In this document: piece after piece, positions 1-64,000 of the stretch
How the letters are laid out: every line of letters starts with the position of its first letter
Position numbering within the stretch: the stretch's first letter is position 1
Source of the DNA: Candidatus Acidiferrum sp.
GTDB lineage: Bacteria > Chloroflexota > Dormibacteria > CF-121
Assembly (NCBI GenBank): GCA_035602395.1
Contig: DATNMH010000052.1
Location: 2,829-66,828 of the forward strand
Reading direction: 5' to 3'
DNA length: 64,000 nt
Notes under the pieces: model-generated
The model's input: only the letters and a program-made list of their open reading frames with translations
Databases searched by the model: none
What the model was told of the DNA's origin: nothing
Made by a program: the position numbers and the translations under genes

Positions 1-58
1 AGGCTTGCAGCTGGTCGGCGTCTACGCGATCATCGCGCTGGCGGCCTTCTTCCTTTAG
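1..58 (+). CDS. 3' end of an upstream gene (partial), hydrophobic C-terminus
   Basis: Frame open from the left edge, ending at TAG 56-58. Translates to GLQLVGVYAIIALAAFFL. Too short to assign. Confidence 0.3.
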   Translation, partial: GLQLVGVYAIIALAAFFL

Positions 59-1161
59 CGCAGGAGTTCCCGGCGGACGGTCAGGCGGTCGACGAGGTCG
101 ACCTTCACCCGGACGCCCAGCCCCCATCGGGTCGGCACTCCGATGGTGCCCCCGCGCTGGAGGATGAATGGCGGCTCCACGATATCCTCGGCCCAGTAGC
201 GATCGCTGGCAGAAATATCGCCGGGCAGCCGGAAGTTCGCCAGCGTCGCCAGGGCGACGTTGCAGGCCCGGCCGATACCCGTTTCCAGCATGCCGCCGCA
301 CCACACCGGCACACCCGCCTTGCTCGCGAGGTCGTGGATCCGGCGCGACTCGGCAAAGCCACCGACCCGGCCCGGTTTGACGTTGATCACCCGGCACGAC
401 CCGAGTTGGAGGGCCTGCCGAGCCTCGCGGGCTGATTCGATGCTCTCATCGAGGCAGATCGGGGTGCGCAATTGCCGCTGCAAGGCGGCATGATCGACGA
501 GGTCGCCGGCGGTCAGCGGCTGCTCCAGCATCAATAAGCCGAACTGGTCGAGCTGGCCAAGGTGGGCTGCATCGTCGAGTGTATAGGCGGAGTTGGCATC
601 CGCCATCAGCGTGATTTCCGGGTAACGCTGGCGGATGGCCGCGATCGTCATCACGTCCCAGCCGGGCTCGATCTTGACCTTGATCCGACGGTAGCCCTGC
701 GCCAGGTGGGTCCCGATGCTGTCGAGCAGCTCATCGACGGTCGCCTTGATGCCGATACTGACCCCGCTCTCCACGCGATCGCGGACTCCACCAAGGAAGG
801 TCGCGAGCGGCTTGCGCGCATGCTCGGCGAGGGCGCAGGTGAAGGCCATCTCGAGACAGGCCTTGGCCATGTGATGGCCCCGCACCGGCGCGAACAGGGT
901 TTCGAGCGCATCGACGTCGGCCAGTTCTCGCCCGATGACGGCCGGCACCAGGTAACCCTTGAGGATCTGCCAGGCGGTCTCAACCGTCTCGTAGGAGTAC
1001 CAGGGCCCTTCCCCGGCGACGCACTCGCCCCATTGCGAGCGGCCGTCGATCTCCAAGCGCACCAGCAGCGGGTAGCGGTCCTGCTGCACGCCGAAGCTGG
1101 TGCGAAACGGCTGCAGCAGCCGCATCTTCAGCACCCGCAGCTCGACGGCCTCGATCTTCAT
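55..1161 (-). CDS. N-acylamino acid racemase / o-succinylbenzoate synthase family enzyme (enolase superfamily)
   Basis: 368-aa ORF, colinear by eye with Amycolatopsis-type NAAAR/OSBS. Has KxK (RIKVKIE), metal ligands DAN / EQP / DES and second Lys (NVKPGR). Overlaps the upstream GNAT gene by 4 nt. Confidence 0.9.
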   Translation of the reverse strand: MKIEAVELRVLKMRLLQPFRTSFGVQQDRYPLLVRLEIDGRSQWGECVAGEGPWYSYETVETAWQILKGYLVPAVIGRELADVDALETLFAPVRGHHMAKACLEMAFTCALAEHARKPLATFLGGVRDRVESGVSIGIKATVDELLDSIGTHLAQGYRRIKVKIEPGWDVMTIAAIRQRYPEITLMADANSAYTLDDAAHLGQLDQFGLLMLEQPLTAGDLVDHAALQRQLRTPICLDESIESAREARQALQLGSCRVINVKPGRVGGFAESRRIHDLASKAGVPVWCGGMLETGIGRACNVALATLANFRLPGDISASDRYWAEDIVEPPFILQRGGTIGVPTRWGLGVRVKVDLVDRLTVRRELLR

Positions 1162-1970
1162 GATGCCCGGGCCATCACGTAGGCGCCCTCCCGCCGGAAG
1201 TCGACCGCGGTCATGCCGCTGGCAAGGGCCGCTTCGAGCGCGGCCCGACTCTCCAGCCGCCAGCGCAGGGCCAGCTCGGGACTCCTCTTCTTGATCGCCT
1301 GAAAATCCTGTGGCACGGCGATCAGGACGGCAGGCGCCCGCGCCGGGTCGACCGCCTCACGGATGGGCTCGCTGTCGCCGGCTATCCGCAGCATCACGAC
1401 CGCCTCACCGGTCGGGGCCGCCACCTTTGGCTGATCCAGCCACCATTCGGCCTCGAACCGGTCGGAGGGCAGGCCACGGTTGAGCTCGTCTTCCATTTCG
1501 CCGTAGTGGTTCCGATCGTACAGGCGCGCGATGCATCCCAGCCGATGGAGATTGATGTATGCGTTGCGTGCCTCCAGTGGATCGAAGGTCCAGGACACCA
1601 GCGGATAGCCAAGCCGCAGCGCATCTTTCCGCTGAGCCTGCTTGAGCGCGATACCGATCCCGGCGCCGCGTAGCTCCGGGATAACGCCGAGCTGATGCGA
1701 GCAGAGGCGGAGCTGCCCAGCGCGCAGACCGGCAAAGCCAAAGCAGAAGCCAACCAGCCGGCCGTCGGGAAGGAAAGCGCCATGGACCAGGCCGCCGTTG
1801 AGCTGCATCGTGAGCAGGAGCTCGCGCGGCACCACGTTCCGCTCGGCGGCGCCCCAGATGTCCCGGCTCAGCGCCTCGCAGGCAGCGAACTCAGCATGGG
1901 AGCGGGCCAGTCGCACCTCGACACGCGGGCGAGCCGGCGATCCGGACAACGGCGGCGGCACGCGCCACAT
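1158..1970 (-). CDS. GNAT family acyltransferase
   Basis: GNAT core (QLGVIPELRGAGIGIALKQAQRKDAL). Start chosen at ATG 1970; the longer track ORF to 2447 is an Arg/Pro-rich high-GC artefact overlapping the next gene. Stop overlaps the racemase start. Confidence 0.75.
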   Translation of the reverse strand: MWRVPPPLSGSPARPRVEVRLARSHAEFAACEALSRDIWGAAERNVVPRELLLTMQLNGGLVHGAFLPDGRLVGFCFGFAGLRAGQLRLCSHQLGVIPELRGAGIGIALKQAQRKDALRLGYPLVSWTFDPLEARNAYINLHRLGCIARLYDRNHYGEMEDELNRGLPSDRFEAEWWLDQPKVAAPTGEAVVMLRIAGDSEPIREAVDPARAPAVLIAVPQDFQAIKKRSPELALRWRLESRAALEAALASGMTAVDFRREGAYVMARAS

Positions 1971-2001
1971 CCTAGCGTGGCGGCGGCGAACCGGCGACGC
2001 C

Positions 2002-2709
2002 TTACTTACACGTCCAGGCGCTCTGGCGGCCGGCGTTGTAGAAGACGAGCGCGCCCCGCGCCTGGGCCAGCGGATCCCAGATGTTCTGGCCGGGGAAGTT
2101 GGCATTCCAGGTGGACGGCATGAACTGGAACAGGCCGCTGGCGCCGCTGGAGAGATTGACGGCCAGCGGATTGTAGTGGCTCTCGCAGTTCGCCACCCGC
2201 AGCGCCCAGGTGAGGCCGGGGCTACTGCCGAAGACCGCGTAAATGGCCGCCAGGCCATCTCCGCCCGAGCCGGGCGGCGGCGGGGTGAAGGCCGGGGGCG
2301 CACCCGTCCTCGAGGCGGGCGCCGGGGGCGCCGCCGGCACGATGACGTCGGGTGCCGGACGCTCCTCGAGCGCCGAGGCCTTGAGGACCTCTCGGAGCGG
2401 CGCATTTCGAGGGCGAGCCGGGGTTGTCCACAGGACGTAGCCCGCATATTGAGCCGAGACCGTCCGCGTCACCGCGGGCCGGACCGTCAGCACCGGAACG
2501 ACCAGAACGAAGCCCAGCCCGAGCACGAGTGCATGGCCGACCAGGGTGATCGAGAGCTGCCGCCGGCGAAGTCGAAGCTGGTCGAGGACCTGCCGGCACC
2601 TGCGCCGGAGGCGCCAGTAACGAAGAACCGCCCGGGCGGCCCAGTCAGAAACCACAAGATAGCGGAATCGCGCGATGGTTAACCGCAAGATATAGGCGTG
2701 AGCCTTCAA
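2002..2709 (-). CDS. membrane-anchored lytic transglycosylase (SLT domain) protein
   Basis: C-terminal SLT-like motif CESHYNPLAVNLSSGASGLFQFMPSTW. N-terminal TM segment. TTG start at 2709. Confidence 0.75.
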   Translation of the reverse strand: MKAHAYILRLTIARFRYLVVSDWAARAVLRYWRLRRRCRQVLDQLRLRRRQLSITLVGHALVLGLGFVLVVPVLTVRPAVTRTVSAQYAGYVLWTTPARPRNAPLREVLKASALEERPAPDVIVPAAPPAPASRTGAPPAFTPPPPGSGGDGLAAIYAVFGSSPGLTWALRVANCESHYNPLAVNLSSGASGLFQFMPSTWNANFPGQNIWDPLAQARGALVFYNAGRQSAWTCK

Positions 2710-2880
2710 GACAATAGCAATAACAACCCCTGTAACGTTGATGGAGCCTTCCCTCCGTCACTCGACGAACGTCAACCCTTCTGGTCCGTGGCGGAGACGA
2801 GTAGGAAGGCGGTTGGCTACGACGAGGCGTAACGGACCGTCGTCCACCCTAACACAGGGGGTGGGCGGGGCGTCAGGTCG

Positions 2881-3993
2881 CTAGAGCGCCTCGATCAGGC
2901 GCCGGAGGAGTTCCGTCCGATCCAGCCAGCTCCGAATCATCAGGTGCTCGGAGTCGGCGTGGGCGCCACCGCCGTCCGGGCCAAGGCCATCGAGCGTCGG
3001 GATACCGATCGCGGCGGTGAAGTTGCCATCGCTACCGCCGCCGGTGCTGGTTTCGGTCAGCGGGAAGCCGACATCGCCGGCGAGCCGCTGGGCGAGTTGG
3101 GCAAGGCGAACGGTGCCGGCGCTGCGCTCCATCGGCGGCCGGTCGACGCCGCCACTGACGCGCAGGCGAGCTCCCGCGAGCCGCGGTTGCAGGTCGTTGA
3201 TGGCGCGAACGACCCGCTCCGCTTCGGAGGCCCGCGCGAAGCGAACGTCGATTTCGGCACGGGCGTGCGCCGCGACGACGTTGGGCCGGGTGCCCCCGTC
3301 GACCACGCCGACATTGATCGTGGTGCCAGTCGCCGGGTCGCTGAGGGCCTTAAGGGCCAGTACCTGGTGCGCCATCTCCTCGATCGCGCTGATCCCTTTC
3401 TCCGGCTCGACGCCGGCGTGGGCAGCGCGGCCGTCGACCTCCAGGATGAAATCGGCGATGCCCTTGCGCGCGGTCTTGATCGCCCCGCCACTGGCGGCGG
3501 GTTCCAGCACCAGCACCGCCACCGCATGCCGCGCTGTTTCCTCGATCAGGGCGCGCGAGCTGGCGCTGCCGATTTCCTCGTCAGAGGTCGACAGGACGAT
3601 CACCGGCCGTTTCGGTTTGGCCGCCTCGAGGGCAAACGCTGCTTCGACGATGCCGGCCTTCATGTCATAGCTCCCAGGGCCGGTGACGCGATCCCCGTCA
3701 ACTCGGAAGGGCAAGCGCGCCAGGGTGGCTTCGGGCCACACCGTGTCGTGATGGCAGAGCAGCATGATCGGTTCGGCGCCGTCGCCAATCCGGATCTCCA
3801 GGTGGTCGCCCCGGTCGGGCCGCTCATGTCGCACCGCGGAGGCCCCGGTTCGCTCCCGGAAGAGATCGGTGACCCGATCGGCACAGGCATCACAGCGCGC
3901 CTTGTCGAACGAGGGCGACTCGGCGACCACGAGGCGTTCCAGGGCGGCGAGCATGGCGGTCCGGTCGGGCCTTTGCATCAGGGTGCCGTCCAT
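2881..3993 (-). CDS. M20 family metallopeptidase / amidohydrolase
   Basis: 370-aa ORF with M20 signatures (LLCHHDTVWP, SYDMKAG, STSDEEIGS, GGGSDGN). Confidence 0.85.
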   Translation of the reverse strand: MDGTLMQRPDRTAMLAALERLVVAESPSFDKARCDACADRVTDLFRERTGASAVRHERPDRGDHLEIRIGDGAEPIMLLCHHDTVWPEATLARLPFRVDGDRVTGPGSYDMKAGIVEAAFALEAAKPKRPVIVLSTSDEEIGSASSRALIEETARHAVAVLVLEPAASGGAIKTARKGIADFILEVDGRAAHAGVEPEKGISAIEEMAHQVLALKALSDPATGTTINVGVVDGGTRPNVVAAHARAEIDVRFARASEAERVVRAINDLQPRLAGARLRVSGGVDRPPMERSAGTVRLAQLAQRLAGDVGFPLTETSTGGGSDGNFTAAIGIPTLDGLGPDGGGAHADSEHLMIRSWLDRTELLRRLIEAL

Positions 3994-4052
3994 GCTAAAA
4001 CAGGCGGGAATAGCGCCACGCTGACGATTCGGACTACAGGAGGGAGAAAGCT

Positions 4053-5417
4053 ATGAGCGTTCGCGCGCCCGAAGTCGCCAACCGGATCGTTCTCGACGAG
4101 CAAGAGATGCCGACGCGCTGGTACAACATCCAGGCGGACCTCCCATTTCCGGGGAGCCCGCCGCTGCACCCGGGTACGCGTCAGCCGATCGGCCCGCAGG
4201 ACCTGGCGCCGTTGTTCCCGATGGAGCTGATCAAGCAGGAGGTCTCCCAGGAGCGCTATATCGACATCCCGCAACCGGTCCAGGAGGCGCTGCGACTGTG
4301 GCGTCCGACACCGCTGATGCGCGCGACCCGGCTGGAGCGGGAGCTCAAGACCACGGCGAAGATTTACTACAAGTACGAGGGAGTCAGCCCGCCCGGTTCG
4401 CACAAACCGAACACGGCGGTCGCCCAGGCCTTCTACAACAAGGCCGAGGGTACCAAGCGATTGTCGACTGAGACCGGCGCCGGCCAGTGGGGGAGTGCCC
4501 TGGCCTTTGCCGCCAGGATCTTCGACCTCGAGTGCATGGTCTACATGGTGCGCATCAGCTACGAGCAGAAGCCTTATCGCAAGAGCATGATGCAGGTCTG
4601 GGGCGCAACCGTCGTCCCCAGCCCGTCCGAGCTGACGAATGCCGGGCGCAAGATTCGCGCCGAGCATCCGGACTCCACCGGCAGTCTCGGCATCGCCATC
4701 TCCGAGGCCGTCGAGGATGCCGCGACTCGGGACGACACCAAGTACTCGCTGGGAAGTGTGCTCAACCATGTCCTGATGCACCAAACGATCATCGGCGAAG
4801 AGGCGCTGCTGCAGATGGAGCGAGCCGGCGCGACGCCGGACCTGGTGGTCGGCTGTGTTGGTGGTGGCAGCAATTTCTCCGGGCTCGCGTTCCCCTTCCT
4901 CCGCGATCGGCTCCAGGGGCGGACCCGGACGCGGTTCCTGGCGGTGGAGCCGGACGCCTGTCCATCGATCACCCGTGGCAAATACACCTACGACTTCGGC
5001 GACACCGGTGAAATGACGCCGCTGGTCAAGATGCATACGCTCGGCCACGGCTTCATCCCGGACGGCATCCACGCGGGCGGGCTGCGGTACCATGGCATGG
5101 CGCCGCTGGTCTCCGCGCTGGTCGACCACGGCTTCATCGACGCGGTTGCCTATCCGCAGAGAACGGTCTTCGATGCCGCGGTTCAATTCGCACGCACCGA
5201 GGGCACCATCCCGGCGCCGGAGTCAGCCCACGCCATTCGCGCCGTCATCGACGAGGCCATCAAGGCGCGCGAGCGCGGTGAGTCGCCGGTCATCCTCTTC
5301 AACCTGAGTGGGCACGGCCTGCTCGACCTGGCCGCCTACGACGCCTACTTCGCCGGCACGCTATCGGATGTCGCCCTCTCGGAGACGCGCATCAAGGAAC
5401 TCGTCGGCGCACTGTAA
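4053..5417 (+). CDS. TrpB-like PLP-dependent enzyme (tryptophan synthase beta type 2)
   Basis: 454-aa ORF typical of TrpB2 ([24 protein letters not shown]). GGAGGGA SD upstream. No other trp genes nearby. Confidence 0.9.
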
Positions 5418-5423
5418 ATCATC

Positions 5424-5450
5424 GGGAGGAGGCCCGGCGGGTCTCCTCCC
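5424..5450. terminator. GC-rich hairpin between convergent genes
   Basis: GGGAGGAG-N11-CTCCTCCC between the TrpB2 stop (5417) and the KGG gene stop (5457). No clear U-tract. Confidence 0.35.
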
Positions 5451-5456
5451 CATCGG

Positions 5457-5744
5457 TCAGCGGCGGCCGCCCTCCCGCCCGATGGCGGCCATCCGGTTGC
5501 GGTCCTGGCTGGACGCTTCGCCACCCTTTCGGCCGGCGGCTCGCGCCTCTTCGGAGGAAAACTCATGCGCCGATCCTTTTTCGTGGGCCGCTTTGCCGCC
5601 TTTGCTGCCTGCCGAGCGTGCTTCTTCGGAACTGAACTCGTGGGCCGACCCTTTTTGATGCGCCGCCTGGCCGCCCTTGCTGGCGATTTCCCGCTGCTTG
5701 GCCTGATCCATGGAACCGAAGCCTCGCTTGCCGCTGACTGGCAT
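5457..5744 (-). CDS. KGG-repeat general stress protein
   Basis: 95 aa with repeated KGG...AHEKGSAHEFSSEEAR units. Confidence 0.8.
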   Translation of the reverse strand: MPVSGKRGFGSMDQAKQREIASKGGQAAHQKGSAHEFSSEEARSAGSKGGKAAHEKGSAHEFSSEEARAAGRKGGEASSQDRNRMAAIGREGGRR

Positions 5745-5826
5745 TGTTTCGCCTCCCTTTCAACTGGACGGCGGCACGCAGGGGATGCAAGTTGGCCCGC
5801 GAGCCACTGATGCTAGGAACGGTATC

Positions 5827-5857
5827 AATTTAGCTGACACGACTGGTTGGCTGTCAA
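5827..5857 (-). promoter_or_regulatory. candidate sigma70-like promoter of the KGG stress gene
   Basis: Minus strand has TTGACA (5852-5857) and TAAATT (5827-5832). The 19-nt spacer is longer than optimal. Confidence 0.25.
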
Positions 5858-5938
5858 GCGTCACACTGCAAACCGGAGCGCTCGACAGGCCTCGCTCACC
5901 TGCGAGGCCCGTTGCGGCGAAGCGCGTGCGCCGGGTTT

Positions 5939-6394
5939 CTAGTAGCCCGCCGGCTCCTTGCCGTTGAAGAAGGCCCGCACCCTCTCCCCGAACGTCGCTC
6001 GGGGGCGATACGATGCGGCGCTGCGCTGGCGGTCCGGCGCGGTCGTGGCAGCCACCGGCTCGCGGCCGTGGAGCTCGCTGCGTACGCGGGCATTTTCCTC
6101 GCGCAGCTGCTGGTTCTCGCGACGCAAGTCGCCGATCGCCGATTCGCGGGTCGTGACCCGACGCCGCATGGAGCCCACTCGGACGCCATGAACCAGGCCC
6201 GCGTAGAGCATGTAGAGCACGAGCAAGCCGCCGAACACGACGGCGGTCAGCACCACCGGGACCCAATCGGGTACCGCGGCCCAGTGCCATTGCCAGAGCG
6301 TGACGTCGTGCGTGCCGGCGTTCCCACCAATGGCATAGACGGCAACGATGCCAACGGCGGCGATCAGAAGCAAGAGGAATAGGATCATGGGCAA
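5939..6394 (-). CDS. LapA-domain-like membrane protein with coiled-coil tail
   Basis: Two N-terminal TM helices followed by GDLRRENQQLREENARVRSEL. Confidence 0.6.
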   Translation of the reverse strand: MPMILFLLLLIAAVGIVAVYAIGGNAGTHDVTLWQWHWAAVPDWVPVVLTAVVFGGLLVLYMLYAGLVHGVRVGSMRRRVTTRESAIGDLRRENQQLREENARVRSELHGREPVAATTAPDRQRSAASYRPRATFGERVRAFFNGKEPAGY

Positions 6395-6412
6395 TCCCTC
6401 CAGGACGTTGAG

Positions 6413-6964
6413 TTGGTTGATAACATGACGGATATCACGTTACCTGACATCGGTGGGGCGAGTCAAGGTGGTGAATTGGCGGACCTGGTAATTCGCCGCC
6501 TGGCGGCCGCCGATTGGGCGGCCTTCCGTGCCGTACGCGTGGCGGCCCTGCGGGACGCCCCCGAGGCGTTCGGATCGACCGCCAGCGATGCCGAGCGGTT
6601 CGACGAGGAGGAGTGGCGGCGCCGGGTCGAGGCGCGCGCGGTCTTTATCGCGGAGGTGGCCGGCCAGGACGCCGGCCTGGCGGCCGGTATCGCCGCGGAT
6701 CGTCCTGGGGACGCCGAACTGATCTCGATGTGGGTGGCACCTGCATGGCGGGGTCAGGGCGTTGGTGACCGCCTGGTGGAGGCGGTGCTCGGCTGGGCAG
6801 CCGGCGAAGGATTCGCGACCGTGCGCCTCTGGGTCACCAAGGGCAACGCTCGAGCTGAGCGCCTCTACGCCCGGCATGGGTTCGCATCAACTGGCCGCAT
6901 GCAGCCGATGGGAGAAGAAGGATCCGGCCGGCTCGAATTCGAAATGCGCCGGGCCGCCGGCTAG
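6413..6964 (+). CDS. GNAT family N-acetyltransferase
   Basis: GNAT motif A (WVAPAWRGQGVGDRLVEAVLGWA). TTG 6413 or ATG 6425 start. Confidence 0.8.
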   Translation: MVDNMTDITLPDIGGASQGGELADLVIRRLAAADWAAFRAVRVAALRDAPEAFGSTASDAERFDEEEWRRRVEARAVFIAEVAGQDAGLAAGIAADRPGDAELISMWVAPAWRGQGVGDRLVEAVLGWAAGEGFATVRLWVTKGNARAERLYARHGFASTGRMQPMGEEGSGRLEFEMRRAAG

Positions 6965-7203
6965 CGGAGGTCGCGGACGGCGGCGGTGCCGAGGAAGCCC
7001 GCGGCCAGGGCGACGGTCGCCAGTCGCATCGAATCGACCAGCCACCCACCGGCGGCCGTCAAGCTCAAGGTGAGGGCGGCGCAGAGCGAGCTGCACAGTC
7101 CCGCGATCAGCCAGAGCGGCCAGCGCCGGCGACCAGGCCAGGCCAACAGGACGCACAAGAGAAAGGCGACCAGGATGAAACCCCCCACCATCCTGGTCGC
7201 CAT
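6961..7203 (-). CDS. small hypothetical membrane protein
   Basis: About 80 aa with 2-3 hydrophobic helices. Start taken at ATG 7203. Stop overlaps the convergent GNAT stop. Confidence 0.4.
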   Translation of the reverse strand: MATRMVGGFILVAFLLCVLLAWPGRRRWPLWLIAGLCSSLCAALTLSLTAAGGWLVDSMRLATVALAAGFLGTAAVRDLR

Positions 7204-7346
7204 CGGCGTGCCCCCCAGGTCGATTGGCACCCCCACTGGTCACAGCCTACGGCGAGTTCGTCTTTACCGGTATCCCCCAGGGTGATGAAAGATCAGCCCT
7301 TGCGGTTCCAACCGGAGGAGGGCGAACGGGGGAGAGGGAGCGTCCT

Positions 7347-8210
7347 CTAGATCAGATTCTGCCGGGAGGCGGCGGCCACCGCCTCGGCGCGATTGCGGGC
7401 GTTGAGCCGGTTCAGCAGGTTCTCGACGTAGGTCTTGACCGTGTTCTCGCTCAAGTGGAGGCGAGTGGCGATCATGGCGTTGGAGTAGCCTTCCGCGACA
7501 AGCTCGAGGACCTCCTGTTCGCGGGGCGAGAGCCGGACGGCCGGAACCGTTCCGCTCGTCACAGGCGTGGCGACGGCGCTGACGATGACCGCCGGTGCCG
7601 TCGGAGGGCTCGATCCGTTCGGACCGGCCGCCGGTCCCTGGGGTAGTACGCCTCCAATGACGATCCGATCGTAGGCCGCCAGGATCGCTCCCGCGACCAC
7701 CATGATCAGGCTCCAGTACAACACGTCCGGCCCGTCGAAGGGCCTGTGCAGAAAGGCTTGGAGAGCCGCGTTCAAGGCGATCATCCCTATGACGAAGATG
7801 CCGACGCATAGCATCGCCCCCTCGGCGCCGTCGTAGGCCACCATCCACACGATCAGGAGGATGTAGGCCGCGTAGATGCTGGTGCTCGCGCCGACCCCAC
7901 CGAAAACGTAGAGCACCAGGAAGTAGCTGACGGTATCCAGCAAGGTGAGGGCGCGCCCGATCCGCAGGATCGAGGTGTCGTCGGCCCTGGAGATCTGGAT
8001 CATTCCCCAGGCGTTGTAGAGGGCGACCCAGATGAGGATCAGGGCAAGCCCGATCCCGGAGATCGGCTTCACCTCGAGTGACAGGATCGCCGCAAAAAGC
8101 AGCCCCGGCCAGCGAACCACCGTGCCGAGCCATGCCAGCCGGCGCAGAGTGGTTGCGTTCAGACGCGGACGCTCGGCGGCGTCGAGTCCGAGCAACGAGA
8201 GCGTCCGCAT
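7347..8210 (-). CDS. membrane-bound LuxR-family transcriptional regulator
   Basis: Five to six N-terminal TM helices plus a C-terminal LuxR HTH (SPREQEVLELVAEGYSNAMIATRLHLSENTVKTYV). No receiver domain. Confidence 0.8.
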   Translation of the reverse strand: MRTLSLLGLDAAERPRLNATTLRRLAWLGTVVRWPGLLFAAILSLEVKPISGIGLALILIWVALYNAWGMIQISRADDTSILRIGRALTLLDTVSYFLVLYVFGGVGASTSIYAAYILLIVWMVAYDGAEGAMLCVGIFVIGMIALNAALQAFLHRPFDGPDVLYWSLIMVVAGAILAAYDRIVIGGVLPQGPAAGPNGSSPPTAPAVIVSAVATPVTSGTVPAVRLSPREQEVLELVAEGYSNAMIATRLHLSENTVKTYVENLLNRLNARNRAEAVAAASRQNLI

Positions 8211-8291
8211 TCCCCGACCTCCGCCCTGCCCCCGTCAGGGTGGCCCCATTCTACCGGCGACTTCCGAGCCCGTAAAGACGCGCGGCGCGCG

Positions 8292-9767
8292 TTAGTCGCC
8301 GATCAGGGTCCGAACTGTCCCGGTCGTCCAATCGGCGACCGCGATCCGGTGGTTGTTCGTGTCGGCGATGTAAAGGCCGTCGACGCCGGCACAGACACCA
8401 CCGGGCTCGCGGAAGGCCGCCGAATGCCCGTGGCCGTCCGCCCGTCCCGCGACACCGCTCCCGAGCCAGGTCGTAACCGCACGGCGTCGTGCGTCCAGTC
8501 GCTTGACCTTGTTGTTGTAGCTATCGGCCACATACAGGGTGTGGTCCCGGCTGCTGATCCCAAGCGGATGCTGGAGGCGGACCGCGTCGCCTTCGCCGTC
8601 CTGGTCGCCAAAGACGAACAGGTCCTCCCCGACCAGGGTGGTCACATGGCCCGTCTTCAGGTCGATATCGCGCACGGCGCTGACCTCGGAGTCCGCGACG
8701 TACAGGTGCCCATCGAGAATCGTCAGTCCGCTCGACTGGGCGAACCACGCCTCAGCCTTCGGTCCATCGAGCAGACCCTCACGTCCGGTTCCGGCAAACG
8801 GCGCAACCGTGCCGTGGTCGAGGTCCAGCGTCCAGATCTGGTGAGTGCCGGCCATCGCGATGTAGAGGAGGCGATCCGCGAGCGCCACGTCCCAGGGCGA
8901 GCTCAGCGCCGCCGACCGGCCGGGCCCACCCTTGCCCGCTTGGAGGGCTTGCTCCCCCGTGCCCGCGACGGTCGTGACGAGACCAGACTGGAGGTCGATA
9001 GCGCGGATCGCGTGGTTTTCCGTGTCCGCCACGTAGAGGGTCGAGCCGGATCGCGCCATTCCCTGGGGTTGCTGAAACGTGGCGCGGTCCGCCGGCCCAT
9101 CTGAGAACCCCGGTACCCCGGAGCCGTAGGTGCGCCGGATCACGCCGTCGAACCCGGCCGAGACGATGCGGTGATGGTTGGTGTCGGCGATGAACAATGA
9201 GTCTGTTGTCGCCAGCACTTTGCCGGGGAAGCTCAGGGTTCGCGCCGGTTCGCGGATTTCCTCGAGCGCGATCGGCGACGCCGAGCCATGGAGCAGCCCG
9301 CGGTCCTCGAACTCCTTGAGCATCCCGGAAACGACCGGATCGAACTGTTCGAAGGGCAATTCGCCCTCGTGCTTTCCGATGACGCGCCCCTCCGGGTCGA
9401 TGAACATCAGCGTCGGCCAGGCCCGACCGCCGAAGCGCTCCCAGACCTTGAAGTCGCGGTCATTCACCACCGGGTGCTCGATGCGATAACGAAGCACCGC
9501 TTCCCGCAAGTTGGCGGTCTCGCGCTCGGCCGGGAACTTGGGCGAATGGACGCCGACCACGATGACACGGTCCCCATACTTGCGTTCGATCTTCCGCAAC
9601 TGCGGAAACGTATGCATGCAGTTGATTCAACAGAACGTCCAGAAATCGATGATCGCCAGCCTCCCGCGCAGGTCGGCGATGTGCAGCGGCCGGGAAACGT
9701 TCAGCCAGTCGAGCCCATCCGGGAAGTCGGGAGCACGAACCGTGCCCGCGTAGGTATGAACGGCCAT
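8292..9767 (-). CDS. thioredoxin-fold / six NHL-repeat protein with in-frame TGA (9627-9629), candidate selenoprotein
   Basis: Track ORFs 9627..9815 and 8292..9617 share one frame. Read-through gives DFWTFC-TGA-INCMHTFPQL. NHL repeats present (YVADTENHAIRAIDL, YIADTNNHRIAVAD and others). Start chosen at ATG 9767. Confidence 0.75.
9592..9607 (-). promoter_or_regulatory. candidate bacterial SECIS-like hairpin
   Basis: RNA UUCCGC-AGUU-GCGGAA: 6-bp GC-rich stem with a G/U-containing loop. It starts 19 nt 3' of the UGA. Confidence 0.45.
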
Positions 9768-9838
9768 CCCGGTCAATGGTACCGACGCGGTGCGGAACTT
9801 TTCCCGGCGTCCCACGTCGTAGAGGGAGAAGCGTTCAG

Positions 9839-10225
9839 ATGAAGCGGTTCATTGCCTCGATCACGCTCTCGATCGCGCTGGCAGCCTGCGGTGCGCAGGC
9901 GGCGCCGCCCGCTCCGTCCGGAACCGGCATCCAGGGCGTGGTCCAGTCGGGTCCTACGTGCCCGGTCGAGCGGATCAACTCACCCTGTCCGCCGCACCCG
10001 CTGGCGGCGACCGTCGTGGTGCGCGATGCGGCCGGTCATGAGGTGGCGCGGACACACTCGGGTGCGGATGGACTCTTCAAAGTCGACGTGGCTCCGGGAA
10101 CCTATACCGTCGTCGGCCTCAACATCGGTTCCAGCATGCTTCCGCGGCCGATCCCGACAACGGCGACGGTGACGTCGGGGAGCTACGTCACGATCAACGT
10201 CGAGTACGACAGCGGGATCCGTTAA
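9839..10225 (+). CDS. lipoprotein with carboxypeptidase-regulatory-like fold
   Basis: Lipobox signal MKRFIASITLSIALAAC. AGAGGGAGAA SD upstream. Beta-rich domain with GLFKVDVAPGTYTV. Confidence 0.65.
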   Translation: MKRFIASITLSIALAACGAQAAPPAPSGTGIQGVVQSGPTCPVERINSPCPPHPLAATVVVRDAAGHEVARTHSGADGLFKVDVAPGTYTVVGLNIGSSMLPRPIPTTATVTSGSYVTINVEYDSGIR

Positions 10226-11191
10226 CTAGTTGCCGATATGCGCGGCGGGAATCGTCCCCATCCGGCCGCGACGGTAGTCATCGAAGGCCTGGGCCAATTC
10301 TTCGTGCGTGTTCATCACGAACGGTCCGTACCACGCCACCGGCTCGCCAATCGGCTCGCCGCCGAGGACGAGCACCTCGAGGTTCGGCGACCGGCCTTCC
10401 TGCGTGAGGTCGGCGGTCACGGTGATCACGTCGCCCTCACCGAAGGCCGCCAGCTGTCCGGTTCGGATGGGCGTGCGCGTGGCCCCCACCGATCCGCGTC
10501 CCGCGAGCACGTACACCAGCCCATTGAACTCCCGCCGCCAGGGAAGACGGAGCTCGGCTCCCGGATAGACCGTCGCGTGGAGCAGGCTGATCGGAGTGTG
10601 TGTCACGCCCGGGCCTTTGTGACCCGCAATATCTCCAGCGATCACTCGCACCAGCGCCCCGCCGTCGTTGGAGGCGAGCAGGGTAACCCTGCCGGCGCCG
10701 ATGTCCTGGTAACGGGGCGGCGTCCACTTCTCGTCGGCCGGAAGATTGACCCAGAGCTGGATGCCGTGGAACAGTCCGCCGCTGGCGATCAACGCCTCCG
10801 GCGGCCGCTCGATGTGCAGGATGCCGGCCCCAGCCGTCATCCACTGGGTGGCGCCGTTCGCGATCAGGCCGCCGCCGCCAGTGGAGTCCTGGTGCTGAAA
10901 GGTACCGTCGATCATGTAGGTCACGGTCTCGAAACCGCGATGCGGATGCCAGGCCGTGCCCTTCGGCTCGCCCGGGCCGTACTCCACTTCACCCATCTCA
11001 TCCATGTGGATGAAGGGATCGAGCACGCGCTGGTCGAGCCCGTAAAAGGCGCGACGTACCGGGAAGCCTTCGCCCTCGACACCCTTGGGCGCCGTGGTGA
11101 TGGCGAGCACGGGCCGATCGACGCTGGTTGTTGCATCAAGACCCGGCAGCCGGGGGAGGGTCAGGATATTGTCGACGGTAACGGCCGGCAT
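10226..11191 (-). CDS. pirin family protein
   Basis: 321 aa with pirin cupin motifs (HPHRGFETVTYMIDG, GATQWMTAGAGILHIE). Confidence 0.9.
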   Translation of the reverse strand: MPAVTVDNILTLPRLPGLDATTSVDRPVLAITTAPKGVEGEGFPVRRAFYGLDQRVLDPFIHMDEMGEVEYGPGEPKGTAWHPHRGFETVTYMIDGTFQHQDSTGGGGLIANGATQWMTAGAGILHIERPPEALIASGGLFHGIQLWVNLPADEKWTPPRYQDIGAGRVTLLASNDGGALVRVIAGDIAGHKGPGVTHTPISLLHATVYPGAELRLPWRREFNGLVYVLAGRGSVGATRTPIRTGQLAAFGEGDVITVTADLTQEGRSPNLEVLVLGGEPIGEPVAWYGPFVMNTHEELAQAFDDYRRGRMGTIPAAHIGN

Positions 11192-11199
11192 GACCTTAG

Positions 11200-11661
11200 C
11201 TATAACTCTCGCGCAAGAGTGGCTATTCCGGCGCGATAGAGCAGCGCCACGTAGGCGGACATGGCCAGCGCGAAGCCGACCGCCATCAGCATCGAACTGA
11301 AGTCCTGGCGATAGTTCAAGAAGCTGCCACCGTTGAAGCCGGCGGCGAGCACGCCGACGAAACCGAGGGCCGCCAGCGTAATCCGTCCGCTACCGCGGAG
11401 CCGGATCGCCTGCACCAGAGTGCCCAGCGCGGCGAGCACCAGCACCAGACCCCAAATCGCGTGCAGCGTGAGCCACAAGCCGCCGTGCAGGATTGCCCAG
11501 CTGACACTCGTCAGCACACCGCCGAAGTATTCCGGTGGGTTCGCCCCTGGATGATCGGTTGGAATCTTGACGAACAGGTTGACGGCCATCCCGAGCAGGA
11601 ACTGGACGATCAGGGCCCCGAGCGCAAACGCGAGCGTCGTGCGGAATCGGTTTTCCTTCAT
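11200..11661 (-). CDS. hypothetical 4-TM membrane protein
   Basis: Start at ATG 11661 preceded by GAGGTG. Four hydrophobic helices. Confidence 0.6.
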   Translation of the reverse strand: MKENRFRTTLAFALGALIVQFLLGMAVNLFVKIPTDHPGANPPEYFGGVLTSVSWAILHGGLWLTLHAIWGLVLVLAALGTLVQAIRLRGSGRITLAALGFVGVLAAGFNGGSFLNYRQDFSSMLMAVGFALAMSAYVALLYRAGIATLAREL

Positions 11662-11725
11662 CGGCACCTCATATCGCATCGAGGGTAACAGCCGGTTGCC
11701 CAGGCCTTCCGGTAACGTCATCGGC

Positions 11726-12676
11726 ATGCGGATCGGCGTGATGATCGAGGGGCAGGAAGGGTTGACCTGGGATCGATGGTTTCGCATCGCGGACCGGGTG
11801 GAGTCGTTGGGCCTCGACTCGCTCTGGCGCTCGGATCATTTTTTTAGCCTCATGGGTCATCCGGAGCGACCCGCGTTGGAGTGCTGGACCTCGCTCACGG
11901 CGCTGGGGCAGCGGACTCAGCGGATCCAGTTCGGTCCGCTGGTCAGCCCGATGACGTTTCGTCACCCCGCCCTGCTGGCGCGGATGGCCGCTGCCGTCGA
12001 CGGGCTCTCCGGCGGCCGGTTGGTTCTCGGCGTCGGCGCCGGATGGAACGAAGTGGAGCATGAGGCGTACGGGATTTCGCTGCCCCCGCTCAAGGAGCGG
12101 TTCGATCGCCTGGAAGAAGGTATCGCCATGATCAAGGCGCTCTGGACCGGAGGCCCGGTCGATTTCGACGGTCGCTACTATCGGCTGCACGGCGCGGCAG
12201 CCTATCCGCGTCCGGTGCAGCAACCGGGTCCGGCGCTGCTCATCGGGGGCGACGGCGAAGTCCGGCTGCTCCGGATCGTGGCGCGCGATGCCGACGAGTG
12301 GAACAGCCATGCACCTGGGCCTGATGCCTACCGCCACAAGCGCGCCCGGCTGGAGGAGTATTGCCGGACCGTTGGTCGCAACCCCGATGACATCCGGCGC
12401 TCGTGGATGGGTGGCGCGCTGATCGGCCGTGACGCATCTGAGGTTCGCGAGAAGGGCCGATGGCACCAGTCGTTTCTCGCCGCGCTGGCGAACGTCGCGC
12501 CCGAGGCCGCGCCCGACGAGCTGCGCCGGCGGAGCTGGATCGTCGGGACACCGGATCAGGTGGCAACCGAGCTGGAGGCCTTTGCGGCGCTCGGTGTCGA
12601 TCGTGTCATGTTCCAGTGGTACAACCTCGACGACCTCGACGGACTCGGCTTACTGGCCCAGGTGAACCACCTCTAG
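11726..12676 (+). CDS. LLM-class (luciferase-like) F420-dependent oxidoreductase
   Basis: MRIGVMIEGQEGLTWDRW...GRLVLGVGAGWNEVEHEAYG is typical of the Rv1855c-like LLM family. Start at ATG 11726. Confidence 0.85.
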   Translation: MRIGVMIEGQEGLTWDRWFRIADRVESLGLDSLWRSDHFFSLMGHPERPALECWTSLTALGQRTQRIQFGPLVSPMTFRHPALLARMAAAVDGLSGGRLVLGVGAGWNEVEHEAYGISLPPLKERFDRLEEGIAMIKALWTGGPVDFDGRYYRLHGAAAYPRPVQQPGPALLIGGDGEVRLLRIVARDADEWNSHAPGPDAYRHKRARLEEYCRTVGRNPDDIRRSWMGGALIGRDASEVREKGRWHQSFLAALANVAPEAAPDELRRRSWIVGTPDQVATELEAFAALGVDRVMFQWYNLDDLDGLGLLAQVNHL

Positions 12677-12685
12677 GAGGAAGAC

Positions 12686-13174
12686 ATGGCAAACGCGAGC
12701 GACCCGATCAACCAGGCCAAGGACGAGCTCGAGCGACACGTTGTCGACCCGATCAGCCACGTTCCCCGTCTCGTGCTCTCGCGGCATGTCTCCGGCGAGC
12801 GTCTCCTCGACCGCGTCGCCGATGTCGTCAACCAACTGATCGGCTCCATGTACCTGTTCGTCCTGATCACCATCGGCATCGTCGCCTGGCTGTTCGCCGG
12901 CAACATCGTTGGCTTCGACAAGACACCCTGGCCGCTGCTGCTGACCATCCTCAATTTGCCGCAACTGTCGATCATGATCTCGCTGCAAGTGAGCGCCAAC
13001 CGGGCGCTAGCGGCCGGCGATGCCCGGGCGATTGCGGATCACGAGACCTTGCACGCGATCCACGAACTGGCCAAGATGCAGATCCAAATCCTGGATGGAC
13101 AGAACAAGGTCCTCGACGGACAAAACCAGGTTCTCGAGCTGCTGAAGCTCGCACATCCCGCGCCCGCCACATAA
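12686..13174 (+). CDS. DUF1003-like membrane protein
   Basis: Two TM helices (MYLFVLITIGIVAWLFAG, PLLLTILNLPQLSIMISLQ) plus a C-terminal coiled coil. Confidence 0.7.
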   Translation: MANASDPINQAKDELERHVVDPISHVPRLVLSRHVSGERLLDRVADVVNQLIGSMYLFVLITIGIVAWLFAGNIVGFDKTPWPLLLTILNLPQLSIMISLQVSANRALAAGDARAIADHETLHAIHELAKMQIQILDGQNKVLDGQNQVLELLKLAHPAPAT

Positions 13175-13179
13175 CGGCG

Positions 13180-14655
13180 TCAGCCGGGGCCGTAGTTGAT
13201 CATGACATTCTTGATCTGGGTGTAGCTCGCCAGCGCCTCGACACCCTGCTCCCGACCGAAACCGCTGCGCTTGTAGCCGCCGAATGGCAAACCGATGCTT
13301 CCTTCAACGCTGTAGCCGTTGACCCGCACCTGGCCTGACTGGACGGCGGTCGCCACCGCCAACGCCTTGCTCAGATCCTTGGTCCAGACGCCCGTGACCA
13401 GCCCGTAGGGGGTGCCGTTAGCGATGGCGATCGCCTCGTCGATCGACTCGAAGGTCGTGACGGTGAGCACCGGCCCGAAGATCTCTTCCTGCTCCAGGAC
13501 CGATCCGCGCTCGACCCGATCGAGCAGGGTTGGCTCGATGAAGTAGCCGGCCGCGAGCTCGCCGTCCTGCGCGCGGGCGCCGCCGGTGACCGCGGTCGCC
13601 CCATCGCGGGAACCCGCCGAGATGTAGCCGAGGACGCGCTGCATCTGGCGCTCGCTGACCACCGGCCCCATGTCAGGGTTGTCGACGCCGCGTCCCAAAC
13701 GGATCGCGCCGATACGTTTCGCCAGCAGCTCGACAAATCGATCATGGGCCCCCTGCTCGAGCAAGAGACGGGTCGGCGCGGTGCAGGTTTGCGCCGCGTT
13801 CTGCATCAAGATGCTGGCCGACGAGGCAGCGGCGCGCTCCAGGTCGGCGTCGGCGAAGACCACGTTGGGGGACTTGCCTCCGAGCTCGAGCGTCACCGGC
13901 ACGACGTTGTCCGCGGCCGCCTTCATGATCGCAATGCCGGTGGGCACCGAGCCGGTGAAGGTGATGTGGTTGATGCCGGGATGCGACGCGAGCGCGGCTC
14001 CCGTTTCTCGTCCGCCGGTCACGACGTTGAACACGCCGGCAGGAATGCCCGCCTCGATGGCCAGCTCGGCCAGGCGCACGATGCTCAACCCCGCCTCGGC
14101 CGCGGGTTTTGCCACGACCGCATTACCGGCGGCGAGCGCGGGCGCGATGCCTCGCGACGCGAGACGCAGCGGGTAGTTCCAGGGCACGATCTGGGCCGAA
14201 ATGCCCAGCGGCTCTCGAAGCGTGAAGTCGACGAAACCCTGACCGAGCGGAATGCTCGAACCGAACAGCTTGTCTGCCACCCCGGCGAAAAACTCGAAAT
14301 AGCTGGCCGCGGCGGCCACGTCGTCCTCGGCCTGGCGGAGCGGCTTGCCGACGTCGAGGCTTTCGAGCTCAGCCAGCTCGCTGGTGCGCTCCCGAAGCAG
14401 TCCGGCCAGCCGATTCAGCATGCGTACCCGACGCACCGGAGGCAGGCCGGCCCAACCCTGCTCCACCGCCTGGCGGGCCGCGCCGACGGCGGCATCGACA
14501 TCGGATTTGTCGCCGAGGGCGACGGTCGCGAAGACCTTCCCGTCGGCCGGGTCGATGGCCTCGAAGGTCGCGCCCGACCGCGACCAGATCCGCTGCCCGT
14601 CGATGAACATTCGCCCGTCGACGGCGCGCTTTGCTGTCTTGCTCGGATTCGCCAC
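13180..14655 (-). CDS. NAD(P)-dependent aldehyde dehydrogenase
   Basis: 491 aa with ALDH motifs (VTLELGGKSP, FQNAAQTCTAPTR-type Cys region, EEIFGPV). Confidence 0.92.
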   Translation of the reverse strand: MANPSKTAKRAVDGRMFIDGQRIWSRSGATFEAIDPADGKVFATVALGDKSDVDAAVGAARQAVEQGWAGLPPVRRVRMLNRLAGLLRERTSELAELESLDVGKPLRQAEDDVAAAASYFEFFAGVADKLFGSSIPLGQGFVDFTLREPLGISAQIVPWNYPLRLASRGIAPALAAGNAVVAKPAAEAGLSIVRLAELAIEAGIPAGVFNVVTGGRETGAALASHPGINHITFTGSVPTGIAIMKAAADNVVPVTLELGGKSPNVVFADADLERAAASSASILMQNAAQTCTAPTRLLLEQGAHDRFVELLAKRIGAIRLGRGVDNPDMGPVVSERQMQRVLGYISAGSRDGATAVTGGARAQDGELAAGYFIEPTLLDRVERGSVLEQEEIFGPVLTVTTFESIDEAIAIANGTPYGLVTGVWTKDLSKALAVATAVQSGQVRVNGYSVEGSIGLPFGGYKRSGFGREQGVEALASYTQIKNVMINYGPG

Positions 14656-14739
14656 CCCGTTAGCCTACTGGTGTCAGGACGGCGTCATCTGGGTAGATTC
14701 ACTACGTAACGGAGGTCGGATCGCGGAGGAGCTCATCGG

Positions 14740-15330
14740 ATGCGCACCATCGCCACCTACCTGACCAGTAGACGGAACCTCGCCGGATCGGGGCTCGCCC
14801 TGCTGGCCGCCGCGCTGCTTGTGATCGATCCCGTCGGCCCGCAGGGGATCGTGCTGGTGATCGGCTTCTACCTGGCCGGGGTCCTGGCGGTGCGCAGAAC
14901 TCCCAAAGTCCATCGACTGGGCTTCGACCCGGTGCAGCTGCAGCGGTCGCTCCTTAAGGAGATCGCCGCTGTCGCGGGGCGGGTTCCGCCGGAGGTCTGG
15001 ATCCGGATCCAGCGGATCGAATTGACCATCCGAGCCGAAATCTTGCCGCGTCTCGATTGCCTCCCGCTCGGCGCGCCCGAGCTCTACCTGGTCGAGCGCA
15101 CCGCGAGCGACTTCCTGCCGACGGCGGTCGAGACCTACCTGCGGCTGCCTGCCGGCTACGCGTCACCAGACGGGGCGACGGCTTACCACGTTCTCGTTGA
15201 CGAGCTCGACCTGCTCGAGACCCAGATGCGGCGGGTTGCCGAGGTCGTCCAACGCGCGGACATGGACCGGCTGCTGGCGCATCGCCGATTCCTCGAGGAC
15301 CGGTTCAGACCGCTGGATCTATCAGGATGA
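14740..15330 (+). CDS. hypothetical membrane protein (possibly XpaC-like)
   Basis: Two N-terminal TM helices and a helical C-terminal domain. Family assignment is by recollection only. Confidence 0.5.
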
Positions 15331-16260
15331 GGTCGGGCGGCGAAGCACAGGCCGCACCGAAACCGGCAGCAACCGCCAGACGCCGAAGGCGAGCAGCAGC
15401 AGGAGGATGAAGGGCAGGACGACACCGGTCACCACCAGCATGCCTCCGATGACGGCGACGAATGCCTGGCCCGCGGTGGCAAACGATTGTCCGAGCCCGC
15501 TGCGATCCCACAGGCTTGGCTGCACTGGAGCGGCCGCCACCGTGAACAGGTGCACGGTGATCGTCGAGTAGGTCGTCCGCTGGTCGAGGAAGCGGATGCG
15601 CCCCTCGATCTGCTCGATCTCGCCGGTGACGGTCGAGAGCTGGTTCTGGACCGCGATACTGTCCTGAATATTCTGGGCGCGCCTCATCAGGTCGAGCAGG
15701 ATCGCCTGCTGGGCCTGCTGGTTCTTGAGCCGGGACTGCAGGTCGACGTACTCGCCACTCACGTCCTGGCTGGTCACCTGAAGCTGGTTCGGCGTGCCAA
15801 GCTGGCGGAGCGCCCCGAGCGCGTCGCTATAGCTGGAGGCCGGGACAGCTACCGTGATGGTGCCGGCGTTGGTCTCGCTCGCCGTCGCATCGCCAACTTG
15901 TGAGCTGACGAGGTACCCGTTGAAGCGGGTGGCGATCGCCACCGCCTGGTTGTAGCTGTCCCAGAACGCGCCGGACTTGATCCGAATCCCGAGCGAGGCG
16001 TCCTGGATCACCTTCTGGTTGCCCTGGGCAGTCAGCACCGCATTGGTCGCCGGCTGGACGGCAGGTCCGCCGGAGCCGATCGCACTCTTGTCAGCACTCG
16101 CGTAGTCCACCGAGCCCCCACCCTGGGCCAATCCGCCGCTGATCGAACGGGGAGCGGGTGCGGCGCTGGTGGTGGAGGCCGAGCCGCAGGCCGCCAGCAC
16201 TCCGCTGAGGCCAAGGATTCCGACGAGCAGCGCCAGGCGGACGGGCGGCATGGTTTTCAT
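15322..16260 (-). CDS. DUF4349-like lipoprotein
   Basis: Lipobox [25 protein letters not shown], central coiled coil ([15 protein letters not shown]) and C-terminal TM helices. Start at ATG 16260. Confidence 0.7.
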
Positions 16261-16320
16261 TTCGACCCTAGGACGGGGACCGGCCGGAAAAGTTCCCGTC
16301 GCCCGAAGTAAGCTTGAACG

Positions 16321-16635
16321 ATGAGTCAGCCGGTCGACCTTTCGCCGCTGCAGCGCGAGCTCGATAACCTCCGCCTGCAGCTCTGCCACTGCGACAATGC
16401 CGGCACCTGTTTGGGGTGCCAGGGCGTCGAGATGCTCCGTCAGCAGGCCTCGATGGTCGTCTCGGCGGCCACTCAGCCGGTGCTGCTGCAGGTCGCCCAG
16501 GAGAGCCAGGCAAAGGAGCTTGTCAAGCAGGTCCAGGAGATGCAGGAACGGCTCCTTCGCGACCCAGAGGCCGCCAAGGCGCTGGAAGAGTTACTGAAGT
16601 ATTTCCAGGGACCGACCGAAGAGACGAACCACTAA
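16321..16635 (+). CDS. hypothetical small protein with CxC-x5-CxxC motif
   Basis: 104 aa with strong GC3 bias. Contains the motif [13 protein letters not shown]. Confidence 0.5.
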
Positions 16636-16649
16636 GACGCCGCGGGGGT

Positions 16650-17282
16650 CTACGCGGTTGCGGGAACGGCCGTCACGACCACCCGCTTGTTGTCCACCCA
16701 GTTGGGCCAGCACGTGAACATGGTCAACCGGACGTCGTTGGTGGGCCGCAGGATCTCGACCGCGGTCGGGGCGACAATCGCCCGCGCCGACACGTGATAG
16801 ACGACCGCCTCGCCGCCCGCCGTGGTGACGTCCAGCTCGTCGCCGATCGCCAGCTCCTGCAGGCGGCCGAAGATGCTGCCCTCGATGTCGTCGTGACCGT
16901 AGAGGACCGCGTTACCGCTGCCGATTGGGGAGGAGTTGGCATAGTGGGTAACCGCGTAGCCCTTGGCGATCAGCATGTTGCCGCTGGCGTCGACACCGCG
17001 GTCGAAGATCTGGGCGTTCTTGATGCCCAGCTTGGGAACGGTGAGATAGGCCACGATCTGGCTCGGCCCCGCGCCCGTGGTGCTGCCGGTTCCGGGGAGG
17101 AGGAATTTTGGATGCTGATGTGGCGGCGAGAGCGGGTCGCCCAGGGCCGGGATCGGCTGGATGGCGACGTCAGGCGGACCGGTACGGACCAGGCCGAGGG
17201 CCGGCAAGGAGGTCGCCATCAGCACCAGACCACCCGCAATCAGCAGTCCGGCTATCAGATTTCGTCTCATCGCTCCCATCAT
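16650..17282 (-). CDS. sortase family transpeptidase (class E-like)
   Basis: Signal anchor, catalytic His (LYGHD), TxxC (TMFTCWP) and Arg (NKRVVV). Start is ATG 17282/17279 or 17270. Confidence 0.8.
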   Translation of the reverse strand: MMGAMRRNLIAGLLIAGGLVLMATSLPALGLVRTGPPDVAIQPIPALGDPLSPPHQHPKFLLPGTGSTTGAGPSQIVAYLTVPKLGIKNAQIFDRGVDASGNMLIAKGYAVTHYANSSPIGSGNAVLYGHDDIEGSIFGRLQELAIGDELDVTTAGGEAVVYHVSARAIVAPTAVEILRPTNDVRLTMFTCWPNWVDNKRVVVTAVPATA

Positions 17283-17309
17283 AGTCAGCCGAAATCGGGA
17301 GCCTGTCAA
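17281..17309 (-). promoter_or_regulatory. candidate promoter of the sortase gene (would give a leaderless or near-leaderless mRNA)
   Basis: Minus strand TTGACA (17304-17309), 17-nt spacer, GACTAT (17281-17286). ATG 17270 lies about 10 nt downstream. Confidence 0.3.
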
Positions 17310-17343
17310 GAAACAAGGGCGCCCGGCTCGAAGCCGGGCGCCC
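17305..17343 (-). terminator. rho-independent terminator downstream of the HU gene
   Basis: Minus strand has a 12-bp stem GGGCGCCCGGCU/AGCCGGGCGCCC followed by UUGUUUCUUG. Confidence 0.75.
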
Positions 17344-17390
17344 TGGCGTGAACGACACGCGCGCCTTTCCACACCGGGGCGCGCTATTGT

Positions 17391-17738
17391 CTAGGCGGCC
17401 TTCCGGGCGGCCGTACGGATATAGGCCTCGCGAACGGCCTTCGGGAACGACCAGCGCGGCTTCTTGGACGCAGGCCGCGCCTTCAGCATGATCGACTCGC
17501 CGGTGAAGGGATTGGTGCCTTTCCCTGCCTTGCGGGCTTTGACGTCACGCGACGCGAGGGCGCCAATCTCGGGGAACCGCACGCGCATGCCGCGCGCGCC
17601 GGCGGCAACGGCCGCCTCAAAGGCGTCCTTGACGGCCCAGCTGAGGTCTGACTTCTTGACCTTATGGCCCTTCTCGGTGAGGTTCTCGTGCACCAGGCTG
17701 ACGAACGTCGACGCGGTCCATTTTTGCGTTTTCGGCAT
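17391..17738 (-). CDS. HU/IHF family DNA-binding protein
   Basis: 115 aa with the arm region RDVKARKAGKGTNPFTGESIMLKARPASKKPRWSFPKAV. Confidence 0.85.
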   Translation of the reverse strand: MPKTQKWTASTFVSLVHENLTEKGHKVKKSDLSWAVKDAFEAAVAAGARGMRVRFPEIGALASRDVKARKAGKGTNPFTGESIMLKARPASKKPRWSFPKAVREAYIRTAARKAA

Positions 17739-17850
17739 CGTGTCCTCCGTGTTCTAAATCCGATGGGCCAGGAGCCCTGTCGAGGGATGCAAACGGGGAC
17801 GCGGCCGAAAACGTGCTATTTCCGGCGAAATTGCCAGAAAATGAGCCGGC

Positions 17851-18306
17851 ATGCCAGAGCTTCAGTTCGATTGTCACCTCGAGTCCGACCAGGGCGCGTG
17901 CTTCATTCGGGTGCCGGCCGAGGTGCTGACCACGCTCGGCGAGCGCAAACGCGCGCCGGTCAAGGTGACGATCAACGCCACCACCTACCGAACCACGATC
18001 GCGGTGTACGGCGGCAGGTCCTATATCGGGGTGCGGCGCGAGGTCCGGGAGGCCGCGGGCGTCGCGGCCGGTGAGCCCCTGACGGTGGTCCTGGAATATG
18101 ACCCCGAGCTGCGAACGGTGGACCTCCCCGAGGCGCTGCGTGCAAAGCTCGAGGCCGATCCGAAGGCCGCGGCAGCCTTCGAGAAGCTCTCCTACACCCG
18201 CAAGAAGGAGTTCGTGCAGTGGATCACCGGCGCCAAGCTGGCGGAGACGCAGCGCCGCCGGCTGGCGCAGGCGATGGCGATGCTTCGCGGATCGGGCCGG
18301 CGCTAA
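17851..18306 (+). CDS. YdeI/OmpD-associated family protein (DUF1905 plus YdeI domains)
   Basis: C-terminal LSYTRKKEFVQWITGAKLAETQRRRL. Confidence 0.8.
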   Translation: MPELQFDCHLESDQGACFIRVPAEVLTTLGERKRAPVKVTINATTYRTTIAVYGGRSYIGVRREVREAAGVAAGEPLTVVLEYDPELRTVDLPEALRAKLEADPKAAAAFEKLSYTRKKEFVQWITGAKLAETQRRRLAQAMAMLRGSGRR

Positions 18307-18310
18307 GCCG

Positions 18311-18493
18311 TCAGGCGGCTTCGCGCTGCCGCAGTGAGAAGGCGATCCGATTGTCGAGCTGCCACTCTTCCTCGAGCGCCAGGATGCTCAGGAGCAGCTC
18401 TTCGTGGATGTCCTCGAGCTCGCGACGCCGCTCGATCGCATCCGCATCCAGCGGCTTGGGAACGAGCGCCTCGAACTTCTCGGAGGCATCCAT
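18311..18493 (-). CDS. hypothetical acidic small protein
   Basis: 60-aa ORF with GAAGGA about 12 nt upstream. No homology recognised. Confidence 0.3.
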   Translation of the reverse strand: MDASEKFEALVPKPLDADAIERRRELEDIHEELLLSILALEEEWQLDNRIAFSLRQREAA

Positions 18494-18633
18494 TGCTGAG
18501 TCACATCCTTCTAGCCTCCGTTCTAGCGCGACAGTATTAAGGACGCATTAGCGATCCGCGCTTCTTGCGAAGCGGGCGCAGCACTGTGCCGCGCCCGTCA
18601 CCGTTTTGTCAGGGTGGCGGGATTCCCGCCTGC

Positions 18634-20259
18634 TTACTCAGATGGGTGAGCGGCCGCCGGTGCTTTGAGCGCCTGTTCGCGGATCACCTTCTTGTCGAAT
18701 TTCCCCACACTGGTCTTCGGGATCTCATCGACAAAGCGAACCTCGTCCGGCAGCCACCACTTGGCGACCAGGGGCGTAAGGAAGTCGATGATATCCGCCT
18801 GCGTGAGGGCGCCTTTGAATTCCGGCTTGGCGACGATGTAGGCGACCGGACGTTCCTGCCACTTCGGATGTGGCACCCCGATGACGGCCGCCTCGAGGAC
18901 TTTCGGATGGCCCATGATGGCGGACTCCAGCTCCACCGACGAGATCCATTCGCCGCCGGATTTGACCAGGTCCTTGGTCCGATCGACGATCTGGATATAG
19001 CCCTCCGCATCGACGTTGGCGACATCCCCGGTGCGTAACCAGCCGTCGGCCGTAAAGCGTTCGGCGTCGACGCCGCGATAGTAGCTGGCGGTCACCCAGG
19101 GCCCGCGCACCTGGATCTCACCCACACTCTTCCCGTCCCAGGGGACTGGCGCGCCGGTGTCGACGTTGGCGAGGCGCAGCTCGACGCCGGCGATCGGGAA
19201 TCCCGCTTTGAGCCGTACCTGTTTGCGATCGCCCTCCGGCGTGTAGCTCTTCATGGTGGCGACGGCCGCGACCGGCGAGGTCTCGGTCATGCCCCATCCC
19301 TGGTTGGTATCGATGCCGTGTCGGGTGAGGCCATCGTAGAGTCCGGCCGATAATGCGGAGCCGCCGACGAACATGCGCAATCCATCCAGGTTGGTGCCGG
19401 TCTTGTCCAGGTGTTGCAGCAGCGCGATCCAGACACTGGGTACGCCCGCGGTGAAGGTGACGCGTTCCTCCCGGAAGAGGTCGATCAGGCTGACCGGGTC
19501 CAAAAAGCGGTCGGGAAAGACGAGCTTGGAGCCGAGCATGGTCGCTCCATACGCGAGACCCCACGCATTGGCATGGAACATGGGAACGACAGGGAGAATG
19601 CTGTCCGACTCCGCCAGCCCGATGCCACCGCCGATCGCGATGCCGTAGGAGTGCAGGACGGAGGAGCGGTGACTGTACACGATGCCCTTCGGCTTGCCGG
19701 TGGTGCCCGACGTGTAGCACATCGCCGCCGCGTCCCGCTCGTCCAGGTCCGGCCAGGGATAGATGGTTGGGCGGTTGGCGATCAGCTCCTCATAGGACGC
19801 CAGCGGCTTGAGCTCGCCGTTCGGGGAGGGGCCATCCGTCATGACCACGAACTGCTTGACACCCTTGAGGCTCGACGCGATGCGTTGGAGTGCCGGCACC
19901 AGCGAGGCGTCGACGAAGATGACCTTGTCCTCGGCGTCGTTGATCACGAACTCGAGGTGCTCGGGGAAGAGGCGGGGATTCAACGTGTGCAACACGGCGC
20001 CGGAGCAGGGCACCGCGAAGTAGAGCTCCAGGTGGCGGTAGTTGTTCCAGGCGAGCGTCCCCACCCGGTCGCCGGGTCCGACGCCGAGCTCCCCCAGCGC
20101 GTGCGCCAACTGGGCCACCCGGCGGCCGAAGTCGGCGTAGGTATAGCGGTGGCGCCCGGTCTCTCGCCGGGTCACGATCTCTTTGGTGGGGAAGAGGGTG
20201 GTCGAACGCCAGAGGAAGTGCTGCAGCGTCAGGGGGAAGTCGGGCATTGTGCTCTGCAT
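18634..20259 (-). CDS. long-chain fatty-acid--CoA ligase (AMP-binding enzyme)
   Basis: 541 aa with AMP-binding motifs ([28 protein letters not shown]). Confidence 0.9.
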
Positions 20260-20420
20260 CGGGATCCGCGCCTCCTTCAGCCGGCTACCCGGCCGCCGTT
20301 TTTGGTCGTCGCAATACCACCCATGATATGCTTGATTTTGGGCGCTGTCAGCCCGGTCATGGCACGCCCGGAAAACGCAAGTGGACCGGGGATAACTTTG
20401 CGAAGGAGCTAGCGGCAGAC

Positions 20421-20624
20421 GTGGCGCAGAACGGAACGATCAAGCGACTCGTGATGGATCGCGGTTTTGGATTCTTGAGCGGCGAGGACGGCAAGGAGTA
20501 CTTCTTCCACCGGTCGTCCGTCGAGGGCTCTTTCGAGGGGTTGCAAGAGGGGCAAAAGGTCAGCTTCGATGTCGAAGCATCTGCTCCCAAGGGGCCGCGG
20601 GCCTCGCGGGTGCGCGTCGCCTAA
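20421..20624 (+). CDS. cold-shock domain protein
   Basis: GTIKRLVMDRGFGFLSGEDGKEYFFH (RNP1/RNP2-like). GTG 20421 with GAAGGAG upstream. About 160-nt putative 5' UTR. Confidence 0.8.
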   Translation: MAQNGTIKRLVMDRGFGFLSGEDGKEYFFHRSSVEGSFEGLQEGQKVSFDVEASAPKGPRASRVRVA

Positions 20625-20646
20625 GACTCACTAAACCCGGAATCCG

Positions 20647-20680
20647 AAAGGCCCGAGCTGTGCGCCGGGCCTTTTTGTTT
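20647..20680 (+). terminator. rho-independent terminator (between csp and convergent arsM)
   Basis: AAAGGCCCG-N10-CGGGCCUUU stem followed by UUUGUUU. Confidence 0.75.
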
Positions 20681-20684
20681 GCCG

Positions 20685-21455
20685 TCAGCGCTTGGCGGCG
20701 CGGATGAAGGCGCTGGCGATTTTTCCTGATCCTTGTGGCAAGCCGGCTTCGCCGGGCCCGTAGGTGTTGGTGATCTCGATCTCGACGGCGTCGAAGCCAG
20801 CGTCGACCACGGCGGCGCGATATTCGTCGACCGGGATGGTGCCAGCCACGCAGCCGGCCCAGGCGTTGATGGCCGACTTGACCTGCGCCGGTAGTGGCTC
20901 CAGCTCGACCATGTCCGAGACGGCGAACCGTCCGCCTGGCCGCAGAACCCGGAACGCCTCCTTCAGAACCGCCGTCTTGTCGGCGGCGAGGTTGATGACA
21001 CAGTTGGAGATGACGACGTCGACCGCCGCATCGGCCAGTGGGATCGCCTCGATCGTTCCCTTGAGGAAGGTCGCGTTCTCGACGCCGGCGCGTGCTTTGT
21101 TCTCATTGGCGAGCGTCAGCATCTCGTCCGTCATGTCGACACCGTAGGCGTGGCCGCCGGGGGCAACCCGTCGCGCCGAGAGCAGCACATCGAGGCCCGC
21201 GCCACTTCCGAGATCGAGCACGACCTCACCGGCATGCAACTGCGCCAGCGCCGTCGGATTGCCGCAGCCGAGGCTGGCCCCGAGCGAGAGGCCGAGGTCG
21301 GCGACTTCGGCTTTCGAGTACTCCTCTTCGCCGATGGGACCGCTGAGGGCATCCGATCCACCGCAACAGCTCGGGTCGCAGCAGCTGCCGCCATCACGTA
21401 ACTTGATCGCGGTCTCCGCGTACTTCGCTCGGACGGACTCCCGAATCGTGTCCAT
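20685..21455 (-). CDS. arsM: arsenite S-adenosylmethionine methyltransferase
   Basis: Cys-rich N-terminus (GGSCCDPSCCGG) plus SAM motif VLDLGSGAGLD and VISNCVINL. Start at ATG 21455 with GGGAGGG upstream. Confidence 0.9.
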   Translation of the reverse strand: MDTIRESVRAKYAETAIKLRDGGSCCDPSCCGGSDALSGPIGEEEYSKAEVADLGLSLGASLGCGNPTALAQLHAGEVVLDLGSGAGLDVLLSARRVAPGGHAYGVDMTDEMLTLANENKARAGVENATFLKGTIEAIPLADAAVDVVISNCVINLAADKTAVLKEAFRVLRPGGRFAVSDMVELEPLPAQVKSAINAWAGCVAGTIPVDEYRAAVVDAGFDAVEIEITNTYGPGEAGLPQGSGKIASAFIRAAKR

Positions 21456-21481
21456 GAAACCCTCCCGGGAGAGATTGATAT

Positions 21482-21540
21482 CTGTCGATGGGATGGTAGC
21501 AAACCCATAGACAGTTGTCAATGGAACTGCTACACTGACA
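21482..21540. promoter_or_regulatory. divergent arsM/arsR control region with nested inverted repeats (candidate ArsR operator)
   Basis: GACA-GT-TGTC palindrome (21510-21519), TGTCA-N15-TGACA (21516-21540) and CTGTC...GACAG (21482-21514). Confidence 0.3.
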
Positions 21541-21542
21541 GG

Positions 21543-21881
21543 GTGAAGGCCGTCCTGCCGGAGCGCGTCAAGGGTGTCTGCTGCCCGCCGTCGATGCCGA
21601 TGGCGCTTACGAAAGTGGATCATTCGGTGGAGGTCTTGAAGGCGCTGGCCGATCCCACGCGTCTGCAAATGATCAGCATCCTGAAAAATTCGGCGGCGCC
21701 GGTCTGCATTTGTGACTTCACCGCGGCTTTCGATTTGAGCCAGCCGACCATTTCGCATCACATGGCGAAGTTACGGGAAGCTGGACTGGTCGACGTCAGC
21801 AAGGCCGGCATTTGGGCGTACTACCGGCTGGCGAGCCGCCTGGAGCAAAAGACCCGGGCGCTGCTCGACGTGCTGGTCTAG
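21543..21881 (+). CDS. arsR: ArsR/SmtB family metalloregulator
   Basis: LADPTRLQMISIL...VCICDF...SQPTISHHMAKLREAGLV. GTG start. Confidence 0.9.
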   Translation: MKAVLPERVKGVCCPPSMPMALTKVDHSVEVLKALADPTRLQMISILKNSAAPVCICDFTAAFDLSQPTISHHMAKLREAGLVDVSKAGIWAYYRLASRLEQKTRALLDVLV

Positions 21882-21888
21882 GGCGGCC

Positions 21889-22305
21889 ATGTCGAAGGTC
21901 CTGTTCGTCTGCACGCAAAACGCCGGCCGATCGCAGATGAGCGAGGCACTCTTTCGACGCGCGGCCGGCGGCCGACACGAGTCTCGCTCGGCGGGCACGC
22001 GTCCGGCGGAGCACGTCCACCCGGTGGTCGCCGAGGCGATGCGCGAGATCGGCATCGACGTCTCTGGGAACCGACCGCAGAAACTCACGGACGAGCTGGG
22101 TCAATGGGCTGACATCGTCGTCACCATGGGGTGTGGGGATGAGTGCCCCTACATCCCTGGAAAGAAATACGTCGACTGGGATCTCACCGATCCCGCGGAT
22201 AAGTCTCTGGCTGAAGTCCGCGCCATTCGCGACGACATCAAGACACGCGTGAGCGACCTCGTTGTCGAGTTGGACTCGCGAAGGGCCGTTCGCTCAGCGA
22301 GCTAG
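21889..22305 (+). CDS. arsC: arsenate reductase, LMW-PTPase type
   Basis: P-loop VLFVCTQNAGRSQM and downstream GCGDECP. Confidence 0.9.
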   Translation: MSKVLFVCTQNAGRSQMSEALFRRAAGGRHESRSAGTRPAEHVHPVVAEAMREIGIDVSGNRPQKLTDELGQWADIVVTMGCGDECPYIPGKKYVDWDLTDPADKSLAEVRAIRDDIKTRVSDLVVELDSRRAVRSAS

Positions 22306-22772
22306 GGAAGCCAGATCTCGCTCGCCGACTGGACGTCGGTGATCCACCAGCGTCCGTCGATATCGACCAGCGTGTAGTGGTAGTAACCGAGGAAGCGATG
22401 AGTCGTCCGCCGACCCAGGCCGACGCCCTTTTCTGCGTCAGGAACCAGCCGGTAGATCCACTCTTCCTTGGTCGTCACGTTGACGTTCTGGGGGCTCGCT
22501 TCCAGGCCGTAGGCGGAGAGCTCGACCTTGCCGATTTGCAGGTAGGCCGTGTAGGAGACGTCGAGCACCTCGCAGGTGATGTCGAGACGGGCGGCGGGGA
22601 AGGACTCGAAGTCGCCCGAAAGGTCGTGCGCGACCTGGGAGAGCATCGGCTCCAGGTAGACCTCGCGCAACACGTCGGCGTCACGGTTGTTGTACGCCTG
22701 CTGGTTGAGCTTGATCGACCGAAGGACGGTGTCCTTGATCGCCGAGACGTTGAACGCGGTCTCGCGCTGCAC
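22302..22772 (-). CDS. hypothetical protein
   Basis: 156-aa ORF with coding-like codon bias. No family recognised. Confidence 0.5.
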   Translation of the reverse strand: MQRETAFNVSAIKDTVLRSIKLNQQAYNNRDADVLREVYLEPMLSQVAHDLSGDFESFPAARLDITCEVLDVSYTAYLQIGKVELSAYGLEASPQNVNVTTKEEWIYRLVPDAEKGVGLGRRTTHRFLGYYHYTLVDIDGRWWITDVQSASEIWLP

Positions 22773-22928
22773 GCCTAGAGGGTATCAAAGGCCAGAGCGA
22801 CATCCGATTCCGGACGATCGTGTGACGGTTGCGTAAAGCCTTGTGAAACCGGGGGCCACCGGGACCCGCGGCGGCATCGTAGTGCGAAGCAATGCCCTCG
22901 ATCCGCGTCAAATCAATGCGCACTGACC

Positions 22929-22954
22929 GCCCCCTTTTCCGGGCCGGAGGGGGC
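22929..22954 (+). promoter_or_regulatory. hairpin overlapping the SD sequence of the first kinase gene
   Basis: GCCCCCU-N12-AGGGGGC. The 3' arm contains GGAGGGGG, 3 nt before GTG 22957. Confidence 0.25.
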
Positions 22955-22956
22955 TA

Positions 22957-25050
22957 GTGCCTAAAGAGGGCTTTGTGACCAAACCGCACTCGGCGTCCAG
23001 CTTCCGGACCCGCTTCAACTGGCGTCTCTGGGTGGTGTTGGGGGCCCTGACCGAACTCTTCCTCATCTACGTCGCGCGCTGGTGGGCGCCCTCGCCGGTC
23101 ACCTACTTCCTGGCGGTGCTCTTCCTGCCGGTGATGGTCCTGACCGGCTTCTGGTCCTCCAAGTACTTCAAGCTGGTCCAGCTGAATCTCGAGCTCTCCC
23201 GGCGGGCCGATCAGAACCTCCAGGAGCTGAGCCACTTCTTCGAGACGGCGACCGCGGTCTCCAACCTCACCAAGCTCGGCGAGGACCTGGGCACGCTCAC
23301 CCTGAAGCTGGCGGAGCTGCTCGATGTGGAGATGTGCGGCTTCTTCCTCTACCAGAACGGCCTCGAGGCGCTGATCGCGCCAGCCGCGCCCTCAGGGATG
23401 CGGGAGAGCCGGCTCTTCAACCAGATGCGTCTCAACCAGCTCCGCTTCGGCGCCAACGCATCGACACTGATCGGCCGGGTCTTCGTCACCCAGCAGCCGG
23501 TCATCATCGCCGACTGCCTGCACGACATCGAGGCCGGCCAGCTGCTGCCGCAGACGTTCGGGTACCACGACCTTCTTCTGGTGCCACTCGGCTTCGGTGG
23601 CCGCCCGCTCGGTGTCCTGATGCTGGCCAACAAGCGCAATGGGCAGTTCAGCGGCAACTATGACGTCAAGCTCGCCGCCTCGCTCGGAGCCGAGGTCGCC
23701 GTTTCGCTCGAGAACACGTTCCTCTTCGAGCAAACCCGCCAGCAGGCGCTGCGGCTCGACGCGTCGATGGAGATGCTGCGCCAGGTCTCGCAGGCGCTGA
23801 CGGCGACCACGGTGGGACCGACGGCCCTGCTGCAGGGCGTCGCTCGCGCCGTGATCGGCGTCTCGGGCGCCGCCTCCTGTCTCATCACCCTGACCCAGTC
23901 CGGCAACCCCGCGCAGCAGGCGGTCGAGGTGGGGGAGGGTGCGGACCCCCGACTCCACGCCGATGCCGCGACGCCGGCGGTCCCCGGGCTCGTCACCCAG
24001 GTCGTGATCGAGCAGCGACCCGTCTTCTCCGAGGACGTCCAGCTCGACGGTCGCTTCCCGCTCGATCCGTTCGCCCAGAAGTCCGGCTGGCGGGCTGCCC
24101 TCGGGCTACCGATGTTCCTCGAGCGAGAGTTCGTCGGTACGGTGTCGGTCTACTTTCACGACGTCCGCGCCTTCGATGCCACCCTGATGCAGGTGCTGCA
24201 AATCCTCGCCAACCAGGCCGCGGTCGCCCTCGACAACGCGCGTCGGTTCCAGCGGGAGCGTCAAACGATCCAGATGTTGCAGCGCGCCAACCTGGAACTG
24301 CAGGAAGCCGACCGCATGAAGTCCGAGTTCCTGACCAACATGTCTCACGAGCTCCGCACGCCGCTGAATGCGATCATCGGGTTCTCGGAGATCATCCGTA
24401 CCACCCCCGAGCTTTCTGAAGGCGAGCGCGAAGAGTTCGCGGGGACGATCCACAGCAGCGGCCGCCGGTTGCTGAAGTTGATCAACGACATCCTGCAACT
24501 GACCCACATCCAGGCCGGCCGGCTCGAGCTTCATCCCGCGCCCTGCGTGCTGGCCGAAGCCGTTGACGCGGCGCTGTCGGAAAATGCCGCGGCCGCCAAC
24601 CAGAAAGAGCTCACCGTCACCTCCCAGGTGGACCGGGCGATGCAGGTCGTCTTCGATCCCCAAAGCCTTCGCCACATCGTGCACAACCTGGTCAACAACG
24701 CGATCAAATTCACACCGCATCACGGGAGCGTGATCATCAGCGCCTCCGAGGGCGCGCCCGGCACCATCGTCGAGGTCCGTGACAACGGGATCGGCATCAA
24801 GCCAGAGGACCAGCAACGCCTCTTCGAGGAGTTCCGCCAGGTCGACGGCTCGACCTCGCGCGGCTACGAAGGCGTCGGGCTCGGCCTGGCCCTCTCGAAA
24901 CGACTGGTGGAGCTGCAAGGCGGCCAGATCTGGGTGGAAAGCGCGCCCGGGCGAGGGAGTGTCTTTCGCTTCCTGATCCCGCGGCTGCCTATGCTCGCGG
25001 CGGTCCCGCCCCCGACGCTCGCGGAGGGACCCCTTCCGAGGGTGGCATGA
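22957..25050 (+). CDS. membrane GAF-GAF sensor histidine kinase
   Basis: N-terminal TM helices, two GAF-like regions, H-box SHELRTPLN, and N/G1/G2 boxes (NNAIKFT, DNGIGI, GVGLGLA). Confidence 0.9.
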   Translation: MPKEGFVTKPHSASSFRTRFNWRLWVVLGALTELFLIYVARWWAPSPVTYFLAVLFLPVMVLTGFWSSKYFKLVQLNLELSRRADQNLQELSHFFETATAVSNLTKLGEDLGTLTLKLAELLDVEMCGFFLYQNGLEALIAPAAPSGMRESRLFNQMRLNQLRFGANASTLIGRVFVTQQPVIIADCLHDIEAGQLLPQTFGYHDLLLVPLGFGGRPLGVLMLANKRNGQFSGNYDVKLAASLGAEVAVSLENTFLFEQTRQQALRLDASMEMLRQVSQALTATTVGPTALLQGVARAVIGVSGAASCLITLTQSGNPAQQAVEVGEGADPRLHADAATPAVPGLVTQVVIEQRPVFSEDVQLDGRFPLDPFAQKSGWRAALGLPMFLEREFVGTVSVYFHDVRAFDATLMQVLQILANQAAVALDNARRFQRERQTIQMLQRANLELQEADRMKSEFLTNMSHELRTPLNAIIGFSEIIRTTPELSEGEREEFAGTIHSSGRRLLKLINDILQLTHIQAGRLELHPAPCVLAEAVDAALSENAAAANQKELTVTSQVDRAMQVVFDPQSLRHIVHNLVNNAIKFTPHHGSVIISASEGAPGTIVEVRDNGIGIKPEDQQRLFEEFRQVDGSTSRGYEGVGLGLALSKRLVELQGGQIWVESAPGRGSVFRFLIPRLPMLAAVPPPTLAEGPLPRVA

Positions 25051-27476
25051 CCGAGCAGGGTACGCCTCGCCGGATTCTGATCGCGGACGACGATCCCGAA
25101 CGCCTGCGCACCAGCGTCGAGCGGCTGCAGCAGGAAGGCTTTACCGTGCTCTCCGCGCAGGACGGCCTGGAGGCGCTCGACCGCGCTCGCGAGGAGCTGC
25201 CGGATGCCATCATCCTCAACCTGCTGCTGCGCCGGATCGACGGGCTTCGGGTTTGCGAGATCTTGAAGAGCAACCCGGCGACGACCAACATCCCCGTCCT
25301 CCTCACGGCGGGCGTCCACGTCGATGCCGACGAGGGCCAGCGAGCGCTCGCTGCCGGCGCCGACCGATTTCTGAGCGACCTCAGCCCACTGTCGACCGGC
25401 TCCGGACGCGAACTGGGGAGCCAGGATCTGGTGCAGGCCGTGCGCACCATGCTCGGCGCCGAGCCGGAGCTCGAAGCGCGTCCCATCCTGCTCGCGATCG
25501 ACGACGATCCCGATAACCGCGCCTTCCTCACCAAGGCGGTGGCAAAGCAGGGCTTCGAGGTGGTGACGGCGCCAAACGCCACTCAGGCGCGCCGCCAGCT
25601 CGACTCACGCCGGCCGGCGCTGATCTTCCTCGATGTTCAGATGCCGGAGGAGAGCGGGTTGGCCCTGCTGCCCCAAATGCTGCGCGACTACCCCGAATCG
25701 GTGGTCGTCATGATGACCGCCTACGGGTCGGAACAGGTCGCCGCCGAAGCGCTGCGCGGGGGCGCCGACGACTACATCGCCAAACCGATCGACCTGCAGC
25801 GCCTGCGCGCGCTGCTGGAGCGCAACCTCGACAAGCAGCGGCTGCGCGCCGAGCGGCAGAGTCTGGTGGCGCGGCTGAAGGATTCGAATCGATACCTGAT
25901 GCGACAGCACGCCGCGCTCCGCCGAGCGGACGAAGAAATCCTCCAGATCAACCGGCAGCTGGAGCAGTCGAACCGCTACAAATCAGAATTCCTCGCCAAC
26001 ATGTCGCATGAGCTGCGCACCCCGCTGAACGCCGTCCTCGGCTTCAGCGAAATCCTGCTCGACGCGACCATGAACCTGACGAGCGGCGAACGCACCGAGT
26101 TCCTTCGCAACATCCACAGCAGCGGCCAGCACCTGCTGGGGCTGATCAACGACATCCTCGACCTGGCCAAAATCGAGGCCGGCAAGATGGAACTGCACGC
26201 CGAAGAGATGCCGGTGGCGGAGGCGCTCCAGGAAGTCACCTCGATCCTGGAACCCATGGCCCGCCAGCAGGGGCTGCAGCTGATCCTGGCCGGACTGGCC
26301 GACGTGGGCGTCATCAAAGCGGATCGCAGCAAGTTCAAGCAGGTGCTGTACAACCTGCTCTCGAACGCCGTCAAGTTCACCCCGCCGCCCGGTCAGATCA
26401 CGGTCACGGTCAAGGATTCGCCCGAGCAGCTGACCGTCTCGGTGCACGACACCGGTATCGGGATGAAGGAAGAGGACCTGCCCAAGCTCTTCCGCGAGTT
26501 CGAGCAGATCGACGGCTCCTACACCCGCCGCTACCAGGGCACCGGCCTCGGGCTCGCGCTCTGCCGCCGCTTCGTGGAGATGCACGGCGGCCGGATCTGG
26601 GCGGAGAGCCATTTTGGCAAAGGCTCGACGTTTACCTTCACCATCCCCCGGGACGCGCGGCTCGGGCCCGCGGCCGAGCCCGCCGTGGACGAGGCGCAGA
26701 CGGTCGAATCCATGGAGCTGCCCCTGGTCCTCGTGGTCGAGGACGACCCGGCCAGCAGTCAGCGCTTGACCGCCGAGATCCAGGGGGTGGGCTTTCGGGT
26801 GGCGCACGCGGTCGACGGCAACGAGGCCGTGCGCAAGGCGATGGAGATCCTGCCCGACCTGATCGTGATCGAGACCGTGCTGCCGGTGAAGGACGGCTGG
26901 CAGGTGCTGACAGAGCTGCGCGCCCGCGCGGCCACCGCCGACGTCCCGGTGCTGGTCTGCTCGGTGACCAAAAACCAGCAGCTGATGACCGAGTTTGGCG
27001 TGGTCGGCTACGTCGCGAAACCGTGGGCGACCAAAACCATGCAGGATGAGCTCCGCCGGGTCGGGCTGGGGATCAAGCGACGCCGCGACCGGGTCCGGGT
27101 GTTACTGGTCCACCGCGAGCGGCGGGCGCTGGCGCCGCTGGCGGCCGCCCTGGTGGAGGAAGGTTTTGAGGTCTTTCGGGCGCCCGGGCTGCAGGAGGCC
27201 CTCGAAAAGGCACGGGCGGCGGCGCCCGACGTCGTCGTGCTGGCGCCACCTGAGCCGGAATGGGTCCTGGGCCTGCGCGGGCTGCCCGGGCAACCCGCTT
27301 TGCTGGCCCTGGGTGAAGTTTCACCGAGGGTGCCAGCGACGGCGTGGAGCGCCGTTATACCTACCGGCCTCTCCGAGCCCGATGCCGTATTGCACGCCAT
27401 CAAGGGCCTGGACATCGTTCAGAGGCGAAGGAGGACAGGGCGTGACCGGCGGCAAGGTCTTGATCGTCGAAGATAA
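25047..27476 (+). CDS. hybrid histidine kinase: REC-like/REC/HisKA/HATPase/REC-like/REC-like
   Basis: 809 aa. H-box SHELRTPLN and HATPase boxes. Four receiver folds, of which only the second has a canonical Asp (IFLDVQMP). ATGA overlap with the upstream gene. Confidence 0.9.
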   Translation: MTEQGTPRRILIADDDPERLRTSVERLQQEGFTVLSAQDGLEALDRAREELPDAIILNLLLRRIDGLRVCEILKSNPATTNIPVLLTAGVHVDADEGQRALAAGADRFLSDLSPLSTGSGRELGSQDLVQAVRTMLGAEPELEARPILLAIDDDPDNRAFLTKAVAKQGFEVVTAPNATQARRQLDSRRPALIFLDVQMPEESGLALLPQMLRDYPESVVVMMTAYGSEQVAAEALRGGADDYIAKPIDLQRLRALLERNLDKQRLRAERQSLVARLKDSNRYLMRQHAALRRADEEILQINRQLEQSNRYKSEFLANMSHELRTPLNAVLGFSEILLDATMNLTSGERTEFLRNIHSSGQHLLGLINDILDLAKIEAGKMELHAEEMPVAEALQEVTSILEPMARQQGLQLILAGLADVGVIKADRSKFKQVLYNLLSNAVKFTPPPGQITVTVKDSPEQLTVSVHDTGIGMKEEDLPKLFREFEQIDGSYTRRYQGTGLGLALCRRFVEMHGGRIWAESHFGKGSTFTFTIPRDARLGPAAEPAVDEAQTVESMELPLVLVVEDDPASSQRLTAEIQGVGFRVAHAVDGNEAVRKAMEILPDLIVIETVLPVKDGWQVLTELRARAATADVPVLVCSVTKNQQLMTEFGVVGYVAKPWATKTMQDELRRVGLGIKRRRDRVRVLLVHRERRALAPLAAALVEEGFEVFRAPGLQEALEKARAAAPDVVVLAPPEPEWVLGLRGLPGQPALLALGEVSPRVPATAWSAVIPTGLSEPDAVLHAIKGLDIVQRRRRTGRDRRQGLDRRR

Positions 27477-27831
27477 TCCGGTCAATCTCAGGTTGGCCCA
27501 GTTCCTTCTGGAAAAAAAGGGCTTTACCGTCCGCAAGGCGGGCAGCGGCGCCGAATGCCTGGCGGAGATGGCCCGCGAGCTTCCGGACATCGTCCTGATG
27601 GACATCCAGCTTCCCAGCGAGGATGGGCTGGCGGTCACTCGCAAGATCCGCTCCGACCCACGCCTGGCGGGCGTGATCGTGGTCGCCCTGACGGCGCACG
27701 CCATGGCCGGTGACCGGGAACGAATCCTGGCGGCCGGCTGCGACGGCTATATCCCTAAGCCGGTCGACCCGCAGGGGCTGCCCGGCGAGGTGGCGCGGTA
27801 TCTCGAGCAAGGACGGTTGAAAACGGCCTGA
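27442..27831 (+). CDS. stand-alone CheY-like response regulator receiver
   Basis: VLIVEDNPVN...IVLMDIQLP...ALTAHAM...YIPKP. GTG 27442 with GAAGGAGGA upstream. Overlaps the upstream gene by 35 nt. Confidence 0.85.
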   Translation: MTGGKVLIVEDNPVNLRLAQFLLEKKGFTVRKAGSGAECLAEMARELPDIVLMDIQLPSEDGLAVTRKIRSDPRLAGVIVVALTAHAMAGDRERILAAGCDGYIPKPVDPQGLPGEVARYLEQGRLKTA

Positions 27832-28166
27832 TGCCAGACCAGCCCCCGAAAACCAGCCGCTCCTATCCCGACATCCTCAAACTCAACCAGGAGCTGGTGC
27901 GCAACCTCCAGGGCTTGAATGACGAGGACGAGGCGCGCAAGAAGGAGCTCGAGCAGCTCAAGGTCGCCCACGACCAGGCGAAGGCCGAGATCGCCCGCCT
28001 ACAGGAAGAGCTTCGCCACTCGACCGAACGCGAGGCCGCCCGGCAGGAGGAGCTTCGCCAGCTGGAGCAGGAACGGGTGGACCAGCTGGGTGCGATGGAT
28101 GCCCACCTCAACGCGATGCATTCGGCGGTGGAGCGCTACCTGCAGCAGGGTCGGAAGGCGGCCTGA
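27831..28166 (+). CDS. small coiled-coil protein, N-terminal paralog of the next gene
   Basis: 111 aa with heptad-rich sequence. TGATG start/stop overlaps at both ends. Confidence 0.65.
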   Translation: MPDQPPKTSRSYPDILKLNQELVRNLQGLNDEDEARKKELEQLKVAHDQAKAEIARLQEELRHSTEREAARQEELRQLEQERVDQLGAMDAHLNAMHSAVERYLQQGRKAA

Positions 28167-30613
28167 TGAGTCCGGAGCCATCCAAGGCGAAATCGTTCGC
28201 CGACATCCTGCAGCAGAACCAGGAGTTCATCGCGCACCTCCAGACGCTGCAGGAAGACATCGCCACGCAGCTGGAAGAAAAGGCTAAGGAACTGGCGATG
28301 GTGAAACGCCAGCTGGCGGCCAAGCAGCAAGAGACCGACGAGCTGCAGAATTCGCAGCTCCAGTGGGCCATCGACCGCCAGGCCCTTCTCGATCAGCACG
28401 AAGCCCTCAAACAGGGACACCAGGACCTGCAGCAGAGCCACGACCGCGGCCAGGTCGAGCTCGGGCGGCTCAAGGATGACGTCGCCCGCGCCAAGGCGCG
28501 CGATGAGGAGCGCCGCAGCCAGCTCCGACAGCTGGAGCAGGAGCGCATGCAGATCACGCAGAAATTCGAGGCCGACCAGAAGAAGATCCGGGCCGACCTG
28601 AAGTCCGCGCAGGACGATCTCGACAGCCTGCAGTCGGCCCAGCTCCAGTGGGCCATGGATCGCGAAACGCTGCTGAAAGATCGAGACACCGTGGTCGCCA
28701 AGCAGGCGCAACTGGAGCAGGATTGGCAGAAGGGCCGCGCCGACCTCACCCTGGACAAGGTCCGCTTGACGGAACTTACGACCCAGCTGCAGCAGCAGTT
28801 GAAGGCCGTCCAGGCCGAGCTCGAGCCGATCAAGGCGGCCCGCGACAAGTGGCAGGCGGAGCGGCAGCGGCTGATCGCCGACGTGGCGCGGCTGGAGCAG
28901 GGCGGGCAGGAAGCCGAGGCCCAGTTCAAGGCCGACCGCCGGCTCCTGCAGGGACAGCTCGAGGAAGCCCGCAAGAAGGGGGCCGATCTCGACAAAGCCG
29001 AGGCGGAGTTCCAGCGGGTCAGCGACGAGCGCTCGGCGCTGCTGAGCAAGGTCAAGGCCCTGGAAAAGGACTGGCAAATTCGCGAGTCGTCGGTCGCCGA
29101 GGAAAAGGCGGGGTTGAAGAAGCAGGCCGGCGACGCCACCGCCAAGCTTGCAGCCGTGCTGCAGGACGCCGAGAAGCTCAAGGCGCTCCACGCCGACCTC
29201 GCCGGTGAGACGAGCCGCAAAGCGGAGGAATGGACCGCCCGAGAGCAGCGACTGACCTCCGAAAAGAACCAGCTCAAGGTCGACCTGGAGCGGGTGCAGG
29301 CGCAGCTCTCCGACATGATGTCGCAGACCAACGAGCTGCACAGTGAGCGGGCGAAGGAAGCTAAGGAACTGGACGAAGCCTGGAAACGGGAAAAGGCGTC
29401 GCTCAAAGCCCAGCTCGAGGAGGCCCGCAAGGCGGCCGGGAGCGGGCCGCCCACCAGCCAGGTGCTCGCCCGCTACGAAGCCGAGAAGCGCGCCATGCAG
29501 GCGCAGCTGGACAGCGTGCGCAACGACCTGGCCGCGAGCGGCAAACACAAGGACACGGCACCGGCGTTGGCCCAGGCGAAGCGCGACTTCGAGGCCAAGT
29601 TCCGCGTCATCTACGACCAGAGCCACGACCTCAACTCACCGCTCAACGCGATCCTGGGCTTCAGCGAGATCCTGCTCGACGAAAAGGCCAACAAGACGAC
29701 GCCCGAAGAACGGCGCGAGTTCGTCGCTCACATCAACGAGAGCGGCAAGCGGCTCGTCGAACATATCCGCGAGCTGATCGAGTTCGCCAAGCAGGAAGCC
29801 GGCATCCAGGAGCGCCCGGTGCAGATGGTACCGCCGGTCGGGGCCGGGACCAAGCCGCCCGTCATCCTGGTTGCCGACAACGACCCGGCGGTCAAGGAGC
29901 GGATCGAGCCCTTCCTCAGCCACGCCGGTTACGAAGTCGTGATCGCCGCCAGCGCCCAGGAGGCGCTGCGCAAGGCCGTCCAACTGCAGCCGCTCGCGGT
30001 CCTCATCGACACCCAGCTGCCGCCCAACGGCGGAAGCGGACTCGTCTATGACCTGCGGCGCGAATCGAAAACCAAGGACATCCCGATCGTGTTGACCTCC
30101 AAGGTCAACAAGGAATCGCTCGCCTTCGACATTGGCCAGGCCGACTTCCTGACCAAGCCGATCGACCGTCAGCAGCTGCTGCAGATGATGGTGAAGTTCG
30201 ACCTGCTGGCCGACGGCAAGCGGGGCAAAAAGACCCCGTCCTCCATCCTGATCGTGGACGACGACCCGCAGAACATCCGCTTGATCAAGGCGATGCTGAA
30301 ACCGTTCAACATCGAGGTCATGGTCGCCGACGGCGGCAAGGCCGGCGTCGAAATGGCCCTGAAGAAGAAGCCCGATCTCATCATCCTCGACCTGATGATG
30401 CCGGACGTCGATGGCTTCGAGGTTGTCTCCAAACTCAAAGAGGACCCCGCGGCGAGCCAGATCCCCATCCTTATCTATACGGCCAAAAACATCACCAGCG
30501 AGGACCGCGAGCGCCTGCAGGGGAACATCCAGTCGATCATCCAGAAAGGGGACTTTGGCAAAGACCGCTTCCTCGAGATGATCAACAACCTCCAGATCAG
30601 CCAGGCCGCCTAG
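28166..30613 (+). CDS. coiled-coil / DHp (HisKA-like, no ATPase domain) / REC / REC protein
   Basis: 815 aa: about 480 aa of coiled coil, then H-box SHDLNSPLNAILGFSEILL (His codon 29624-29626). No N/G boxes. Two receivers follow (AVLIDTQLP; LIILDLMMPDVDG). Confidence 0.85.
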   Translation: MSPEPSKAKSFADILQQNQEFIAHLQTLQEDIATQLEEKAKELAMVKRQLAAKQQETDELQNSQLQWAIDRQALLDQHEALKQGHQDLQQSHDRGQVELGRLKDDVARAKARDEERRSQLRQLEQERMQITQKFEADQKKIRADLKSAQDDLDSLQSAQLQWAMDRETLLKDRDTVVAKQAQLEQDWQKGRADLTLDKVRLTELTTQLQQQLKAVQAELEPIKAARDKWQAERQRLIADVARLEQGGQEAEAQFKADRRLLQGQLEEARKKGADLDKAEAEFQRVSDERSALLSKVKALEKDWQIRESSVAEEKAGLKKQAGDATAKLAAVLQDAEKLKALHADLAGETSRKAEEWTAREQRLTSEKNQLKVDLERVQAQLSDMMSQTNELHSERAKEAKELDEAWKREKASLKAQLEEARKAAGSGPPTSQVLARYEAEKRAMQAQLDSVRNDLAASGKHKDTAPALAQAKRDFEAKFRVIYDQSHDLNSPLNAILGFSEILLDEKANKTTPEERREFVAHINESGKRLVEHIRELIEFAKQEAGIQERPVQMVPPVGAGTKPPVILVADNDPAVKERIEPFLSHAGYEVVIAASAQEALRKAVQLQPLAVLIDTQLPPNGGSGLVYDLRRESKTKDIPIVLTSKVNKESLAFDIGQADFLTKPIDRQQLLQMMVKFDLLADGKRGKKTPSSILIVDDDPQNIRLIKAMLKPFNIEVMVADGGKAGVEMALKKKPDLIILDLMMPDVDGFEVVSKLKEDPAASQIPILIYTAKNITSEDRERLQGNIQSIIQKGDFGKDRFLEMINNLQISQAA

Positions 30614-30628
30614 GACCGGGGGGCCGGC

Positions 30629-32893
30629 ATGACTGCCCTCGATCGCCAGCTCGTCCGACTCCGCTTCGCCGCGCTCGCGATTCCATTTGGCCTGCTCCTC
30701 TGGCTGCCTTCGGCGTCAGTCGCGATCACGATCGTGCTCGCCGGACTGATGGCCGCCTACAACGGCATCGCGTTGCTCGCGATCCGCAGGCGGGCCGCCC
30801 CGCGTTTCGCCCGCCCGATGGCGGTCCTGCTGCTGGTTCTCGACCACGCCGTCATCAGCGCCTGGATCCTGCTCTTCGCCGGTCCATCCTCGAGCCTTCC
30901 GTACCTGCTCTATGCGCTGGTTGCGGCCGAAGCCGTCTTTCGCTTCGAGCTCTGGGGTGGGATCGGGACCAGCCTCTTTTTCACCAGCGGCGTCATCCTC
31001 TTCCAGACCAGCGACCTGGGCCTCGCCATCTCGGTCCGCGACTCGGTGCTCCGCGCCATCCCGACGGTGGTCGTTATCACCGGCTTGGGCGCCGCGGTGC
31101 GCGCGATGAACACCGAGATTCGTGGCACGCGACGGCGGCTCGATCAGACAGAACAATTGCGCAATGTGCTGGGCGAGCTGGTCGGACAGCTCGACGTCTC
31201 ACGGATGCTCAACACCGTGATCCGGTGCGGCATGGAGCTGCTCCAGATGGATTCCGGCGCCATCGTCCTCCTGGATGAAGATCGCGGCGTCTTCACCTTG
31301 CGCGCCGCGGTCCGTCTGCCGGGGGCTGTCGAAGGGTCAGCTATCTCGGCGGCGGACGGCATCGTTGGCCGAGTCGTGCGGGAGAAGCGCTTCGTCATGC
31401 TGGTCGAGCCTCCGCTCTTCGACCTCAATGCCCTCAACGCGGCCGGCTACGCGCGCGCCTTCGGCTCCCCCGTGGTGCTGGAAGGCAAGGTCTTCGGCGT
31501 GCTGCACCTCCAGACCCACGATGACCAGCGACGCCTGACGCGATGGGAAGAGGAGGCGCTGGAGGTCCTCTCGCAGCAGCTGGCAGTGGCGCTTCGCAAC
31601 GTCCGTCTCTTCGAGGAAAGCGAGAAGCGCGCCCGGCGGCTCGAGCTCCTCAACCAATCGATCGACCAGATGAATCAGAAGCTCTTCGAGCCCGAGCTAC
31701 TGGACGTGGTCGCGACCGCCCTCACCGGTAACCTCGGGTTCGCCGCGGCGCAGGTCTGGCTGCTCGAGCCAAGCGACGGCGCCCTCTGGCGGCGTGCCAG
31801 CCACCACACCACCGCCGAGCCGCCGCCCGTCTCCGGACGGGTCGAGCGTGGGATGAGCGAGATCGGCCAGGTCGCCGAACTGCGGGTGCCGATCGTGACC
31901 AACGACCCTGCCAACCATCGCCAGGTTGGCCTCAGTCCGTGGATGACCGAGGAGGGCATCCAGGCCTTCGCGGGCTTTCCGCTGGTCGTCGGCGAGCAAC
32001 TGCTGGGCGTGCTCGCCGTCTATCACCGGCGCCCGCTCGACCGCAACACGATCGAGCTGTTGACCCTGTTCGCGCAGCACGCCGCCACCGCGATCCAGGA
32101 AGCGCACCTCTTTCACCTCGCCACCGAACAAACGGCGCGGCTCACCGCGCTCAACGTCGAGCTGCAGCGCGCCAATCAACACAAGGCGGAGTTCCTCGCC
32201 AACATGAGCCATGAGCTGCGCACGCCGCTCAACTCGATCCTCGGGTTCTCGCAGTTGCTGCTCGAAGGTGACGGCGGCGTCCTGACCGGCGATCAGCGGC
32301 AGGACGTCGACATCATTGCCCAGAATGGACAACACCTGCTGGCGCTGATCAACGACCTGCTCGATATCTCGAAGCTGGAGGCGGGCAAAGCGCAGCTCCA
32401 TCGCGGCGAGGTCGAGGTCGAGCCGCTGATCTCGGAGTGTGTCGAGAGCGTCCGGTCCCTGGCCAAAACCAAAAAGCTCGATCTGAGCGCGAGCGTCTCG
32501 CCCGAGGTGGGCCGCGTCTTCGCCGACGGCCCCAAGCTCAAGCAGGTCCTGCTGAACCTGCTCGGCAATGCCATCAAGTTCACCGAGACCGGCAGCGTCC
32601 GCGTCACGGCCGAACGTCAAGGCGCCGAGTTGCGCGTCAGCGTGCGCGACACCGGCATCGGCGTCCCCGTTGAGGACACCGAGCGGATCTTCGAGAGCTT
32701 TCAGCAGGGCAAGAGCGGCATCAGCGGCAAATACCAGGGCACCGGCCTGGGCCTGGCGATCTCTCGCCAGCTGGTGGAAATGCACGGCGGCCGCATCTGG
32801 GTGAAGAGTGCAGCCGGCCAGGGCAGCACGTTCACCTTCACCATTCCTCAGCGGGCCGTCCCCGACGCGATCGACCTGTCGAGCGCGGCGTAA
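30629..32893 (+). CDS. polytopic membrane GAF-GAF sensor histidine kinase
   Basis: About 6 TM helices, two GAF regions, SHELRTPLN, and HATPase boxes (GNAIKFT, DTGIGV, GTGLGLA). Confidence 0.9.
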   Translation: MTALDRQLVRLRFAALAIPFGLLLWLPSASVAITIVLAGLMAAYNGIALLAIRRRAAPRFARPMAVLLLVLDHAVISAWILLFAGPSSSLPYLLYALVAAEAVFRFELWGGIGTSLFFTSGVILFQTSDLGLAISVRDSVLRAIPTVVVITGLGAAVRAMNTEIRGTRRRLDQTEQLRNVLGELVGQLDVSRMLNTVIRCGMELLQMDSGAIVLLDEDRGVFTLRAAVRLPGAVEGSAISAADGIVGRVVREKRFVMLVEPPLFDLNALNAAGYARAFGSPVVLEGKVFGVLHLQTHDDQRRLTRWEEEALEVLSQQLAVALRNVRLFEESEKRARRLELLNQSIDQMNQKLFEPELLDVVATALTGNLGFAAAQVWLLEPSDGALWRRASHHTTAEPPPVSGRVERGMSEIGQVAELRVPIVTNDPANHRQVGLSPWMTEEGIQAFAGFPLVVGEQLLGVLAVYHRRPLDRNTIELLTLFAQHAATAIQEAHLFHLATEQTARLTALNVELQRANQHKAEFLANMSHELRTPLNSILGFSQLLLEGDGGVLTGDQRQDVDIIAQNGQHLLALINDLLDISKLEAGKAQLHRGEVEVEPLISECVESVRSLAKTKKLDLSASVSPEVGRVFADGPKLKQVLLNLLGNAIKFTETGSVRVTAERQGAELRVSVRDTGIGVPVEDTERIFESFQQGKSGISGKYQGTGLGLAISRQLVEMHGGRIWVKSAAGQGSTFTFTIPQRAVPDAIDLSSAA

Positions 32894-32901
32894 CGGCTCC
32901 G

Positions 32902-33495
32902 CTAACCGAGGAGACCCGTGATCAGGGCGATCGCGACCAGCACCATGACGCCGGCGGCCGCGAACTGTAGCGGGCGCTCGGGGATCCACGCGCCGAGGCG
33001 GTTTCCCAGGGCCACCGCGATCGCCGACACCGACCACAGGGCGAGGGTCGCGGCCGTGAAAACGATGACGGGTTCGCGATAGCGCGCCTGGAAGGCCGCC
33101 GTCGCCAGTTGCGAAAGGTCGCCCCACTCGGCGACAAAGACCACCATGAATGCCGTCAGAAACGGACGCCGATAGCGGGCTTCCTCGCGTTCGACCTCGA
33201 CGGCCTCCTTGGCCTCGACCTTCTTGAGGTTTTGCCGGATCAGCAGCGCGGCCATCGCGAGAAAGAGAATGCCGGCGCCGATGCGCACGGGCTCACGAGG
33301 AAGCAACGCGAAGATCGACCCGGCGATGACCGCAACCAGGCTCTGGACCAGGAACGCGGCGGCCGCGCCAGTGAACACGGGTATCGGGCGATGCCGTGTG
33401 GCCAGCAACAGCGCCGCCACCGCCGTCTTGTCTGGCAGCTCGATCAGGAAGATGACGAGAAAGACAGTGAGCCCAAGACCCAGCGCGTGAGTCAC
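32902..33495 (-). CDS. TMEM165/GDT1 (UPF0016) family cation transporter
   Basis: Two E-x-G-D-(KT/LS) motifs (ELPDKT, EWGDLSQ) in a 6-TM protein. GTG start. Confidence 0.85.
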   Translation of the reverse strand: MTHALGLGLTVFLVIFLIELPDKTAVAALLLATRHRPIPVFTGAAAAFLVQSLVAVIAGSIFALLPREPVRIGAGILFLAMAALLIRQNLKKVEAKEAVEVEREEARYRRPFLTAFMVVFVAEWGDLSQLATAAFQARYREPVIVFTAATLALWSVSAIAVALGNRLGAWIPERPLQFAAAGVMVLVAIALITGLLG

Positions 33496-33530
33496 GGGAG
33501 GAGTGTAGCGGCGCTAGCACCGCCGCTGGC

Positions 33531-33599
33531 TTAATGGATCCAGAGCGGGAAGGAGAGGATGAAGACGAGAACGCCGAGACCCAGGGTGCGCATGCTCAT
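33531..33599 (-). CDS. candidate 22-aa hydrophobic peptide translationally coupled to the response regulator
   Basis: ATGA overlap with the regulator stop (33596-33599). Sequence MSMRTLGLGVLVFILSFPLWIH forms a single TM helix. Confidence 0.3.
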   Translation of the reverse strand: MSMRTLGLGVLVFILSFPLWIH

Positions 33600-34462
33600 C
33601 CCGCCATCGCCAGTGGCTCTTGTCCGGCCGGGTAGTTGACCTTGGCGCTGAAGCGGTAGCCGACGCCACGCTTGGTTTGGATGTAGACGGGTTTGCTGGG
33701 GTTGGGCTCGATCTTGCTGCGCAGGCGCGAGATGTGCACGCGCAGGCCCTCTTCGTAGGCTTCCTCGTCGCCGGCCCATGCCTTGGCCAGGAGGGTCTCG
33801 TTGGTGACGACCCGGCCGGCGTTGCGGACGAGGAGGAACAGCAGCTTGGACTCAGTCGGCGTCAGGGTCACCTGCTGGCCTTTGACGCGAGCCCAGTGCT
33901 GGACGAAGTTGATCTGCAGATCCTGGTCGATGACGACTTCCGGCTGCTCGACGCCGGCGGACTCGCCGTAGCGGCGCAGCACGCGCTGCACGCGGGCGAC
34001 CAGCTCTTCTTTCTCGAAGGGCTTGACGATGTAGTCCTCGGCGTACATTTGCAGGCCCTCGACCTTGCTCTCCACCGCCGCGACCGCGCTGAGGATGACG
34101 ATCGGGACATCGAGGTGGCTCTTGATGCGGCGGCAGAGTTCGAAGCCGTCCATCTCCGGCATCATCAGATCGACGACGACCAGGTGCGGGATTCCCTCGT
34201 GGAGTTTGCGCAGCGCCTCGGGACCACTGCCGGCGGTCATGACCTCGTAGCCCGCGTGCTCGAGGATGCGCTTCAGGATCTCGCGCGCCATCGCATCGTC
34301 GTCGACGATTAGAATCCGGTACCGGTTGACGATGTTAAACCCCTCTCTTCCGGCGGCCAGTGCGCGTCGCGCTGCCGACCGGCCACCATGGATTTGGACC
34401 TGCGGCTGCTGGCTCAGGTCCGACTGGAGAGCCGGCAAAGGTATATGGCCCTCGTCATGCAT
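33596..34462 (-). CDS. OmpR/PhoB family response regulator
   Basis: REC (ILIVDDD...VVVDLMMPEMDG...KPF) plus winged helix (LTPTESKLLFLL...IQTKRGVGYRF). The start is uncertain: ATG 34462 gives a 43-aa extension, and the alternative is ATC 34333. Confidence 0.9.
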   Translation of the reverse strand: MHDEGHIPLPALQSDLSQQPQVQIHGGRSAARRALAAGREGFNIVNRYRILIVDDDAMAREILKRILEHAGYEVMTAGSGPEALRKLHEGIPHLVVVDLMMPEMDGFELCRRIKSHLDVPIVILSAVAAVESKVEGLQMYAEDYIVKPFEKEELVARVQRVLRRYGESAGVEQPEVVIDQDLQINFVQHWARVKGQQVTLTPTESKLLFLLVRNAGRVVTNETLLAKAWAGDEEAYEEGLRVHISRLRSKIEPNPSKPVYIQTKRGVGYRFSAKVNYPAGQEPLAMAG

Positions 34463-34605
34463 TTCCTTACGATTCCTCTTTACGATGTGATGACTCTTGT
34501 CGCGTCAGGGTCACATCAGAAGCGGGTGGGCCCGGACTCGGTCTCACCTTAGAGAGGCTGGCTTACGGCGCTTGTTACAGAAACGTGGTTGGTTGCGACG
34601 GGACC

Positions 34606-34638
34606 AAAAAAAGGGCGCGAGCGGTGCCTCTCGCGCCC
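34606..34638 (-). terminator. orphan rho-independent terminator (minus strand)
   Basis: 9-bp stem GGGCGCGAG/CUCGCGCCC with an 8-nt loop, followed on the minus strand by U7. There is no minus-strand gene upstream of it. Confidence 0.65.
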
Positions 34639-34729
34639 CCGTGGGGCAAGCCTATGGCGAGCCCGGCGGGGATGAATCGGTCGGTCGGCCCATCAGGGCG
34701 GGCTGAGCGGCTAAAATTCTGTGGCCCTA

Positions 34730-34813
34730 GCCCGGGTGGTGAAACTGGTAGACACGCAGCTTTGAGGGGGCTGTGAGCGCAAGCTTGTAAGGGTTCAAAT
34801 CCCTTCCCGGGCA
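34730..34813 (+). tRNA. tRNA-Leu (anticodon GAG), class II with long variable arm
   Basis: Hand-folded. Acceptor GCCCGGG/CCCGGGC, D-loop AAACTGGTAGA, anticodon loop TTGAGGG, variable arm GAGC-GCAA-GCTT, T-arm AAGGG-TTCAAAT-CCCTT, discriminator A. No encoded CCA. Confidence 0.95.
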
Positions 34814-34827
34814 GAGCCCTTACCCAC

Positions 34828-35346
34828 GTGAGCCTGAGCACGCTTTACCTGCGGCTGCGTTACCGGCGGCACCGCTTCGGTCCGGGCTTCGAAGGACCGT
34901 GGCGGCTCCGTATCCGCGGCCCGGGCCGGGTCACCTTCGGCCGTGATGTCCGGGTGCGCAACGCCTCCGGTCGGACCGCGCTGCTGACCTTTGCGCCGGA
35001 TGCGCGGATCGACATCGGCGATCGGGTGGAAATCGACGGCGCTGGGCTGATGGCCGCCAGCGTCATCGACGTGGGCGACGAGGCGATCATCGGGCCGTGC
35101 CTGGTGGTGGACACCGATTTTCACTCAGTGGGTCCGGCTCGCCGCCAGGAGGGCGCGGCCGTCACCCGACGACCGATCCGCATCGGACGCTCCGCCTGGG
35201 TCCAGGGGAAGGCCACCATCCTCAAAGGGGTATCGGTGGGGGAGGGGGCCGTGGTTCGGTGGGGTGCGCTGGTGGCAGCGGACGTCGCGCCGGGCGCAGT
35301 GGTGATGGGAAATCCGGCCGTGGAAGTGAGCCGCGCTAGATCGTGA
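34828..35346 (+). CDS. hexapeptide-repeat (LbH) acyltransferase
   Basis: Left-handed beta-helix repeats (IGRSAWVQGKATILKGVSVGEGAVVRWGALV). Confidence 0.8.
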   Translation: MSLSTLYLRLRYRRHRFGPGFEGPWRLRIRGPGRVTFGRDVRVRNASGRTALLTFAPDARIDIGDRVEIDGAGLMAASVIDVGDEAIIGPCLVVDTDFHSVGPARRQEGAAVTRRPIRIGRSAWVQGKATILKGVSVGEGAVVRWGALVAADVAPGAVVMGNPAVEVSRARS

Positions 35347-35349
35347 GGC

Positions 35350-35538
35350 TCAGGCGCCGACGACGGCGCCCTGGATGTTGCAGTAGGTGTTCCGGACCTG
35401 GTTGCCGAGGACGATCAGCGTGACGAGGATAACGATGACCACCAGGCACATGATGAGCGAGTACTCGACCAGCGCCTGGCCGCGTTCGCCGTCCCAGCCC
35501 ATCAGGGCCCGGATCCGTGAGGCGAGGATGGTGATCAT
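35350..35538 (-). CDS. Flp family type IVb pilin
   Basis: 62 aa with the Flp motif GQALVEYSLIMCLVVIVILV after a short leader. Confidence 0.8.
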   Translation of the reverse strand: MITILASRIRALMGWDGERGQALVEYSLIMCLVVIVILVTLIVLGNQVRNTYCNIQGAVVGA

Positions 35539-35676
35539 TGCTTGCTCTTACTCGGCTTTGCGATCGCCGCTTTTTCGAGTATGAGGGTTATAACGAGGCA
35601 CCGGCCAGCGAACAGACGGGTCGTGCCGCAATCGTGGCGGGATTGTGACCGATGCCGGCGACCCGACCGGAATCGG

Positions 35677-35817
35677 CTAGCGGGCGCCCGACCGCTGGAC
35701 GAGGTAGGTGACGACGGCGAGGTACTCCTCCGAATCGGCGGAGCCCACCCAGCGGGTATCCTCGTTGGTGCGCCCGAAGAGGGCGAAGAGTTCGCTCAAG
35801 GTCAGCTTTTCAGACAT
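35677..35817 (-). CDS. small conserved hypothetical protein (46 aa), paralog A
   Basis: Absent from the ORF track (below 60 aa). MSEKLTLSELFALFGRTNEDTRWVGSADSEEYLAVVTYLVQRSGAR. AGGTG lies 5 nt upstream of the ATG. Confidence 0.6.
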   Translation of the reverse strand: MSEKLTLSELFALFGRTNEDTRWVGSADSEEYLAVVTYLVQRSGAR

Positions 35818-35884
35818 ATTGACACCTGACTAGTAGCTTATCTAACACGCATACTATCATAAAAGATCGAACGGGTGGCCGTCG

Positions 35885-36034
35885 TTAGCGGGCGTTGTTC
35901 CGCTGAACCAGATAAAGGACAACGGCCAGGTATTCTTGCGAATCCGCCGACGCGACCCAGCGGGTGTCCTCCGAATGGCGGCCGAAAAGGGTGAAAACGT
36001 CCGACATCGTGAGTCGCTGTGGTTCGTCCAACAT
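35885..36034 (-). CDS. small conserved hypothetical protein (49 aa), paralog B
   Basis: MLDEPQRLTMSDVFTLFGRHSEDTRWVASADSQEYLAVVLYLVQRNNAR. Roughly 60% identical to paralog A, with mostly synonymous nucleotide differences. Confidence 0.6.
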   Translation of the reverse strand: MLDEPQRLTMSDVFTLFGRHSEDTRWVASADSQEYLAVVLYLVQRNNAR

Positions 36035-36091
36035 GGTTGTCTGGGGCACCCGGCCCCGATGAGGGTGAAACGACCCGTCTCGCGGGATCCT

Positions 36092-36106
36092 TTCACGCAG
36101 CGTGAA
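36092..36106. promoter_or_regulatory. perfect 7-1-7 palindrome TTCACGC-A-GCGTGAA in a divergent intergenic region
   Basis: Flanked by additional GTGAAA (36065-36070) and GTTCAC half-sites. Lies between small-protein paralog B and the Zn-peptidase gene. Confidence 0.3.
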
Positions 36107-36177
36107 CAATTAGGCACGGTCCGGCAGCGGTTCGTCGACGAGTTCACGGGATTGCGGATTTCGATGCTGGGTAGACT

Positions 36178-36906
36178 TTGGCCATGTTCATCCCGTTTTT
36201 CGACGGGCGGTACCTCGTCTTCGTCGCTCTGCCGATCATGGCGCTCAGCTTCCTGGCGAGTAGCTGGGTCAAGCGCACCTACCAGCGCTACTCGCAGGTG
36301 CGTTCCTCCAGCGGCTTGACCGGGGTCGACATCGCGCGGCGCATCCTGACGGGCGCCGGCCTGAGCGACGTCACCATCCAGGTGATCGATGGGGATCTCA
36401 CCGATAACTACGATCCGCGAACCAAAACGCTGAACCTCTCCAAACAGGTGGCGATGGGGAACTCGGTCGCGGCCGAGGCGGTGGTCGCTCACGAGATCGG
36501 CCACGCGCAGCAGGACCGCCAGGGGTTCCTGGCCATGCGGCTTCGATCCAGCCTGGTGCCCGCCGCGAACCTTGGTTCGCAGGCCGGGCTGCTGATCGTG
36601 ATCGCCGGTCTGGTCCTCTCGGCGTTTACCGGCAGTACCGTGGGCTTCTATGTGGCCCTCCTGGGCCTGGTGCTCTTTGCCGCCGTCGTCGTCTTCCAGC
36701 TGGTGACGACGCCGGTGGAGCTCGATGCCAGTCGACGCGCCCTTCGTTTGCTGGCGGAGAACGGCGTCATCGTCCCTGAGGAGCAAGACGGCGCTCGGCG
36801 GATGCTGCGGGCCGCCGCCTTCACCTACTGGGTCGCGCTGTTCGGCGCCCTGCTGACCCTGCTGTACTACGCCTCACTCGTGTTCGGAAATCGCCGTAGC
36901 GACTGA
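36178..36906 (+). CDS. putative neutral zinc metallopeptidase (YugP/Zn_peptidase_2 family)
   Basis: HEIGHAQQ zinc motif, membrane helices, and a family-typical N-terminus (YLVFVALPIMALSFLAS). Confidence 0.85.
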   Translation: MAMFIPFFDGRYLVFVALPIMALSFLASSWVKRTYQRYSQVRSSSGLTGVDIARRILTGAGLSDVTIQVIDGDLTDNYDPRTKTLNLSKQVAMGNSVAAEAVVAHEIGHAQQDRQGFLAMRLRSSLVPAANLGSQAGLLIVIAGLVLSAFTGSTVGFYVALLGLVLFAAVVVFQLVTTPVELDASRRALRLLAENGVIVPEEQDGARRMLRAAAFTYWVALFGALLTLLYYASLVFGNRRSD

Positions 36907-37036
36907 GCGCTCGGCGTTCGCCACCGCCGATCCAGCGGAGATTCGCGCCCGACTCGCCGGCGCGGGCGAAGCGCCGTACCGTGTTGACCAGGCCCGACAG
37001 TGGTTCTGGCAGCGGCTCGTCCCGTCGTTCAGCGCC

Positions 37037-37981
37037 ATGCGCACCCTGCCGCCTACCGCGCGCCAGCAGCTGGAGGACTCGTTTGCGTTCAGCACGGTCA
37101 CGCCCCATCTGAAGCGCCAGGCTGATCATGGCCAGACCGTGAAGTACCTCTTCAGGCTGGGGGATGCCCGAACCATCGAAACCGTCGTCATGCATTACGA
37201 GGCGACGGCGCGTTCCCGGGCCCGGACGACCATCTGCGTCAGCTCGCAGGTGGGCTGTCCCATCGGGTGCAGCTTTTGCGCCACCGGCCAATCAGGATTC
37301 GATCGAAACCTCAGCGAGGCTGAGATTGTCGACCAGTTCCTCGCGGCCAGCCGCGACCTGGGTGACAAACAGCGCGCGCTGACGAATGTCGTCTTCATGG
37401 GGATGGGCGAGCCCATGAACAACTACGCCGCAGTGGTGGGCGCGATCCGACGCTGGGCCCTCAAGGACACGCTCAACTTCAGTCCCCGACGGGTTACGGT
37501 GTCGACCATCGGGCTGGTGCCCTTCATCGAGCGCCTCAGCGCCGAGGGCCTGCCGGTCAACCTGGCGGTCTCGCTGCATGCGCCCGACGACGAGCTGCGG
37601 AGCAGCATGATTCCGGTGAACCGCAAGTACCCGATCGCCGCCATCGTCGGGGCGGCGCGCGCCCATGCGGAGCGGACCGGCCGGCGCACCAGCTATGAGT
37701 ACGTTTTGCTGCAGGGCGTCAACGACAGTGTCGAACAGGCTCGACGGCTCACCAGCGTCATCGGTCACCGCCTGACGCATGTCAACCTGATTCCGATGAA
37801 CCCGATCGACGGTAGCCCGCTGTCGCCGCCGTCGAAGGCGCGCGCGCAGGCGTTCCAGTCGATCCTCCAGGCAGCGGGCATCTCGACCACCATCCGTGCC
37901 ACGCGCGGACTGGACATCGACGCCGCCTGCGGCCAGCTGCGAGCCCGGCAGTTGCAGCCGACCGCGCTGTCACCCGCCTGA
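37037..37981 (+). CDS. rlmN: 23S rRNA/tRNA (adenine-C2)-methyltransferase RlmN (radical SAM)
   Basis: CPIGCSFCATG radical-SAM cluster plus MGMGEP. Coordinates start at the first canonical ATG, but RlmN N-terminal homology (EAPYRVDQARQWFW) continues upstream in frame to at least 36929. Confidence 0.9.
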   Translation: MRTLPPTARQQLEDSFAFSTVTPHLKRQADHGQTVKYLFRLGDARTIETVVMHYEATARSRARTTICVSSQVGCPIGCSFCATGQSGFDRNLSEAEIVDQFLAASRDLGDKQRALTNVVFMGMGEPMNNYAAVVGAIRRWALKDTLNFSPRRVTVSTIGLVPFIERLSAEGLPVNLAVSLHAPDDELRSSMIPVNRKYPIAAIVGAARAHAERTGRRTSYEYVLLQGVNDSVEQARRLTSVIGHRLTHVNLIPMNPIDGSPLSPPSKARAQAFQSILQAAGISTTIRATRGLDIDAACGQLRARQLQPTALSPA

Positions 37982-38490
37982 TGCCCAAGCTACTGGGCGG
38001 CGTGTTTTTCGACGCAGGCAACACCTTGATGGTCGAGGAGCCGGGCAAGCATCTGTGGGAGATGGCAATCACGCCGATCCCCAATGTGTTCGAAGTGTTG
38101 ACGGCGCTCAAGCGGCGCTACCGCCTCGGCGTCATCTCCAACACGGTCGGATCGGGCGATGCCGAGCTCGCCGAGGCACTCGAAAAGGCGGGGATTCTCC
38201 GGCTGATCGACGCCATGGTCACCTCACGGGACTTCGGAAAAGCCAAGCCGGATCCCGCCATCTACGTCGAAGGCGCCCGGCGGCTGGGCGTTCCGCTGAA
38301 CGAGACGGTGATGGTCGGCGATCGGCTGGACACCGACATCGCGGGCGCGCTCAACGCCGGCATTCCGGGAGTCTGGCTTCGCCATCCCGGGGCGGTCGCG
38401 ATTTCCGGGATCGCGCCGACCCATGTCATCGACGGCCTTGCCGAGTTACCGGGGTGGCTTGACGCCACCTACGTCCAGGATCGTCGATGA
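37981..38490 (+). CDS. HAD superfamily hydrolase
   Basis: Motif I FFDAGNTL, motif II ISNT, motif IV GDRLDTD. ATGA-type overlap with rlmN. Confidence 0.8.
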   Translation: MPKLLGGVFFDAGNTLMVEEPGKHLWEMAITPIPNVFEVLTALKRRYRLGVISNTVGSGDAELAEALEKAGILRLIDAMVTSRDFGKAKPDPAIYVEGARRLGVPLNETVMVGDRLDTDIAGALNAGIPGVWLRHPGAVAISGIAPTHVIDGLAELPGWLDATYVQDRR

Positions 38491-38530
38491 AGGAACGGCG
38501 TCCGGGCGCCGATATACTCAAAGAGTCCCG

Positions 38531-39373
38531 ATGAAACGAGCCCTCGCCGCCCTGCTGACGATGCTGGCACTGGCCGCCTGCGCGTCGCCACTGGCAAAGG
38601 CGGAAACCCCGCAGCAGGCGCTCGACGCGGCCGCGCAGCGCGCCGGCCAGCTCAAATCGGCCAAGTTCGACCTCGCGGGCAATGTCAAGATGGCGTTCCC
38701 CGCCGCCCTCGGCGTGCAGCTCGGGCAGAGCGGAGCCGCCGCCGGGTCGATCTCGCTCGACATGAGCGGCACCGGCGAGGCGCAATTCCCCGATCGCTAC
38801 CATGCCGTGATCAACGCCAAGATGTCCGGGTTGTCGCTGGCCACCGAAGTCGTAGTCGCCAACGGCAAGGCCTACGTGAAAAATCCCCTCACCCTTAAGT
38901 GGCAGGTCTCGGACTCGAGCGGCATCACCGGTCAGTTCAGCCAACCCGACCCACTCTCGTACGAGCAGTTGCTCAAGAACGCCAAGTCGGTCAAAGACCT
39001 GGGCGACACGACGCTCAGCGGCACCGCCGTCCATCACTACCAGCTGATCCCTGACAAGGACAAGCTGATCGCCGCCCTCGACAAGGCCACGGTCAAGAAC
39101 CCGCAGGCGCTGGCCGCCATCAAGCAGGTGCTCGACAGCGGCACCATGACCGTCGAGGTCTGGTTCGGCAAGGACGATCACCTGGTCCGCCGCATCAGCA
39201 CCGACGCGAATTACACCATCGATCTCAACCAGTTGCTGGGCTCGCTGGGGGCATCGACAACGCGCGGCAGCCAGCTGCCCTCAGGCTCGACCATTCACGC
39301 GACGGCCCACATGGTCCTCAACTACCACGACTTCGACGCGCCGGTGACGATCAGCATCCCGACCGTTTCCTAG
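38531..39373 (+). CDS. secreted lipoprotein (LppX/LolA-like fold suspected)
   Basis: Lipobox MKRALAALLTMLALAAC. Start at ATG 38531. Confidence 0.6.
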   Translation: MKRALAALLTMLALAACASPLAKAETPQQALDAAAQRAGQLKSAKFDLAGNVKMAFPAALGVQLGQSGAAAGSISLDMSGTGEAQFPDRYHAVINAKMSGLSLATEVVVANGKAYVKNPLTLKWQVSDSSGITGQFSQPDPLSYEQLLKNAKSVKDLGDTTLSGTAVHHYQLIPDKDKLIAALDKATVKNPQALAAIKQVLDSGTMTVEVWFGKDDHLVRRISTDANYTIDLNQLLGSLGASTTRGSQLPSGSTIHATAHMVLNYHDFDAPVTISIPTVS

Positions 39374-40014
39374 TGCTGATCGCGCCCTCGCTCCTCTCGG
39401 CGGATTTCAGCCGGTTGGGAGAGGAAGTGGCTGCCCTCGAACAGGCCGGTGCCGACTGGGTGCACTTCGACGTCATGGACGGGAACTTCGTTCCCCCGAT
39501 CACGATCGGGCCGCGCACGGTGGAGGCCTGCCGGCGCTACGCCAAGCTGCCCTTTGACGTGCACCTGATGATCGAGAACCCGGAACGCAGCATCGACGCC
39601 TTCCGCGACGCGGGCGCCAACACCGTTTCGGTCCACGTCGAGGCGACCCGGCACATCCACCGGGTCCTGGAGAGCATTCGGAAGGCCGGGATGCGCCCCG
39701 GCGTGTGCCTCAACCCCGGCAGCCCGCTGGTCCTGGTGGAGCCGGTGCTGAAGGACGCCGACTTGCTCGTCATGATGTGCGTCAACCCGGGGTGGGGCGG
39801 TCAGAAGTTCATCGACGGCAGCCCGGAACGGATCAAGGCGGCCCGGGCGCTCCGCGACCGGCTCAACCCCAAGTTGGACATCGAGGTCGACGGCGGCGTC
39901 AACAAAGAGACCGGACGGCTGTCGACCCAGAGTGGGGCCACCGTGCTGGTCGCCGGGAGCTTCGTCTACAGTCACCCCCAGGGCGCAAAGGTCGCGATCC
40001 AAGACCTGCGCTAG
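39373..40014 (+). CDS. rpe: ribulose-phosphate 3-epimerase
   Basis: IAPSLLSADF...HFDVMDGNFVP...DVHLM...VDGG. Confidence 0.92.
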   Translation: MLIAPSLLSADFSRLGEEVAALEQAGADWVHFDVMDGNFVPPITIGPRTVEACRRYAKLPFDVHLMIENPERSIDAFRDAGANTVSVHVEATRHIHRVLESIRKAGMRPGVCLNPGSPLVLVEPVLKDADLLVMMCVNPGWGGQKFIDGSPERIKAARALRDRLNPKLDIEVDGGVNKETGRLSTQSGATVLVAGSFVYSHPQGAKVAIQDLR

Positions 40015-40016
40015 GG

Positions 40017-40718
40017 CTACTCGGTCGTTGGCATGTGCAGATACATCGATTGGATGCCGACGCGGCCCGGACCGGTGAACCGGTTCCAGATCATGTTGCC
40101 ACCGCCGCCGAAAATGCCCGTCTTCAGGCCGAACATCTGCACATCCATGCGCACGGTCTCGTCCCGGTAGACCCACCCACCCGGCTCGATGTCGATCTGC
40201 TCGTTCTGCGCCAACTCTTTCTCGAAGACGTTGCCATAGCCGTGCAGCCAGAGGACGCCCTCTTGATGTGAGGCGCTGAAGCGATCGACGAAAAATCCGG
40301 TGGAGCCCAGCAGCATGTTGCTGACGCCCTTGACCCGGTTGAAGGTGTAGTCGAGGTTGCCGGTTGCCGCCAGGAACTGGTGCTCGCGGACCAGCACGGC
40401 TTTGCCCGGCATGAGGTGGAGCGGGAAGAGGTGTCCCGCGCCGTCGCGGGAAAAGGCGATCTCGCCCGGGCCCTGAGCCTCGGTGAGGAAGATCGGCATG
40501 CCCGCCACCATCCGCTTGAACGCCCCCTTCATCGCGCGAATGCCGATGTTGAGCGGCGGATCTTTCCAGAGCACCACGTGGTGCTCGAAATAAATCGGCA
40601 CCGTGCCGTCCAGCCAGGTGTGCAGGACCGGCACCAGCTCGCCGTCGATGCGGTAGCGGATCCCCGGGGCCTGGCCTTCCTCGAGTTTGGTCGGGAGGAG
40701 CTGCGGTGGCTTCTGCAT
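40017..40718 (-). CDS. TIGR00266/AIM24 family protein
   Basis: 233 aa with family-typical GEIAFS...GHLFPLHL...FLAATGNLDY. Confidence 0.8.
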   Translation of the reverse strand: MQKPPQLLPTKLEEGQAPGIRYRIDGELVPVLHTWLDGTVPIYFEHHVVLWKDPPLNIGIRAMKGAFKRMVAGMPIFLTEAQGPGEIAFSRDGAGHLFPLHLMPGKAVLVREHQFLAATGNLDYTFNRVKGVSNMLLGSTGFFVDRFSASHQEGVLWLHGYGNVFEKELAQNEQIDIEPGGWVYRDETVRMDVQMFGLKTGIFGGGGNMIWNRFTGPGRVGIQSMYLHMPTTE

Positions 40719-40768
40719 GGCGTTTCCTCTCTTCGGCGGTGCCGTAAATCGACCGACACGCCAGTTAC

Positions 40769-41350
40769 ATGATGGTGACGGCGGCGGTGCGGCGGTCCTT
40801 GCGGCTAAGCACTCGGATGCTGCCCGACGACGTCCGCTTCGGCCGGGTGGTCCTCACGCTGGTCGTGAGTATCGCGCTGTTCCTGCTGGCGTTGCACGTC
40901 CCGGCCTTCATGGCTCCAGGGGCGGACATGACCGACAGTGCCCAGCGGGACTATGCCACCAACATCTGGCAGGAGACGCAGACCAGCCTGGCCATGGTCG
41001 CCATCGTCTTACCCTGGCTGGTCTACGCACTCCTCTGGCAGGGCACCCCGTGGGGTCGGCGGATCCTGCTGACGATCGCCACGGCCGGCGTCATCGTGAC
41101 CACCTGGTTTGCCGTCTTGAGCGCCCAGAGCTATGCGGCGCTACCCCGGCAGGTCGTTGGCGTTGTTGACCGGGTCCAGGGCCGGGCGATCGCCCTGCGT
41201 GGCGACGGCAGCTATTACCTGGTGCTGTCAGATCGCGAGCTCACCGCGGCTCGTTCCTGGCTTCGCGCGGGAGCCAGTATCGAGCTGTGGGTATCGCCCC
41301 GCGGCCATGCGGGAGCCGTAAGCGCCCTGAGCGAGGTGGGCGGAAACTAA
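40769..41350 (+). CDS. hypothetical membrane protein
   Basis: 193 aa with four hydrophobic segments. Confidence 0.5.
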
Positions 41351-41532
41351 GCCGACTTGGCCTGGGTGCGAAGGCACCGGGTGCAAACCAGGGCAGTCTG
41401 CAACCGGCCGTCGATTGTGACCTTGGCCTTGTGAAGATTGGGCATGAAGCGACGCTTCGTGTGCACCTTCGAGTGGCTCACGTGATGCCCGAACTGGGGC
41501 CCTTTTCCGCAGATTGCGCAGCGTTGTGCCAT
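41347..41532 (-). CDS. rpmB: 50S ribosomal protein L28
   Basis: [33 protein letters not shown]. Confidence 0.95.
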
Positions 41533-41573
41533 GTTTTTTCTTGCTTGGGCGCCTCACGGATCATCGCGTATGA

Positions 41574-41601
41574 TTGAGGCGAAATCAGCGTCACATAGTA
41601 G
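41574..41601 (+). promoter_or_regulatory. candidate promoter giving a leaderless asp23 mRNA
   Basis: TTGAGG (41574-41579), 16-nt spacer, TAGTAG (41596-41601), then ATG 6 nt downstream. No SD present. Confidence 0.35.
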
Positions 41602-41607
41602 CACACG

Positions 41608-42024
41608 ATGGACTCAAAGACGAAGGCCAACCCGCAACGGACCGGGAAGCCGCCGAGGACGCTGATCCAGGCCAGGGACCTCGGGCGGATCGAGGTGTCG
41701 CGCCATGTGGTCGCCACCATCGCCGGTCATGCCGCGGCCGGCTGCTATGGCGTGGTGGCCATGGCCGCCCGCGGACTTAGGGACGGCCTGGCGGAGCGGC
41801 TCCACCGCGATAAGGTCCATCGGGGCGTCGAGGTCGAGGTCCGCGAAGACGGGATCGCGGTCTCGCTCTACGTGATCGTGGAGTACGGCACCCGGGTCTC
41901 GGAAGTCGCGCACAACCTCGGCAACGCGGTGCGCTACTCCGTCGAGCGCACCCTCGGCTTGCCGGTAGTGGAAGTCAACGTCAACGTCCAGGGGATCCAC
42001 GTCAGTGGGAGCGGCGGCAGCTGA
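41608..42024 (+). CDS. Asp23/Gls24 family envelope stress protein
   Basis: IEVSRHVVATIAGHAAAGCYGVV...VEVNVNVQGI. Confidence 0.85.
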   Translation: MDSKTKANPQRTGKPPRTLIQARDLGRIEVSRHVVATIAGHAAAGCYGVVAMAARGLRDGLAERLHRDKVHRGVEVEVREDGIAVSLYVIVEYGTRVSEVAHNLGNAVRYSVERTLGLPVVEVNVNVQGIHVSGSGGS

Positions 42025-42052
42025 GATCCAAAGCCTGACCGGCGCCGCGACC

Positions 42053-43660
42053 GTGCCGATCCTCGAATGCGATGGCCGTCTCTTCAAAGAGGCGCTGCTT
42101 GGCTCGCTGGCCTGGCTGACCGTCAATCGCGACGAAGTGGACGCGCTCAACGTCTTCCCGGTTCCAGACGGCGACACCGGCACCAACATGCTCCTCACCT
42201 TGCAATCGGCCATCGACGACATCCGCGACCTCGACGACGCCGACATCTCGCGGATGGCCAAGCGCGCGAGTCACGGTGCGCTGATGGGCGCGCGCGGCAA
42301 CTCGGGCGTCATCCTCTCGCAGATCTTCCGCGGCTTCAGTGTTGGTATCGCGTCGAGCCATGCCGTCGATGCGCGCGGGTTGGCGCACGCGTTTACGGTC
42401 GGCTCTGACGTGGCCTACCGGGCGGTGATCAAGCCGACTGAGGGCACCATGCTGTCGGTGGCGCGAGAGGCGGCCAAAGGCGCCGAGGCGAAGGCCGCGA
42501 CCAGCACCGACCTCACCGAGGTGGTGCGAGCCGCCTGCGAGGCGGCCGCCGCCGCGGTCGAACGCACACCCGAGCAGCTGCCCATCCTCAAGCAAGCGGG
42601 CGTCATCGACGCCGGCGGCTTCGGATTGCAGCTCATCCTCGAAGGCTTCCTCAAGCGGATGACCGGTGAGGCGCTCGCGACCTTCGAGCGGCCCGCGACC
42701 CAGCATGCCCGGCCCAGGGCCGTCGAAGCGCCGACGGCGGGTTGGGGGTACTGCACGGAATTCATCATCAACGGCGCCAACCTGGCGGTGGACGAGGTTC
42801 GCACCGAGGTCCTTCGGCATGGAGAGTCGGCGCTGGTCGTTGGCGACGATGCCGCGATCAAGGTCCACGTCCACACCCAGCAGCCGGCCGTGGTCATCGC
42901 TTACGCCAGCGGTGTCGGGCGGCTGAGCCGATTGAAGGTCGACGACATGTCCGCCCAGCACCATCGGTTGCAGGGCGAGAGTATCCGGCGCCCGGCGAGC
43001 ACCAAGCACCTGGCCCTGGTGGCGGTGGCCAGCGGGGACGGCTTCCGGCGCATCCTCGAAGGCCTGGGGGTCGACTCGGTGGTCAGCGGAGGTCAGACGA
43101 TGAACCCGTCGGCGGAGGACATCCTGGCCGCGGTCGAGTCGGTGCCCTCCAGCGAGGTCCTGTTGCTCCCCAACAACGGCAACGTGGTCATGACGGCACA
43201 GCAGGTCGCCGAGCTGACCAAAAAACACGTGCGGGTCGTTCCCTCGCGCAGCCTGCCACAGGGCATCGCGGCGCTATTCGCGTTCGATTTCAGCGCCGAC
43301 CTGGAGGCCAACGCCGCCGCGATGTCGCGCGCCCTCAGCAGCGTGAAAACCATCGAGGTCACGCGCGCGGTGCGGGCGAGCGAGGTGGACGGCTTGAAGA
43401 TCGCGGAAAACGATGTGATCGGGCTGCTGGACGACAAGATCGTGGAAGCTGGTTCATCCGCCGAGAAGGTGGCGCAGGCGGTCCTCAAGCGCATCGACCC
43501 CGGCAAGGTCGGAACGGTAACGATTTACGCCGGTGTGGATGCGTCGGACAAGCAACGGGAGACCCTTCGTGGCTTGATCGCCAAACAGTTCCCCGACGCT
43601 TCGGTGGAGCTGCAGTCTGGCGAGCAGGCCCTCTACCCGTACGTGCTGGCGGTCGAGTAG
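42053..43660 (+). CDS. DAK2 domain fusion protein YloV
   Basis: DALNVFPVPDGDTGTNM, ARGNSGVILSQ. Start taken at GTG 42053 (MPILECDG...); GTG 42005 is the longer alternative. Confidence 0.88.
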   Translation: MPILECDGRLFKEALLGSLAWLTVNRDEVDALNVFPVPDGDTGTNMLLTLQSAIDDIRDLDDADISRMAKRASHGALMGARGNSGVILSQIFRGFSVGIASSHAVDARGLAHAFTVGSDVAYRAVIKPTEGTMLSVAREAAKGAEAKAATSTDLTEVVRAACEAAAAAVERTPEQLPILKQAGVIDAGGFGLQLILEGFLKRMTGEALATFERPATQHARPRAVEAPTAGWGYCTEFIINGANLAVDEVRTEVLRHGESALVVGDDAAIKVHVHTQQPAVVIAYASGVGRLSRLKVDDMSAQHHRLQGESIRRPASTKHLALVAVASGDGFRRILEGLGVDSVVSGGQTMNPSAEDILAAVESVPSSEVLLLPNNGNVVMTAQQVAELTKKHVRVVPSRSLPQGIAALFAFDFSADLEANAAAMSRALSSVKTIEVTRAVRASEVDGLKIAENDVIGLLDDKIVEAGSSAEKVAQAVLKRIDPGKVGTVTIYAGVDASDKQRETLRGLIAKQFPDASVELQSGEQALYPYVLAVE

Positions 43661-43664
43661 AGCC

Positions 43665-44015
43665 TCAGAGAAGCTGCGCGATATTGGCGATCACGCCGAG
43701 CGCCGTGATCCATGCGGCCACGTGGTACGCGTGCCAGACCAGCGGCTTCCGACGGTACATCATCATCAGGACGGCGAGCAGCACGGCGACCGCCGTACCT
43801 TTGACCGCGTAGGCCGCCAGCTCCCCCTGGGTCGCCATCAGCGGCGCCATGATGCGGTTCAGCTCCTGGTGTTGCAAGGCCAGGCCGAGATGAGTGGTGA
43901 GGGAATCGAGCACCTGGAAGCCCACAAACGCCGTGAGGATCATGCCCTGGTTGAGTCGGGAGTTGAGGCCGGCGTTCGGGCGTGCGCCGACGGCGACATG
44001 TCCTGGGAGCGACAT
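43665..44015 (-). CDS. small membrane protein (DUF5658-like by recollection)
   Basis: 116 aa with 3-4 TM helices. Confidence 0.5.
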   Translation of the reverse strand: MSLPGHVAVGARPNAGLNSRLNQGMILTAFVGFQVLDSLTTHLGLALQHQELNRIMAPLMATQGELAAYAVKGTAVAVLLAVLMMMYRRKPLVWHAYHVAAWITALGVIANIAQLL

Positions 44016-44111
44016 CGACTATAGGTTTATCAATCTTTGCGACGCCCAACCTAACGAAACGCGGCCGTTGCCCGGCTGTGATTGACGCGAACCGCTGGCT
44101 ATACTCGACTC

Positions 44112-44942
44112 GTGGTGCGGATCGTTACGGATTCCACCGCGGACCTGACCCCAGAGCAACAGCGGACAGCCGGCATCACGGTTGTCCCGCTCAACGTTCA
44201 CTTCGGCGACGACGTCTTTCGTGACCACGTTGATCTCTCGACGGACGAGTTCTTTCGTCGGCTGAAAGCGTCGCCACAGTTGCCCGGCACCTCGCAGCCA
44301 TCGGTGGGCGCCTTCGAGGAGGCCTATCGAAGCCTGCGTCAAGGCGGCGACGACATCGTCTCGGTGCACCTCTCCAGCAAGGTCTCCGGCACGTACAACT
44401 CCGCGCTGATGGCGGCGCAGTCGGTCGGCGAGGGGAAGATCGATGTCGTCGATTCCCTCAGCACCTCCATGGCGCTCGGCTTCATGGCACTGGAGGGGGC
44501 GAAACTGGCGAGGGCTGGCCGCGATCGCCAGTCAGTCGCCGAGTGCCTGCAGTCGCTCGTGCCCAAGGCGCGGGTCATCTGCGTAGTCGATACGCTGACC
44601 TATCTCGAGCGCGGTGGCCGCATCGGGAAGGCGCGGGCGCTGCTCGGCTCGCTGTTGAATGTGAAGCCGATCCTCCAGCTGAAAGACGGCGAGGTGGTCC
44701 CCCTCGGCCGAGCGCGTGGACGCCCGCAGGCGCTCAGCCGGCTGGTCGAGCTGCTCGAACGGGACGGCAAGGTGAGCCAGCTCGCCATCATGCACGGTGC
44801 CGCCCAGGCGGACGCCGAACAATTGCGCGAGCGGGTGGCGTCGAGGTATCCGGGCATCGACATCCAGCTGACCGAGATCGGCGCCGTGCTGGGGACGCAC
44901 ACCGGACCTGGCGTGATCGGCTTTACCTATCTCGTCGCCTGA
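44112..44942 (+). CDS. DegV family fatty-acid-binding protein
   Basis: RIVTDSTADL...TSQPS...SSKVSGTYNSA. GTG 44112. Confidence 0.88.
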   Translation: MVRIVTDSTADLTPEQQRTAGITVVPLNVHFGDDVFRDHVDLSTDEFFRRLKASPQLPGTSQPSVGAFEEAYRSLRQGGDDIVSVHLSSKVSGTYNSALMAAQSVGEGKIDVVDSLSTSMALGFMALEGAKLARAGRDRQSVAECLQSLVPKARVICVVDTLTYLERGGRIGKARALLGSLLNVKPILQLKDGEVVPLGRARGRPQALSRLVELLERDGKVSQLAIMHGAAQADAEQLRERVASRYPGIDIQLTEIGAVLGTHTGPGVIGFTYLVA

Positions 44943-44944
44943 CC

Positions 44945-47017
44945 ATGGCGCCGCGGTTGCACGTTGTGCGGGACCCGTCCCTGGACGATTCCGTCGCGCG
45001 CCTTCCGGGGGTCAGCGATAAGACCGAGGCCAAGCTGGCCCGGCTCGGCATCGCGACCATCCGCGACCTCTTACTGTTCTTCCCACGACGCTACGAGGAT
45101 TTCTCCACCATCACGCCGATCGCCTTTGTGCGTCCGGGCGTGAAGACAACGGTTCGCGGGCGCATCTACGAGATCGGCGCCCACCAAACGAAGTACAAGC
45201 GGATGGCGCTGACGGAGGCGGTCCTGGGCGACGATTCCGGGACGACCTTGCGGCTTGTCTGGTTCAACCAGCCATGGCTGGTCAAGAGCTTGCAGAAGGG
45301 CGACGAGATCTTTGTCGCCGGTGAGGCTGACCTGAGCGGCGGGCTGGTGATGAAGAACCCGGACCACGAAAAGGTGTCGCTGCGCCCGCAGAACGTGGCA
45401 CGGCTGGTCCCGATCTATCGGGAGACCGAAGGACTGACGTCGAAATGGTTGCGACCCAGGATCCAGGCGGTGCTCCCGCTGGCGGACCAACTCGATGAAT
45501 TCTTGCCCGCGGAGCTTCTGATGCGTCGCGGCTTGATGGCGCGCGCCGAGGCGGTGCGGCAGGCCCATTTCCCGGCCTCGGCCGCGCGACTGGACCGCGC
45601 CAAGGAGCGCCTCGCCTTCGAAGAGATGTTTGTCCTTCAGGTCGCCGCCCAAATGGCCAAGCGCGCCCGAAAGTCGCGGGCCGCGCAAGTCGTTCCATTC
45701 GATGAGGCGACGGCGCGCGGGTTCGTCAAGGCGCTGCCCTTCAAGCTCACCAACGCGCAGCGCGTCGCCGCCTGGCAGATCCTGCAGGATCTCGCCCGCC
45801 CGCAGCCGATGAACCGATTGCTCGAAGGCGACGTGGGATCGGGCAAGACGGTGGTGGCGGCGATGGCCATGCACCACGCCGCTCACGCCGGCTTCCAGTC
45901 TGTGATGCTGGCGCCGACCGAGATCCTGGCCCGCCAGCACGCCGACGTCATCCAATCGATCCTGGGACCGTTCCAGATCGATGTCGGGCTGCTGATCGGC
46001 AGCACGCCGGCCGCGGCTCGAAAGCCGATGCTCGCTTCGCTGGCCGACGGACAACTGCCCGTGCTGGTCGGAACGCACGCGCTGATCGAGGAAGGCGTGC
46101 AATTCAAAGACCTGGCGCTGACGGTTGTCGACGAGCAGCATCGCTTCGGCGTCGGTCAGCGGCTGGCCGTCCGGCAGAAGAGCGAGCGTACCCCGCATTT
46201 CTTGTCGATGACGGCTACTCCCATCCCGCGCACCCTCGGACTGACCCTTTTCGGGGACCTCGACATCTCGATCCTTAATGAGATGCCGCCGGGGCGGCGA
46301 CCGGTCAAGACCGGACTCGTCCCGCCGGAGAAGCGAGCCGATGCCTACAACTTCATCCGCAAGCAGGTGGAGGCCGGCCGGCAGGTGTTCGTGATCTGCC
46401 CCCTGATCCAGGAGTCCGACAAGCTCGGCGTGCGGTCGGCCACCCAGGAGCTCGAGAAATTGCAGCGCGACGTCTTTCCCGAGCTCGCCTCCCGCATCGC
46501 CCTGCTCCATGGGCGCCTCAAATCCGCCGAGAAGGAGTCGGTCATGTCAGCCTTCCAGCGCGGCGAGATCGCCATCCTGGTCTCGACGTCGGTGGTCGAG
46601 GTCGGCATCGACATCCCGAATGCCACGGTCATGATGATCGAGGGCGCCGACCGATTTGGATTGGCACAACTGCATCAGTTCCGAGGCCGGGTCGGACGGG
46701 GATCCGAGGAGTCGTGGTGCTTGCTCTTCACCGATGCCGAGGATCCGCAGTCGCTGAAGCGCCTCCAGTCGGTCGTCACCCACAGCAGCGGCTTCGACCT
46801 GGCCGAGATCGACCTCGACCTACGGGGCTGGGGTGACCTCGCCGGCTACCGCCAGCACGGCAAGGACTTCAAGATGGCGAACTTGCTCGACGCCGCGCTG
46901 ATCAGCGACGCCCAGAGCGAGGCCGTCCGCCTCTTGGACCACGACCCGACGCTGGCCGGCGAGCCGGGCCTCCGCCGCCAGCTTTCGGCGTATCGTCAGG
47001 TGTTCGCTCTGGACTGA
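44945..47017 (+). CDS. recG: ATP-dependent DNA helicase RecG
   Basis: Wedge domain, Walker A GDVGSGKT, DEQHRFG, and the helicase C motif QLHQFRGRVGRG. Confidence 0.93.
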   Translation: MAPRLHVVRDPSLDDSVARLPGVSDKTEAKLARLGIATIRDLLLFFPRRYEDFSTITPIAFVRPGVKTTVRGRIYEIGAHQTKYKRMALTEAVLGDDSGTTLRLVWFNQPWLVKSLQKGDEIFVAGEADLSGGLVMKNPDHEKVSLRPQNVARLVPIYRETEGLTSKWLRPRIQAVLPLADQLDEFLPAELLMRRGLMARAEAVRQAHFPASAARLDRAKERLAFEEMFVLQVAAQMAKRARKSRAAQVVPFDEATARGFVKALPFKLTNAQRVAAWQILQDLARPQPMNRLLEGDVGSGKTVVAAMAMHHAAHAGFQSVMLAPTEILARQHADVIQSILGPFQIDVGLLIGSTPAAARKPMLASLADGQLPVLVGTHALIEEGVQFKDLALTVVDEQHRFGVGQRLAVRQKSERTPHFLSMTATPIPRTLGLTLFGDLDISILNEMPPGRRPVKTGLVPPEKRADAYNFIRKQVEAGRQVFVICPLIQESDKLGVRSATQELEKLQRDVFPELASRIALLHGRLKSAEKESVMSAFQRGEIAILVSTSVVEVGIDIPNATVMMIEGADRFGLAQLHQFRGRVGRGSEESWCLLFTDAEDPQSLKRLQSVVTHSSGFDLAEIDLDLRGWGDLAGYRQHGKDFKMANLLDAALISDAQSEAVRLLDHDPTLAGEPGLRRQLSAYRQVFALD

Positions 47018-47202
47018 CCTTCGGTGGCGGAACCGCAGGCGGTACCGGCCGCAGCCGGCTCAGCAGCCATCCAACCCCCATGCCGGCAGCGATCGGCAGG
47101 GCCAGCACGAGGATGATGCCAACCACGGCGGCGACGACGACTATGCTGCTGCTCCTTCGTGGGCGACGGCCTTCAGACCGACCCGCCTGTTTTACTCATC
47201 GC

Positions 47203-47766
47203 ATGACGGGGCCGGCCACGCGCGTCACCGCTGGGACCAGTCGTGGACGCCTGCTCAAGACGCCGCCAGGCCGAGCCACGCGGCCAACCACAGCGCTGGT
47301 GCGAGAGGCGTTGTTCAACATCATCGGCGACAGCATACGCGGTGCGCGAGTCCTCGATCTCTTCGCGGGCGCCGGCACCCTGGGTGTCGAGGCGTTGTCG
47401 CGTGGTGCGGCGTCGGCGACGTTTGTGGAACGCGACCGAGCCTGTGCTACCATCGTCGCGAACAATTTGGCCGCAACCGGCTTCGCCCAGCAGGGCGACG
47501 TGGCACACGCTGACGCCATCGACTGGTTGAGGGCGCACGATGGCGACCTCGGCGCCTACAACCTTCTTCTCCTTGACCCCCCGTACCAGGACAGCGCCAC
47601 GCTGACGGCCGCCTTGCAGGCGCTCGACCGAGCGCCGCTCCGCGACGAGGCGCTGCTGGTGGTCGAGCACCATCGCGGCCAGCCGCTGCCCGCGCTTCAG
47701 CGACTGTCGTTCGTGCGCGATCGCGATTACGGGGCCACCCGGCTCACGTTTTTCAGGTATCAATGA
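47203..47766 (+). CDS. rsmD: 16S rRNA (guanine966-N2)-methyltransferase
   Basis: RPTTALVREALFNI...LDLFAGAGTLGVEALSRGA...LLDPPY. Confidence 0.88.
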   Translation: MTGPATRVTAGTSRGRLLKTPPGRATRPTTALVREALFNIIGDSIRGARVLDLFAGAGTLGVEALSRGAASATFVERDRACATIVANNLAATGFAQQGDVAHADAIDWLRAHDGDLGAYNLLLLDPPYQDSATLTAALQALDRAPLRDEALLVVEHHRGQPLPALQRLSFVRDRDYGATRLTFFRYQ

Positions 47767-48257
47767 TCACCGCGCTCTACCCGGGAAGCTTTGACCCATT
47801 GACCCACGGTCACCTCGACATCGTCGATCGAGCCGCGGGAATCTTCGACCGCGTGGTGATCGCCGTCCTCGAGAACCCGAGCAAGCAGCCCTTGTTCACG
47901 ACCGGGGAGCGCGTCACCATGATCCGCGAGAGCCTCGGCGAACGCCCCCGCGTCGAGGTCAGCACTTTCAGCGGCCTCACCATCGACTTCGCGCGACAGG
48001 TCGGCGCGCGAGTGATCGTCCGCGGGCTGCGCGCCGTGTCAGACTTCGAGAGTGAGTTCCAGATGGCGCTGATGAACCGCCGCCTGGAACCCGATGTGAC
48101 CACCGTCTTCATCCCGACCAGCCTGCGCCACCTGTTTCTCAGCTCCAGCTTGATCAAGGAACTCGCCGAGTTCGGTGGAGACATTTCGGAATTCGTCCCA
48201 GCCAACGTCGTCGGACCGCTCAAACAACGTCTCACCGCGGGAACCCCGCGACCCTGA
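47763..48257 (+). CDS. coaD: pantetheine-phosphate adenylyltransferase
   Basis: YPGSFDPLTHGHLDI. ATGA overlap with rsmD. Confidence 0.93.
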   Translation: MITALYPGSFDPLTHGHLDIVDRAAGIFDRVVIAVLENPSKQPLFTTGERVTMIRESLGERPRVEVSTFSGLTIDFARQVGARVIVRGLRAVSDFESEFQMALMNRRLEPDVTTVFIPTSLRHLFLSSSLIKELAEFGGDISEFVPANVVGPLKQRLTAGTPRP

Positions 48258-48270
48258 AGGAGCACAACGA

Positions 48271-48756
48271 ATGAACATCCATGAAGCGATCGATCGCCTC
48301 GAGTACCTGATCGGCCACAGCCGCCAGATCCCGCTGACGCGGACGGTCGTCATCGATCAAGAGGAGGCGCTGTCCTGCATCGACGAGCTTCGGCTCAGCC
48401 TGCCGGATGAGATCAAGCAGGCGCGCTGGACCCTCCAGGAGCAACAGCGGCTGCTCTCCGAGGCGCAGGCCGAGGCGGCCAGGACGGTGGGCAAGGCGGG
48501 CGAGCGCGCCCAGACGATGATCGGCCAGCACGAACTGGTCAAGCGGGCGGAAAAGCAGGCCGACGCCATGCTCAAGGAGGCCACCCTCAAGGCCGAGGAG
48601 ACGCGCCGTGCCGCCGATCGCTACGCCTGGGAGGTCATGCAGAACCTGGAGACCCAGCTGCTGCGGACGGTCGCCACCGTCAAGAAGGGCGTCGAGGCGT
48701 TACGGACTCCTCCAGCCAGGGCGAAGGAAGTCGAGGTCGTCAGCGGCCGCTCCTGA
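48271..48756 (+). CDS. hypothetical coiled-coil protein
   Basis: 161 aa. GAAGGAG SD 8 nt upstream of ATG 48271. Confidence 0.6.
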   Translation: MNIHEAIDRLEYLIGHSRQIPLTRTVVIDQEEALSCIDELRLSLPDEIKQARWTLQEQQRLLSEAQAEAARTVGKAGERAQTMIGQHELVKRAEKQADAMLKEATLKAEETRRAADRYAWEVMQNLETQLLRTVATVKKGVEALRTPPARAKEVEVVSGRS

Positions 48757-48757
48757 G

Positions 48758-49882
48758 TTAGGAGAGGTCGCGGCTCAACACGACATAACCGTACGGATCG
48801 GTGATCGCACCCGCAAGGCACCGAAAAGTCGCCCGACAGCTGACATTCAGCACCTCGGTCAAATTCGCCGGCAGACTCTCGTGGTGCCAGGTCGTGCCTC
48901 CGTCGTCCGTCGCCAGAACCATTGCACGGTGGGTGCGATTGTCACCCGACCCGGTCCAGCCCCAACCAACGGCGATGCAAAATAGGGGCGTTCCGCACGA
49001 GACCTGGTCCAGCAATTCCACACCAAGCGAGGTCACCGTTCGCGTGAATGCGTTGCTGGTGGCGTCCTGAATGTAAACGAGCGGTTCGGTGGTGAGGATA
49101 TCGTTCGTCGATAGACCGACGGACATGCATCGCCCGGTCGAAACGCAGCTCAGGCTGCCGATCCCAGCGGGCGTGGAGACGGTCTTGCTCATCCAGTGCG
49201 TTCCAGCATCGGCTGTTTTCAGCAGAGCCACCAGTGCGGTCGATCCATTGATGATGGCGTAGCCGACCGCCGAGCAGACCTCCTGGGTCCAGCAGGCGAT
49301 TCCATGGACCTCGATGTTCTGGTCGAGCGGCACACTTTGCCAGTTGCTACCCCCATCCCTCGTGATGTAGATCAACGTCTTGCGCTGGGTGTTGACGGCG
49401 CTTCCGGCGGTCATACATAACGATTTGCTGGCACAGCTGATGGCGTTCAGGGAGCTGCCCGGGCTTTCAAACTGCTGGAGGTGCCAACTGTTGGCGCCAT
49501 CGGTTGAGACCGCGATGCTAGGCTGCACCGACCCGCCGGCTGTGCCGACGACGAGGCATGTCGTTGGGCTCGGACACGAGACGTCGCCGGCGCTGAACAG
49601 GGTAGTGCTGGAAGTAAACGAACCGCGCTGCCAGGTGAGTCGGCCATCGCGCGACACGACGTATCCAGCTCGGTCCACTACGATACAAAATTCCTCGGTC
49701 GCGCATGTTTCAGCCTCGATCTGTCCGAGCTGCCCCGCTGATTCGACGTGCCATTGTCCCGACTCGCTTGCGGTCTTTGGAGAGGCCGTCGGACTGGAGG
49801 CGACCCCTGGCCGGTCCCCACAAGCGGAGACAGTCAAGGCGAGCACAATCATCGACGTCCAGACAATTGGTCCGCGTTTCAT
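48758..49882 (-). CDS. beta-propeller lipoprotein with Asp-box-like and C-x5-C repeats
   Basis: Lipobox LALTVSAC, five S/T-x-D-G-x-x-W motifs and seven SC-x5-C motifs. Confidence 0.7.
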   Translation of the reverse strand: MKRGPIVWTSMIVLALTVSACGDRPGVASSPTASPKTASESGQWHVESAGQLGQIEAETCATEEFCIVVDRAGYVVSRDGRLTWQRGSFTSSTTLFSAGDVSCPSPTTCLVVGTAGGSVQPSIAVSTDGANSWHLQQFESPGSSLNAISCASKSLCMTAGSAVNTQRKTLIYITRDGGSNWQSVPLDQNIEVHGIACWTQEVCSAVGYAIINGSTALVALLKTADAGTHWMSKTVSTPAGIGSLSCVSTGRCMSVGLSTNDILTTEPLVYIQDATSNAFTRTVTSLGVELLDQVSCGTPLFCIAVGWGWTGSGDNRTHRAMVLATDDGGTTWHHESLPANLTEVLNVSCRATFRCLAGAITDPYGYVVLSRDLS

Positions 49883-49942
49883 CCCGAGCCCTTAGAGGAA
49901 TCAACTGGTCGCTGACGCCATACCCTTCACGCATGGTGGCCC

Positions 49943-49948
49943 TATAAT
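49943..49948 (+). promoter_or_regulatory. consensus -10 hexamer TATAAT 9 nt upstream of the rpmF ATG
   Basis: Perfect TATAAT. No convincing -35 and no SD. Would give a 2-3-nt leader. Confidence 0.3.
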
Positions 49949-49957
49949 GGGCTGCTC

Positions 49958-50134
49958 ATGGCTCTCCCTAAGACTCGATACGCCCATGCCCGCCAGGGCG
50001 AGCGCCGCGCCCACCTGGCGATAAAGCGCACCGCGCTGGTCGAATGCTCGCAGTGCCACCAGCCGAAGCGGCCGCACACGATCTGTCGTAACTGCGGCTA
50101 CTACGACGGCCGCGAAGTCATCAAGACCGACTAG
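49958..50134 (+). CDS. rpmF: 50S ribosomal protein L32
   Basis: Absent from the track (58 aa). MALPKTRYAHARQGERRAHLAIKRTALVECSQCHQPKRPHTICRNCGYYDGREVIKTD. Confidence 0.9.
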   Translation: MALPKTRYAHARQGERRAHLAIKRTALVECSQCHQPKRPHTICRNCGYYDGREVIKTD

Positions 50135-50144
50135 GTCCCAAGCG

Positions 50145-51068
50145 ATCACCGTCGCCTTCCTGTTTCCAGGCCAGGGCGCCCAATTCGTTGGAATGGCCCG
50201 CGACCTTTTGGAAGGGGACCCGGGTTCGTCCGACTTCCTGCGCCAGGCCGAGGACCGGCTGGCGATGCCGCTCGGCCGGCTGATGCTGGACGGACCGGAG
50301 GCCGAGCTGCAGGCGACCAGCAACGCCCAGCCGGCGATCCTGTTTCACAGCCTGGCGCTGCTTCGCCTGATGTCGGCGAGAGGGTTCGCCGCCGCCCTGG
50401 TCGCCGGCCACAGCATGGGCGAGTTCGCCGGGCTGGTGGCGGCGGACGCGCTCGACCCCATCGACGCGCTGGCGGCCGTGCGGGCACGCGGCGGAGCGAT
50501 GTCGGCGGCAGCACCGAAAGCCAGCGGCATGGTCGCCGTACTCGGCCTGGCCGACAGCGCCGTCGAACAGGCATGCGCGAGCAGTGGGGGAGAGGTCGTG
50601 GTCGCCAACTACAACGCACCCGGCCAGGTCGTGATCTCGGGGAGCGAGGCCGGCCTGAAGGCCGTCGGCCCCAAACTCGACGCGGCGGGGGCGAAGCGCC
50701 TGGTGCGCCTGCCCGTCAGCGGCGCTTTCCATTCGCCGCTGATGGCCCACGCGGCGCAGGTCTTCGCCGCCGCCTGGGAGAAGATCCCGCTGCGTGCGTT
50801 ACGACGCCCCCAGGTCTTCAATGCCGACGCACAGGTCCACCAGGATCCGATCGAGGTCCGCGGGCTCATGGTCGGCCAGCTGACCGGCCCGGTGCGCTGG
50901 ACGCAGTCGATCCAGCGGTTGCAGCAGCTTGGAGCCGACACCTACATTGAGGTTGGTCCGCGGCGGACCCTGACCGGGCTGGTCAAGAAGATCCTCCCGG
51001 GCGCGGTGGTCCACAATATCGAGGATCTGGCCAGCATGAACACCACCCTTAAGACCATCCATGGTTGA
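50145..51068 (+). CDS. fabD: malonyl CoA-acyl carrier protein transacylase
   Basis: AFLFPGQGAQFVGM, GHSMGEF, GAFHSP. The first canonical start (ATG 50193) would delete the GQG motif. Start placed at in-frame ATC 50145. Confidence 0.88.
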   Translation: MTVAFLFPGQGAQFVGMARDLLEGDPGSSDFLRQAEDRLAMPLGRLMLDGPEAELQATSNAQPAILFHSLALLRLMSARGFAAALVAGHSMGEFAGLVAADALDPIDALAAVRARGGAMSAAAPKASGMVAVLGLADSAVEQACASSGGEVVVANYNAPGQVVISGSEAGLKAVGPKLDAAGAKRLVRLPVSGAFHSPLMAHAAQVFAAAWEKIPLRALRRPQVFNADAQVHQDPIEVRGLMVGQLTGPVRWTQSIQRLQQLGADTYIEVGPRRTLTGLVKKILPGAVVHNIEDLASMNTTLKTIHG

Positions 51069-51810
51069 CGGCTTTTCGGAACAGGTCGTCCTGGTCACCG
51101 GTGGAAGCCGTGGCATCGGTCGTGCTACCGCCGTCCTCTTCGGACAGACAGGCGCCAAGGTTGCCATTACGTACAAGAGCCGCCAGGCGGAGGCCGACGC
51201 GCTGGTCGAGGAGCTGTCGCACCAGGGCCACCAGGCGATGGCGCTGCAGGCGGACTTCGCCGACAGCTCGGCACCGGCGACGGCCGTCGAGGCCGTCGTG
51301 AAACAGTGGGGCCGCCTCGACGTCCTGGTCAACAACGCCGGGCTGACCCGGGACACCCTGGTGATGCGGATGAGCGAAGCCGACTGGGACATCGTGATCC
51401 AGACCAATCTGAAAGCGGCGTTTCTTGCCAGCAAGGCCGCGCTGCGACCGATGCTCAAGCAAAAATACGGCCGTATCGTCAACGTGTCGTCGCTCGCCGG
51501 CGTGGCCGGCAATGCCGGCCAGGCCAACTACAGCGCGTCGAAGGCCGGGTTGATCGGGCTGACCAAGTCGCTCGCCAAGGAGGTCGGCTCCCGGAACATC
51601 ACGGTCAATGCCGTCGCTCCCGGATTCATCACAACGGAGCTGACCAGCGGTCTGCCCGTCGAGCTGCTGGAGCGCGCCCGCCAGGCGGCGGCGATCCCCC
51701 GGATCGGGACGCCGGACGACGTCGCGCCGGCCATCGTGTTCCTCGCGTCGCGGGCTGCCGGCTACATCACCGGCCAGGTTCTGGGCATTGACGGCGGTCT
51801 CCCGATCTAG
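51061..51810 (+). CDS. fabG: 3-oxoacyl-ACP reductase
   Basis: TGGSRGIGRA, NNAG, and YSASKAG in an SDR fold. Confidence 0.92.
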   Translation: MVDGFSEQVVLVTGGSRGIGRATAVLFGQTGAKVAITYKSRQAEADALVEELSHQGHQAMALQADFADSSAPATAVEAVVKQWGRLDVLVNNAGLTRDTLVMRMSEADWDIVIQTNLKAAFLASKAALRPMLKQKYGRIVNVSSLAGVAGNAGQANYSASKAGLIGLTKSLAKEVGSRNITVNAVAPGFITTELTSGLPVELLERARQAAAIPRIGTPDDVAPAIVFLASRAAGYITGQVLGIDGGLPI

Positions 51811-51871
51811 GAAGATGGGCCCCGCTTGGTCTAGAATTTGACCGCACTTGCACTAGCTAGAAGGGGAGTCG

Positions 51872-52120
51872 ATGGACGGGAACAGCTACGAGAAATTCAA
51901 AGGCATCATCGCCGAGCAGCTCGGCGTGGATACCGAGCAAGTCACACCCGACGCCTCTTTCGTCGACGACCTGAACGCGGATTCCCTCGACCTGGTCGAA
52001 TTGATCATGGCGTTCGAGGAAGAATACGGAATGGAGATACCTGACGAGGACGCTGAAAAGATCCAGACCGTCGGTGCCGCGTGGGACTACGTTCAAGAAA
52101 AGCTCGGAATCACCACCTGA
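51872..52120 (+). CDS. acpP: acyl carrier protein
   Basis: [32 protein letters not shown] upstream. Confidence 0.95.
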
Positions 52121-52886
52121 ACTAGAGCCCACGCCGACCGACGACCCCATCCAGAAGCTTCAGCGCACGCTCCGCGTGCGCTTCCACGATGCTGCCCTGC
52201 TCCGGCAGGCGTTGACCCACCGTTCCTATAACAACGAGCATCCAGAACGGGGCAGCGCGGACAACGAGCGTCTCGAGTACCTGGGCGATGCTGTGCTCGA
52301 GCTGATCGCGGCTGAGCATCTTTACAACACCTATGCGACGTCCGACGAAGGCGAGTTGACCCGCCTGCGCGCCTCGGTCGTCAATACGAAAAGCCTGGCG
52401 CGCCTCGCCTCGCGGCTGAGCCTTGGCGACTACTTGCTGCTGGGCAAGGGCGCGCACAAGACCGGGGCCCGTTCGCTGCAGTCGATCCTCGCCAATACCT
52501 TCGAGGCGGTCATCGGCGCGATCTTCCTGGACCAGGGGTACCGGGCGGCCTATCGCCTCTTCAGTCGCAGCCTGATCGACGTGCAGGCCTGGCCCGACGA
52601 CAACTACAAGGGCCGCCTGCAGGAGGTCACGCAGGAGCGCTTTTTGACCACGCCGCAGTATGAAATCGTCAGCGCCTCGGGCCCCGGCCATCGGCGCGAG
52701 TACACGGCCGAGGTCAGTTTTGGGGACGGCAACCGGGGCACCGGACAGGGGCGCACGAAACGCGCGGCCGAGCAGATGGCAGCGCGCGAGGCCCTCTCGG
52801 CGCTTGGGGCGCTCGACCATCCGCCCGCCGCGGACGAAGTCCTGGAGGCCGTCGCGGCGCACGAGGCCAAGCGCTCGCCGAACTAG
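52074..52886 (+). CDS. rnc: ribonuclease III
   Basis: ALTHRSY...[13 protein letters not shown] plus a C-terminal dsRBD. GTG 52074 overlaps acpP by 47 nt, so the true start is uncertain. Confidence 0.88.
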
Positions 52887-53074
52887 CTCTCGCCTAATAC
52901 CGCGGCGAGGGCGCAGCCCGGCCGATGACCACCGCCCACTGGGGGTTTCGAACCGGCGCACTCCGGGCAGGCCCCGTTGGATTTGGCCGGGACCAGTCCG
53001 CTCCACTGGTGCTTCGCGAGCAACCGCCGCAACTGAGCACACTCGGCAGGGACGTCGCGAACCTCATCGCTCAT
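52883..53074 (-). CDS. hypothetical small Cys-containing protein
   Basis: 63 aa from ATG 53074, with ACPECAG...GC. No SD and no homology recognised. Confidence 0.3.
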   Translation of the reverse strand: MSDEVRDVPAECAQLRRLLAKHQWSGLVPAKSNGACPECAGSKPPVGGGHRPGCALAAVLGES

Positions 53075-53143
53075 TTCAGGAAGGATTCTAGCGGGCGTCG
53101 CCGTCATCATTAATTTGAGGGATTTTGCATAGAAACCCCGCAA

Positions 53144-53566
53144 ATGCTAGAGTTTCTGAGTCCTTCAATGGCTTCTTACAAGATCGGCGACGTCGCGGAG
53201 CTCCTCGGCGTGAGTGTCGACAGCGTTCGCCGGCTGACCGATAGCGGTCGGCTGGCCACCGTGAGGACCGCCGGCGGGCAACGCGTCGTCGATGGGCGGC
53301 AACTCGCGCGCTTCATGGCGAAGACGCCGGCTGACGTCAAGCCAGAAACGACGGTGAGCCGATCGGCACGCAATCATTTTCAGGGCATTGTCACCCGCGT
53401 GGTCAAAGACCGGGTCATGGCGCAGGTCGAGCTGCAGGCCGGCCCGTATCGACTTGTCTCCCTGATTTCTCGAGAAGCCGCCGACGAGCTTGGGCTCGCG
53501 CCAGGGGTGCGCGCGGTCGCGGTGGTCAAGGCCACCAACGTGCTGATCGAGCTACCGGAGGCCTGA
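53144..53566 (+). CDS. excisionase-type HTH / TOBE (Mop) domain regulator, likely molybdate-responsive
   Basis: YKIGDVAELLGVSVDSVRRL HTH plus C-terminal ARNHFQGIVTRV...VKATNVLI. ATG 53168 is the alternative start. Confidence 0.8.
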   Translation: MLEFLSPSMASYKIGDVAELLGVSVDSVRRLTDSGRLATVRTAGGQRVVDGRQLARFMAKTPADVKPETTVSRSARNHFQGIVTRVVKDRVMAQVELQAGPYRLVSLISREAADELGLAPGVRAVAVVKATNVLIELPEA

Positions 53567-53573
53567 GGCCGCG

Positions 53574-54350
53574 ATGCGTTGGAGGGCTGCCGCCGCACTC
53601 GCCATTCCTGCTGCGCTTCTCGCCGCCTGCGGGAGTAGTGCAGGCCCGGCCACTTCACCGACAGCCACGGCACTGAGTGGCAGCATTTCGGTGTTTGCCG
53701 CAGCCTCGCTGACGGACTCCTTCAAGGCGCTCGGCACCGGCTTTCAGGCAGCCCACCCGGGGGTGACCGTGCAATTCAACTTTGCCGGCACACCGACCTT
53801 GCTGACGCAGATCGAGCAAGGTGCGCAGGCGGACATTCTGGCCTCCGCCGATACGACCAACATGGACAAGCTGAAGGGCGATGGCTTCACCGTTGGTACG
53901 CCCCAGGTTTTCGCCCACAACAAGCTCGAAATTGTGGTCGCGCCTGGTAACCCCAAAGGCATCACCGGGCTCGCCGATCTGTCCAAGCCGGGTCTGATCT
54001 ACATTTCCGAGGCGGCAACGGTGCCCGCCGGGAAGTACTCTCTCCAGGCCTTGGCAAAAGCGGGCGTCAGCGTAACGCCCAAAAGCCTGGAGACGGACGT
54101 CAAGTCCGTGGTGAGCAAGATCGAACTCGGCGAGGCCGATGCCGGCATCGTCTACACGACCGATGTCAAGGCGGCCGCCAGCAAGGCGCAGGGCGTCCCA
54201 ATTCCCGACGCGTACAACGTGATTGCCACATACCCGGTGGCCGTGGTCAAGGGCACCAAGAACGCGGACCTCGCCAGCGCCTTCATCGCCGTTGTTCTCT
54301 CATCCAGTGGCCAATCGACGTTGGAGTCCTTCGGCTTCATCCACGCCTGA
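53574..54350 (+). CDS. modA: molybdate ABC transporter substrate-binding protein
   Basis: Lipobox LLAAC. VFAAASLTDSF...GTPTLLTQIEQGAQADILASAD. Confidence 0.9.
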   Translation: MRWRAAAALAIPAALLAACGSSAGPATSPTATALSGSISVFAAASLTDSFKALGTGFQAAHPGVTVQFNFAGTPTLLTQIEQGAQADILASADTTNMDKLKGDGFTVGTPQVFAHNKLEIVVAPGNPKGITGLADLSKPGLIYISEAATVPAGKYSLQALAKAGVSVTPKSLETDVKSVVSKIELGEADAGIVYTTDVKAAASKAQGVPIPDAYNVIATYPVAVVKGTKNADLASAFIAVVLSSSGQSTLESFGFIHA

Positions 54351-54357
54351 TCGCGAC

Positions 54358-55143
54358 GTGAGGCGGCAGAGCGTCCCGATCGTCGTCATCGCCCTGGCGA
54401 CGGTGGGGGTCGCCTTCTTCGTCCTCCCGTTGCTTGGCCTGGTGTTGAGGGCGCCGTGGCGTGACGCGTTCAAGACCTTGGCCGAGCCGGACACCCTCGA
54501 GGCGCTCAAGCTCTCCCTGATCGCCTCGCTGTCCGCGACCGGCATCGCCCTCGTGCTCGGGGTGCCGATGGCCTGGATCTATGCCCGCGTCGAGTTTCCG
54601 GGTCGCGCACTGCTGCGCGCGTTGACCACCCTGCCCATGGTGCTCCCGCCAGTCGTGGGCGGCATCGCCCTGCTCCTGGCGTTCGGTCGGCGCGGGCTGT
54701 TGGGATCCTGGCTCGACACCACTTTGGGCATCCGGCTCCCATTCACGACCGCGGGCGTCATCATGGCCGAGACCTTCGTGGCCATGCCCTTTCTCATCCT
54801 CACGGTGGAGGCTGGTCTGCGTTCGATGGATCGTCGCTACGAGGAGGCGGCTCGAACCTTGGGCGCGAGCCGCTGGCGGGTGTTCGCGCAGGTCACACTG
54901 CCGCTCATCGGACCTTCGCTGGCCGCGGGAGCGGTGGTCTGCTGGGCGCGCGCCCTCGGAGAGTTTGGTGCGACGATCACCTTCGCCGGTAACTTCCCCG
55001 GCATCACCCAGACCATGCCGCTCGCCGTTTACCTTCTTCTCGAGACCAACCAGGAGGCGTCGTACATCCTGAGCCTCGTTCTCCTGGTCATTTCCTTGGG
55101 GGTGTTGATCGGGCTGCGGGACCGCTGGCTCGGCACGGCGTGA
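54358..55143 (+). CDS. modB: molybdate ABC transporter permease
   Basis: EAARTLGASRWRVFAQVTLP EAA loop. GTG 54358. Confidence 0.9.
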   Translation: MRRQSVPIVVIALATVGVAFFVLPLLGLVLRAPWRDAFKTLAEPDTLEALKLSLIASLSATGIALVLGVPMAWIYARVEFPGRALLRALTTLPMVLPPVVGGIALLLAFGRRGLLGSWLDTTLGIRLPFTTAGVIMAETFVAMPFLILTVEAGLRSMDRRYEEAARTLGASRWRVFAQVTLPLIGPSLAAGAVVCWARALGEFGATITFAGNFPGITQTMPLAVYLLLETNQEASYILSLVLLVISLGVLIGLRDRWLGTA

Positions 55144-56192
55144 GCCTCGATGCGATGGTGGGATTGTCGCTCGGAGCCCTCGACCTCGACATGGAGCTCT
55201 CGATCGCGGAGGGAGAAGTCGTCGCCCTGCTCGGCCCCAACGGAGCGGGGAAGACCACGCTGCTGCGCGCCATCGCGGGCCTCGTGACCTTCACCGCAGG
55301 GCATGTCCGCTTGGACGGGCAGGTCCTCGAGGACATGGCAACCGGCGCCTATGTCCCGACCGAGCGCCGCCCGATCGGCGTCGTGTTTCAGGACTACCTG
55401 CTGTTTCCGCACCTGAGTGTCCTGGATAACGTGGCCTTCGGCCTTCGCTCGCGTGGAACAGGACGGCGAGTGGCTCGCGAAAAAGCGATCGATTGGCTCG
55501 ACCGCCTGGGACTGCAGAGCTACGCGAGCGCGAAACCGGCCGAGCTGTCCGGCGGTCAACGCCAGCGGGTGGCGCTGGCCCGCGCGCTTGCGCCGGACCC
55601 GCGACTCCTGCTGCTCGATGAGCCACTCGCGGCGTTGGATGTGACCACGCGGGCCGAGGTTCGGCGTGACCTGAAACACCATCTGGCATCGTTCCCGGGT
55701 CTTCGCCTTGTCGTCACGCACGACCCGCTCGAGGCGGCGGCCCTCGCCGATCGATTGGTCGTGATGGAAAGGGGGCGGTTGGTGCAAACGGGCACCCCGG
55801 CGGAGGTCACGGAACGTCCGAGATCGCAGTACGTGGCCGACCTCGTGGGGGTGAACCTGTTGAAGGGACAGGCGGACCATGGGTTCGTGCGAATGCCAGG
55901 CGGCCCGGTGGTCGCGGCCACCGGCGCCGAGTCGGGCGATGTTTTCGCGGTGATTCACCCGCGCGCGGTCGCCTTGTATCGAAGCCGTCCCGAGGGCAGT
56001 CCCCGCAACGTCTGGCCGGGCCGGGCCAGCGGCATCGAGTTCATCGGCGATCGAGTCCGGGTTCGTATCGACGGCGAGGTCCGAGTGGTGGCAGAGGTGA
56101 CGCCCGCCGCCCTCAGGGAGCTAAACCTTGGTGAAGGAGGGGAGGTCTGGCTATCGTTCAAGGCGACCGATGTGGGGGTCTACCCGGTATGA
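55140..56192 (+). CDS. modC: molybdate ABC transporter ATP-binding protein with C-terminal TOBE domain
   Basis: GPNGAGKTT, LSGGQRQRVALARAL, LLLDEP. Confidence 0.9.
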   Translation: MSLDAMVGLSLGALDLDMELSIAEGEVVALLGPNGAGKTTLLRAIAGLVTFTAGHVRLDGQVLEDMATGAYVPTERRPIGVVFQDYLLFPHLSVLDNVAFGLRSRGTGRRVAREKAIDWLDRLGLQSYASAKPAELSGGQRQRVALARALAPDPRLLLLDEPLAALDVTTRAEVRRDLKHHLASFPGLRLVVTHDPLEAAALADRLVVMERGRLVQTGTPAEVTERPRSQYVADLVGVNLLKGQADHGFVRMPGGPVVAATGAESGDVFAVIHPRAVALYRSRPEGSPRNVWPGRASGIEFIGDRVRVRIDGEVRVVAEVTPAALRELNLGEGGEVWLSFKATDVGVYPV

Positions 56193-56204
56193 ACAACAGG
56201 AGGC

Positions 56205-56414
56205 GTGAAAGTGGAACTCAGCGCGCGCAATCAGCTCAAGGGTGAAGTCGTTCGCGTTAAGTCGGGCACCATCATGGCCGAGGTCGAGGTCAAGATCGAG
56301 CCAGGTAGCGTGGTGGCAGCGATCACCGATGGCTCGCTCAAGCGGCTCGGCCTCAAAGCCGGCGACCGGGTCACCGTCATCATCAAGGCCACAGAGGTGC
56401 TCATCGGGAAGTAG
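56205..56414 (+). CDS. mop: molybdopterin-binding Mop/TOBE protein
   Basis: 69 aa. SARNQLKGEVVRV...IIKATEVLI. Confidence 0.85.
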   Translation: MKVELSARNQLKGEVVRVKSGTIMAEVEVKIEPGSVVAAITDGSLKRLGLKAGDRVTVIIKATEVLIGK

Positions 56415-56426
56415 GGTCGGAGGCCG

Positions 56427-56446
56427 CCGTTGCCTTCGGCAACGGT
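56427..56446 (+). terminator. stem-loop after mop (8-bp stem, UUCG loop)
   Basis: CCGTTGCC-TTCG-GGCAACGG. No U-tract. Confidence 0.35.
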
Positions 56447-56540
56447 GACATGCTCTAATACACGGGTGACCCGCGCCGTGGTCCATGCTTTCGTCACTGA
56501 TGGGCGCGATCGCTCAGCCATGTCTTTACCAACCTAGCCT

Positions 56541-59500
56541 GTGCATTTGAAGTCGCTGCGGCTGCAAGGGTTCAAGACCTTTGCTCGCCGTACGGAGTTG
56601 CCGTTCAGCCGGGGCATCACCGCCATCGTCGGCCCCAACGGCAGCGGCAAGTCCAATTTGGTCGATGCCATCCGCTGGGCACTCGGCGAGCGCAACGCGC
56701 GCGGGCTGCGGGGCCAGAAGATGGAGGATGTCATCTACTCGGGCGGTCCCGGTAAGTCGGCGGTCGGCATGGCGGAGTGCACGCTCACGATCGACAATGC
56801 CGACCAGCGACTCAATGTCGAGTTCAACGAGATCGAAGTCGCGCGTCGCCTCTTCCGCTCGGGGGAGAGCGAGTACCTGATCAACGGTTCGCGCGCGCGG
56901 TTGAAAGACATCGATGCGCTGCTGGCCAGCACCGGCTTGCGCCAGGACGGCTACGCCGTGACGGCGCAGAACGATATCGACTTCGTCATCCAGGCGGCCC
57001 CGGCGTTACGCCGCGAGCTCATCGAAGAAGCGGCCGGCGTCCGGCGCCTCCGCGACCAGCGGCAGGAAGCGATCAACCGCCTGGTGGAGGCGGATCGCGA
57101 CATGCGTCGCGCGCGCGACATTCTCAATGAGCTGAGTCCCCGCGCCGAGGAGTTGCGCGTGCAGGCCGCGTCCGCCGAGGAGTACAGGAAAGTCGCCGAT
57201 GCGCTCAAGGTGTTGCAGGGCAGCCTCGCGCGCGATGCCTGGCGCAAGGCGATGGTTCAGCTGCGCAAAGCGCTGGCGCGTCAGCAAACGGCGGAGCACA
57301 AACGGGCCGCGGCCAACGCCGCCGTTGCTGAGTTCGAACCGCTTTACGCCGAGCATCGCTCGGCCCTTCTCACGGCACGCGAGGCGCGCTGGCGTCACCA
57401 GGAGACGGTGGCGGAGGTGCGACTGCGCCTGGCCGAGAGCGAGCACCAGGCGCGGATCGCCCAGGAACGCAACCTCGCCGCGGTTCAGGCGCTGGAAGCG
57501 CTGCAGCGAGAGCTCGAACGCCTGGGCGCCTCTGAGCAGGCCGGCACCCGCGTCGTGGATGAGCTCGCTCGTGCGGTCCATGGCGCAACCGTCGAGCTCG
57601 AAGCGGCAACGATCGCCCTCCAAGCAGCGGTTAATGCCGAGGCGGTCGCGCGCGAAACGCAGGCAGGGCTCGAGGCGGACCGGATTGCGCGCCTAAAGCG
57701 GCGCCACGAGGCGCAGCGTGAGACGGCATCGCTTGACGCCGAGTTGCGCCAACTGGAAGGACGGCGGCAATTTTTAAGTGAGCAACAGCAGCAGGCGCGG
57801 GCGCAACTCGAGGCGTGGTCGGTCCGACACGCCACCTTGACCGAAGAGTTCGATCGCCGTAGCCGGACGGCCGAGGCCGCCGGGCAAGATTTGTTCGAGG
57901 TCAGCCAGGCGACCGCGAGCATCGAGCAACGCCAGGCGGAAACCGAGGCAGCGGTCGAGGCGGCGCGCAAGACGGTCGTCGAGCGGGATGCGGCGCTGCG
58001 TTCAATCCAGGCCGAGCTTGGCGCCCTTCGAACATTGCTGGACGGTGCGCAGCGCCGCTGGCCGATCCGAAGTGACGCAAACTGGGAACGACTTCTCGAG
58101 TTGATCGACGTGGAACCGGTGCACCGGGTTGCCGTCGAGGCAGCGCTGGAGGGCTGGCTGCACGGCTGGGTGGCGCGCGACCGACGCAGCTTCGAGAGCG
58201 CCGCCGCGGCACTAGCTGCCGCCGAGGAGGCGCGAGACACGCTGCTCTACCCACCGGAAAGCGAGGCGCCGGCTCCGGTGCCGGACGGACTACATGCTGT
58301 GATCGACCTGGTGCGGGCGCCTGATCAAGCCCACCGGCTGCTGGCCCATCTGCTTCGCGGCGTGGTCCTGGTGGCCGACCGTTCGGAGGGCGCTCGTGTC
58401 GTGGACCGCCATCCCGAGCTGCGGGCGGTGACGCCCAGCGGCGAGATCCTCACGGCGGTGTCGTATCGGGGCGGGCAGGCTGCGGATGCCCTGCTCGAGG
58501 TACAGGCCCGGATTCGCGATGCCGAGCAGGCGCTGGATGGTGAGCGCCGAGCTGCGCTGGGGGCCGCCGAGGAACTGGAAGGCCTAGCCGCGGTTCGATC
58601 CGCACTGACGGCCGAGCGACAAGCGATTACGGCGCGGGTCGATGCTGCACGCACGGCGGCGGCGCAGGCCGCCGGCGCGCTGGCCGCCGCGACCGAGGCG
58701 CGTCAGCGCGAGAGCCAGCAGGAGGCGCAACTGCGCCAGCAACTGATTCGGATCGGCGGACTGCTGCAGCAGGCCGAGGAGACCCAGGTCGATACGCTGA
58801 GTCGCCAGCGTGTCCAGGGCGAAGCCGAGGCCACGGCGGATCAGGAGATGGCCGCGCTCGAGAAGCAGATCATCGACGTCGCCCAAGGCCTTCGCGAGCT
58901 GACGGCACGGCGGCAGGAGACCGAACTGCGGACGGCGCTCGCCCGACAGCGGTCCGATGACATGGTTCGCCAGCTCGAGCGGGCGCAACAAAGCCTTCGA
59001 ACCCACGGCGACGAGCTCGCCCAACGTCGCGCTGCCGAGGAGGAGCTGGCGGTCCAGCCAGCCCTGATCAACGAGGAACGCCAGCGGTGGCTCGAGACTT
59101 CGAAGTCGCTGCGCGCCGAGCTCGAGACCCTCGAGTCGACGCAGCTGCCGGATGTCGACACGCTCGCTGGCCTGGAGGCGCAGCTCCGCGAGGACGAACA
59201 ACGCAACGTAACGCTGCAAGTCGAGGTCGCCCATGCCGATGACGCCTGGGCGGCATCGGCCGCCGACCGCGAGGCGGCGCAAGTCGAGGTCGACCGGTGC
59301 GCGCTCGCCCTCCGCGAAGGTGGCCAGGAAATCGAGGACGACACCGAGGCGATCGAGGACGTCGACTGGCAGAAGACCGAACGTGAGGTCTCGCGCCTGC
59401 AGCGACGCCTCGATGCCATGGGCGCGGTCAACCTGCTCGCGCCCGAGGAGTATGCGCAAGTGCGCGACCGCTGCGACAGCCTGACCGCGCAGTTGGGCGA

Positions 59501-60053
59501 CCTCGAGGCCGCCACCGCGCAGCTCAACGAGCTGCGGCGGCGTCTGGAGGGGGAGATCGACAGCCGATTCCGTACCGTCTTCCAATCCGTGGCGGTGAAT
59601 TTCCAGGAGTTCTTTGCTGAGCTGTTCGAGGGCGGTCGTGCGACCCTGCGACTCGAGGGGGAGCCGGAGGGTAATCCGTTAGACGAGGGCGTGGAAATCC
59701 TCGCCCAGACGCCTGGCAAGCGCCTGCAACCGCTCACCCTGTTATCCGGTGGCGAGCGGGCACTGACGGCGCTGGCCTTCCTGTTTGCCCTGCAGGCCGT
59801 CAACCCGAGCCCCTTCTACGTGCTGGACGAGGTCGACGCGGCGCTCGACGACGCCAATGTCATCCGTTTCAATCGGGTGTTGAAACGCCTCGCCATCGAC
59901 CAGCAGTTCCTCATCGTCACCCACAACCACTCGACGATGGCGCAGGCGGAGGTGCTCTACGGCGTCACGCTGGCCGAGCATGGGATCTCGCGCATCGTTT
60001 CCGTCCGCTTGCATCAGGACGCCCTGATCCCGGTAGGTGAACGCTCCGCCTGA
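56541..60053 (+). CDS. smc: chromosome segregation protein SMC
   Basis: 1170 aa. Walker [10 protein letters not shown], long coiled coils, hinge, [10 protein letters not shown] signature and Walker [12 protein letters not shown]. Confidence 0.95.
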
Positions 60054-61002
60054 TCCGGATGACAGGGCGCCGGCCGAGCGCCAGGGATTCTGGAAACGGT
60101 TTTCGAAGAGCCTCGACGCCGGTCGCCAGGCCTACGTCGCCGACCTCAAGGAGGTCTTCGGGCGTCCGGCCCTCGACGCCGCCTTCTGGGACGACCTCGA
60201 AGCGACGTTGATCGCGGCCGACGTCGGCGTGCCCACCACGGAGCGGGTGGTCGGGGATCTGCGGCGGCAGGCAGCCGGCGCCCACTTGCGCTCGCCCGCG
60301 GATGCGCTCCGCTTCCTGAAGGACGACCTGGCGACCCAGATGGGCGGACGCTCACGTGAGCTCAACCTCGATGGCGCGCCGGCGGTCGTGCTGGTCGTCG
60401 GCGTCAATGGATCCGGCAAGACGACGACGATCGGAAAACTGGCACATCTGCTGCGCCAGGAAGGGCGTCGCCCGTTACTGGCCGCCGCCGACACCTATCG
60501 AGCGGCTGCGATCGAGCAGTTGCGGCTGTGGGGACAGCGGGCGCAGGTCGATGTCATCGCGCATCAACCGGGATCTGACCCCGGAGCCGTCGCCTTTGAT
60601 GCCGTGGAGGCGGCGCGTGCGCGCGGCATGAGTCCCGTGATCATCGATACGGCCGGCCGCCTCCACACCCGTACCGACTTGATGGAGGAACTGCGGAAGG
60701 TCCGCCGCGTGATGCAGCGGCTCGATCCGCACTCACCGCAGGAGGTGCTCGCCGTGCTCGACGCGCACGTCGGGCAGAATTCGGCGCAGCAGGTGAAGGT
60801 GTTCCAGGAGGCGATCGGTCTGACCGGGCTCGCGGTGACAAAAATGGACGGCAGCGCCCGGGCGGGCGTTGTGCTTAGTATCGAAGCAGAGCTCTCGGTG
60901 CCGGTCAAGCTCGTCGGCATTGGCGAGGGCCTTGATGACCTCAATCGATTCGATCCCGGACAATACCTTGATGCGCTGTTGCGGATGGAGGAGGGGACAT
61001 GA
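60037..61002 (+). CDS. ftsY: signal recognition particle receptor FtsY
   Basis: GVNGSGKTTT, DTAGR, TKMDG. Confidence 0.93.
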   Translation: MNAPPDPDDRAPAERQGFWKRFSKSLDAGRQAYVADLKEVFGRPALDAAFWDDLEATLIAADVGVPTTERVVGDLRRQAAGAHLRSPADALRFLKDDLATQMGGRSRELNLDGAPAVVLVVGVNGSGKTTTIGKLAHLLRQEGRRPLLAAADTYRAAAIEQLRLWGQRAQVDVIAHQPGSDPGAVAFDAVEAARARGMSPVIIDTAGRLHTRTDLMEELRKVRRVMQRLDPHSPQEVLAVLDAHVGQNSAQQVKVFQEAIGLTGLAVTKMDGSARAGVVLSIEAELSVPVKLVGIGEGLDDLNRFDPGQYLDALLRMEEGT

Positions 61003-61262
61003 GCCCATCTGATAAATCGGAGACCTTCGTCCAACTCGTGACTGCTACCAGCCTGGTTGAGGCGGATCTCTGGAAGGCGGTCCTCGAGGCGTCCGGGATT
61101 CCGGTCTACTTCCGGCAGGAAGCGATCGGCGCCGTCTTGGGAAATACCGTGGGGGAGCTGGCCGCCGTCGACCTCTGGGTCCCGCGCGACCAGGCGGCGG
61201 AGGCGCTCCGGATTCTGCAGGATCAACGGGTCGAGCCCGCCGACGAGGACGAACCGGTCTGA
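60999..61262 (+). CDS. DUF2007-like small protein
   Basis: 87 aa. VEADLWKAVLEASGIPVY. ATGA overlap with ftsY. Confidence 0.7.
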   Translation: MSPSDKSETFVQLVTATSLVEADLWKAVLEASGIPVYFRQEAIGAVLGNTVGELAAVDLWVPRDQAAEALRILQDQRVEPADEDEPV

Positions 61263-61388
61263 CGTTCCTGATTCTCGCGGTCGTCGTTGGCGCCATCGGG
61301 CTGCTGGCCCTCGGTGCCGCAGTGGTCGGGATTCTCTGGTTGCTGCAGTTCGTCCTGCGGAACGAAGAGAGGCGAAGCTAGCTCGTAT

Positions 61389-61414
61389 ACTGTCAAGGCT
61401 AAATGCTTGACAGT
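61389..61414 (+). promoter_or_regulatory. perfect 9-bp inverted repeat enclosing the ylxM start codon
   Basis: ACTGTCAAG-gctaaATG-CTTGACAGT. ATG 61403-61405 lies in the loop. TATACT lies at 61385-61390. Confidence 0.3.
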
Positions 61415-61645
61415 GCCCGGCGTCGCCACCGCCAGTTGCGCCTGCTCGATCTTTATGGCTCGTTGCTGACCGAGCACCAGCGTCGCATTCTCCATCTCGC
61501 CTGGGAGCTCGATTGGTCCTATGGCGAGATCGCCAAGCGTGAGCGGGTGTCGCGGACGGCCGTCTACGACGTAGTGCGGCGGACGACCGTGAACCTCGAC
61601 GACTACGAGCGCAAGCTCGGGTTGGAGCGGACGCAGCGTGTTTGA
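61403..61645 (+). CDS. ylxM: YlxM/UPF0122 putative DNA-binding protein
   Basis: LLDLYGSLLTEHQRRILHLAWELDWSYGEIAKRERVSRTAVYD. Located upstream of ffh, as in Firmicutes. Confidence 0.8.
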   Translation: MLDSARRRHRQLRLLDLYGSLLTEHQRRILHLAWELDWSYGEIAKRERVSRTAVYDVVRRTTVNLDDYERKLGLERTQRV

Positions 61646-62975
61646 GTCCCTGACCGAGCGCCTCGACCAGGCGCTCAAGAAGCTGACCGGGCGGGGCAAG
61701 CTGAGCGAGGCCGACGTCGACGCCGGCCTCCGCGAGGTCCGGCTCGCCCTGCTCGAAGCCGACGTCAACTACAAGGTGGTCAAGGACTTCGTCGCGAGCA
61801 TTCGGACGCGGGCGGTGGGTGCCGAGGTGATGGATAGCCTGAACCCGGGCCAGCAGATCGTGAAGATCGTCGACGAGGAGATGGTCCACCTGCTGGGCGA
61901 CCGCACGCCGATGACGTATGCGCCGTCGCCGCCCACGGTCATCGTGCTCGCCGGTCTGCAGGGATCGGGCAAGACCACCACAGCCGGCAAGCTCGCCCTG
62001 TTCGTCCGTCGCGAAGGCCACCGGCCGCTGCTGGTCTCGACCGACGTCCGCCGACCCGCGGCGATGGAGCAGCTGGAGGTCCTGGCCAAGAGCATCAACG
62101 CGCCGGCTTATGCTCCACGCGGGACAGATCCGGTGAAGATCGCTCGCGATTCGATCGCCGAGGCGCGCCGGGTGAATGCTGATGTCGTCATCGTCGATAC
62201 CGCGGGTCGGCTGCAGGTCGACGAGGATCTACTCGTCGAGCTGAAGTCCATCACCGGCGCCGTCCCGTCGCAGCACCGGGTGCTGGTGCTCGATGCCATG
62301 ACCGGGCAGCAGGCGGTCAACGTCACGAGCGCCTTCCAGCAGACGATCGCGCTAACGGGCGCCATCCTGACCAAGATGGATGGCGACGCGCGTGGCGGCG
62401 CGGCCCTCTCGTTGCGTGCCGTCACCCAAACGCCGATTCAATTCGTTGGCATCGGTGAGAAGCTGACCGACTTCGAGATCTTCCACCCCGATCGGATGGC
62501 GTCGCGCATTCTTGGCATGGGTGACGTCCTGACGCTGATCGAGAAAGCCCAGGACCAGGTCGATGCGTCGCAGGCGCAGGCGATGGAAAAGAAGCTCCGC
62601 GCCGGGCGGCTGACACTGACCGACTTCATGGAACAGCTGAAGCAGGTCAAGAAGATGGGCCCGCTGGAGGGGATCATCGGCATGTTGCCGGGGGCGGGAA
62701 AGATCAAAAACCTCGCCGGCGCCTTACCGGATGACGACCAGCTGAAGCAGATGGAGGCGATCATCCTGTCGATGACGCCGATGGAGCGCGAGCGACCCGA
62801 GACGATCGACGGCAGCCGCCGTCGCCGCATCGCGCGCGGCGCGGGCACCGATATCGCAGCCGTGAACCGGCTGATCAAGGGCTTTCAGCAGATGCAGCAG
62901 ATGATGAAACAGATGGGGAAGGGAAGAGGCATCAAGGGATTACCCTTCGATCCCGCTCAACTTTTGAAAGGTTAG
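61638..62975 (+). CDS. ffh: signal recognition particle protein Ffh
   Basis: GLQGSGKTTT, DTAGR, TKMDGDARGG, and a Met-rich M domain. Confidence 0.95.
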   Translation: MFESLTERLDQALKKLTGRGKLSEADVDAGLREVRLALLEADVNYKVVKDFVASIRTRAVGAEVMDSLNPGQQIVKIVDEEMVHLLGDRTPMTYAPSPPTVIVLAGLQGSGKTTTAGKLALFVRREGHRPLLVSTDVRRPAAMEQLEVLAKSINAPAYAPRGTDPVKIARDSIAEARRVNADVVIVDTAGRLQVDEDLLVELKSITGAVPSQHRVLVLDAMTGQQAVNVTSAFQQTIALTGAILTKMDGDARGGAALSLRAVTQTPIQFVGIGEKLTDFEIFHPDRMASRILGMGDVLTLIEKAQDQVDASQAQAMEKKLRAGRLTLTDFMEQLKQVKKMGPLEGIIGMLPGAGKIKNLAGALPDDDQLKQMEAIILSMTPMERERPETIDGSRRRRIARGAGTDIAAVNRLIKGFQQMQQMMKQMGKGRGIKGLPFDPAQLLKG

Positions 62976-62984
62976 GAGGTCAAT

Positions 62985-63350
62985 TTGTCGGTAAAGATTC
63001 GACTGCGGCGCATCGGGGCAAAGAAGCACCCGTTCTATCGCCTGGTGGTGGCGGACAGCCGCTCGCCGCGCGATGGCAAGTTCATCGAGATTCTCGGCAC
63101 CTACGATCCGATGACGGAGCCGGTGAAGCTCAACCTGGACCTGGACAAGATCAAGGTCTGGCTGCAGAAGGGCGCGCGGCCCTCGGATACCGCCCGCGCC
63201 TTCCTGATCGATCAGGGGCTCCTGCCCAAGGAGTCGGCCAGGAAGCGACCCACCAAGCCGCCGAAGCCCGCGGCGGCGCCTGCAGCGACGGCGCCGGCCG
63301 CGCCGAGCGCGCCGGAGCCTGCGGTGGCGGCGGCCTCTGAGGAGGCCTGA
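62985..63350 (+). CDS. rpsP: 30S ribosomal protein S16 with Ala/Pro-rich C-terminal extension
   Basis: SVKIRLRRIGAKKHPFYRLVVADSRSPRDG. TTG start with AGGAGG upstream. Confidence 0.93.
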   Translation: MSVKIRLRRIGAKKHPFYRLVVADSRSPRDGKFIEILGTYDPMTEPVKLNLDLDKIKVWLQKGARPSDTARAFLIDQGLLPKESARKRPTKPPKPAAAPAATAPAAPSAPEPAVAAASEEA

Positions 63351-63352
63351 GC

Positions 63353-63589
63353 ATGCACGACTACACGGACCTGGTCGGCTACATCATCAAGGCGATGGTC
63401 TCCAAGCCCGATGACGTGCGGGTGGCGATGGTCGAAGGGGAGCGCACCAACCGGGTCGAGGTGACGCTGGCGAACGAGGATGTCGGCAAGGTCATCGGGC
63501 GGGGCGGACGAAACATCGACGCCATTCGTGCGGTGGTCCGTGCTGCCGCACTGAAGAACCACGATCGGGTGATGGTCGAGATCGTTTGA
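63353..63589 (+). CDS. KH-domain RNA-binding protein (YlqC/UPF0109)
   Basis: VGKVIGRGGRNIDAIR GXXG loop. Confidence 0.85.
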   Translation: MHDYTDLVGYIIKAMVSKPDDVRVAMVEGERTNRVEVTLANEDVGKVIGRGGRNIDAIRAVVRAAALKNHDRVMVEIV

Positions 63590-64000
63590 CGACGCCACCA
63601 GAAACCGATCTTCGGATTGGTCTGGTCCGGAGCGCCCATGGCGTCAAGGGTGCGGTGCGAGTTGAGCTCCTGACCGACTTTCCCGATCGGTTCACGCCGG
63701 GCCACGAGGTGACTGTCGGCGGCCGGCGCCTGCGCGTTGGTCGCTCCCGCGAACAGCCCGATGGGCTGCTGGTCACGTTCGAGGGCATCGACGATCGCAA
63801 CAACGCGGAGGAGCTCGTCGGCGCCTACTGCACCGTCCCGCTTGAGGAGGCGCGCGCATTACCCGCCGATCGTTACTACCACTTCCAACTCGTGGGTCTG
63901 CGAGTGTTCGACACGCGTAGTGCTCGTGAGCTGGGCCAGGTCGCGGAGGTGCTGACCTACCCGGCGAACGACGTGCTCCGCGTGACGAACGGAACGAACG
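63586..64000 (+). CDS. rimM: 16S rRNA processing protein RimM (partial, runs off the right edge)
   Basis: TTG 63586. RIGLVRSAHGVKGAVRVELLTDFPDRF...YYHFQLVGL. Confidence 0.88.
   Translation, partial: MTTPPETDLRIGLVRSAHGVKGAVRVELLTDFPDRFTPGHEVTVGGRRLRVGRSREQPDGLLVTFEGIDDRNNAEELVGAYCTVPLEEARALPADRYYHFQLVGLRVFDTRSARELGQVAEVLTYPANDVLRVTNGTN

What the first reader, a model, noticed from the sequence alone, without database searches (positions are those of the whole stretch)
22957..32893. Six-gene translationally coupled phosphorelay operon with coiled-coil proteins and no output domain
All six genes are on the plus strand and tightly coupled:
- ATGA overlap at 25047-25050
- 35-nt overlap at 27442-27476
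- TGATG overlaps at 27829-27833 and 28164-28168
- a 15-nt gap before 30629

Gene content in order:
1. GAF-GAF membrane kinase
2. four-receiver hybrid kinase
3. CheY-like receiver
4. 111-aa coiled-coil protein
5. 815-aa coiled-coil/DHp/REC/REC protein
6. second polytopic GAF-GAF kinase

That totals three complete kinase cores, one ATPase-less DHp, seven receiver folds and about 600 residues of coiled coil. No HTH, GGDEF/EAL, CheB/CheR or other effector domain is present.

Receiver-plus-coiled-coil proteins such as FrzS, AglZ and RomR in Myxococcus act as polar scaffolds. By analogy, the output here could be spatial or cytoskeletal rather than transcriptional. I do not recognise this gene order as a described system.
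Basis: partly seen in the sequence, partly recalled or inferred. Interest (0 to 1): 0.7.

Follow-up and report, generated by a model that had tools for sequence, protein, structure and literature searches.

The report
Dormibacterota phosphorelay operon ending in coiled-coil protein
This is a real six-gene signalling operon, conserved in one uncultured soil phylum (Dormibacterota), in which three sensor kinases appear to feed phosphate into a long rod-like protein rather than a gene regulator, so its output may be structural, although a regulator gene nearby remains an alternative.

Summary
The same gene order recurs in about 30 species-level Dormibacterota MAGs, and every gene is under purifying selection.

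Three refinements apply.
- Three of the four g2 receivers are invariant pseudo-receivers (Asn58, Glu609, Ala733). Only four of the seven receiver folds keep the phospho-Asp.
- g4 is a truncated copy of the g5 N-terminus.
- g5 is about 445 residues of helix, then a DHp with an invariant His and no ATPase, then two canonical receivers. It belongs to an undescribed paralog family that appears centred on this phylum.

No effector domain lies inside the operon. What stays linked is an ultra-conserved NTF2-like gene upstream, transcribed divergently.

My best reading is a multi-kinase relay converging on g5, which would act as an internal His-phosphotransfer and receiver hub with a scaffold-type output. 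That output is inferred, not shown. I rate it a new variant of a known kind, of moderate interest.

The parts
22302..22772 (-). up156: a 156-aa cytoplasmic NTF2-like protein transcribed divergently from g1. It is the most conserved gene of the neighbourhood and stays linked to g1-g6 in all lineages sampled.
   Evidence: No Pfam or NCBIfam family. Only 28 clusters at 90% identity, all from Dormibacterota-type MAGs. AF2 pLDDT 76; the best PDB matches are ARC6/PARC6 NTF2-like domains at E~1e-3 and TM 0.55-0.6, followed by other NTF2-like folds. Position 1+2 to position 3 divergence is 0.019/0.342. It lies next to g1 in 26 loci, including the most divergent.
22833..22847 (+). Conserved intergenic element GTAAA-N4-TGT(A/G/T)AA. 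On the other strand it reads TT(T/C)ACA-N4-TTTAC, a direct repeat with a 10-bp period. It is a candidate regulator-binding site.
   Evidence: Near-invariant in the alignment of 25 intergenic regions. It occurs once per locus and only in this region. Chance expectation in the window is 0.14 matches at up to 2 mismatches.
22884..22921 (+). Conserved block GCGAAGCAATGC...CGTCAAATCAATGCGC directly upstream of the g1 start. It is the probable operon promoter or leader.
   Evidence: Alignment of the intergenic regions and a unique match in the window. Its function is inferred.
22957..25050 (+). g1: membrane-anchored GAF-GAF-DHp-CA histidine kinase (His464)
   Evidence: Pfam; hydropathy; His invariant in 27/27 sequences.
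25047..27476 (+). g2: soluble kinase with the layout pseudoREC(Asn58)-REC(Asp196)-DHp(His321)-CA-pseudoREC(Glu609)-pseudoREC(Ala733)-Arg-rich tail (VQRRRRTGRDRRQGLDRRR)
   Evidence: Pfam; alignment to CheY; the key residues are invariant or nearly so across 28 orthologs; the fourth receiver is supported by the PDB profile search; tail conservation.
27442..27831 (+). g3: single-domain receiver (Asp54), CheY/Spo0F-like
   Evidence: Pfam E=8e-27; Asp invariant in 31/31 sequences; Shine-Dalgarno sequence plus GTG start.
27831..28166 (+). g4: 111-aa helical protein, a truncated paralog of the g5 N-terminus, ending in ...QQGRKAA
   Evidence: BLASTP against g5 residues 72-128 gives 39% identity, E=2e-8. 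The ~170-aa version in L030 begins SFQEILEQNQQFISHLQALQE, like g5. The ORF is kept in 28 loci, with a divergence ratio of 0.34.
28196..29533 (+). g5 N-terminal rod: about 445 residues of alpha-helix in three segments, with recurring W-x-x-(E/D)-R motifs
   Evidence: AF2 secondary structure; heptad periodicity and motif list; 77-81% conserved.
29561..29797 (+). g5 DHp (HisKA) helical hairpin with His487 (codon 29624-29626). No ATP-binding domain follows.
   Evidence: Pfam HisKA E=2.5e-13 with no HATPase_c hit. His is invariant in 31/31 orthologs and 23/23 family members. AF2 helices at 466-504 and 513-544, with the first receiver starting 20 residues later.
29852..30589 (+). g5 tandem canonical receivers (Asp615, Asp742). 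This is the most conserved segment of the operon.
   Evidence: Pfam; alignment to CheY; Asp invariant and 93-97% column identity.
30629..32893 (+). g6: polytopic-membrane GAF-GAF-DHp-CA histidine kinase (His528), ending in ...SSAA
   Evidence: Pfam; hydropathy; His invariant; still follows the g5 ortholog at 52% identity.
33596..34462 (-). Orphan OmpR-family response regulator (REC plus winged helix) convergent with the operon. It is a candidate transcriptional output, and its membership is uncertain.
   Evidence: Pfam. The best NCBIfam models are RpaB and MtrA, both below cut-off. It is 96% conserved and has no kinase of its own nearby. It is absent downstream of g6 in L025 and L083.

Best explanation
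This is a conserved Dormibacterota signalling module: the divergent gene up156 plus the operon g1-g6. It encodes a branched, multi-kinase His-Asp phosphorelay.

Proposed flow:
1. Two membrane GAF-GAF kinases (g1, g6) and one soluble kinase gated by its own receiver (g2) autophosphorylate.
2. Their DHp helix-1 surfaces are nearly identical to each other and to that of g5, so they probably address the same receivers: g3, g2-REC2 and the g5 receivers.
3. g5 has a DHp with an invariant His but no ATPase. It therefore cannot autophosphorylate and most likely acts as a built-in histidine phosphotransferase, in the manner of Spo0B, ChpT or RedE, shuttling phosphate between g3 and its own two receivers.
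4. The phosphorylation state of the g5 receiver pair is the output. It would change the assembly or partner binding of the ~445-residue helical rod.
5. g4, a truncated copy of the rod's N-terminus, co-assembles with or caps that rod.

Shown here: the gene order, the domains, the catalytic residues, the conservation and the paralogy. Inferred: the direction of phosphate flow, the g4-g5 interaction and the structural nature of the output.
For: - Operon and coupling. No + strand terminator above chance inside the cluster.
- Conservation: the same order in about 30 species, down to 62% g5 identity, and the g5-g6 pair still adjacent at 52%. All genes are under purifying selection.
- Catalytic residues: His is invariant in all four DHps, and Asp is invariant in g2-REC2, g3, g5-REC1 and g5-REC2.
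- Shared specificity surface: the four DHps share PLNA(I/V)(I/L)GFSE(I/L)L after the His.
- No Hpt domain anywhere, so the ATPase-less g5 DHp is the only candidate for a second His step.
- g5 H-box across 23 family members: His 23/23 and Ser at +4 23/23, but the acidic +1 residue in only 10/23. The acceptor His is what is conserved, not the autokinase/phosphatase motif.
- DHp-REC-REC is the most constrained part of the operon, at 93-97%.
- The rod carries conserved sequence motifs shared with paralogs at 35-45% identity, namely the N-terminal SFxxLLxxxQxF and the repeated QLQWAxDRExLL. It is therefore more than a spacer.
- g4 is homologous to the g5 N-terminus.
- No effector domain in any of the six proteins.
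- Precedent for a kinase-like protein that accepts phosphate from a receiver in an output-less operon: RedCDEF (PMC2755868).
Against: - No biochemical, transcript or localisation data exist, and the organisms are uncultured.
- g5 orthologs keep Asp488 at +1 and Ser at +4. A phosphatase role, or trans-phosphorylation by a partner kinase's ATPase domain, cannot be excluded.
- A long coiled coil ahead of a DHp could simply be a dimerisation or signalling helix.
- An orphan, extremely conserved OmpR-type regulator lies two genes away in most species and could be the true output.
- The AF2 model has pTM 0.27, so nothing can be said about the rod's higher-order arrangement.
- Taxon labels on the MAGs are inconsistent, so restriction to the phylum is probable rather than proven.
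Confidence: 0.45

Rival explanations
1. Transcriptional output. The relay ends on the neighbouring orphan OmpR/RpaB/MtrA-like regulator (33596-34462, - strand). g5 would be an intermediate His-phosphotransferase and g3 a Spo0F-like shuttle, giving a Spo0F-Spo0B-Spo0A-type relay. The conserved direct repeat in the up156-g1 intergenic region could be that regulator's autoregulatory site.
For: - The regulator has no kinase gene of its own nearby.
- It is adjacent to g6, separated only by GDT1, in about 20 species.
- It is under very strong purifying selection, with a divergence ratio of 0.074.
- The three kinases have no DNA-binding partner in the operon.
- A conserved 10-bp-period direct repeat lies in the divergent promoter region.
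Against: - The gene is on the opposite strand, behind an unrelated transporter gene.
- The linkage is absent in L025 (g5 75% identity) and L083 (52%), where other genes follow g6. The up156 and g1-g6 linkage persists there.
- General synteny is high among the close relatives, so adjacency alone is weak evidence.
- The repeat occurs nowhere else in the loci, so it cannot be tied to this regulator.
Confidence: 0.3
2. g5 is a phosphate sink or phosphatase, a negative modulator in the manner of RedE or of receiver sinks in chemotaxis. It drains phosphate from g3 or g2, and the coiled coil serves only for dimerisation. The real output is g3, a single-domain receiver acting by protein-protein contact elsewhere.
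For: - g5 orthologs retain H-D-L-N-S, close to the HisKA phosphatase motif H-E/D-x-x-T/N (motif as quoted in PMC12963549).
- g5 carries two receivers able to absorb phosphate.
- RedE acts this way (PMC2755868).
- Single-domain receivers often are outputs (general knowledge).
Against: - The +1 acidic residue is lost in most paralogs while the His is invariant.
- The rod is long, carries conserved motifs and has a dedicated mini-paralog, g4. That is excessive for a mere dimeriser.
- The g5 C-terminal module is the most conserved part of the operon.
Confidence: 0.15
3. The six genes are an accidental juxtaposition of independent two-component genes with no common pathway.
For: There is no direct evidence of co-transcription or of interaction between the products.
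Against: - Four of the five junctions overlap or abut, and the fifth is a 15-nt gap.
- The order is invariant across about 30 species despite rearranged flanks.
- The DHp domains are mutually paralogous.
- g4 and g5 are paralogous.
Confidence: 0.05

Closest known systems
RedCDEF 'four-component' system of Myxococcus xanthus (PMC2755868)
   Same: One operon holds a true kinase, a kinase-like protein that cannot autophosphorylate but accepts phosphate from a receiver, a dual-receiver protein and a single-domain receiver. None of them has an effector domain.
   Different: RedE keeps a HATPase_c domain, whereas g5 has none. Here the dual receiver and the DHp are fused to a ~445-residue coiled coil. 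There are three kinases rather than one, two of them GAF-GAF membrane sensors. No sequence orthology was detected.
Spo0F-Spo0B and ChpT-type histidine phosphotransferases in multistep relays (Bacillus sporulation relay as summarised in PMC11210211; ChpT from my own knowledge)
   Same: A single-domain receiver is paired with a DHp-like four-helix-bundle protein that carries the transfer His and cannot use ATP. Several kinases feed one relay.
   Different: Spo0B and ChpT retain a degenerate ATPase-like lobe and are small stand-alone proteins. The g5 DHp is a bona fide HisKA (Pfam E=2.5e-13) flanked by a giant coiled coil and two receivers. The terminal DNA-binding regulator is not in the operon.
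FrzS / AglZ / RomR polar response-regulator scaffolds of Myxococcus (PMC1974792, PMC9811614, PMC2034494)
   Same: A receiver domain is combined with a long coiled coil and no enzymatic or DNA-binding output. Function is exerted through localisation or scaffolding.
   Different: The domain order is reversed. The FrzS receiver lacks the phospho-Asp, whereas both g5 receivers keep it. FrzS has no DHp. No homology was detected.
PsmA, the histidine pseudokinase of the Streptomyces polarisome (PMC12963549)
   Same: A hybrid-kinase-like protein acts as a structural modulator of a coiled-coil (DivIVA) assembly rather than through transcription.
   Different: PsmA has lost the H-box His and keeps a dead CA domain plus a long disordered linker. 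g5 keeps the His invariantly, has no CA domain and is itself the coiled coil.
Multi-receiver soluble hybrid kinases such as RodK of M. xanthus (from my own knowledge, not checked here)
   Same: g2 is a soluble kinase carrying several receiver domains.
   Different: Three of the four g2 receivers are invariant pseudo-receivers (Asn, Glu and Ala at the phospho-site). Two receivers precede the kinase core, and the protein ends in a conserved Arg-rich tail.

Membership tests
Canonical hybrid-kinase phosphorelay (HK-REC-Hpt-RR) | HisKA plus HATPase_c kinase core with a conserved His | tested here: met
   g1, g2 and g6. His invariant.
Canonical hybrid-kinase phosphorelay (HK-REC-Hpt-RR) | An Hpt domain or protein providing the second His | tested here: not met
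   No Hpt hit in any of the six proteins at E<=0.01 or in NCBIfam.
Canonical hybrid-kinase phosphorelay (HK-REC-Hpt-RR) | A terminal response regulator with an effector domain encoded in the system | tested here: inconclusive
   None inside the operon. An orphan OmpR-type regulator lies nearby on the other strand, but the linkage is lost in L025 and L083.
Spo0B/ChpT-like histidine phosphotransferase (g5 DHp) | A DHp four-helix-bundle element with a phosphorylatable His and no functional ATP-binding domain | tested here: met
   HisKA hit with no HATPase_c. AF2 helical hairpin followed directly by a receiver. His present in 23/23 family members.
Spo0B/ChpT-like histidine phosphotransferase (g5 DHp) | Reversible phosphotransfer between two receivers | not testable with these tools
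   Needs in vitro phosphotransfer assays with g3, the g5 receivers and an H487A mutant.
Spo0B/ChpT-like histidine phosphotransferase (g5 DHp) | Sequence membership in the Spo0B or ChpT families | tested here: not met
   No Spo0B or ChpT model appears among the Pfam or NCBIfam hits. The g5 DHp matches generic HisKA only.
FrzS/AglZ-type receiver-coiled-coil scaffold | An N-terminal (atypical) receiver followed by a C-terminal coiled coil | tested here: not met
   g5 has the opposite order, coiled coil then DHp then REC-REC.
FrzS/AglZ-type receiver-coiled-coil scaffold | Polar or dynamic subcellular localisation that mediates function | not testable with these tools
   Needs microscopy in a host. 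The organisms are uncultured.
RedCDEF-like four-component system | A kinase, a non-autophosphorylating kinase-like protein, a dual receiver and a single receiver in one operon without an effector domain | tested here: met
   The domain inventory matches at the level of parts. Here the kinase-like element and the dual receiver are fused in g5.
RedCDEF-like four-component system | Orthology to the RedC, RedD, RedE and RedF proteins | tested here: not met
   Homologs of g5 with the full architecture come only from Dormibacterota-type MAGs. Hits elsewhere are ordinary hybrid kinases that match only the HisKA and receiver parts.
Histidine pseudokinase scaffold (PsmA-like) | Loss of the H-box His | tested here: not met
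   His487 is invariant in 31 orthologs and 23 family members.

The most novel reading that the evidence does not exclude
The g5 family (coiled coil, His-bearing DHp without ATPase, two receivers), together with its mini-paralog g4, would be a phylum-specific cytoskeleton-like or scaffold polymer that is itself a phosphorelay component. Its assembly state would be written directly by His-Asp phosphotransfer from GAF-sensor kinases. Its abundance would be set by proteolysis through the conserved C-terminal Ala-Ala, and the ultra-conserved NTF2-like up156 would be a partner. That would be a new class of signal-gated bacterial structural element in an uncultured phylum.
Probability: 0.2. Interest if true: 0.75.

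Novelty: new variant of a known kind. Interest (0 to 1): 0.45.

Why it matters
Dormibacterota are abundant, uncultured soil and permafrost bacteria whose cell biology is unknown. This module is one of their conserved, lineage-specific signalling systems. It shows an architecture I found in no family library or paper: a bona fide HisKA dimerisation/phosphotransfer domain stripped of its ATPase and welded between a ~65-nm-scale helical rod and two live receivers.

If the output is structural, it would extend the short list of two-component proteins that act as scaffolds (FrzS, RomR, PsmA) to one in which the scaffold carries both the His and the Asp steps. The proteins are soluble and could be tested by heterologous expression, so the hypothesis is directly testable despite the lack of cultures.

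If the output is the neighbouring OmpR-type regulator, the system would be a Spo0-like relay that arose independently in a new phylum.

Tried and rejected
- Known named systems. NCBIfam gave only sub-threshold generic hits (HrmK, BarA, TorS, PnpS for the kinases; RpaB and MtrA for the neighbouring regulator). No equivalog was found.
- Ligand of the GAF domains. Only weak matches to PtsP and phosphodiesterase GAF domains in PDB, at E>=5e-5, so no ligand can be inferred.
- Spread of the cluster outside Dormibacterota. The genome scan returned only ordinary hybrid kinases beyond the phylum, matching HisKA and receiver with an intervening ATPase domain. Taxon labels such as Binatus, Eisenbacteria, Actinomycetes and Streptosporangiaceae sit on near-identical loci, and I take them to be binning or labelling noise.
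- Tying the conserved intergenic repeat to the OmpR-type regulator. There is one copy per locus and none elsewhere, so no regulon signal emerges. My first two pattern searches used the wrong core or spacing and found nothing.
- up156 as a known family. There are no sequence families. The fold is generic NTF2-like, with ARC6/PARC6 as best match at borderline E~1e-3, which is not enough to assign a cell-division role.
- Terminators or promoters splitting the operon. Consensus scans were at chance level.
- AF2 on full-length g5. It gives secondary structure only (pTM 0.27), so I did not run a fold search on it.
- Literature on Dormibacterota signalling. Nothing relevant was found.

Full report

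Yes.
- g1 22957-25050 and g2 25047-27476 share ATGA.
- g3 starts at GTG 27442, behind GAAGGAGGA and 35 nt inside g2.
- g3/g4 and g4/g5 share TGATG at 27829-27833 and 28164-28168.
- g6 starts 15 nt after the g5 stop.

Pfam confirms the domain content.
- g1 and g6 are GAF-GAF-HisKA-HATPase_c.
- g2 has three clear receivers around HisKA-HATPase_c.
- g3 is a single receiver, and g4 matches no family.
- g5 has HisKA without HATPase_c, followed by two receivers.

The fourth g2 receiver, which Pfam misses, is supported by a profile search against PDB in which every top hit is a receiver domain (KdpE at E=3.6e-5). Hydropathy shows one or two membrane segments in g1 and about five in g6. AF2 predicts g5 as helices 11-236, 248-423 and 431-456, then a DHp hairpin at 466-504/513-544, then two receiver folds (mean pLDDT 71). 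Hydrophobic residues show significant 3.5-residue periodicity along the rod and in g4. Consensus scans find no + strand terminator above chance inside the cluster. That is weak evidence, and no transcript data exist.

**2. Source and conservation**

The window is a metagenomic scaffold. Close homologs of g5 are labelled Candidatus Dormibacteraeota or 'Chloroflexi bacterium' MAGs.

A scan of one genome per GTDB species found 33 loci with a full-length g5 relative. In every locus long enough to judge, tblastn with all six proteins shows the same order g1-g2-g3-g4-g5-g6, down to 62% g5 identity. In those most divergent loci g4 escaped tblastn, but a ~170-aa g4-like ORF occupies the slot between g3 and g5. 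A 52%-identical g5 relative is still followed by a g6-like GAF-GAF kinase. Beyond this group the hits are ordinary hybrid kinases.

Codon-position divergence shows all six genes are protein-coding and under purifying selection. Position 1+2 to position 3 ratios are 0.17-0.34, with about 35-42% divergence at third positions.

The flanks are less stable.
- The ArsR/LMW-phosphatase/methyltransferase genes upstream are absent in the divergent loci.
- GDT1 and the OmpR-type regulator downstream are replaced by other genes in L025 and L083.
- The divergent 156-aa gene up156 is always retained next to g1.

The conserved core is therefore up156 plus g1-g6.

**3. Anatomy in detail**

*Receivers.* I aligned the seven receiver folds with E. 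coli CheY (sequence from memory) and scored 22-32 orthologs.
- The phospho-acceptor Asp is present and invariant only in g2-REC2 (D196), g3 (D54), g5-REC1 (D615) and g5-REC2 (D742).
- g2-REC1 has Asn58 and g2-REC3 has Glu609, both invariant.
- g2-REC4 has Ala733, in 25 of 28 sequences.

Three of the 'four receivers' of g2 are thus fixed pseudo-receivers. g2 also ends in a conserved Arg-rich tail, VQRRRRTGR(D/E)RRQGxDRRR.

*DHp domains.* All four DHps keep the His in every ortholog. They are mutual paralogs with almost the same helix-1 sequence after the His, PLNA(I/V)(I/L)GFSE(I/L)L. This is the region known from the literature to set kinase-receiver specificity (my knowledge).

*The g5 C-terminal module.* DHp-REC-REC is the most conserved part of the operon at 93-97% column identity. 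The rod is at 77-81%.

*g4.* It is homologous to g5 residues 72-128. Its ~170-aa counterpart in L030 starts with the g5 N-terminal motif. g4 is therefore a truncated duplicate of the g5 N-terminus.

**4. A wider, undescribed family**

An exhaustive HMMER search and a profile search show proteins at 35-50% identity with the same layout: helical N-terminus, His-bearing DHp with no ATPase, then two receivers.

Shared features:
- an N-terminal motif of the type SFxxLLxxxQxF,
- repeated QLQWAxDRExLL-type motifs (g5 has seven W-x-x-x-R/E sites),
- often a KRGERRxR..AA tail.

All informative source names are Dormibacterota-type MAGs, with a few inconsistent labels.

Genomic contexts:
- One paralog sits in a uvrBAC - small zf-C4_ClpX protein - paralog - lgt - whiA - gap slot. 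It occurs in the same MAG as a full operon (L034 and L031).
- Other paralogs are stand-alone in unrelated contexts.

Across 23 family members the His is invariant and Ser at +4 is invariant. The acidic +1 residue of the HisKA autokinase/phosphatase motif is kept in only 10, including the g5 orthologs.

**5. How it most likely works**

*Shown.* There are three complete kinases, four live receivers, one ATPase-less DHp with a conserved His, no Hpt domain and no effector domain.

*Inferred.*
- g1 and g6 sense unknown ligands through GAF domains. PDB comparisons give no ligand clue.
- g2 is a soluble kinase gated by phosphorylation of its own REC2.
- Because the DHp specificity surfaces are so alike, the kinases probably converge on the same receivers.
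- With no Hpt present, the g5 DHp is the only candidate for a second His step. That would make g5 a self-contained REC-His-REC relay module fed directly or through g3, comparable to Spo0F-Spo0B or to RedD-RedE (PMC2755868).
- g5 carries nothing but a long motif-bearing rod, and the operon encodes a dedicated mini-copy of that rod. The most economical output is therefore a phosphorylation-dependent change in rod assembly or partner binding.

I give this whole chain a confidence of 0.45. The first half (a multi-kinase relay converging on g5) is considerably more secure than the last step (a structural output).

**6. Rivals**

(a) *Output through the orphan OmpR/RpaB/MtrA-like regulator at 33596-34462*. 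It is attractive because it is orphan, adjacent in about 20 species and extremely conserved. Against it, it is on the other strand behind a transporter gene, and the linkage is lost in the divergent lineages that keep the operon. Confidence 0.3.

(b) *g5 as a phosphate sink or phosphatase, with g3 as the true output.* Confidence 0.15.

(c) *Accidental clustering.* Confidence 0.05, contradicted by the coupling, the conservation and the paralogy.

**7. Comparison with known systems**

- Functionally the nearest are RedCDEF and the Spo0/ChpT relays.
- Architecturally, FrzS/AglZ share receiver plus coiled coil, but with reversed order, a receiver lacking the Asp and no DHp (PMC1974792).
- PsmA shows that kinase-like proteins can be polarisome scaffolds, but it has lost the His that g5 keeps (PMC12963549).

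No family library model and no paper I could find describes this operon or the g5 family. I therefore class it as a new variant of a known kind: a multistep two-component relay with a new terminal architecture, in an uncultured phylum.

**8. Verdict**

Interest is moderate, at 0.45. Complex output-less two-component operons are not rare, but the ATPase-less HisKA embedded in a coiled-coil/dual-receiver protein, its mini-paralog, the paralog family centred on this phylum and the ultra-conserved NTF2-like partner gene make it a good target for heterologous biochemistry.

Noticed in passing
window 22302-22772 (- strand): The 156-aa protein up156 is the most strongly constrained gene in the neighbourhood, with 2.6% amino-acid divergence against 34% third-position divergence. 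It matches no sequence family and is found only in Dormibacterota-type MAGs. Its predicted fold is NTF2-like, and the best PDB matches are the ARC6/PARC6 plastid-division domains at borderline significance.
   Followed up: partly
window 28155-28163 (g4 C-terminus), 30602-30610 (g5), 32882-32890 (g6); also the paralogs P0154-P0177 and L034:9908-11707: g4, g5, g6 and almost all g5 paralogs end in Ala-Ala (KAA, QAA, SAA, ...RKRAA). This is conserved across orthologs. Among about 62 crude genes in the window, only these do so, against 1.6% expected per gene. It resembles ssrA/CtrA-type ClpXP C-terminal degrons (PMC8138137). Untested.
   Followed up: partly
L082:9677-9958 and L034:9717-9938: A 73-93-aa stand-alone ClpX-type zinc-finger protein (zf-C4_ClpX) sits directly upstream of the g5 paralog, between uvrC and lgt-whiA-gap. 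From memory, Firmicutes and Actinobacteria carry rapZ-yvcK before whiA in that slot.
   Followed up: no
window 22833-22847 and 22884-22921: Two sequence islands in the up156-g1 intergenic region are conserved across the sampled Dormibacterota loci. One is a GTAAA-N4-TGTRAA direct-repeat element that occurs once per locus. The other is a ~38-nt block just upstream of the g1 start. They are probably an operator and a promoter. From memory, the repeat resembles OmpR-family sites such as RpaB HLR1.
   Followed up: partly
window 27417-27473 (g2 C-terminus): The Arg-rich tail VQRRRRTGRDRRQGLDRRR is conserved even in the most divergent orthologs. g5 paralogs carry a similar KRGERRxR tail. Binding of a polyanion, nucleic acid or nucleotide second messenger is conceivable but was not tested.
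   Followed up: no
window 20685-22305: A SAM-methyltransferase, an ArsR-type HTH regulator and a low-molecular-weight phosphatase (ArsC-like) form an arsenic-resistance-like trio. It is inserted between a cold-shock gene and up156 in this lineage and absent in the divergent loci L025, L030 and L032.
   Followed up: partly
window 34611-34640 (- strand) and tRNA-Leu(GAG) at 34730-34813 (+): A strong terminator-like hairpin (11 pairs followed by a T-run) lies upstream of the OmpR-type regulator's annotated start. That ORF also has a 48-aa N-terminal extension that is less conserved (87%) than the rest, so the true start codon may lie further downstream.
   Followed up: no
L014, L030, L012; P0418, P0166: NCBI organism labels on near-identical loci disagree (Binatus, Eisenbacteria, Actinomycetes, Streptosporangiaceae, Limnocylindrales). 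This probably reflects mis-binned or mislabelled MAG contigs rather than horizontal transfer.
   Followed up: no

What the first reader, a model, noticed from the sequence alone, without database searches (positions are those of the whole stretch)
28166..30613. 815-aa protein: ~480-aa coiled coil fused to a catalytic-domain-less DHp and two receivers
After the long heptad-rich region there is a recognisable H-box and two-helix DHp: SHDLNSPLNAILGFSEILLDE...EFVAHINESGKRLVEHIRELIEFAK. The His codon is at 29624-29626.

The sequence then runs through a short linker directly into a receiver (PVILVADND...AVLIDTQLP). I could not find N, G1 or G2 ATP-binding boxes. A second, canonical receiver follows (ILIVDDDPQN...LIILDLMMPDVDG...).

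Such a protein cannot autophosphorylate. It would have to be phosphorylated in trans, act as a phosphotransfer hub, or act as a phosphatase. The coiled coil also contains an internal duplication: LQNSQLQWAIDRQALLDQHE versus LQSAQLQWAMDRETLLKDRD.
Basis: partly seen in the sequence, partly recalled or inferred. Interest (0 to 1): 0.65.

Follow-up and report, generated by a model that had tools for sequence, protein, structure and literature searches.

The report
Kinase-less histidine relay protein on coiled coil
This soil-bacterium protein keeps the phosphorylatable histidine helix and two receiver domains of a hybrid sensor kinase, has cleanly lost the ATP-binding domain and gained a ~450-residue coiled coil, so it most likely relays or removes phosphate made by the three true kinases encoded beside it.

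Summary
ORF 28166-30613 (+) encodes 815 aa: a helical, heptad-patterned region (aa 11-457), a HisKA/DHp hairpin (aa 467-542, His487 at 29624-29626), a 23-residue Pro-rich linker, then two receivers. There is no HATPase_c. All 120 close orthologs have exactly 80 residues between the His and receiver 1.

The gene is under strong purifying selection, so it is not a decayed gene. It defines a family of at least 15 clusters, seen almost only in Candidatus Dormibacterota. Every relative outside the family is DHp-CA-REC-REC, so the family arose from a ShkA-like hybrid kinase by loss of the CA domain.

His487 and the receiver 2 catalytic residues are invariant. The acidic residue after the His, needed only for autokinase activity, is lost in 9 of 16 clusters. 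The phosphatase position (H+4) stays Ser/Thr. Receiver 1 is partly degenerate yet the most constrained domain.

The gene sits in a conserved cassette with three complete kinases, a stand-alone receiver and a small coiled-coil paralog.

Best reading (confidence 0.45): a Spo0B/ChpT/PhyT-like histidine phosphotransferase and phosphatase hub. "HisKA without HATPase" proteins are already a recognised but unstudied class, so this is a new variant. Interest is moderate.

The parts
28166..30613 (+). CDS of the 815-aa CA-less protein (called X815 here): coiled coil, DHp, REC1, REC2
   Evidence: ORF and translation. More than 120 full-length orthologs at 80-99% identity. dN/dS is 0.00-0.15 in all regions.
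28196..29536 (+). Long alpha-helical, heptad-patterned region (aa 11-457). It has breaks at aa 244-274 and 424-431 and carries seven Trp residues in a recurring W-x-x-[DERK]-[RKE]-x-x-[LV] context.
   Evidence: AF2 helices 11-243, 275-423 and 432-457. Register scan and Trp contexts. Six of the seven Trp fit the strict motif, against 0.1 expected from shuffles.
28343..28402 (+). Copy 1 of the repeated motif LQNSQLQWAIDRQALLDQHE (aa 60-79)
   Evidence: The motif LQxxQLxWAxDRExL recurs 1-3 times in family members.
28628..28687 (+). Copy 2 of the repeated motif LQSAQLQWAMDRETLLKDRD (aa 155-174). R166 is invariant in the 16-sequence alignment and nearly invariant among 42.
29564..29791 (+). DHp (HisKA) helical hairpin, aa 467-542. 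It is complete up to the AK-x-EAG motif that normally precedes the CA domain.
   Evidence: Pfam HisKA E 2.5e-13. AF2. 47% identical to the DHp of the neighbouring 809-aa kinase.
29624..29626 (+). Codon CAC of His487, the H-box phospho-acceptor position. The context is S-H-D-L-N-S-P-L-N.
   Evidence: Invariant in 120 orthologs and in all family clusters.
29792..29860 (+). 23-residue Pro-rich disordered linker (aa 543-565) in the place where relatives carry the ~150-aa CA/HATPase_c domain
   Evidence: AF2 pLDDT below 50. Relatives outside the family carry a CA domain here.
29861..30211 (+). Receiver 1 (aa 566-682). It has Asp571 and Asn572 in the acidic pocket, acceptor Asp615, Thr644 and Lys664-Pro665. 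It is partly degenerate but the most constrained domain.
   Evidence: Pfam. Alignments to solved receivers and CheY. The acceptor is Glu in 4 of 16 clusters. dN/dS 0.00-0.05.
30200..30241 (+). Conserved REC1-REC2 linker FDLLADGKRGKKTPS. D679, A682, D683 and P691 are invariant and R686 is nearly so.
   Evidence: No non-synonymous change in five ortholog comparisons.
30242..30607 (+). Receiver 2 (aa 693-814). It is canonical: Asp698, Asp699, acceptor Asp742 (30389-30391), Thr772 and Lys794. Lys794 is followed by Gly rather than Pro.
   Evidence: Pfam. Family invariants. CheY alignment.
27831..28166 (+). 111-aa coiled-coil protein (CC111), a truncated paralog of the X815 N-terminal module. Its stop codon overlaps the X815 start (TGATG).
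   Evidence: BLASTP: 39% identity over 57 aa, E 2e-8. It aligns to the N-terminus of the family member P0124. Present in loci at >=75% identity and absent in the 62% orthologs.
27442..27831 (+). Stand-alone canonical receiver (about 129 aa). The GTG start has GGAGG upstream. It overlaps the 3' end of the preceding kinase gene, and its stop overlaps the CC111 start.
   Evidence: It is the most conserved member of the cassette at 79-99% identity.
25047..27476 (+). 809-aa kinase: pseudo-REC (acceptor Asn), REC (canonical), HisKA, HATPase_c, REC (acceptor Glu), degenerate REC
   Evidence: Pfam. Receiver alignment.
22957..25050 (+). 697-aa GAF-GAF-HisKA-HATPase_c histidine kinase
   Evidence: Pfam.
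30629..32893 (+). 754-aa GAF-GAF-HisKA-HATPase_c histidine kinase, starting 16 nt after the X815 stop
   Evidence: Pfam.
33596..34462 (-). OmpR-type response regulator on the convergent strand, followed by a GDT1-family transporter gene (32902-33495). Its adjacency to the cassette is conserved.
   Evidence: Pfam. Synteny.

Best explanation
X815 is a non-catalytic descendant of a DHp-CA-REC-REC hybrid histidine kinase. It has lost the ATP-binding domain and now works as a DHp-type histidine phosphotransferase, probably also as a receiver phosphatase, inside a multi-kinase phosphorelay.

**Shown**
- It has a complete DHp with an invariant His, no CA domain, one canonical receiver (Asp742) and one semi-degenerate receiver.
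- It lies in a conserved, translationally coupled cassette with three complete kinases, a stand-alone receiver and a small coiled-coil paralog.

**Inferred**
- The protein dimerises through the DHp and the coiled coil.
- The neighbouring kinases phosphorylate a receiver Asp, either on the stand-alone REC or on X815 REC2.
- The phosphoryl group is exchanged reversibly with His487, which acts as the second His of the relay. It is then passed to a second receiver: X815 REC2, the stand-alone REC or the OmpR-type regulator.
- The unphosphorylated DHp, through Ser491, accelerates receiver dephosphorylation.
- REC1 and the invariant REC1-REC2 linker act as a regulatory pseudo-receiver module, as in ShkA.
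- The coiled coil and its small paralog set oligomeric state or location.
For: **Architecture and origin**
- There is no CA domain, only 80 aa from His487 to REC1 strand beta1, in 120 of 120 orthologs. None of the 42 family members matched HATPase_c among the listed Pfam families.
- All relatives outside the family are DHp-CA-REC-REC. The DHp-REC2 pair therefore descends from an intramolecular His-to-Asp relay.

**Conservation**
- His487, Asn494, Gly498 and Phe499 are invariant in both alignments. So are the REC2 residues Asp698 and Asp699. Asp742, Thr772 and Lys794 are invariant or nearly so in the two alignments.
- dN/dS is 0.03-0.05 for the DHp, 0.00-0.05 for REC1 and 0.03-0.10 for REC2.
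- The acid at H+1 is kept in only 7 of 16 clusters, while H+4 is Ser or Thr in 16 of 16. In CrdS and HK853 the H+1 acid is needed only for kinase activity, H+4 only for phosphatase activity, and neither for phosphotransfer (PMC3510030).

**Context**
- The cassette HK-HK-REC-CC111-X815-HK is conserved from 62% to 99% identity, with overlapping stop and start codons.
- No Hpt domain was found in the cassette genes or the flanking ORFs tested.

**Precedent**
- The Pak to SdrG to PhyT(His) to PhyR relay uses a stand-alone receiver that feeds a kinase-like His phosphotransferase (PMC5898713).
- ChpT and Spo0B are dimeric DHp-type phosphotransferases (PMC3433190).
Against: - No biochemical data exist for any member, and "HisKA, no HATPase" proteins are experimentally unstudied (PMC5847659).
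- There is no detectable sequence similarity to Spo0B or ChpT.
- The X815 orthogroup itself keeps Asp488 and Pro492, which are features of active kinases. This would also fit phosphorylation of the His by a partner's CA domain.
- Ser at H+4 is not the canonical Thr/Asn, and its phosphatase competence is untested.
- AF2 does not give a confident DHp-receiver arrangement (pTM 0.31 and 0.43).
- Most paralogs are orphans with no kinase nearby, so operon-based partner assignment applies only to this orthogroup.
Confidence: 0.45

Rival explanations
1. X815 is a substrate phosphorylated in trans, as in a split kinase or a heterodimer. Its DHp either forms heterodimers with the DHp of a neighbouring kinase, most likely the 809-aa one, or is visited by a neighbour's CA domain. 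His487 is then phosphorylated directly from ATP and passes the phosphate to REC2.
For: - The X815 DHp is 47% identical to the DHp of the adjacent 809-aa kinase, 42% to the 697-aa kinase and 36% to the 754-aa kinase.
- The orthogroup keeps the kinase-type H-box residues Asp488 and Pro492 in 120 of 120 sequences.
- CheA3/CheA4 is a characterised split kinase, and separated EnvZ DHp and CA domains retain activity (PMC3591291).
- RetS and GacS interact through their DHp domains (PMC8498467, listed).
Against: - No partner with a CA domain but no His exists in the 64-kb window. All three neighbouring kinases have their own H-box.
- Across the family the H+1 acid needed for autokinase chemistry is lost in 9 of 16 clusters, while the His stays invariant.
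- Most paralogs have no kinase gene nearby.
Confidence: 0.2
2. X815 is a dedicated phosphatase and phosphate sink. The CA-less DHp only dephosphorylates receivers, and REC2 drains phosphate from the neighbouring kinases, which sets a threshold for the pathway. His487 is retained for structural or catalytic-assist reasons.
For: - The H+4 position, which is the only residue required exclusively for HisKA phosphatase activity, is Ser or Thr in 16 of 16 clusters (PMC3510030).
- HisKA proteins lacking HATPase have been proposed to be phosphatases (PMC5847659; PMC3591291).
- There are two receivers per chain.
Against: - In CrdS the His contributes little to phosphatase activity: the half-life was 2.6 min for H371A against 0.7 min for wild type. 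Absolute invariance of His487 across clusters of 33-63% overall identity is therefore not explained.
- Ser is not the canonical Thr/Asn.
Confidence: 0.15
3. X815 is a phosphorylation-independent scaffold or cytoskeletal pseudokinase. The coiled coil forms a structural assembly. The DHp and receivers serve only as dimerisation and docking modules, as in PsmA, DivL or FrzS.
For: - The ~450-aa coiled coil has a conserved N-terminal motif and repeated Trp motifs.
- Weak Pfam matches to filament and coiled-coil families occur in family members.
- REC1 is degenerate, and the 809-aa neighbour carries pseudo-receivers.
- Precedents are PsmA (PMC12963549) and FrzS (PMC1974792).
Against: - Unlike PsmA and FrzS, the phospho-sites are intact and invariant or nearly so: His487 and the REC2 residues Asp698, Asp699, Asp742, Thr772 and Lys794.
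- The catalytic-site domains are far more constrained than the coiled coil (dN/dS 0.00-0.10 against 0.12-0.15).
Confidence: 0.1

Closest known systems
DHp-type histidine phosphotransferases: Spo0B (Bacillus), ChpT (Caulobacter), PhyT (Sphingomonas)
   Same: - They are kinase-like dimeric proteins with a phosphorylatable His that do not autophosphorylate.
- They shuttle phosphate from one receiver to another.
- PhyT is fed by a stand-alone receiver that several kinases phosphorylate, and it is bifunctional (PMC5898713, PMC3433190).
   Different: - No sequence similarity to these proteins was detectable.
- From my own knowledge, Spo0B and ChpT keep a degenerate CA-like C-terminal domain. X815 has none and carries two fused receivers and a ~450-aa coiled coil instead.
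- The activity of X815 is untested.
ShkA-type hybrid kinases (DHp-CA-pseudoREC1-REC2; PDB 6QRJ)
   Same: - The domain order is the same apart from the CA domain.
- The first receiver has an incomplete acidic pocket, the second is canonical, and the REC1-REC2 linker is conserved.
- All non-family relatives of X815 have this layout.
- 6QRJ is recovered both by sequence, for the DHp, and by fold.
   Different: - The CA domain is deleted, so there is no autokinase activity.
- The linker motif is D-x2-A-D-x2-R rather than DDR.
- REC1 keeps one pocket acid, and keeps the acceptor Asp in most members.
- c-di-GMP binding was not tested.
"HisKA, no HATPase" or "possible incomplete histidine kinase" class (P2CS; Galperin 2018; 3.66% of SMART HisKA proteins)
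   Same: - It has a HisKA domain with a conserved His and lacks HATPase_c.
- Roles proposed in the literature are phospho-acceptor, phosphotransfer or phosphatase (PMC5847659, PMC3591291).
   Different: - That class is a heterogeneous descriptive bin, mostly sensor-HisKA or REC-PAS-HisKA proteins.
- The architecture coiled coil-HisKA-REC-REC, its conserved operon and its restriction to one phylum were not described in the papers found.
Split kinase CheA3/CheA4 (Rhodobacter sphaeroides)
   Same: The phosphorylatable module and the ATP-binding module are on different polypeptides. The His-bearing partner is also a phosphatase (PMC3591291).
   Different: - That system belongs to the CheA class, with a P1/HPt domain rather than a DHp.
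- Here no partner that has a CA domain but lacks a His exists nearby.
Pseudokinases and coiled-coil receiver proteins: PsmA (Streptomyces), FrzS (Myxococcus)
   Same: They are kinase- or receiver-derived proteins combined with long non-globular regions, and they act as scaffolds at defined cell sites (PMC12963549, PMC1974792).
   Different: - PsmA lacks the His and keeps a dead CA domain.
- FrzS lacks the acceptor Asp and has no DHp.
- X815 keeps an intact His and an intact REC2 site.

Membership tests
Histidine kinase (HisKA-type, autophosphorylating) | DHp/HisKA domain with an H-box His | tested here: met
   Pfam HisKA E 2.5e-13 at aa 482-546. His487 is invariant.
Histidine kinase (HisKA-type, autophosphorylating) | CA/HATPase_c ATP-binding domain (N, G1, F and G2 boxes) | tested here: not met
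   No HATPase_c at E<=1. Only 23 disordered residues lie between the DHp and REC1. No family member matched it among the listed Pfam families. No Bergerat-fold structural hit.
ShkA-like hybrid kinase (DHp-CA-pseudoREC-REC) | CA domain between the DHp and the first receiver | tested here: not met
   Present in all relatives outside the family (L035-L079) and absent in L001-L034 and in X815.
ShkA-like hybrid kinase (DHp-CA-pseudoREC-REC) | First receiver with an incomplete acidic pocket, second receiver canonical | tested here: inconclusive
   REC1 has Asp571 and Asn572 where CheY has Asp12 and Asp13, and the acceptor is Glu in 4 of 16 clusters. However, Asp615, Thr644 and Lys664 are present in X815. 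REC2 is canonical.
ShkA-like hybrid kinase (DHp-CA-pseudoREC-REC) | Conserved REC1-REC2 tether motif (DDR) and c-di-GMP binding by REC1 | not tested
   The linker is invariant but has a different motif, D679-x2-A682-D683-x2-R686.
DHp-type histidine phosphotransferase (Spo0B/ChpT/PhyT) | Helical-hairpin His domain with no kinase activity of its own | tested here: met
   AF2 hairpin 467-504 and 513-542 carrying His487. The lack of kinase activity follows from the absence of a CA domain. Dimerisation itself is not testable here.
DHp-type histidine phosphotransferase (Spo0B/ChpT/PhyT) | Sequence homology to Spo0B, ChpT or PhyT | tested here: not met
   A PDB sequence search with the DHp returns GacS, RetS, SrrB, ShkA and DivL, but not Spo0B or ChpT, at E<=0.01.
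DHp-type histidine phosphotransferase (Spo0B/ChpT/PhyT) | Asp to His to Asp phosphotransfer | not testable with these tools
   Needs in vitro phosphotransfer assays.
"HisKA, no HATPase" (incomplete HK) descriptive class | HisKA with a conserved His and no HATPase_c | tested here: met
   The class is defined in PMC5847659 and counted in PMC3591291.
Split kinase (CheA3/CheA4-like) | A separate partner protein that carries a CA domain but has no phospho-acceptor His | tested here: not met
   tblastn of CA domains against the whole window finds only the three complete kinases. The rest of the genome was not available.
Histidine pseudokinase (PsmA/DivL type) | Loss of the H-box His | tested here: not met
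   His487 is invariant. PsmA has Glu, Asp, Gln, Val or Tyr at this position (PMC12963549).

The most novel reading that the evidence does not exclude
The coiled coil-DHp-REC-REC proteins could be a Dormibacterota-specific set of signalling rods. In this reading, several paralogs per genome assemble through their long coiled coils and shared N-terminal motif, with small truncated paralogs such as CC111 acting as caps or competitors. The assembly would be a spatially organised phosphorelay hub. A kinase-less DHp would collect phosphate from many kinases, and the abundance of the hub would be set by ClpXP-type proteolysis.

Two observations prompt the proteolysis idea. The C-terminus is conserved as Ala-Ala or Ala-Ser. 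In one paralog group a stand-alone ClpX zinc-finger protein is encoded immediately upstream, in the uvrC-whiA cell-cycle gene neighbourhood.
Probability: 0.1. Interest if true: 0.75.

Novelty: new variant of a known kind. Interest (0 to 1): 0.5.

Why it matters
**Why this family is a useful test case**
- Two-component theory treats the DHp and CA domains as an inseparable catalytic core.
- Proteins with a HisKA domain but no HATPase domain make up a few percent of HisKA proteins. They have been noted in censuses, but I found no experimental study of this class.
- This family offers a clean natural experiment. The CA domain was precisely excised from a known hybrid-kinase layout.
- The survivor is under very strong purifying selection and has diversified into many paralogs.
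- The sequence constraints separate in the way expected from biochemistry. The His and the phosphatase position are kept, while the autokinase acid is relaxed.

**What it would show if confirmed**
- A classical DHp can evolve into the second His of a phosphorelay without a dedicated HPt or Spo0B-like fold.
- Three kinases can be integrated through one non-catalytic hub.

**Wider value**
- It gives a first handle on signalling in Dormibacterota, a soil phylum known here only from metagenome-assembled genomes.

Tried and rejected
- **Hidden CA domain: rejected.** Pfam at E<=1, the AF2 secondary structure, Foldseek and the fixed 80-aa spacing all argue against it.
- **Pseudogene or assembly artefact: rejected.** There are more than 120 intact orthologs from independent metagenomes, and dN/dS is at most 0.15.
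- **CC111 and X815 as one frameshifted or fused gene: rejected.** CC111 aligns to the same N-terminal module as the X815 N-terminus, not to an upstream extension. The 62% orthologs lack it, with only about 220 nt between genes.
- **A CA-only split partner in the window: not found**.
- **An Hpt domain in the cassette genes and the flanking ORFs tested: not found**.
- **NCBIfam:** no model reached its cut-off, only generic receiver and kinase similarity.
- **PDB sequence search for Spo0B or ChpT similarity: negative**.
- **PsmA-type pseudokinase: rejected,** because the His is conserved.
- **AF2 domain arrangement:** confidence was too low to use, with pTM 0.31 for the full length and 0.43 for the fragment. 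No multimer prediction was available.
- **Promoter and terminator scan of 21.7-35 kb:** no more sites than in shuffles, so uninformative.
- **Long antisense ORFs over the coiled-coil region** (28136-29626 and 28393-29454 on the minus strand): I read these as by-products of GC-rich, repetitive codon usage (AT skew 0.364).


Full report
**1.

The ORF 28166-30613 (+) is open and encodes 815 aa.

Pfam finds HisKA at aa 482-546 (E 2.5e-13) and two Response_reg domains (E 1.3e-36). It finds no HATPase_c even at E<=1. The three neighbouring kinases score 1e-31 to 1e-34 for HATPase_c in the same call.

AlphaFold2 on a 42-sequence family alignment (mean pLDDT 72) gives these elements:

| Residues | Element |
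|---|---|
| 11-243, 275-423, 432-457 | long helices |
| 467-504, 513-542 | DHp hairpin |
| 543-565 | disordered linker |
| 566-682 | receiver 1 (REC1) |
| 693-814 | receiver 2 (REC2) |

A second model of aa 431-815 agrees. Foldseek against the PDB returns tandem receivers (PleD), single receivers and ShkA, but no GHKL ATPase.

The internal duplication is real. The pair ETDELQNSQLQWAIDRQALL / DLDSLQSAQLQWAMDRETLL scores 69, against 36 +/- 4 (maximum 53) in 200 shuffles. All seven Trp residues of the helical region sit in a recurring context. Six of them fit the strict pattern W-x-x-[DERK]-[RKE]-x-x-[LV], against 0.1 expected.

Heptad registers persist for tens of residues, and most shifts are +4, which is stutter-like. 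Pairing into a coiled coil is inferred, not shown.

**2. It is a functional gene in Candidatus Dormibacterota**

- The closest proteins are named Dormibacteraeota or Chloroflexi MAG proteins. The best genome locus, at 96% identity, is a Candidatus Dormiibacterota MAG.
- More than 120 clusters at 80-99% identity all have the H-box SHDL[NT]SPLN, the REC1 strings ILVADNDP and LAVLIDTQLP, and exactly 80 residues from the His to REC1 strand beta1.
- Nei-Gojobori estimates against five orthologs (dS about 0.5-1.3) are:

| Region | dN/dS |
|---|---|
| helical region | 0.12-0.15 |
| DHp | 0.03-0.05 |
| REC1 | 0.00-0.05 |
| REC2 | 0.03-0.10 |
| REC1-REC2 linker | no non-synonymous change |

**3. Origin by clean loss of the CA domain**

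In 34 Dormibacterota loci the homolog is DHp-REC1-REC2 with no CA domain. In the full-length orthologs it is preceded by the coiled coil. In all other relatives examined, the DHp is followed by a CA domain and, wherever the ORF is complete, by two or more receivers. These relatives are 29-41% identical and come from Anaerolineae, Nitrospirota, Planctomycetes and other groups.

The DHp of X815 runs to the AK-x-EAG motif that normally leads into the CA domain (FAKQEAGIQERP against LAKIEAGKMELH in the neighbour). It then continues into a Pro-rich linker.

An exhaustive HMMER search of 1.84 billion representatives with aa 470-815 found about 15 clusters at the 50% identity level that match DHp through REC2 in one uninterrupted stretch. 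They are 546-935 aa long and 44-82% identical over this region. All other top hits match in two to six stretches.

Where source names exist, they are Chloroflexi MAG, Dormibacteraeota or Limnocylindrales, plus one Streptosporangiaceae. Pfam on 42 members gives Response_reg in 42 of 42 and HisKA in 36 of 42. HATPase_c is not among the listed families.

**4. What is conserved across the family**

*DHp*
- His487, Asn494, Gly498 and Phe499 are invariant.
- H+1 is acidic in only 7 of 16 clusters. The residues seen are D, E, T, H, A, R, L and S.
- H+4 is Ser in 14 clusters and Thr in 2.
- The Pro at H+5 is not conserved.

Willett and Kirby showed for CrdS and HK853 that the H+1 acid is required only for autokinase activity. 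They also showed that the H+4 Thr/Asn is required only for phosphatase activity, and that neither is needed for phosphotransfer (PMC3510030). The family pattern therefore fits loss of autokinase chemistry with retention of a phospho-His and possibly of phosphatase function.

*REC2*
- Asp698, Asp699 and Asp700 are invariant. Asp742, Thr772 and Lys794 are invariant or nearly so in the two alignments.
- Lys794 is followed by Gly rather than Pro.

*REC1*
- Alignment to solved receivers and to CheY places Asp571 and Asn572 at CheY Asp12 and Asp13.
- The second position is variable across the family.
- The acceptor Asp615 is Glu in 4 of 16 clusters.
- Asp573, Lys664 and Pro665 are invariant.

*Other conserved elements*
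- In the REC1-REC2 linker, D679, A682, D683 and P691 are invariant and R686 is nearly so.
- There is an N-terminal motif, (P)SFxxLLxxxxxFLxxLxxL.
- The C-terminus is conserved as Ala-Ala or Ala-Ser.

**5. Genomic context**

The gene is the fifth of six tightly packed plus-strand genes:

| Coordinates | Product |
|---|---|
| 22957-25050 | GAF-GAF-HisKA-HATPase kinase (697 aa) |
| 25047-27476 | 809-aa kinase |
| 27442-27831 | stand-alone canonical receiver (GTG start with GGAGG upstream) |
| 27831-28166 | CC111, 111-aa coiled-coil protein |
| 28166-30613 | X815 |
| 30629-32893 | second GAF-GAF kinase (754 aa) |

- Both junctions around CC111 are TGATG stop/start overlaps.
- The 809-aa kinase has four receiver-like domains. 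Their acceptor positions are Asn, Asp, Glu and absent.
- CC111 is a truncated paralog of the X815 N-terminal module.
- An OmpR-type regulator followed by a GDT1 transporter lies convergently downstream.
- The cassette is syntenic in all ortholog loci from 62% to 99% identity. CC111 is missing only in the 62% orthologs.
- No other two-component domains, and no CA-only ORF, occur in the 64-kb window. No Hpt domain was found in the genes tested.

More distant paralogs are orphans with no kinase nearby:
- One group always follows uvrB-uvrA-uvrC and a small ClpX zinc-finger-like protein. It precedes lgt, and in L080 also whiA-gap-pgk-tpi.
- Others sit among unrelated metabolic genes.
- One MAG carries both the ortholog and a paralog (L030 and L033).

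**6. Mechanism**

*Shown:* the protein cannot bind ATP through a CA domain and therefore cannot autophosphorylate.

*Inferred:* the DHp and coiled coil dimerise. His487 is a phospho-site that exchanges phosphate with receiver aspartates.

I consider a phosphorelay most likely, at confidence 0.45. Phosphate generated by the three neighbouring kinases would reach a receiver, either the stand-alone REC or X815 REC2. It would then be exchanged with His487 and passed to a second receiver. The DHp would also act as a phosphatase through Ser491.

The closest characterised logic is Pak to SdrG to PhyT(His) to PhyR (PMC5898713), and the Spo0F-Spo0B and CckA-ChpT relays (PMC3433190). REC1 and the invariant linker probably form a regulatory pseudo-receiver module like that of ShkA, where REC1 binds c-di-GMP and a conserved linker motif tethers REC2 (PMC6969517). 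Ligand binding here is untested.

The rivals are:

| Rival | Confidence | Main support | Main objection |
|---|---|---|---|
| Direct trans-phosphorylation of His487 by a neighbour's CA domain or in a heterodimer | 0.2 | 47% DHp identity to the 809-aa kinase; Asp488 and Pro492 retained in this orthogroup | No His-less CA partner found; H+1 relaxed across the family |
| Pure phosphatase or phosphate sink | 0.15 | H+4 Ser/Thr conserved in 16 of 16 clusters | Does not explain the invariant His |
| Phosphorylation-independent scaffold | 0.1 | Long coiled coil with conserved motifs | Phospho-sites are intact and strongly constrained |

**7. Comparison with what is known, and novelty**

HisKA proteins that lack HATPase are a recognised descriptive class. 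They make up 3.66% of SMART HisKA proteins (PMC3591291). They are listed as "possible incomplete histidine kinase" or "HisKA, no HATPase", and for the related REC-(PAS/GAF)-HisKA regulators the census states that none has been studied experimentally (PMC5847659).

X815 meets that definition. It fails the defining test for a histidine kinase and for a ShkA-type hybrid kinase, because it has no CA domain. It shows no sequence homology to Spo0B or ChpT. It is not a PsmA-type pseudokinase, because the His is kept.

I found no description of the architecture coiled coil-DHp-REC-REC, its conserved six-gene cassette, or its expansion in Dormibacterota. I rate it a new variant of a known kind, with interest about 0.5. 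It would not overturn current understanding. It is, however, an unusually clean and testable case of a DHp repurposed after loss of the CA domain.

Noticed in passing
window 27831-28166 (+): An 111-aa coiled-coil protein is a truncated paralog of the X815 N-terminal module. It shares the motif S-[FY]-x-D-I-L-x-x-N-Q-E and is 39% identical to aa 72-128. It is translationally coupled to both neighbouring genes. It is present in orthologous cassettes at >=75% identity and absent in the 62% orthologs. It may cap or compete with the coiled coil.
   Followed up: partly
window 27442-27831 (+): The stand-alone canonical receiver gene is hidden inside a longer mechanical ORF (26995-27831). Its likely start is a GTG with GGAGG upstream, which overlaps the 3' end of the 809-aa kinase gene by 35 nt. 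It is the most conserved gene of the cassette.
   Followed up: partly
window 25047-27476 (+): The 809-aa kinase carries four receiver-like domains, of which only one is canonical. Their acceptor positions are Asn, Asp, Glu and absent. Its layout after the DHp (CA, a receiver with Glu at the acceptor position, a degenerate receiver) mirrors X815 with a CA domain added.
   Followed up: partly
window 30605-30610; C-termini of alignments A1 and A2: The family C-terminus is conserved as Ala-Ala (11 of the 15 complete C-termini in A1) or Ala-Ser, although the preceding tails differ (NNLQISQAA against KRGERRxR...AA). Ala814 is invariant in the 42-sequence alignment. Only 2 of 73 window ORFs of at least 250 aa end in AA. 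From my own knowledge this resembles ClpXP-type C-terminal degrons such as that of CtrA.
   Followed up: partly
L080 7677-7958; L033 9717-9938: In one paralog group a 73-93-aa protein consisting of a ClpX-type zinc finger (CSFCG...C.DC) is encoded immediately upstream of the coiled coil-DHp-REC-REC gene. The local gene order is uvrB-uvrA-uvrC before the pair and lgt after it. In L080 whiA-gap-pgk-tpi follow.
   Followed up: partly
window 28166-29600: Seven Trp residues (aa 67, 162, 187, 229, 303, 356, 406) each occur in a recurring W-x-x-[DERK]-[RKE]-x-x-[LV] context. This suggests that the coiled coil is built from repeated modules of 25-95 aa. The role of the motif is unknown.
   Followed up: partly
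window 28136-29626 (-) and 28393-29454 (-): Long antisense ORFs of 496 and 353 aa overlap the coiled-coil coding region. The 28-30 kb bin has an AT skew of 0.364. Both look like by-products of the Gln/Glu/Lys/Ala-rich, GC-rich codon usage rather than genes.
   Followed up: no
window 32902-33495 (-) and 33596-34462 (-): An OmpR-type regulator is followed on the same strand by a GDT1-family divalent cation/proton antiporter gene. The pair is convergent with the kinase cassette, and the adjacency is conserved across orthologous loci. This may be an output of the system.
   Followed up: no
window 21889-22305 (+): A low-molecular-weight phosphotyrosine phosphatase (LMWPc) gene lies about 650 nt upstream of the first kinase gene, with an uncharacterised 133-aa ORF between them. 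Its conservation was not checked.
   Followed up: no
loci L011, L013, L024, L029, L031: MAGs that carry the syntenic cassette are labelled Actinomycetes, Candidatus Binatus, Limnocylindrales or Limnocylindria, and Eisenbacteria. These may be taxonomic mislabels or binning errors rather than true occurrences outside Dormibacterota.
   Followed up: no

What the first reader, a model, noticed from the sequence alone, without database searches (positions are those of the whole stretch)
50135..50195. fabD: the conserved N-terminus including the GQG motif lies upstream of the first canonical start codon; in-frame ATC sits at the expected position
Between the in-frame stop at 50022-50024 and ATG 50193 there is no ATG, GTG or TTG, and the ORF track agrees. 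Yet the frame encodes ...AITVAFLFPGQGAQFVGM.... This matches the universal FabD N-terminus (E. coli MTQFAFVFPGQGSQTVGM). ATG 50193 corresponds to the internal Met of VGM.

Starting at ATC 50145 gives (M)TVAFLFPGQG, which is exactly the usual length. rpmF ends at 50134, so the geometry also fits.

This is the clearest of several cases in this window that point to AUC/AUA initiation, or alternatively to local assembly errors.
Basis: partly seen in the sequence, partly recalled or inferred. Interest (0 to 1): 0.6.

Follow-up and report, generated by a model that had tools for sequence, protein, structure and literature searches.

The report
fabD gene starting at conserved AUC
In this uncultured soil bacterium (Dormibacterota), the fatty-acid enzyme gene fabD has no normal start codon and almost certainly begins at a weak AUC codon ten bases after the ribosomal-protein gene rpmF; this arrangement is kept across a whole bacterial family, and public annotations cut the protein short.

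Summary
Between the in-frame TAA at 50022-50024 and ATG 50193 there is no ATG, GTG or TTG. Yet this stretch encodes the conserved FabD N-terminus, including the GQG active-site loop.

ATC 50145 lies where 78 of 78 control FabD genes from other phyla have a canonical start (within -3 to +1 codons).

Assembly error is excluded. An independent metagenome assembly has the identical junction. 36 related genes from the same family all lack a canonical start there. The aligned codon is ATC (22), CTG (6, plus 1 one codon upstream) or ATT (3). The remaining 4 have ACG at the next codon. In many species an in-frame stop lies only 1-3 codons upstream (aligned codons -2 to -4).

Residues +3 to +16 are nearly invariant (5 of 504 residues differ) and most codon variation there is synonymous. 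The 1-13 nt spacer after the rpmF stop is variable.

NCBI's CTG 50160 start (302 aa) and the ATG 50193 start (291 aa) are both wrong.

The most likely mechanism is near-cognate initiation by the normal initiator tRNA. It is probably carried out by ribosomes that have just finished the apparently leaderless rpmF, which would throttle fabD and fabG.

At least about 12 other genes in this genome, including L25 (CTG) and infC (ACG), also lack canonical starts.

This is a new member of a known kind.

The parts
49943..49948 (+). TATAAT box (-10-like) 9 nt upstream of the rpmF ATG, with no Shine-Dalgarno in between. This implies a leaderless or at most 3-nt-leader rpmF mRNA.
   Evidence: Sequence. 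The box (TATAAT; TAGAAT or TACACT in other families) lies 9-12 nt before the rpmF ATG in every locus with rpmF upstream: about 50 loci across the class. The sequence further upstream is not conserved. No consensus -35 was found. The transcription start has not been mapped.
49958..50134 (+). rpmF (ribosomal protein L32, 58 aa), ATG start and TAG stop. It is the first gene of the operon.
   Evidence: TIGR01031, 70.5 bits against a cut-off of 22.6. ORF list.
50133..50136 (+). AGGU, a weak Shine-Dalgarno-like tetramer overlapping the rpmF stop, 8 nt before the AUC.
   Evidence: 'gacTAGGT' is kept in the genus. The genome uses an SD, with GGAG peaking at -12/-11. It is not conserved in the sister genera that use CTG, so its role is uncertain.
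50135..50144 (+). 10-nt spacer between the rpmF stop and the fabD start.
   Evidence: Across the family the spacer is 1-13 nt, varies in sequence, has indels, and puts fabD in all three frames relative to rpmF.
50145..50147 (+). ATC, the proposed fabD initiation codon (read as fMet).
   Evidence: At the aligned position: ATC 22, CTG 6, ATT 3 of 36. Outgroups have GTG, TTG or ATG. In-frame stops lie 1-3 codons upstream in many species. The TIGR00128 score is highest with this start.
50145..51068 (+). fabD-like malonyl-CoA:ACP transacylase, 307 aa, stop TGA at 51066-51068.
   Evidence: TIGR00128, 259.2 bits (cut-off 260.9) over profile positions 3-287. Best solved-structure matches are FabD enzymes, E = 1e-56.
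50160..50162 (+). CTG, the start used in the NCBI record of this MAG (302-aa 'MFPGQG...'). Rejected here.
   Evidence: The 302-aa form is in NCBI on a 72,641-nt contig, the same length as contig C52. At this aligned codon 7 of 36 relatives have CTC or CTT.
50169..50177 (+). GGC CAG GGC, the GQG loop. The E. coli Gln11 backbone amide forms the oxyanion hole.
   Evidence: Invariant in 36 of 36 relatives, with synonymous variation. The role of Gln11 is taken from 10.1101/2020.05.15.098798.
50193..50195 (+). ATG, the first canonical start. It is the internal Met of VGM and is used by the JGI/IMG, ENA and Logan gene calls (291 aa). Rejected here.
   Evidence: The exact 291-aa protein is present in those sources. 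It loses 33 bits of the TIGR00128 score and the GQG loop.
51061..51810 (+). fabG (3-oxoacyl-ACP reductase). Its ATG overlaps the end of fabD by 8 nt and has no SD, so it is probably translationally coupled to fabD.
   Evidence: Pfam adh_short/KR on the same gene in L149.
51872..52120 (+). acpP (acyl carrier protein). It has its own AAGGGGAG SD (51861-51868) and a TAGAAT box (51832-51837), so it is probably expressed independently of the weak fabD start.
   Evidence: Read from sequence only.
36890..37981 (+). rlmN, a second gene in this window without a canonical start before its conserved N-terminal domain. The candidate starts are ATC 36890 and ATT 36941.
   Evidence: The conserved 'EAPYRVDQARQWFWQRL' lies upstream of the first canonical start, ATG 37037. 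Relatives G022 (ATG) and G009 (TTG) have canonical codons further upstream, so the start position varies.

Best explanation
fabD is translated from AUC 50145. The ordinary initiator tRNA-fMet pairs imperfectly with this near-cognate codon and gives a 307-residue enzyme, (f)Met-TVAFLFPGQG....

The gene lies 10 nt behind the stop codon of rpmF. rpmF itself appears to be the leaderless first gene of the operon. The most likely route is as follows. Ribosomes that have just terminated on rpmF restart on the nearby AUC, possibly helped by the weak AGGU that overlaps the stop. Because AUC is a poor start, only a small fraction restart. This steps expression down from an abundant ribosomal protein to a catalytic enzyme. 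fabG overlaps the end of fabD by 8 nt and follows it. acpP has its own ribosome-binding site.

What is shown:
- There is no canonical start.
- The codons from +3 are under protein-level selection.
- A near-cognate codon is kept at the homologous position across a family.

What is inferred:
- fMet is the first residue.
- Translation is coupled to rpmF.
- rpmF is leaderless.
- A weak start is selected for.

My probability that the start is this AUC is about 0.9. My probability that it depends mainly on rpmF termination is about 0.55.
For: (1) There is no ATG, GTG or TTG from 50025 to 50192.

(2) HMM and solved-structure alignments begin 2 codons after the ATC. The TIGR00128 score is 259.2 bits for the ATC form, 253.5 for the CTG form and 226.2 for the ATG form.

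(3) In 36 family sequences with fabD behind rpmF:
- The codon at position 0 is ATC 22, CTG 6 (plus 1 at -1) and ATT 3. The other 4 have ACG at +1.
- Positions +3 to +16 are nearly invariant in amino acid (5 of 504 residues differ; one nonsynonymous variant at each of +3 and +11, two at each of +13 and +14), and most codon variation there is synonymous.
- Positions -1 and upstream are variable and include in-frame TAG/TAA at -2, -3 and -4.

(4) Other families of the class have GTG, TTG or ATG at the same position. 78 of 78 control FabD loci from other phyla have a canonical start at -3 to +1.

(5) An independent assembly has the identical junction.

(6) The initiator tRNA is canonical: C1:A72 mismatch and three G-C pairs in the anticodon stem.

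(7) For coupling:
- The spacer is 1-13 nt throughout the family. That is within the range where termination-reinitiation works and below the roughly 20 nt that abolishes it (PMC10666635).
- Other non-canonical starts in this genome also sit at gene junctions: CTGA overlaps at RdgB, RibD_C, a UvrA-like gene and UbiA; TGA + 9 nt + ATC at a DAO oxidoreductase.

(8) For leaderless rpmF: a TATAAT-type box sits at a fixed 9-12 nt before the ATG in about 50 loci, with no SD.

(9) In E. coli, AUC initiates at about 1-2% of AUG and gives an N-terminal Met (10.1101/063800).
Against: - There is no direct evidence of the protein N-terminus or of the transcription start.
- The SD-like AGGU is weak and is not conserved in the sister genera.
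- The genome-wide SD test showed no enrichment for ATC. The statistical start-codon models had no power.
- One genus of the family (3 genomes) has a normal ATG 9 nt after the upstream stop. A strong start is therefore tolerated there.
- A second, better-scoring FabD with a canonical ATG exists elsewhere in the genome (TIGR00128 319.9 bits). Weak expression of this copy could be tolerated rather than selected.
- Local RNA structure is no better than in shuffled sequence (z = -0.04).
Confidence: 0.6

Rival explanations
1. The start is the same AUC 50145, but 30S subunits initiate there de novo. They would be recruited by the AGGU element and be independent of rpmF translation. The weak codon would serve as an IF3-sensitive control point, like infC in E. 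coli.
For: - infC of this genome itself lacks a canonical start. It has AAGGAGG, then 8 nt, then ACG, with an in-frame TGA one codon upstream. The IF3_N domain starts at residue 9 and the first TTG is at residue 28. The classical IF3 autoregulatory design therefore seems to be present.
- L25 uses CTG behind a strong SD, with no coupling needed.
- 'TAGGT' is conserved in the genus.
Against: - AGGU is only 4 nt and is absent from the sister genera that use CTG or ATT.
- The stand-alone non-canonical starts in this genome have strong SDs (AGGAGG, AAGGAGG, GGAGGA). fabD does not.
- The tight, family-wide 1-13 nt distance to the rpmF stop fits coupling better.
Confidence: 0.3
2. Translation starts at CTG 50160, as annotated in the NCBI record. 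This gives a 302-aa protein beginning MFPGQG.
For: - CTG is a known near-cognate start and is used elsewhere in this genome, for example at L25.
- The 302-aa form is what NCBI holds.
- It retains the GQG loop and scores 253.5 bits.
Against: - The aligned codon is CTC or CTT in 7 of 36 relatives, so it is simply a Leu codon.
- The five codons upstream of it are in frame and free of indels. A3 and F4 are invariant or nearly so, and variation at +1/+2 is conservative (T/S, V/L).
- It would remove most of strand beta-1, which solved FabDs align from residue 3-4.
- There is no SD-like sequence upstream.
Confidence: 0.06
3. Translation starts at ATG 50193, as in the Prodigal-type calls (291 aa). The upstream similarity would then be untranslated.
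For: It is the first canonical start and the form held by JGI/IMG, ENA and Logan.
Against: - It would delete strand beta-1 and the GQG loop. The Gln11 backbone amide of that loop forms the oxyanion hole.
- 33 bits of HMM score are lost.
- The 14 upstream codons (+3 to +16) are nearly invariant at the protein level, with mostly synonymous variation, in 36 genomes.
Confidence: 0.02
4. A sequencing or assembly error (for example ATG misread as ATC, or an indel), or a recoding event that fuses L32 to FabD by read-through or a frameshift.
For: The sequence comes from a MAG. The rpmF stop is only 10 nt away.
Against: - An independent assembly has the identical sequence.
- ATC is found in 22 species-level genomes.
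- fabD lies in all three frames relative to rpmF in different species, with spacers of 9, 10 and 11 nt among the ATC group alone. No single recoding mechanism fits.
- There is no Rfam element.
Confidence: 0.02

Closest known systems
E. coli infC (IF3) and pcnB, which start at AUU
   Same: An essential, conserved gene whose only possible start is a near-cognate AUH codon read by the normal initiator tRNA, giving deliberately low translation. The codon is conserved among relatives. These are the only two confirmed non-canonical starts in E. coli (10.1101/063800).
   Different: - The codon here is AUC, and it alternates with AUU, CUG and probably ACG among relatives.
- The gene is a lipid-synthesis enzyme.
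- There is no strong SD.
- The start lies 10 nt after another gene's stop.
- IF3 dependence has not been tested.
Translational coupling by termination-reinitiation at short intergenic distances (Huber et al. 2023, PMC10666635)
   Same: A unidirectional gene pair whose downstream start lies within about 10 nt of the upstream stop. That paper reports a class of E. coli gene pairs spaced around +10 nt, and loss of coupling at about 20 nt.
   Different: The pairs studied there restart at canonical codons. Here the restart codon is near-cognate, and the upstream gene seems to be leaderless. Coupling has not been demonstrated for this locus.
E. coli yceD-rpmF-plsX-fabH-fabD-fabG-acpP-fabF cluster
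   Same: rpmF is co-located and co-transcribed with fatty-acid synthesis genes, which has been read as a link between ribosome and membrane synthesis (PMC3896788). The order fabD-fabG-acpP is the same.
   Different: - Here plsX and fabH are absent, so fabD abuts rpmF directly.
- rpmF has no yceD in front of it.
- fabF lies in a second cluster (acpP2-fabD2-fabF) on another contig.
E. coli FabD, malonyl-CoA:ACP transacylase (PDB 1MLA, 2G1H)
   Same: Full-length alignment at E = 7e-55. The GQG, GHSxG, Arg and His motifs are present.
   Different: It scores 1.7 bits below the curated TIGR00128 equivalog cut-off. A paralogue in the same genome scores 319.9 bits.

Membership tests
FabD, ACP S-malonyltransferase (NCBIfam TIGR00128 equivalog) | Whole-protein score at or above the curated cut-off (260.9 bits) | tested here: not met
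   259.2 bits with the ATC start, which is 1.7 bits short. The paralogue on C21 scores 319.9 bits. I therefore call this gene 'fabD-like malonyl-CoA:ACP transacylase' rather than a proven equivalog.
FabD, ACP S-malonyltransferase (NCBIfam TIGR00128 equivalog) | Catalytic motifs: GQG loop, GHSxG nucleophile elbow, the malonyl-binding Arg, and the catalytic His | tested here: met
   In the alignments to solved FabDs, FPGQG, AGHSMGEF, VRARGGAM and VSGAFHSPLM align with fpgqg, aghslgey, velrgqlm and vsvpshcalm.
FabD, ACP S-malonyltransferase (NCBIfam TIGR00128 equivalog) | Genomic context with other type II fatty-acid synthesis genes | tested here: met
   The order is rpmF-fabD-fabG-acpP.
Genes with a near-cognate (non-ATG/GTG/TTG) start codon, infC/pcnB type | No canonical start between the nearest upstream in-frame stop and the conserved, functionally required N-terminus | tested here: met
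   In relatives the in-frame stop lies only 1-3 codons upstream.
Genes with a near-cognate (non-ATG/GTG/TTG) start codon, infC/pcnB type | A near-cognate codon is conserved at the position where relatives have a canonical start | tested here: met
   ATC 22, CTG 7, ATT 3 and ACG (+1) 4 of 36. Outgroups have GTG, TTG or ATG. 78 of 78 controls are canonical.
Genes with a near-cognate (non-ATG/GTG/TTG) start codon, infC/pcnB type | N-terminal (f)Met demonstrated at that codon, and sensitivity of initiation to IF3 | not testable with these tools
   This needs proteomics or reporter assays. The organism is uncultured.
Translational coupling by termination-reinitiation | The downstream start overlaps the upstream stop or lies within about 20 nt of it | tested here: met
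   10 nt here and 1-13 nt in 36 relatives. The threshold is from PMC10666635.
Translational coupling by termination-reinitiation | Downstream translation depends on translation of the upstream gene | not testable with these tools
   This needs a reporter with a premature stop in rpmF.
Leaderless mRNA (for rpmF) | A -10 element at a fixed short distance from the start codon and no SD | tested here: met
   TATAAT, TAGAAT or TACACT lies 9-12 nt before the ATG in about 50 loci of the class.
Leaderless mRNA (for rpmF) | Mapped transcription start at, or within a few nt of, the start codon | not testable with these tools

The most novel reading that the evidence does not exclude
This Dormibacterota family keeps a set of 'weak-start' genes whose output is set by near-cognate start codons. 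The set includes translation genes (infC at ACG, infB at AUA, rplY/L25 at CUG, rlmN at AUC) and fabD/fabG. Many sit at reinitiation junctions behind other genes or behind leaderless ORFs. In this reading start-codon stringency (IF3 level, or the 70S versus 30S initiation route) acts as a global dial. It would couple ribosome production, initiation-factor supply and membrane-lipid synthesis, which could matter for entry into and exit from dormancy in these slow-growing soil bacteria.
Probability: 0.2. Interest if true: 0.75.

Novelty: new member of a known kind. Interest (0 to 1): 0.5.

Why it matters
- **Annotation.** Every public gene call examined for this protein is too short: 291 aa in JGI/IMG, ENA and Logan, and 302 aa at NCBI. 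The 291-aa form lacks an active-site element. The same error must affect the whole family, and also genes such as L25, infC, infB, rlmN and RdgB. Gene finders restricted to ATG/GTG/TTG will systematically damage proteomes of this phylum.
- **Biology.** A near-cognate start has been kept through the diversification of a bacterial family. It switches among AUC, AUU, CUG and ACG and only once becomes AUG. This is good comparative evidence that weak start codons can be selected as expression setters.
- **Mechanism.** The arrangement is leaderless rpmF, a 10-nt spacer, AUC-fabD, then overlapping fabG. It is a compact, testable model for how reinitiating ribosomes treat near-cognate codons, and for a fixed link between ribosome and lipid synthesis.

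Tried and rejected
- **Exotic initiator tRNA (for example anticodon GAU).** Only a canonical tRNA-fMet and one other CAU tRNA were found. The MAG is 86% complete, so this is not absolute. The mix of ATC, ATT, CTG and ACG argues against a dedicated tRNA anyway.
- **Genome-wide statistics for ATC starts.** An SD-enrichment test by codon type showed only a weak CTG signal (p = 0.005) and nothing for ATC. Two EM models with all 61 codons as possible starts were dominated by model artefacts or noise. I do not rely on them.
- **Change-point candidates.** Many were false or had other causes:
  - g18 of the window is a lipoprotein with a normal ATG further downstream.
  - A Lon fragment, a molybdopterin oxidoreductase fragment (probably behind a Sec-TGA) and the prfB frameshift.
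  - MutS, DnaK, PBP1A, a GT2 protein and PGA_cap have canonical starts.
- **RNA elements.** There is no Rfam match. Local folding is not better than in shuffled sequence. A 5-bp hairpin at 50142-50155 that includes the AUC was flagged only by the terminator scan, at chance level.
- **The search for related loci in genome contigs.** It was swamped by generic FabD patterns and returned mostly Bacteroidota. I reused those loci as a control set.
- **The look-up of sequencing runs.** No read-level or RNA evidence could be obtained.
- **Literature.** Searches for start-codon usage in Dormibacterota found nothing.

Full report
**1. The observation**

The window sequence, the ORF list and a direct translation confirm every coordinate in the finding.
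- rpmF (L32; TIGR01031, 70.5 bits) runs 49958-50134 and ends in TAG.
- The next frame is open from 50025, after TAA at 50022-50024.
- That frame has no ATG, GTG or TTG until ATG 50193.
- It reads ...RSQA-ITVAFLFPGQGAQFVGM-ARD..., with ATC at 50145.

The fabD model TIGR00128 aligns from its position 3 at Val 50151. Solved FabD structures align their residues 3-5 to the same residues.

The Gln of the GQG loop (Gln11 in E. coli) contributes a backbone amide to the oxyanion hole (10.1101/2020.05.15.098798). A protein starting at Met 50193 would therefore lack an active-site element. It also loses 33 bits of HMM score (226.2 against 259.2).

**2. Is it an artefact?**

No.
- The exact 291-aa downstream product occurs on six public contigs.
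- One independent ENA assembly (ERZ28654883, scaffold_71) has the identical rpmF-fabD junction, including ATC.
- The genome is a Dormibacterota MAG of 2.13 Mb in 71 contigs. Species-level relatives show the same thing.

**3. Comparative evidence**

I collected 36 sequences from the same family in which fabD lies directly behind rpmF.

*The aligned start position (position 0)*
- ATC in 22, CTG in 6 (plus one with CTG at -1), ATT in 3.
- The four remaining sequences (G010, G094, G052, G104) all have ACG at +1.
- None has ATG, GTG or TTG before the internal Met or Val at +14/+16.

*Bounds on the start*
- In many species an in-frame stop lies only 1-3 codons upstream. Examples are TAA-GCG-ATC in G002 and the rpmF TAG followed by GTT-TYT-CCG-ATC in seven others.
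- The start must therefore lie between about -3 and +3.

*Selection on the downstream codons*
- Positions +3 to +16 read A-F-L-F-P-G-Q-G-A-Q-F-V-G-M. They are nearly invariant in amino acid: 5 of 504 residues differ, at +3, +11, +13 and +14.
- Most codon variation there is synonymous, at third positions.
- So these codons are translated and under purifying selection.

*The upstream spacer*
- The spacer after the rpmF stop is 1-13 nt long, varies in sequence and has indels.
- Conservation switches on within about 3 codons of position 0.

*Outgroups and controls*
- Other families of the class have GTG, TTG or ATG at position 0.
- In 78 FabD loci from other phyla, my pipeline finds a canonical start at -3 to +1 in 78 of 78 (ATG 74, TTG 3, GTG 1).

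*The exception*
- One genus in the family (three genomes) has ATG three codons upstream, 9 nt after the upstream stop.

A rough tree shows several changes among near-cognate states within the family.

**4. Which codon?**

Public sources disagree.
- JGI/IMG, ENA and Logan hold the 291-aa ATG 50193 form.
- NCBI holds a 302-aa form starting at CTG 50160. It sits on a 72,641-nt contig, the same length as this contig.
- The 307-aa ATC form is in none of them.

CTG 50160 is not the start.
- The aligned codon is CTC or CTT in 7 of 36 relatives.
- The codons upstream of it are conserved in frame.
- It scores lower (253.5 bits).

Read-through or frameshift fusion with L32 is excluded. Spacers of 9, 10 and 11 nt put fabD in all three frames relative to rpmF among the ATC species alone.

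**5. Mechanism**

*The initiator tRNA*
- It is ordinary: C1:A72 mismatch and three G-C pairs in the anticodon stem.
- The simplest reading is near-cognate pairing at AUC.
- In E. coli, AUC, AUU, AUA and CUG initiate at about 1-2% of AUG and give an N-terminal Met (10.1101/063800).

*Evidence for reinitiation after rpmF*

Three observations point to reinitiation by ribosomes that have just finished rpmF.
- The stop-to-start distance is short across the family. It is within the range where termination-reinitiation works (PMC10666635).
- There is no real SD. Only AGGU overlaps the stop, and it is not conserved outside the genus. By contrast, the stand-alone non-canonical starts of this genome carry strong SDs.
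- rpmF itself looks leaderless. A TATAAT box (TAGAAT or TACACT in other families) lies 9-12 nt before its ATG in about 50 loci across the class. No SD lies between, and nothing is conserved further upstream.

*Consequences for the operon*
- fabG overlaps the end of fabD by 8 nt without an SD.
- acpP has its own AAGGGGAG and a TAGAAT box.
- The weak start would therefore throttle fabD and fabG but not ACP.

The coupling, the leaderless status and selection for weakness are all inferences.

**6. Genome context**

*Within the window*

A crude gene caller of my own gave 76 calls in the window and 2,059 in the genome.
- In the window, only fabD and rlmN clearly lack a usable canonical start.
- The OmpR-like regulator is ambiguous. 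An ATC sits behind GAGAGGGG, but relatives have ATG nine codons upstream, where G000 and G003 have CTG.

*Genome-wide*

I checked the 40 strongest candidates, plus infC, against Pfam. In the following genes a domain begins upstream of any usable canonical start.

| Gene or family | Contig |
|---|---|
| RibD_C protein | C61 |
| Eis-like GNAT | C64 |
| FTCD | C9 |
| Amidohydrolase | C6 |
| HemL | C28 |
| DAO oxidoreductases (two) | C28 |
| RdgB | C25 |
| L25 | C28 |
| infC | C32 |

infB, UbiA, an MFS transporter, a UvrA-like protein and PduO are probable further cases. With fabD and rlmN this makes at least 12 of 2,059 calls.

*The clear cases*
- L25: AGGAGG, 7 nt, then CTG directly after an in-frame TAG.
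- infC: AAGGAGG, 8 nt, then ACG.
- infB: GGAGGA, 10 nt, then ATA.
- FTCD: GGGAGG, 6 nt, then CTG.
- RdgB, RibD_C, UvrA-like and UbiA: CTGA stop-start overlaps.
- One DAO gene: TGA, 9 nt, then ATC.

I followed up L25. It has CTG in 22 of 23 genomes of the genus and GTG in the remaining one. In-frame stops immediately precede the CTG in seven genomes. Other families have ATG.

HemL and one DAO gene have no ATH, CTG or ACG where a start is expected. They remain unexplained.

My statistical attempts to estimate codon-type usage genome-wide failed.

**7. A caveat on function**

This protein scores 1.7 bits below the TIGR00128 cut-off. A paralogue in an acpP2-fabD2-fabF cluster on C21 scores 319.9 bits and has a normal ATG. 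Both copies are present in nearly all relatives. Low output of the rpmF-linked copy may therefore be tolerated rather than optimised.

**8. Verdict**

This is a new, well-supported example of a known phenomenon: the gene-specific near-cognate start codon, as in infC and pcnB. It has an unusually clear comparative signature and a plausible reinitiation mechanism. It sits in a lineage that uses such starts for roughly 1% of its genes.

Noticed in passing
window 49943-49960; loci L001-L029, L128-L147: rpmF seems to be transcribed as a leaderless (or at most 3-nt-leader) mRNA throughout the class. A TATAAT, TAGAAT or TACACT box lies 9-12 nt before the ATG and there is no SD. Everything further upstream is unconserved.
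   Followed up: partly
G000 C28:50870-51544 (-), locus L150; relatives L151-L172: Ribosomal protein L25 (rplY/ctc) starts at CTG, 7 nt behind GAAGGAG(G). This holds in 22 of 23 genomes of the genus; one has GTG at the same codon. An in-frame TAG or TAA immediately precedes the CTG in seven genomes. Other families use ATG.
   Followed up: yes
G000 C32:9438-10022 (-), locus L148: infC (IF3) has no canonical start. It reads AAGGAGG, 8 nt, then ACG, with TGA one codon upstream. The IF3_N domain begins at residue 9 and the first TTG is at residue 28. A terminator-like hairpin with a T-run lies just upstream.
   Followed up: partly
G000 C33:32301-34280 (-): infB (IF2) has no canonical start before its N-terminal IF2_N-like segment. 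The likely start is ATA, 10 nt behind GGAGGA.
   Followed up: partly
window 36857-37036: rlmN has 60 in-frame codons, including the conserved N-terminal helix, before the first canonical start (ATG 37037). ATC 36890 overlaps the end of the upstream gene by 17 nt. Relatives differ: ATG in G022, TTG in G009, and neither in G006.
   Followed up: partly
window 34300-34470 (- strand): The leader of the OmpR-type regulator is almost identical at the nucleotide level in seven species. ATC 34333 lies behind GAGAGGGG in all of them. An ATG nine codons upstream in five species is CTG in G000 and G003.
   Followed up: partly
G000 C25:24533, C61:4507, C6:3238 and C6:23137 (oriented coordinates): Several genes whose Pfam domain starts before any canonical start begin at a CTGA junction, where the CTG start overlaps the upstream TGA stop. 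They are RdgB, a RibD_C protein, a UvrA-like protein and UbiA. About 20 such junctions have no canonical start within 8 codons.
   Followed up: partly
G000 C21:40504-45360: There is a second fatty-acid synthesis cluster. It consists of acpP2-fabD2-fabF, with a divergent ketosynthase gene and a FabH-like gene. fabD2 scores 319.9 bits on TIGR00128 and has a normal ATG. Both fabD copies occur in nearly all relatives.
   Followed up: partly
G000 C28:69194-70471 (+) and C28:3787-4938 (-): In HemL and a DAO-family oxidoreductase the Pfam domain starts 30 or more codons before the first canonical start. There is no ATH, CTG or ACG codon where a start is expected. An indel in the MAG or some other start is possible.
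   Followed up: no
G000 C37:37713-39224 (-): The Lon protease ORF opens directly after a stop, at the AAA+ domain. The N-terminal substrate-binding domain is missing from this frame. This could be a split gene, a frameshift or an assembly problem.
   Followed up: no
window 51832-51871: acpP has its own TAGAAT box and AAGGGGAG ribosome-binding site in the 61-nt gap after fabG. ACP is therefore probably expressed independently of the weak fabD start.
   Followed up: no
public protein collection: The 90%-identity cluster that holds the truncated FabD forms (291 and 302 aa) has a 249-aa FabG as its representative and mostly FabG members. This looks like a clustering artefact that could mislead name transfer.
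   Followed up: no
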